Origin: Candidatus Heimdallarchaeota archaeon
Lineage (GTDB): Archaea > Asgardarchaeota > Heimdallarchaeia > Heimdallarchaeales > Heimdallarchaeaceae
Length of the DNA: 12,616 nt
NCBI GenBank assembly: GCA_021399395.1
Contig: JAAFKJ010000027.1
Span: 1-12,616, forward strand
Direction: 5' to 3'
Under the pieces are notes generated by a model, which made no database searches, was not told the origin of the DNA, and saw only the letters and a list, made by a program, of their open reading frames with translations. This document shows, piece by piece, positions 1 through 12,616 of this stretch. A program made the translations under genes and the position numbers. Numbering within the stretch: the first letter of the stretch is position 1; each line of letters opens with the position of its first letter.

Positions 1-290
1 CCTAAGGTTTCTACATCATAAATTACTTTGTTAGGGGGGAATGAAGAAAATTCTTTTTCTCGTGTCTCTATGAAAATGATGTTATGATTCTTTCTCAAAA
101 CTTTCACAGATTCTCTCCAGAGAAAAATATAGGAAATAAAACCAGAATAGTAAACGATATTCTTTGTGTCTTCATTTGGTTCATCTGCTCGAATAAAGAG
201 TACTCGCATCTTTACTCCATTAGGCAATTCGATGAACTTCTTCTCAGCTTCGTTTTCAAGATAATATTCATTCTCTGGTCTTCGAACCAT
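1..290 (-). CDS. Alpha/beta-fold hydrolase, N-terminal 96 codons (continues off the left edge; absent from the ORF track)
   Basis: Manual translation from ATG at 290: MVRRPENEYYLENEAEKKFIELPNGVKMRVLFIRADEPNEDTKNIVYYSGFISYIFLWRESVKVLRKNHNIIFIETREKEFSSFPPNKVIYDVETL(G), open to the edge. The pattern 'FIELPNG..IVYYSG...W....L.KNHNIIFIETRE..S...YDVETL' matches the start of Abhydrolase_1-type proteins (vllHG...W....L...y.vi..DlRGhG.S...y....l). The nucleophile motif lies outside the window. Confidence 0.75.
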   Translation of the reverse strand, partial: MVRRPENEYYLENEAEKKFIELPNGVKMRVLFIRADEPNEDTKNIVYYSGFISYIFLWRESVKVLRKNHNIIFIETREKEFSSFPPNKVIYDVETL

Positions 291-335
291 ATCTATGACT
301 TTTATGACTTGTATTTTTATGTTTCTATCTTAAAT

Positions 336-1334
336 TCAATCCAATCCTTTCACAATCTCTTCGGGCAAATAGACATCAAATTCACAGATAGAATCACCAC
401 TAATAACGGTCTTGACGGTTTTAACTTCTATAGGTTGATCTAATACTATTTCCCAGTAATTCTTATAATATCCTCCACTGCAATTACAGAATACTTTAGG
501 GATTTCATCAATTGTTTCATCAAGAATGGCTTCCTTAGCCCAAGGACAATGGCAGTAGTAGTAAGCTTTCATTTTATCATCTTTAGCATGGATATAGGCA
601 AGAGTCTCATGAGGGATTTTAATCACAGTTAGAATATTCCCTTTTCTGATTCCACCTTCAATACCGGGATGGTTTTTCGCATATTCAACTACCTCGTCAT
701 TAACTTCTTGTGTAAAGAAAAGTGTCCCTTCATCACGGTGTTTTTCCAAACCTGCAATGAATCTTTCTCTCTTCTGTTCCAAGAATTCATCTATATCTTT
801 GGAATTGAGAAACCGTTCTCGATCAGGTTTTCTCCATTCAGTATATGGATCACGAAGACCTTTAGCTAGGAAATTCTCACAGGTTTGTGCATCAACTTTA
901 GATTCGAATCTTGTGATTAACTTCTTAGTGTAATCTGGTTTCTTCTTGGGATCTATACCTAAGGGAGGGATTTCTGTATCTTTGAAGATTTCATCTCTAA
1001 ATTCCTTTCCGAATTCTTCTTCCAATCTTTTTGAAAAGTTTACCATTACTTCACTCCCATCAAGAACCTCTAATCCCCATACTATCAGGTTCTGATTATC
1101 TATAAAGCGACCATATCCAACTAAAACCTCATAAGTTAGACTTTTGTTTCGTTTTTGTTTTATGAGTTCTTCTGAAAAATCATAGAAATCCTCTGAATCA
1201 ATCTCTGAGAGATTCTTGTCTTTTTTAGCTATAAAAGAGTAAAAATCTTCAAGCACTTTCATTGCTTCTTCTACAACCTCCAGAGGGTTTTCTTTTTCAA
1301 TCAATCTTTGTTTAAATTTCTCTAAATCTTCCAT
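336..1334 (-). CDS. DUF6144-like Cys-rich protein (V4R-like C-terminal domain) with a helical N-terminal extension
   Basis: Long ORF (track start GTG 1343; in-frame ATG at 1334 preferred). The C-terminal pattern YYCHCPW..(x)..FCNCSGGY...WE.VLDQPIEVKTVKTVISGDSICEFDVYLP is the CxC...CxC...C arrangement I associate with DUF6144. The CDS is secure; the family call is from memory. Confidence 0.7.
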   Translation of the reverse strand: MEDLEKFKQRLIEKENPLEVVEEAMKVLEDFYSFIAKKDKNLSEIDSEDFYDFSEELIKQKRNKSLTYEVLVGYGRFIDNQNLIVWGLEVLDGSEVMVNFSKRLEEEFGKEFRDEIFKDTEIPPLGIDPKKKPDYTKKLITRFESKVDAQTCENFLAKGLRDPYTEWRKPDRERFLNSKDIDEFLEQKRERFIAGLEKHRDEGTLFFTQEVNDEVVEYAKNHPGIEGGIRKGNILTVIKIPHETLAYIHAKDDKMKAYYYCHCPWAKEAILDETIDEIPKVFCNCSGGYYKNYWEIVLDQPIEVKTVKTVISGDSICEFDVYLPEEIVKGLD

Positions 1335-1396
1335 TTTAAACACTTCTTGAATTAGTTAAGACACTTAAAAGATATACGTATTTAAAGCTGAAAGAG

Positions 1397-2029
1397 TTAT
1401 TCAAGTTTTCTCATTTTTCGCTTATGATTTAAAGAGGTTCCAACTCGTATTAGTACTAGAATCACCAGTATTCCAGCACCTACAATGAGGAAAATATACC
1501 AATTCTCCCCCCAGTCAAAACCATCTTGTGTTGGTGTGGTGTTTGTTGGAGTTTCTGTTCCAGAAGGAGTTGTAGGTTCTACATAAGGTTCGATATTAAA
1601 GTAAACCACCCAATCTGTAACAAAGGTTGGATCTTCCCCAAGTGTATAATTTGAAAACAAAGAAATTTTCATTTCTAATGAGCAATTTCCCCAGAGCGCG
1701 TCATATTGAAAGAAAACAGTTGTTTGACTTGAGGAGTTGATAACTGATAATCTAGACATTGGTGTATATCCAGAGAAGTGAGTAGAGATTCTATAATCAA
1801 CCCTAATATTGTAAATTTCAACGACTGATTCATTAAGTGATAGAAGCGTGACAGTTATTCCAAGTGGATGGAAATCGTCTGTAAGTTTATCCGAAGCAAT
1901 CTCTCCTGACAACCTGATACTTGTACCTGTCCCCCATTCCAATTCATTTTGTTCAGTTACAGCACTAACATGATGTAAAGGCAGGAATAACACACTAATA
2001 ATCAGAATAAGTATTAATGTCCTCTTCAT
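1397..2029 (-). CDS. Hypothetical exported cell-surface protein with signal peptide, Pro/Thr-rich linker and C-terminal TM anchor
   Basis: MKRTLILILIISVLFLPLHHVSA is a Sec-type signal peptide (ATG 2029; track start TTG 2041). It is followed by a beta-rich domain, the linker EPTTPSGTETPTNTTPTQ, the TM segment WYIFLIVGAGILVILVLI and a basic tail HKRKMRKLE. Several N-x-S/T sequons are present (NES, NSS, NCS, NYT, NTT). Confidence 0.8.
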   Translation of the reverse strand: MKRTLILILIISVLFLPLHHVSAVTEQNELEWGTGTSIRLSGEIASDKLTDDFHPLGITVTLLSLNESVVEIYNIRVDYRISTHFSGYTPMSRLSVINSSSQTTVFFQYDALWGNCSLEMKISLFSNYTLGEDPTFVTDWVVYFNIEPYVEPTTPSGTETPTNTTPTQDGFDWGENWYIFLIVGAGILVILVLIRVGTSLNHKRKMRKLE

Positions 2030-2064
2030 TGAACCACTCAATTATCTCATGGTTAGTATAAACA

Positions 2065-2079
2065 ACTATAAACTTTTTC
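2065..2079 (-). promoter_or_regulatory. Putative archaeal BRE-TATA promoter for the surface-protein gene
   Basis: The minus strand reads GAAAAAG-TTTATAGT, a purine-rich BRE directly followed by a TATA-like box. It lies about 25 nt above the TTG at 2041 and about 35 nt above the ATG at 2029. Confidence 0.45.
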
Positions 2080-2158
2080 AGAATTAGCACTTCAGGATTA
2101 TGTGTGCAATAGCTCTACACAAAAAAGACTTTTGAAATAGAAAATATATTTATGTTTA

Positions 2159-3793
2159 ATGAAAGACCATTCAGTAGATTCAGCAAAGAAAAACGTTGAA
2201 TTGCATAAACATCTAGAATTCGGTTACAATAAACCTATATGGAAGAAAATCAGAGAAAGCGCTGTTATCTTCGGAATATTGAATTTAGTGTGGTTTTTAT
2301 TTAGAACTGGTAAGAAACCAACAAGAATCACTTATCCTTGTCAACAAATTGCTCTGACTAATGTTTCAGCTAGCGCAAGTTCACTGCTTACTACAATATC
2401 ACTTTCTGTCATTTTCGTAAAAATGCGTAAGTTCTCAAGCATCGGAAAAATAGCCGCATTAGCCCTATTAATTTTATCTCCAGTTACTTCAGTAATCATT
2501 TTACAAACAACTGCCGCAGATAATGAAATCAGTTTCCCAATCAATCCTCAACTAGCTGCAGTTGAACCTAGTTCAGACATTTTCATTGTAAATGGTAGAG
2601 AAGAAGCTCATATTGATAATCTACTGAATATGATGGGTGACAATGGTCTTGATTTCTATGAATCCATTCTAGTCGATAATAACACTAGTCCTGATGGTTT
2701 AATTTCTTCATCTGATGTTGTTCTTATCAAGAATAATTGTCAATGGGATGAGCGCGGAGGAACTAATACAGATCTGATTAAAGAGTTAATCCAAGCCATC
2801 ATTAATCATCCAGATGGTTTTACTGGGGAGATTGTTATTGCAGACAATGGTCAAGGAAGAGGAAGTATGAATTGGGGAAACAATAATGCAGAAGACAAAT
2901 CACAATCTGTTCAAGATGTAGTAAATCAGTTTTCTTCTGTGTATCAGGTTTCAGCTTATCTCTGGGACGATATAAGAAGCGATCAGGTTTCTGAGTTTTC
3001 TGAAGGAAATATGGTCGACGGATATGTTGTAAATTCAACAGCTGATGCTGAAACTGAAATCAATGTTTCTTACCCTAAATTCACGACAACATATGGTACT
3101 AAAATCAGTTTCAAACATGGGATATGGAATGGGACTCATTATGAAGAAAGATTGAAAATCATAAACATGCCCATTCTTAAATCTCATTCTTCATTTGGTG
3201 TTACAGCTGCTATGAAACACTATATGGGAGTGCAATCCCAACCTCTTACTGATGGTCACAATAAGATAGATACTGGAGGTATGGCTACTTTAATGGTAGA
3301 GCTCGGATTACCAACGCTCAATATCCTAGATGCTATCTGGATAAATGCTCATCCTGAAACTTCTTCAGCAGAAGGACCAGGAACTGATTATGATGAAGCT
3401 ACAAGGGTCAATATGATATTAGCTAGTCTAGATCCAATTGCGCTTGACTACTGGGCAGCAAAAAACATTTTACTAAATGCATCAAAGCTTAGCGGATATT
3501 CGGACCCTTATTCTTTAGATCCTGATAGCACCAATAGTGATGGGCTGAGTGAAGCTTTTGGAATCTGGCTCAATAACTCGTTAGAAGAATTCGTAAGAGA
3601 GGGTTATGTTTTTACTATTATTGAAACTCACATGAATATTTACACCAATTCCGAAGTGCTAGATATTGAAGTATTGGTCACAGAACTATCCAGATACTTT
3701 AGTCTCTCCCTAGTAGTTTCAGCATTAATCTTAACAGCTGTAGTTACCACAGTAGTATTAAACAAAAAAAGGGATGCTAAAATTCAAAAATAG
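2159..3793 (+). CDS. DUF362 domain-containing membrane-anchored protein
   Basis: 544-aa ORF. DUF362-type motifs: DVVLIKNN, TNTDLIKELI, IVIADNG, IINMPILKSH..FGVTAAMKHYMG, LNILDAIW, GPG, ILASLDPIALDYWA. The N-terminal WFLFRTGKKPTRITYPCQQ segment is flanked by hydrophobic helices. A C-terminal TM (FSLSLVVSALILTAVVTTVVL) is followed by KKRDAK. Confidence 0.8.
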   Translation: MKDHSVDSAKKNVELHKHLEFGYNKPIWKKIRESAVIFGILNLVWFLFRTGKKPTRITYPCQQIALTNVSASASSLLTTISLSVIFVKMRKFSSIGKIAALALLILSPVTSVIILQTTAADNEISFPINPQLAAVEPSSDIFIVNGREEAHIDNLLNMMGDNGLDFYESILVDNNTSPDGLISSSDVVLIKNNCQWDERGGTNTDLIKELIQAIINHPDGFTGEIVIADNGQGRGSMNWGNNNAEDKSQSVQDVVNQFSSVYQVSAYLWDDIRSDQVSEFSEGNMVDGYVVNSTADAETEINVSYPKFTTTYGTKISFKHGIWNGTHYEERLKIINMPILKSHSSFGVTAAMKHYMGVQSQPLTDGHNKIDTGGMATLMVELGLPTLNILDAIWINAHPETSSAEGPGTDYDEATRVNMILASLDPIALDYWAAKNILLNASKLSGYSDPYSLDPDSTNSDGLSEAFGIWLNNSLEEFVREGYVFTIIETHMNIYTNSEVLDIEVLVTELSRYFSLSLVVSALILTAVVTTVVLNKKRDAKIQK

Positions 3794-3821
3794 AAGAGGA
3801 AATTTAGGCTTCAAGATAGGT

Positions 3822-3854
3822 GTAGATTGAGCTACTTAACAATCTACTCTTTTT
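3822..3854 (+). terminator. Stem-loop plus T-tract between convergent genes
   Basis: GTAGATTG (3822-3829) and CAATCTAC (3840-3847) form a perfect 8-bp inverted repeat with a 10-nt loop, followed by TCTTTTT. It lies about 30 nt after the DUF362 stop and overlaps the methyltransferase stop codon. Confidence 0.4.
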
Positions 3855-4446
3855 GTGCAAATACCCAAAATTGCAGTTCATCGCCCCTATCTAGTACTTC
3901 CTCAAAGAGTACATTGAAACCGGCTTCTTTTACTAATTCAGTTGTTTTCTCTGGCGGATAATTACTCCAAAACATATCGATTCCCCCTAAGAATTGAGAT
4001 AAATCATCACCACCCTCAGGTCCAACACAGAAGAACAAGACTCCTTCGGGTTTTAACATTCTGTAGAAATTTCGAAAAACATCGAAGTGTTTTTCTTTAG
4101 GAACATGAAATAGAGAGTATAGAGCTGTAATTCCATGAAATGATGAATCCTCAAAGTCAAGCTCATTCATATCATACCTAAAATACTCAGCTTCCGGAAC
4201 ATTTTTTCTAGCTAATTCCAGCATTTTTCCTGAGATATCAACACCTGTAACACCGTATCCTTTTCTAACTAGATAGCGAACAACAGGAATACCAGTTCCA
4301 CACCCTACGTCTAATATCTTTGCATTTTCTGGAAGAAGACTACACAAAAACTCTAGTTCTTGTTCATTTGAGAACTGACTTCTGAACACACCGAAGTGAG
4401 GAGCTATCTGATTATAACCTTCTCGAACTATTTCCTCCTTCTTCAT
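3844..4446 (-). CDS. Class I SAM-dependent methyltransferase
   Basis: Motif I KILDVGCGTG, post-I VTGVDISGKML, motif II region DMNELDFEDSSFHGI, SLFHVP, motif III LKPEGVLF. Substrate unknown. Confidence 0.93.
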   Translation of the reverse strand: MKKEEIVREGYNQIAPHFGVFRSQFSNEQELEFLCSLLPENAKILDVGCGTGIPVVRYLVRKGYGVTGVDISGKMLELARKNVPEAEYFRYDMNELDFEDSSFHGITALYSLFHVPKEKHFDVFRNFYRMLKPEGVLFFCVGPEGGDDLSQFLGGIDMFWSNYPPEKTTELVKEAGFNVLFEEVLDRGDELQFWVFAQKE

Positions 4447-4475
4447 CTATGCATCAATGCTCCATTTCTTTAGTT

Positions 4476-4515
4476 TTTTTAAACTTGTCCTTGTATTGTG
4501 AAAAACATAAATAAA
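4476..4515. promoter_or_regulatory. Putative back-to-back TATA elements of a divergent promoter region (methyltransferase / M20 gene)
   Basis: Plus strand GAAAAA-CATAAATA (4500-4513) ends 27 nt before ATG 4541. Minus strand TTTAAAAA (4483-4476) ends 29 nt before ATG 4446. Both spacings fit archaeal short-leader promoters. Confidence 0.4.
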
Positions 4516-4540
4516 CCCCCCTTATTTTAAAGGAAGTGTA

Positions 4541-6010
4541 ATGTCTGACACAATTGAGGAAATAAAGATTATTCCTGCGTTTCCAATAACAAAAGAAGAA
4601 AGAGAATTATTATCTATAGTTGATGATAAAGAAAGCGAAATAGTAGATTTACTTCAGAAGCTAGTGCAAACTGATTCAATGAATTTGTCTGCTGATATTT
4701 TTGTTGATAAATCTGAAATTTTTGATTTTACCAAGGGTTACATGGATAAAGCTGGTTTTAAAACTGATTACTTTAAAGCTCCATTCCCTAGTGGAAAGAA
4801 AGATGAGTTTTATTATAATCTGATTGCTTCATTTGAAGGAGAATCAAAGGGAAAAACACTACAATTTAATGGCCACTTAGATATCGTTCCTTACAATCCA
4901 GACAATTGGGATGAAGACACACCTCCCTTAGGTGGAGTTATCAAGGATGGAAAACTCTATGGCAGAGGTTCAATTGACATGAAAGCTGGTGTTGCATGTC
5001 AGATGATGGCTATGAAACTACTAAAAGAATCTGGAGCAAAAATCAATGGAAAACTTCAGATGTGGTTTGTTCCTGATGAAGAAACCCATGGAGCGTATGG
5101 ATCTAAGTTCATGCCACAAAATCATTTTGACGTTATTAATGCAGATGCTACAATTATTTCTGAACCTCGAATTAGTAAACCCATGCAAAGTCCATCAATA
5201 GGAATTAGTGAAAAAGGACCTCATTGGTTTAAGTTCACTTTCCACGGTGCAGCCGGACACGGGAGCTGGCCTAAGTGGAAGAGTAATGCGATCAACAAAG
5301 CAGTTAGGTTTATAGATAATTCTAAAAAGAAACTGAAAATTCCTAAGATCAAACCTCCAGTTACTAAGAAACAATCTTTGACGATGCTTAAAGATCGATT
5401 AGGTCTTGAAGGTTTGAAGGAATTCAGAAAATTTGTTCCAGAAAAACTACCTCTTGATAAAGATAAAAAAAACACATCAAATCTATACCAAACCACTTTC
5501 AGTTTCAACCAAATTAAAGCTGGAATAAAAACTAATGTTATACCAGATACTTGCGAACTCGAAGTAGATTTTCGAACTATGCCTGGGCTAGAATCACAAG
5601 ATCTAATTGATGCAATTGTCAAATATTGTACAAAACTTGGATACAAAATCGAACTTCCTGAAAGATTTACCAACCTTCAACATAGCAAATCAAAATTCAA
5701 AGATGAACCAATCGATATAACCATGTCAATTATTACCATTGGTGAAGGTTCTGCAACTAATCCAGATTCTGAATTTGGGAAAGTTCTTCGAAGTTCATTT
5801 GAAGCGATATATGAAGTAAGTCCCATCTACTCTTTTGCTACAGGATTTTCTGATGGTGGTAATATGAGAGAAGCAGGGATGAAAGACATTTTCATTATCG
5901 GACCCGGAGGAAGAGGTGCACATAATGCAAACGAATATGCAGATATTAGCACACTAAATGACATAACGAAACTGTATCTACTTGTAGCCTATCGCTATCT
6001 TAAGTTATAA
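4541..6010 (+). CDS. M20 family metallo-amidohydrolase (ArgE/DapE-like deacylase/peptidase)
   Basis: Metal and catalytic motifs FNGHLDIVP, LYGRGSIDMKAG, VPDEE, ISEP, G.AGHGS, TNVIPD.C..EVDFR, SDG, GPG...AHNANE. No signal peptide. The specific substrate cannot be assigned. Confidence 0.92.
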   Translation: MSDTIEEIKIIPAFPITKEERELLSIVDDKESEIVDLLQKLVQTDSMNLSADIFVDKSEIFDFTKGYMDKAGFKTDYFKAPFPSGKKDEFYYNLIASFEGESKGKTLQFNGHLDIVPYNPDNWDEDTPPLGGVIKDGKLYGRGSIDMKAGVACQMMAMKLLKESGAKINGKLQMWFVPDEETHGAYGSKFMPQNHFDVINADATIISEPRISKPMQSPSIGISEKGPHWFKFTFHGAAGHGSWPKWKSNAINKAVRFIDNSKKKLKIPKIKPPVTKKQSLTMLKDRLGLEGLKEFRKFVPEKLPLDKDKKNTSNLYQTTFSFNQIKAGIKTNVIPDTCELEVDFRTMPGLESQDLIDAIVKYCTKLGYKIELPERFTNLQHSKSKFKDEPIDITMSIITIGEGSATNPDSEFGKVLRSSFEAIYEVSPIYSFATGFSDGGNMREAGMKDIFIIGPGGRGAHNANEYADISTLNDITKLYLLVAYRYLKL

Positions 6011-6067
6011 AACAATATAAGCTTAAAAGTAGAAGGAATGGTTCGAATAGTACTCAAACCGCAACAA

Positions 6068-6072
6068 GGTGA
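6068..6072 (+). promoter_or_regulatory. Shine-Dalgarno GGTGA
   Basis: GGTGA lies 3 nt before ATG 6076 and 6 nt before ATG 6079, so the second ATG may be the true start. Confidence 0.55.
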
Positions 6073-6075
6073 AGT

Positions 6076-7230
6076 ATGATGCCAGATGAACAGAGTATTC
6101 AAGAAAAAATTGAACAAATAATGCAAAACCTTCCTGGTATAGGTATGGTAGAAGGAATTCCTACACCTAATTGGGATGAAACAGGAACTATTGAGCAAGA
6201 AATGGAAAAATATAACGTTCCTGGAGTAAGTATTGCGATTGTAAATAACTTTGAAATAGAATGGAGTAAATTCTATGGTATTCAGGATAAAGAATCAAAT
6301 AAGAAAATCACTAAAGAAACTTTGTTTGAAGCAGGTTCAACCTCCAAGATGTTTACTGCTATAGCAGCGTTATCATTAGTAGAAAAAAACTTAGTAGATC
6401 TTGACGAACCAGCTAATGATTATCTAAAATCTTGGAAGATTCCAGACAATGAATTCACCGCAGAAAACCCTGTAACACTAAGACAACTTCTAACACACAC
6501 ATCTGGCATGAATCGTCCTGATTCAATGTTTGGCGTTGAAGAAGGAGAAACTGTAAATATACTCCAAGTTCTTACTGGAGAATCTACAGCTTTAAATGAT
6601 CCTGCTACAATTGAGAAAATTCCAGGTTCAGAGCATCAATATTCTAATATTGCTTACATTGTAATAGAAAAATTATTACAAGATGTACTCCAGAAAGAAA
6701 CATCAGAGATAATGAAAGAACTCATTTTCAATCCTGTAGAAATGAAGCAAAGCCTTGCTGAATATCCATCAGATGCAACAGACATTATTCTGCCTCATGA
6801 TAATGAGGGACACGTAAAGAAATCAGGTTATGTCAAAGGTACTTTTGGTTGCGCAGGATTACTATCTACTCCAGAAGACATTGCAAGATTTACTATAGAT
6901 ATAATGAAAACTTATCAAGGTAAATCAAGTAAAATTATTTCTCAATCTACTCTAAAGGAAATGCTTAAAGCTCAACCTGAATTAGACCCTGCAAAATTCT
7001 TTGGTTGGACAGGACAAGGATTAGGAGTATTTCTAATTGAAGAAGAGGGTGATTTATTCTTTACACATCCCGGAACCAACTCACCAGGAGCAGTTTGTAT
7101 GATGATAGGAAACCCAAAAACAGGTCAAGGACTAGTGATGATGTCTAATGGAATAATGGCAGAATTATTACATATTGAAATTCTATTTGCAGTATCAAAA
7201 GCATATGATTGGTCAGTCTATAATCCTTAG
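6076..7230 (+). CDS. Serine hydrolase of the beta-lactamase class C / peptidase S12 family, predicted cytoplasmic
   Basis: VPGVSIAIV, F-x-x-x-S-x-x-K (FEAGSTSK), TLRQLLTHTSG, Y-x-N (QYSN), AGLLST.EDIARF, HPG at the third motif, LVMMSNG. No signal peptide. Confidence 0.92.
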   Translation: MMPDEQSIQEKIEQIMQNLPGIGMVEGIPTPNWDETGTIEQEMEKYNVPGVSIAIVNNFEIEWSKFYGIQDKESNKKITKETLFEAGSTSKMFTAIAALSLVEKNLVDLDEPANDYLKSWKIPDNEFTAENPVTLRQLLTHTSGMNRPDSMFGVEEGETVNILQVLTGESTALNDPATIEKIPGSEHQYSNIAYIVIEKLLQDVLQKETSEIMKELIFNPVEMKQSLAEYPSDATDIILPHDNEGHVKKSGYVKGTFGCAGLLSTPEDIARFTIDIMKTYQGKSSKIISQSTLKEMLKAQPELDPAKFFGWTGQGLGVFLIEEEGDLFFTHPGTNSPGAVCMMIGNPKTGQGLVMMSNGIMAELLHIEILFAVSKAYDWSVYNP

Positions 7231-7285
7231 ATTTTCTATTAAAAAAGTTAAGGTGATTTTGATTGTTTCAGCTCGGAAATAGTTT

Positions 7286-8422
7286 CTAGGATTTCTTTCT
7301 TTTAGTTATTAAGAAATTCACCGTGAAAACAGCTACTATAACGAAGACTGAAACAGACAGAATAAGAAACGTATTTGAAAAAGCTCCACCATTCCATTCA
7401 AGGTTATCACCTTCAGCATAGTAGGTTTTAATAAAAGCTTCAATTGCTTGTCCTGTAATTTTAAGACTTTCAATATCAATATTACTAAGATCATCTGAAT
7501 GCGTGTGATGATAAGTCCAATTACTCGCAACAAAATCAATTATTAAATCAATTACAGGTATTCCAATCTCATCAAAAGCAACATGATCATCTGTAATTGA
7601 CATTTCCTTGGGATCATCGGGGAAAGCAACAGAATAACCTAGTAATTGACCTATACTAAAAATTGCTTCTTGTAGGTTAGCATCATTTCTACTTTCTTGA
7701 ACAAACTCTAAATCAAAACCACCCACCATATCTAGGAGAATAAAGCATTCAATTTCTTCAGTTGAACTATAAAAATCATCAATATTCTCAGCAAATTCTT
7801 TTGCCCCTTCAGCCCAATCCCATCCTTCCAAACCATACATCCCTCCTGAACTACCTTGGTCTTCTGCATCTAAGAATAAGAACCATACTTCACAATCTAG
7901 AAATTCTTTGTATAAATTCAAGACTCTTGCCATCTCCAATAGAACACCTACACTAGAAGCGCCATCATTTGCTCCCGGAATTGGGAGACTTTGATTGACG
8001 TAATCCTTTTCTGCTACATTTCTAGAATCCCAGTGAGAAGCCAATATTACAATGTTTTTTTTGTCTGTATTCAGTTTTCCAAGGATATTCTGACAGTTAT
8101 AGCTTGGTTGGCTTTCCTTTTGGATTGTGAAATTATGCCTAATAACCTCATCTACGCTGGAAGAAACTTGATTTCCAATCCATTCTGAACAATTGACATG
8201 ATCAGTTGTTCCAGGCACACGAAAACCAAAATCAAGTTGTGTTGAGATGTGATTAAAAGCATAAGTCGCATTGAAATCAAGAGGTAAGTCTGCATTTACA
8301 GAAGTTTTCAGAAATGTTGATTGAGAATAAGATTCTACATTTATAGCATAAGAGGTAAAAATTAGTATTATTACAAATGAAACTGCTTTTATTACCCTTT
8401 TTGTATTGATTACCAAGCTCAT
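7286..8422 (-). CDS. Exported M28-family zinc enzyme, type II glutaminyl-peptide cyclotransferase-like, with C-terminal TM anchor
   Basis: Motifs GFRVPGT, ASHWDSR, PGANDGASSVGVLLEMAR, FLDAEDQG, LLDMVG, ITDDH, YHHT.SDD. The start is reassigned to ATG 8422 (MSLVINTKRVIKAVSFVIILIFTSYA is signal-peptide-like), because the track start at 8548 overlaps the divergent gene. A C-terminal TM (FLILSVSVFVIVAVFTVNFLI) is followed by KRKKS. Confidence 0.85.
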   Translation of the reverse strand: MSLVINTKRVIKAVSFVIILIFTSYAINVESYSQSTFLKTSVNADLPLDFNATYAFNHISTQLDFGFRVPGTTDHVNCSEWIGNQVSSSVDEVIRHNFTIQKESQPSYNCQNILGKLNTDKKNIVILASHWDSRNVAEKDYVNQSLPIPGANDGASSVGVLLEMARVLNLYKEFLDCEVWFLFLDAEDQGSSGGMYGLEGWDWAEGAKEFAENIDDFYSSTEEIECFILLDMVGGFDLEFVQESRNDANLQEAIFSIGQLLGYSVAFPDDPKEMSITDDHVAFDEIGIPVIDLIIDFVASNWTYHHTHSDDLSNIDIESLKITGQAIEAFIKTYYAEGDNLEWNGGAFSNTFLILSVSVFVIVAVFTVNFLITKRKKS

Positions 8423-8532
8423 CTGAATTCCATTTGAATCTTTCTGTATTAATTCTTTTGTTTGAAATATATTTTCGAGAAATTCTGAGCAAATTCTTAT
8501 TAAGAAGCGATAAAACAAACAATAAGTAGGTT

Positions 8533-9630
8533 TTGCATGTGAGTTCAAACGATTCAGAGTATTTAATTGAGCAGTTCAGATTAGAAGAAGAGAATTTTGA
8601 CAATATTGCTAAATTAATAACAGATGTTTTTATCAATGATGAAACTGCTCTTGAAGAGGGTGCATCAATTGCTTTTTCAGAGCAAACTTTTCGAACTGTG
8701 TATGGTGCACCATCCATAGACAGAGATTTGTTCATTAGAACAATTCACAAACCAACTGATAAAATTGTGGGATTTATAGGAGCAATCCCTAGGAAACTCT
8801 CCATTGAAGGTAAAGAATACAAGTTTGCCGTACCGTCCTGGTTATGTGTTCATTCACAACATCAAAAGAAGGGGTTTGCAAAAACCATGGGAAAAATGTT
8901 ATTCGAGAAAGGAATGGAAAAGGGATATGACGGAGCTTTTTCTTTGCACGAACCAGAGCAACACGGTATTGATGTATCTTCAGCTGTTTCTAGAGATAAG
9001 GAGATCCCATTCCAAAGGATTGTTACTCTCACCAAATTTGTTATCAAAGCTTTTAATGTAGACAAAGTTGCTACAGTAGTGAGATTAAGATGGTATGAAA
9101 AACTGGTCTTCAAATTATATCAAAAATTCAAAACAATAGATTCAGAACAGATTAGAGTTTTTCAAGAAAAAGATATACCAGACATGTTTGAAATTATACA
9201 AGAACAGGTAAAAAGAAACCAATTATCTATCGTCCCTGAATTAGAAGATTTCAAATGGATGCTTACTAATCCAAATGTTATATGTGTAGTTCATGAAGAC
9301 AATAGTGGAAAAGTTAAAGGATTCATGTTAGCATGGGAGTTCTTTCTGGCTGGAATGGGGAACAAACTTCCTTTTGGTTGGTTAGATATGGTTCATATTC
9401 ATCGCTTGAATAGTGAAGAAGGCAGCAATTTAGCTAACTATTTATGCCAGATTTGTGAAGAAAAAGGATGGTATGGTTTACAGACTCCATACATACCATA
9501 TTTTGATATGAAACCTCTAAAGAAAGCCAAGTTCTTTTTCTTTAGTAAGAAAATCAACTTGGATGTATTTAATATGAGGAATGTAGAATTTCCTGAAAAA
9601 GTTGAATCATTTTACTTTGATTGGAGATAA
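8533..9630 (+). CDS. Tandem GNAT-fold acyltransferase, N-myristoyltransferase (NMT)-like
   Basis: The first domain has KIVGFIGAIP and the acyl-CoA motif A LCVHSQHQKKGFA. The second begins IRVFQEKDIPDM...VHEDNSGKVKGF. Blocks resemble eukaryotic NMT collinearly over the whole length (see findings). The start is TTG 8533 or GTG 8539 (AGGT upstream). The GNAT call is secure; the NMT-like call is less so. Confidence 0.8.
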   Translation: MHVSSNDSEYLIEQFRLEEENFDNIAKLITDVFINDETALEEGASIAFSEQTFRTVYGAPSIDRDLFIRTIHKPTDKIVGFIGAIPRKLSIEGKEYKFAVPSWLCVHSQHQKKGFAKTMGKMLFEKGMEKGYDGAFSLHEPEQHGIDVSSAVSRDKEIPFQRIVTLTKFVIKAFNVDKVATVVRLRWYEKLVFKLYQKFKTIDSEQIRVFQEKDIPDMFEIIQEQVKRNQLSIVPELEDFKWMLTNPNVICVVHEDNSGKVKGFMLAWEFFLAGMGNKLPFGWLDMVHIHRLNSEEGSNLANYLCQICEEKGWYGLQTPYIPYFDMKPLKKAKFFFFSKKINLDVFNMRNVEFPEKVESFYFDWR

Positions 9631-9635
9631 GGTGA
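9631..9635 (+). promoter_or_regulatory. Shine-Dalgarno GGTGA in a 12-nt intergenic gap (operon junction)
   Basis: TAA-GGTGA-CCAAATC-ATG: the site directly follows the GNAT stop and lies 7 nt before ATG 9643. Confidence 0.65.
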
Positions 9636-9642
9636 CCAAATC

Positions 9643-10197
9643 ATGAAAGACAGTCTAATTTCCACCCTTAAAATTGCAGAAATAAATTTCTTAATGTCAT
9701 TTAAAGAGATAAAACCAGAATTAATTACTAAACAAATCCAAAAAAACACAAACCACATTGCTTGGATTGTAGGCCATTGTATTGCACACTTTGATTGGTA
9801 TTTATCAATATATACAGGAAATAAACTGCTCTCTAAGGAAGAACTGGATTATTATGCGTACGGAGTTGAAAAAAATGAAGTTGTTACTTTTCCTTACTCT
9901 TTTTCAGAGTTAGTTGACAAACACTTGCAGATTTCCGATTCATTTTTCAAGAAACTAGAAACACTTCCAAAGGAGAAGTTTGATGAAATTCCGAGCGAAG
10001 AAAGAAAGGAAAAATTATCAGATTTGTTAAAGAGAATTACTTTACACATAATGGGACATACTGGTCAGATTGTAATTCTAAGAAGAATGTTTGATAACCC
10101 CTTTTGGGGATTTGTAGGAGGAGTTCAGGTGGAACAGAGAGAAGAATTTAGAAAAAAGTGGTTAGTCTGGTGGAAACAGAATAAACACAATTATTAG
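9643..10197 (+). CDS. DinB/YfiT superfamily four-helix-bundle protein (DinB_2-like; putative metal-dependent thiol S-transferase fold)
   Basis: NHIAWIVGHC (first His ligand) and LHIMGHTGQIVILRR (HxxxH-GQ) give the three-His pattern of DinB_2 proteins. This family is unrelated to DNA polymerase IV. Confidence 0.85.
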   Translation: MKDSLISTLKIAEINFLMSFKEIKPELITKQIQKNTNHIAWIVGHCIAHFDWYLSIYTGNKLLSKEELDYYAYGVEKNEVVTFPYSFSELVDKHLQISDSFFKKLETLPKEKFDEIPSEERKEKLSDLLKRITLHIMGHTGQIVILRRMFDNPFWGFVGGVQVEQREEFRKKWLVWWKQNKHNY

Positions 10198-12359
10198 TAA
10201 TTTAAATCAGGCTCATCTCTTGTTCTCAGATGTATCAGTAAAACCATACTACTAGGTTTTATCATCACAGTCGCTATATCCATAATCCAATCTGGCATTT
10301 CAGGAGGATCAGACTCTAGAAGCATCCTCCATTCTTCATCATTCATTATTTCGTTTTTTGGTACAGTGAATTCATAATATGAGTAAGTTCCACCTTTTGT
10401 TAGGTAAAGATTACCGTCATGATCTTGAACAATGACGTAAATTACCAGAGGGTTTCCTACTGCAATTTCCTTAGTATGTCCAGTAACTAAATCGTCAGTT
10501 GAGATGTCAGCAATTACTGCCATGGGTGTCAAGCTAGAATCCACATATGATGAACCAGGCGTAATATCAACAACAAGTTCATACAATCTTTTCCCTGTAT
10601 AAAGAATATCACGAAGATTATCTGAAGTAAGCTCTTCATTGTTAAGAATTTTTATGGAAATATCTGTTAGATATTCAAAGACATCTAAACACCTTTCAAT
10701 CCTATCTTTCAATCCAGCAGACAGTAATCCTCTTGCATCAAGACCCCCCATTAACATTTCTAGCATACTAACAAGTCTCCCATAAATCTCAGGATAAGGT
10801 TCCACATACCCATAATCTGGAAAAACAGCAGGACTAACATATCCACTATAACCATAAAGTAAGCTATCATGTTTCAGTTCAGTAAATGAACCTAAGGTAG
10901 TCATGATCTCTTTATCTATCCAAGCTTGATTCAACATGAATCCAGGATATCCTTCACTTGGAGTCTGCAACAGTGGAAATAGTGTATAAATCCACATCCA
11001 ATATAGATTTTGTACCCAAACTTCTGAATCTAGACTACCAAATTCTTCTCTTAAGTTAATTATTTGCTCCCCATAGTTAGGATAGGTGTTATTTTCTGAT
11101 TGAAGCAATTCTTCTGCACGAACGCTTCCTAATACTGAAAAGAAGTCTAATGATTGTGGAAAGTTTCTAGAATCAACAATAGGATGAAGAAGATTTTGGA
11201 AAGTATAATAGTCTGGTGTTAATCTTTGCCCCATAATTTTGAACGTAATTGGTCTTTCAACAGATGGAAAAAAGCCTTCCACATTGAGAATGTTTTCTCT
11301 CTCAATTGCGTAATTTATTGCATATGAGATTATTTCTTCAATTAGTGTGTCATTTGCTAATTGATCGTTTTGTGGAGCACCAAAACCCACCCATATATTA
11401 TACATCTCGAAAGGTGTTAAATCTAAGGTTTGACCTACATAGAATGTCGTTGGTTCATATATTTGAAACCATAGATCTTGCAAAGAAGAATTATCAAATG
11501 AAGAACATAATAATAGTGTCATAAGAGTATGTTCAGCTGCAGATTCAGAAATCAAATATCCCATTCTTCCTGAATACATTAGTGCTTGAAAATAACTTTC
11601 TAATGTCTCATTGCCAGTATAATGCCCCCTAACTTTATACTGAGCAAAATTCTCAAGATACCCTAATATTGCAGAAGAAGCTTGAATTTCTGCCATAATA
11701 TTAGTCAATTCTGTATTTACCATACTCTCTACTTCAATAGGTATCGAAGTAGTGTTATCTAAAAGATAGAGTACGACTGTTAAATATGCAACGTTCTTTT
11801 TGAGAGCTTCTTGAACAACAGGCTCAGTAATTGTCGAATTTAAGCTAATCTGGTCAGCTCGTAAATTTGTTATTAATTCCTTATACAAATCATAGAGATG
11901 CATCAATTCCAATAGTTTCAAACTGTCATCATAGAGCCAATGAAAAGTGTGAAGGCATAAATCAGTTGTAATGAAATAAGGATCAGCTTTGAACCACTCA
12001 TATATTTTATAGATGCTAGTATATCCTTCATCAACAATTACAAACCCATAATTCGATAGTGTTTCATACAGACTTGGATCTATAGTTAAGCCTTGGAAAT
12101 CAACATTACTTAAATCAGGTTCGATTTTTGAAGGGATTATAGATGGATTATAATCTAGATCCTGAGGTGAAAATGTACCGAAATATGTTGAAATATTTTC
12201 ACTAATATGTTGGTTCGCTGCTGAATCAGCATATACTCCATACGAAGACACATATCCATTTGGATCTTGGTTTGGGAGAAAAACTACCAGAGGAACAACA
12301 ATTGCAGTAATAAGCAATATGCTGAGAGCAGGTATAATTATCGAGTATTTTATTTTCAC
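10194..12359 (-). CDS. DUF3160 domain-containing protein with N-terminal membrane anchor
   Basis: 721 aa, GTG start. Motifs FITTD..LH.FH, Y.VRGHYT...LESYFQALMY.GR, GQR.TPD, NLYWMW...L.PL, LGSFTELKHDSLLY, GYVEPYPE.Y, AVIAD, GGTYSYYEF, DEEW are those I associate with DUF3160. N-terminal TM IIIPALSILLITAIVVPLVVFL. The stop codon overlaps the convergent DinB stop by 4 bp. Confidence 0.85.
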   Translation of the reverse strand: MKIKYSIIIPALSILLITAIVVPLVVFLPNQDPNGYVSSYGVYADSAANQHISENISTYFGTFSPQDLDYNPSIIPSKIEPDLSNVDFQGLTIDPSLYETLSNYGFVIVDEGYTSIYKIYEWFKADPYFITTDLCLHTFHWLYDDSLKLLELMHLYDLYKELITNLRADQISLNSTITEPVVQEALKKNVAYLTVVLYLLDNTTSIPIEVESMVNTELTNIMAEIQASSAILGYLENFAQYKVRGHYTGNETLESYFQALMYSGRMGYLISESAAEHTLMTLLLCSSFDNSSLQDLWFQIYEPTTFYVGQTLDLTPFEMYNIWVGFGAPQNDQLANDTLIEEIISYAINYAIERENILNVEGFFPSVERPITFKIMGQRLTPDYYTFQNLLHPIVDSRNFPQSLDFFSVLGSVRAEELLQSENNTYPNYGEQIINLREEFGSLDSEVWVQNLYWMWIYTLFPLLQTPSEGYPGFMLNQAWIDKEIMTTLGSFTELKHDSLLYGYSGYVSPAVFPDYGYVEPYPEIYGRLVSMLEMLMGGLDARGLLSAGLKDRIERCLDVFEYLTDISIKILNNEELTSDNLRDILYTGKRLYELVVDITPGSSYVDSSLTPMAVIADISTDDLVTGHTKEIAVGNPLVIYVIVQDHDGNLYLTKGGTYSYYEFTVPKNEIMNDEEWRMLLESDPPEMPDWIMDIATVMIKPSSMVLLIHLRTRDEPDLNY

Positions 12360-12419
12360 TAAATCACGTTCTCTTCTTTATTTACTTAATTATAAGCATA
12401 AACAATTATAAAGAATTTT

Positions 12420-12616
12420 GTCATATAGTCATATTAAACTGACGGTGAATTAGTTTGAAAGAGGACTGAAAGTAAGATATTACGGGAGCTTTTATAGGGA
12501 AGACTAAGAGAAAAAATGATGACAAAGGTACTTAGAGTAGAAAGTATGGAACTACCGTATACACCTGCTCTAAGCAAACTATGTCATCAAGTAAAGAACC
12601 TCTATAATCGAGCAAA
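12420..12616 (+). mobile_element. Probable left end of an IS200/IS605-superfamily (IS1341-like, tnpB-first) element; boundary approximate
   Basis: An imperfect hairpin T-AAACTGA-cggtgaa-TTAGTTT-G (12435-12457) is preceded by tandem GTCATAT(A/T) (12420-12435), about 60 nt upstream of a TnpB-like start. There is no room for a tnpA gene on this side. Confidence 0.45.
12516..12616 (+). CDS. tnpB: RNA-guided endonuclease TnpB family protein, N-terminal 33 codons (continues off the right edge; absent from the ORF track)
   Basis: Manual translation gives MMTKVLRVESMELPYTPALSKLCHQVKNLYNRA. The segment 'R.E.......LS.LCH..KNLYN.A' is the characteristic N-terminus of a common IS605-OrfB/TnpB subgroup. 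The RuvC domain and Zn finger lie outside the window. Confidence 0.75.
   Translation, partial: MMTKVLRVESMELPYTPALSKLCHQVKNLYNRA

Follow-up and report, generated by a model that had tools for sequence, protein, structure and literature searches.

Arf GTPases and many signalling proteins depend on protein myristoylation for their targeting to membranes. The N-myristoyltransferases (NMTs; EC 2.3.1.97; Pfam PF01233 and PF02799) of eukaryotes and giant viruses, among them those of yeast (2p6e) and human (NMT1, 3iu1), bind the acceptor (peptide) in their C-terminal lobe. The Phe-Leu backbone of the INFLCVH strand in these enzymes presumably forms the oxyanion hole, and we take the Asn of this strand, together with the Thr of a YT(A)G motif, to contact or hold the amine of the substrate glycine. 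To our knowledge, most characterised prokaryotic double GNATs work on small molecules. Examples are listed in a 2025 paper (PMC12219266), which reports NMT, by citation, as limited to eukaryotes, and which already notes structures of NMT type in archaea and bacteria. The Asgard link is not exclusive. A literature search found no paper joining N-myristoyltransferase with Asgard, and among the papers that looser searches brought up, PMC12219266 and PMC11914678 alone were relevant.

Here, we analyzed a window of 12,616 nt, meaning the whole stretch of DNA under study (contig JAAFKJ010000027.1 of a Candidatus Heimdallarchaeota archaeon), in which a preliminary description had singled out an NMT-like protein as a candidate eukaryotic signature protein. 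From sequence and model together, we predict with a probability of roughly 0.6 that the product of this gene is an active acyl-CoA-dependent N-acyltransferase of NMT type, i.e., a fused pair of GNAT lobes distantly homologous to NMT.

Results

An ORF check of the window found an intact frame of 365 codons plus stop, with zero internal stops:

8533..9630, + strand: whole ORF, NMT-type double-GNAT protein; first codon TTG at 8533, stop codon at 9628-9630

The 365-aa frame given in the preliminary description is thus present and unbroken, and the likelier product has 363 aa. The database copy of the protein (P0002; 363 aa, 100% identical) takes the in-frame GTG at 8539 as its start, with which the N-termini of the homologues coincide; the likely CDS is therefore 8539-9630, and GTG 8539 is probably the true start. 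The archaeal origin proposed earlier agrees with the nearest loci, which are labelled Heimdallarchaeota and show up to 83% identity. A search of the protein against NCBIfam assigned no family, and ARAGORN found no tRNA within the window. Members of the family are small, soluble-looking and apparently easy to express.

The AlphaFold2 model (mean pLDDT 94.0, pTM 0.91) consists of two alpha/beta lobes, in keeping with the two GNAT domains that had been claimed:

8551..9054, + strand: N-terminal GNAT lobe, ~residues 5-172 of P0002, from model secondary structure and Pfam matches
9136..9576, + strand: C-terminal GNAT lobe, ~residues 200-346, from the model, conservation and hhalign

By analogy, the N-terminal lobe would be the one that binds acyl-CoA. 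A Pfam comparison suggested in the preliminary description had a mixed outcome. On the N-terminal lobe, NMT (PF01233) reached 39.0 bits (cut-off 25), with residues 18-119 matching profile positions 31-129 of 160, slightly below Acetyltransf_9 (2.8e-10, 40.7 bits). NMT_C (PF02799) stayed below its gathering score (16.4 vs. 27.9 bits, E 0.0075), and the C-terminal lobe was still aligned by hhalign.

Direct comparisons ranked NMT far ahead of Eis, HisAT and generic GNATs by both sequence and structure, a check that had been proposed at the outset. With phmmer against the PDB, 31 of 32 matches were NMT (best E 5.1e-9), and the family profile gave 5.1e-13 for yeast NMT vs. 0.18 for Eis. Against 1.8 billion proteins the same profile retrieved bona fide NMTs from E 1.6e-9, and five NMTs so retrieved were verified as carrying NMT + NMT_C. 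Aligned by hhalign with 16 bona fide NMTs, the family profile reached a probability of 99.7% and an E of 3.6e-26 across 310 columns and both lobes, from residue 17 to residue 348 of P0002, where LDVFNMR faces YYLYNWD. HMMER aligned residues 19-268 with residues 55-289 of Plasmodium vivax NMT through the blocks DKIVGFIGAIP/NKLIGFISAIP, PSWLCVH/VNFLCVH and IRVFQEKDIP/MRLMKKKDVE. The collinear NMT blocks described earlier are seen in both alignments, and the diverged NMT signatures recur in that of hhalign.

Structural searches gave the same picture. All 42 rows printed by Foldseek for the model (ranks 1-50) were NMT, with E from 8.4e-23, and VIA-align gave Z 31.3 (yeast NMT, rmsd 2.8 Å, 333 residues) and 29.5 vs. 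22.5 for the next fold. Against NMTs generally, Z was 31-32.6 with rmsd 2.7-2.9 Å over ~330 residues, and the non-NMT structures reached Z 22.5 (MAB_4324), 20.0 (Eis, rmsd 6.1 Å), 15.1 (MshD) and 14.7 (HisAT). On the alignments, both lobes of the protein are genuinely, if remotely, homologous to NMT; since hhalign reaches E 1e-26, convergence is an unlikely source of the likeness.

Homology to NMT is compatible with quite different substrates. One possibility, unlikely in our judgement but deserving real weight, is that the protein N-acylates (acetylates) small molecules or free amino acids in the manner of HisAT/NAT16, GLYAT, Eis or MshD, and is NMT-like only in ancestry and fold. The small-molecule substrates of most characterised prokaryotic double GNATs favour this possibility. 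HisAT, according to PMC12219266, shows that such enzymes can accept long acyl chains as well. Against it stand the Z-scores of HisAT, MshD and Eis, far under those of NMT, and HisAT gave no sequence match at E up to 10 when the family profile was searched against the PDB. Moreover, the C-terminal lobe, with its long, near-invariant motifs PFGWLD..H and GW.GLQTPYIPYFD.KP.KKA.F.F., is the most conserved portion of the protein, and the peptide-binding lobe of NMT corresponds to it.

Three elements of the N-terminal lobe bear on cofactor and acceptor:

8833..8853, + strand: strand PSWLCVH, residues 99-105, from hhalign with NMT INFLCVH and column counts
8863..8880, + strand: QKKGFA, residues 109-114, GNAT pyrophosphate-binding motif Q/R-x-x-G-x-G/A, from column counts
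8947..8997, + strand: 17-residue stretch HEPEQHGIDVSSAVSRD, residues 137-153, without NMT counterpart, from the hhalign gap

Among 76 family sequences, the PSWLCVH columns hold P99 in 74, W101 in 68 and V104 in 72. Position 100, aligned to the Asn of (E)INFLCVH, is S34/A25/G10, and the column aligned to the Thr of YT(A)G is L31/F26/I10. The putative acyl-CoA loop Q109-K-K-G112-F-A114 fits the GNAT motif as it is worded in PMC12219266, with Q53/R20 at its first position, G in 73 and A in 70 of the 76 sequences; a loop of this canonical acetyltransferase type, unlike NMT's version, counts in favour of a small-molecule substrate. The stretch HEPEQHGIDVSSAVSRD, which begins directly behind the residue that faces the Thr of the NMT YT motif and has a helix at 143-153 in the model, is strongly conserved in the core family (E138 in 72, P139 in 65, G143 in 76 and D145 in 66 of 76 sequences). 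The FWxxQPV segment ahead of the first lobe is absent from the window protein, the hhalign alignment beginning after the motif; FWxxQPV lies 130-135 residues before FLCV in 6 of 16 NMTs (those where the pattern matched), vs. 100 residues before WLCV in the window protein.

Judged from its sequence, the protein falls outside the classical glycine-specific myristoyltransferases: other residues stand at the positions taken to hold the glycine amine in NMT, and it lacks the N-terminal segment of NMT. The same two observations weigh against a functional archaeal N-myristoyltransferase that would lipidate an N-terminal Gly (or a nearby Lys), for example on Arf-like GTPases, and in which eukaryotic NMT would have its immediate Asgard ancestor, a true eukaryotic signature protein. 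We regard this possibility as highly doubtful, although searches by sequence and by fold both put NMT first and the chain ends of the two enzymes coincide.

The chain end lies in the following segment:

9574..9627, + strand: C-terminal tail, residues 346-363, ending P-x5-S-F-Y-F-D-W-R-COOH, from homologue ends and the model alignment

WR-COOH is the chain end in 118 of 121 homologues, 109 of the 121 are 360-370 aa long, and W362 and R363 are found in 75/76 and 76/76 family sequences, respectively. The preliminary description had counted 18 residues after the last aligned Asn vs. about 16 in NMT and had proposed a test for an invariant C-terminal length; 18 residues do separate N345 from the chain end, of the 16 NMTs examined, 11 have a tail of 16, and the fixed length and shared end point bear out the expectation. 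Residue 363 of the model aligned to the final NMT residue in 49 of the 50 structural rows shown, for example to the ends of the human (496), yeast (455), Aspergillus fumigatus (492), Leishmania major (421), P. vivax (410) and Candida albicans (451) enzymes. The exception was human NMT1 deltaC3, a three-residue C-terminal truncation, in which residue 360 aligned to 493. In the predicted model, then, the tail would end where NMT's catalytic C-terminal carboxylate sits, the last three residues being lower in confidence (block mean pLDDT 74); placement of a carboxylate at the active site would require a fixed tail length. The final residue of NMT varies and the W-R side chains have no parallel there, so the tail may act other than, or besides, by general-base catalysis. 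An invariant terminal Arg could also bind a carboxylate or phosphate of a substrate, a point for a small-molecule acyltransferase.

The family is Asgard-centred with few bacterial members, and it lies inside a wider prokaryotic superfamily of NMT-type double GNATs with many bacterial members. Within Asgard it is present in few families (24/28, 11/11 and 7/7 in f1, f6 and f27), the other families giving weak matches or none. Two to four family matches occur in many of the genomes searched from the Heimdall group, and family loci also lie on long contigs with bacterial labels (Smithella, Leptospirales, Neomarinimicrobiota and others). Pfam NMT was matched in 39 of 301 Asgard genomes (best 41.1 bits) and in 0 of 14 control genomes, nearly all of the Asgard matches falling in frames of family size (~363-398 aa). 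These 301 genomes thus yielded no closer NMT than this family. Its absence from most Asgard families sampled and its occurrence in bacteria speak against an archaeal N-myristoyltransferase, and an uneven spread with paralogues and a tendency to transfer would suit an enzyme of small molecules. Patchy spread, multiple copies and transfer to bacteria would be more typical of an accessory enzyme than of a core system of protein modification.

Among the full-length matches listed, which span archaea and bacteria at 42-83% identity, the great majority keep an unbroken frame, and this may be taken as a sign of selection. Two closed genomes from a sister genus have a copy that is interrupted by in-frame stops (2 TAG, 1 TAA) or split in two pieces, as might be expected of a decaying gene or of an inactive, purely structural GNAT-fold protein (pseudoenzyme). 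For the protein as such we hold this explanation to be very improbable, given the intact copy in the window, the conserved cofactor motif, the 23 positions invariant across 76 family sequences and the exact C-terminus kept in nearly all homologues.

Members of the wider superfamily were retrieved at E 1e-29 to 1e-10 by the family profile, which was built from the Asgard family. They share with it a length of ~345-365 aa, the same two lobes and, in many cases, a terminal Arg preceded by an aromatic or aliphatic residue (R last in 35/78), but have only ~15-25% identity to the window protein and lack the HEPEQHGID and GLQTPYIPYFD motifs. A look-up of ten superfamily representatives returned neither names nor taxa, and word-based homologue searches with P0156 and alignment A3 yielded only 1 and 3 proteins, so the taxonomy of the superfamily rests on ESM Atlas clusters, the nearest large ones being bacterial, on two named members (Sigynarchaeota P0148 and Rubinisphaera P0271) and on bacterial contig labels. 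The planctomycete protein P0271, when modelled, reached Z 32.1 to yeast NMT with last residue on last residue, and its group aligned with NMT by hhalign at E 8.9e-30, at least as close as the Asgard-centred family. A relative this NMT-like outside Asgard is a further point against an Asgard ancestor of NMT.

Other comparisons favour such an ancestor. An HMM of the 16 NMTs scored the Asgard-centred core family highest among the prokaryotic proteins sampled (median 76.8 vs. 40.7 bits for the others), and the 25 best matches were all core. In a quick tree of 84 rows the core family formed a separate group with support 100, and NMT, the core family and other prokaryotic groups met at one multifurcating node. 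With NMT and the core family constrained together, the tree gained 1.98 log-likelihood units over the free one and was not rejected by the AU test (p-AU 0.566), which is to the credit of an archaeal N-myristoyltransferase; the free tree itself placed a small prokaryotic group beside the core family with support 78, which is not. The proposal of a eukaryotic signature protein therefore holds in part: the protein is an NMT homologue over both lobes and occurs in Asgard, but bacterial members, patchy Asgard occurrence and the equally NMT-like planctomycete protein count against the label.

Genomic context was examined at 56 loci, and no neighbour was shared across the family. The commonest neighbours were M28 (10), M20 (9), DinB (9), Sir2 (9) and a TPR protein (8), and the bacterial loci had nothing in common beyond close kin. 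With no family-wide neighbour, no pathway can be named, a point against a small-molecule transferase; an M20 amidohydrolase within 6 kb at 9 of the 56 loci, the window among them, is a point for it. As to potential acceptors of a myristoyl group, the source genome has 35 Arf-family GTPase matches, a point for an archaeal N-myristoyltransferase, but none of the best 5 Arf-family ORFs begins with MG (0/5), all starting MSF or MSM as called here. In line with this, PMC11914678 describes Asgard Arfs as lacking recognisable myristoylation sites and as binding membranes without myristoylation.

Discussion

The evidence points to an N-acyltransferase of NMT type, for which the following mechanism can be proposed. 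Acyl-CoA would be bound by the N-terminal lobe via the intact Q-x-x-G-x-A loop, and its thioester would be polarised by the backbone of the W101-L102 bulge. The C-terminal lobe on one side and the HEPEQHGID stretch peculiar to the family on the other may then clasp the acceptor amine, and the fixed-length tail would bring the carboxylate of Arg363, its invariant last residue, to the active site to serve as the base, as the C-terminal carboxylate does in NMT.

Regarding origins, eukaryotic NMT probably arose from stock of the wider prokaryotic superfamily. A narrower scenario, which we consider improbable, is that the Asgard-centred family is itself the stock of vertical descent for eukaryotic NMT and already acylates protein amino groups (non-Gly N-termini or lysines) in archaea of the Heimdall and Loki groups, perhaps as the writer to which the Sir2 deacylase found nearby in several lineages would be the eraser. 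If this were true, protein lipidation for membrane targeting would be older than eukaryotes. An intact, conserved prokaryotic family with the fold and chain end of NMT, occurring in the archaeal group nearest eukaryotes and also in bacteria, is a concrete entry to the origin of NMT and permits a test of the original use of the C-terminal-carboxylate mechanism.

Comparison with known systems places the family nearest to NMT. FemX did not appear among the 50 structural rows for the window model and is ruled out on that absence only. Eis (3sxn; an aminoglycoside/protein acetyltransferase) and HisAT/NAT16 (9emd) are likewise double GNATs with acyl-CoA in the first lobe. An enzyme of Eis type is ruled out by the E, Z and rmsd values given above, and one of HisAT/NAT16 type by Z 14.7 vs. 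31 for NMT, with alignment only to residue 348. According to PMC12219266, the last strand of HisAT is followed at once by the chain end, and its active site is occupied not by the C-terminus but by a Trp hairpin of the second lobe. The best non-NMT structure, the tandem-repeat GNAT MAB_4324 of Mycobacterium abscessus (7q3a; rmsd 3.6 Å, 297 residues), lies ~9 Z units under NMT, and its alignment ends at model residue 346, leaving the tail without counterpart. NMT, the closest known system, has both lobes homologous to those of the window protein and shares the fold, the LCVH strand and the structural end point of the chain, at a sequence identity of 14-17%. The window protein differs from NMT in lacking the N-terminal extension with its FWxxQPV, in the substitutions that its family carries at the Asn and Thr positions, in its conserved 17-residue insert, in a cofactor loop of canonical Q-x-x-G-x-A form where NMT has its own version, and in a tail of 18 residues ending in invariant W-R, compared to 16 residues with a variable last residue in NMT.

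The NMT-like gene and its product

The gene occupies an open reading frame (365 codons and a stop) on the forward strand (window 8533-9630), which bears out the intact frame for a double-GNAT protein proposed in the preliminary description. A GTG lies in frame at 8539, and P0002, a 363-aa database copy 100% identical to the product, begins there; since the N-termini of homologues also begin at the equivalent point, the coding sequence is most likely 8539-9630, for a product of 363 aa. Residue numbers follow P0002. The source assembly (2.8 Mb, 201 contigs, 81.8% complete) has a single copy of the gene, and the window, one entire 12.6-kb contig (C82), has a uniform G+C content of 0.32-0.37. Its DNA reappears in metagenomes from sediment and cold seep in two studies, and a look for RNA datasets containing it turned up none. 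The closest loci, at up to 83% identity, are labelled Candidatus Heimdallarchaeota, in line with the archaeal origin suggested earlier.

Homology to NMT in sequence and predicted fold

The homology of the window protein to N-myristoyltransferase (NMT) is real and strong. In Pfam, the protein matches Acetyltransf_9 (E 2.8e-10) and, over profile positions 31-129 of 160, NMT (PF01233; 39 bits, cut-off 25); NMT_C (PF02799), at 16.4 bits, falls below its cut-off of 27.9. Among all PDB sequences (E up to 10), NMTs made up 31 of 32 matches, and the best (E 5.1e-9) aligned residues 19-268 with residues 55-289 of P. vivax NMT. Using a profile of 76 full-length members of the Asgard-centred core family, yeast NMT improved to E 5.1e-13 vs. 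0.18 for Eis, and HisAT/NAT16 gave no match among PDB sequences. When aligned by hhalign with 16 bona fide NMTs, this profile gave a probability of 99.7% (E 3.6e-26) over 310 columns, covering residues 17-348 of 363. A search of 1.84 billion representative proteins with the same profile returned the core family first (21 proteins, E ≤ 1e-30), followed by prokaryotic double GNATs of ~350 aa and then by proteins from E 1.6e-9 onward, five of which were confirmed with Pfam as true NMTs having both domains.

The AlphaFold2 model (pLDDT 94.0, pTM 0.91) also has NMT as its top structural match, as had been predicted. All 42 Foldseek matches listed within ranks 1-50 are NMTs (E from 8.4e-23, TM 0.71-0.80). 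In a second, independent scan of 48,161 chains, yeast NMT (Z 31.3, rmsd 2.8 Å, 333 residues) and C. parvum NMT (Z 29.5) were followed by MAB_4324 (Z 22.5), Eis (Z 20.0, rmsd 6.1 Å) and HisAT (Z 14.7). The proposal that the chain ends in the NMT register agrees with the predicted model: in 49 of the 50 alignments listed, model residue 363 pairs with the last NMT residue (human 496, yeast 455, A. fumigatus 492, L. major 421, P. vivax 410, C. albicans 451). The odd one is human NMT1 deltaC3, a three-residue C-terminal truncation, in which model residue 360 falls on 493. The position of the carboxylate is inferred from this register, and model confidence drops over the final three residues (mean pLDDT of the block, 74).

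Distribution and relation to eukaryotic NMT

Among 301 sampled Asgard genomes, strong matches were limited to the window's own family (24/28), a second family of the same class (11/11), a third family (7/7) and one genome of a fourth, in which 4 of 76 genomes gave any match; the remaining families of the phylum had weak partial matches or none (e.g., 0/11, 0/21, 0/19). Two to four matches per genome are common. The Pfam NMT profile gave matches in 39 genomes of this set of 301 (above cut-off in 33) and in none of 14 control genomes. Since the best score was 41.1 bits and nearly all matches sit in frames of core-family size (about 363-398 aa), no NMT closer than the core family was found by this profile in the 301 genomes.

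A search of GTDB species representatives gave 79 loci, the majority with the labels Heimdall, Prometheoarchaeota or Sigyn. Others among them sit on long bacterial contigs, namely of Smithella (160 kb), Leptospirales (187 and 330 kb), a delta-proteobacterium (5.7 Mb) and Neomarinimicrobiota and one labelled Fusibacter (1.25 Mb), and every one of these copies ends in DWR. In a quickly built tree with 84 rows, the bacterial copies nest within a subclade of the Loki group (support 98), which suggests gene transfer from Asgard archaea to bacteria inside the core family. Four bacterial loci (L061, L062, L065, L068), labelled Neomarinimicrobiota, 'uncultured bacterium', Fusibacter and 'bacterium', share five flanking neighbours: a starch synthase-like glycosyltransferase, an MFS transporter, an ornithine/aspartate carbamoyltransferase, a diacylglycerol-kinase-like protein and a fifth gene. 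The four loci probably belong to a single lineage, and not all of the labels may be right. A Leptospirales-labelled contig has two tandem copies, and in a sister genus each of two single-contig genomes (labelled Heimdallarchaeum aukensis and H. endolithica) has a disrupted copy; these may be pseudogenes or insertions.

L052:5995-7092 and L052:7257-8408, same strand, tandem family copies
L052:8570-8905, small single-domain GNAT gene following them
G026:C1:1011617-1012702 (L063), copy with three in-frame stops (2 TAG, 1 TAA)
G074:C1:1138304-1141232 (L069), copy split into two pieces ~1.8 kb apart

Beyond the core family, the nearest large ESM Atlas clusters are, as a lead only, bacterial (Aminicenantota, Myxococcota, Acidobacteriota, Pseudomonadota), with giant-virus NMTs scoring 0.92. 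The 352-aa protein P0271 of the planctomycete Rubinisphaera margarita ends in HLLWR, and its predicted model (pLDDT 92.2) aligns with yeast NMT (Z 32.1, rmsd 2.6 Å, 328 residues, 1-352 to 78-455) and C. parvum NMT (Z 31.3), again with last residue on last residue. Its group of 41 sequences matches the NMT profile (hhalign probability 99.8%, E 8.9e-30) slightly better than the Asgard family does, although it is the more diverse alignment. Section 10 of PMC12219266 agrees with a wider prokaryotic NMT-like superfamily.

With an HMM of the 16 NMTs, the core family scored highest (up to 100.3 bits; window protein 96.9) and supplied the best 25 non-NMT matches; medians were 76.8 bits (n = 125) vs. 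40.7 for others (n = 77), a comparison biased by the use of the Asgard profile to sample the others. The tree has an unresolved node at which NMT (support 100), the core family (100), a group of four with a Sigynarchaeota protein among them, and 41 others (92) come together. Constraining NMT and the core family to group improved the log-likelihood by 1.98 units over the free tree (p-AU 0.566), in which the core family joins the four-member group (support 78). In view of this node, the p-AU value and the free-tree grouping, an Asgard origin of NMT is neither shown nor rejected by the sequence data.

Genomic context and possible substrates

The window also encodes a DinB_2 protein, a methyltransferase and the following:

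2159-3793, +, DUF362 protein, 544 aa, hydrophobic segments at both ends
4541-6010, +, M20/M25/M40 peptidase, just upstream of the NMT-like gene
6076-7230, +, beta-lactamase-fold (serine hydrolase) protein, just upstream
7286-8548, -, membrane-anchored M28 peptidase, divergent, just upstream
10194-12359, -, DUF3160 protein, 721 aa (E 8.6e-146), hydrophobic N-terminal stretch

The M28 frame overlaps the start of the NMT-like frame only if a far-upstream TTG is its start codon; because its homologues are 376-384 aa, the M28 gene probably starts near 8420. No neighbour was common to more than 10 of 56 loci (M28 in 10, M20 in 9), synteny being mainly with close relatives, and beyond close kin the bacterial loci have no neighbours in common. 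At 9 of the 56 loci, the NMT-like gene is followed at a distance of 7 bp to 4.9 kb by a Sir2-family deacylase gene (Pfam SIR2, 4.8e-34), which is encoded on the opposite strand in every case:

L039:4533-5291, -, Sir2-family gene (also in L043, L022, L023, L027, L030, L034, L008 and L011)

These loci span several subclades (44-79% identity to the window protein), and an M20 peptidase gene then follows in L027, L034, L039 and L043. Human NMT and SIRT2 reportedly form a lysine-myristoylation cycle (PMC7044312).

The Arf profile finds 35 matches in the source genome. The top five Arf-family frames (contigs C93, C145, C74, C131 and C31; L081-L085) start with MSF or MSM and none with MG; a basic, amphipathic-looking stretch follows, forming a conserved non-glycine N-terminus. 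PMC11914678 reports no recognisable myristoylation sites in Asgard Arfs.

Comparison with NMTs

A fixed chain end, proposed as a check in the preliminary description, is seen among the closest homologues, with WR in 118 of 121 (one LR, two aberrant ends) and a length of 360-370 aa in 109. In the 76 aligned core-family sequences, W362 is present in 75 and R363 in all 76, and the GNAT cofactor loop is retained (Q53/R20, G 73, A 70). The final residue is variable in NMT; in the wider prokaryotic group it is R in 35 and K in 8 of 78. The tail past the shared Asn is, as described, 18 residues long vs. 16 in 11 of 16 NMTs.

Three sequence features that mark true NMTs are absent from the window protein. 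Its PSWLCVH strand pairs with INFLCVH of NMT (hhalign), but the core family has S34/A25/G10 of 76 at the Asn position and L31/F26/I10 at the Thr position of YT, the two residues that hold the substrate's glycine amine in NMT. In addition, a 17-residue conserved stretch (HEPEQHGID...) directly after the latter position is present in the core family and absent from NMT (hhalign). The FWxxQPV segment of NMT, found by pattern in 6 of 16 NMTs 130-135 residues ahead of FLCV, is missing from the window protein, which has only 100 residues ahead of WLCV. Of the proposed eukaryotic signature protein, the homology to NMT stands; neither that label nor the name NMT can be given to the window protein on present evidence. 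The description that fits it best is an uncharacterised double-GNAT acyltransferase of NMT type, from an Asgard-centred family that lies inside a wider prokaryotic superfamily in which bacterial members are many.
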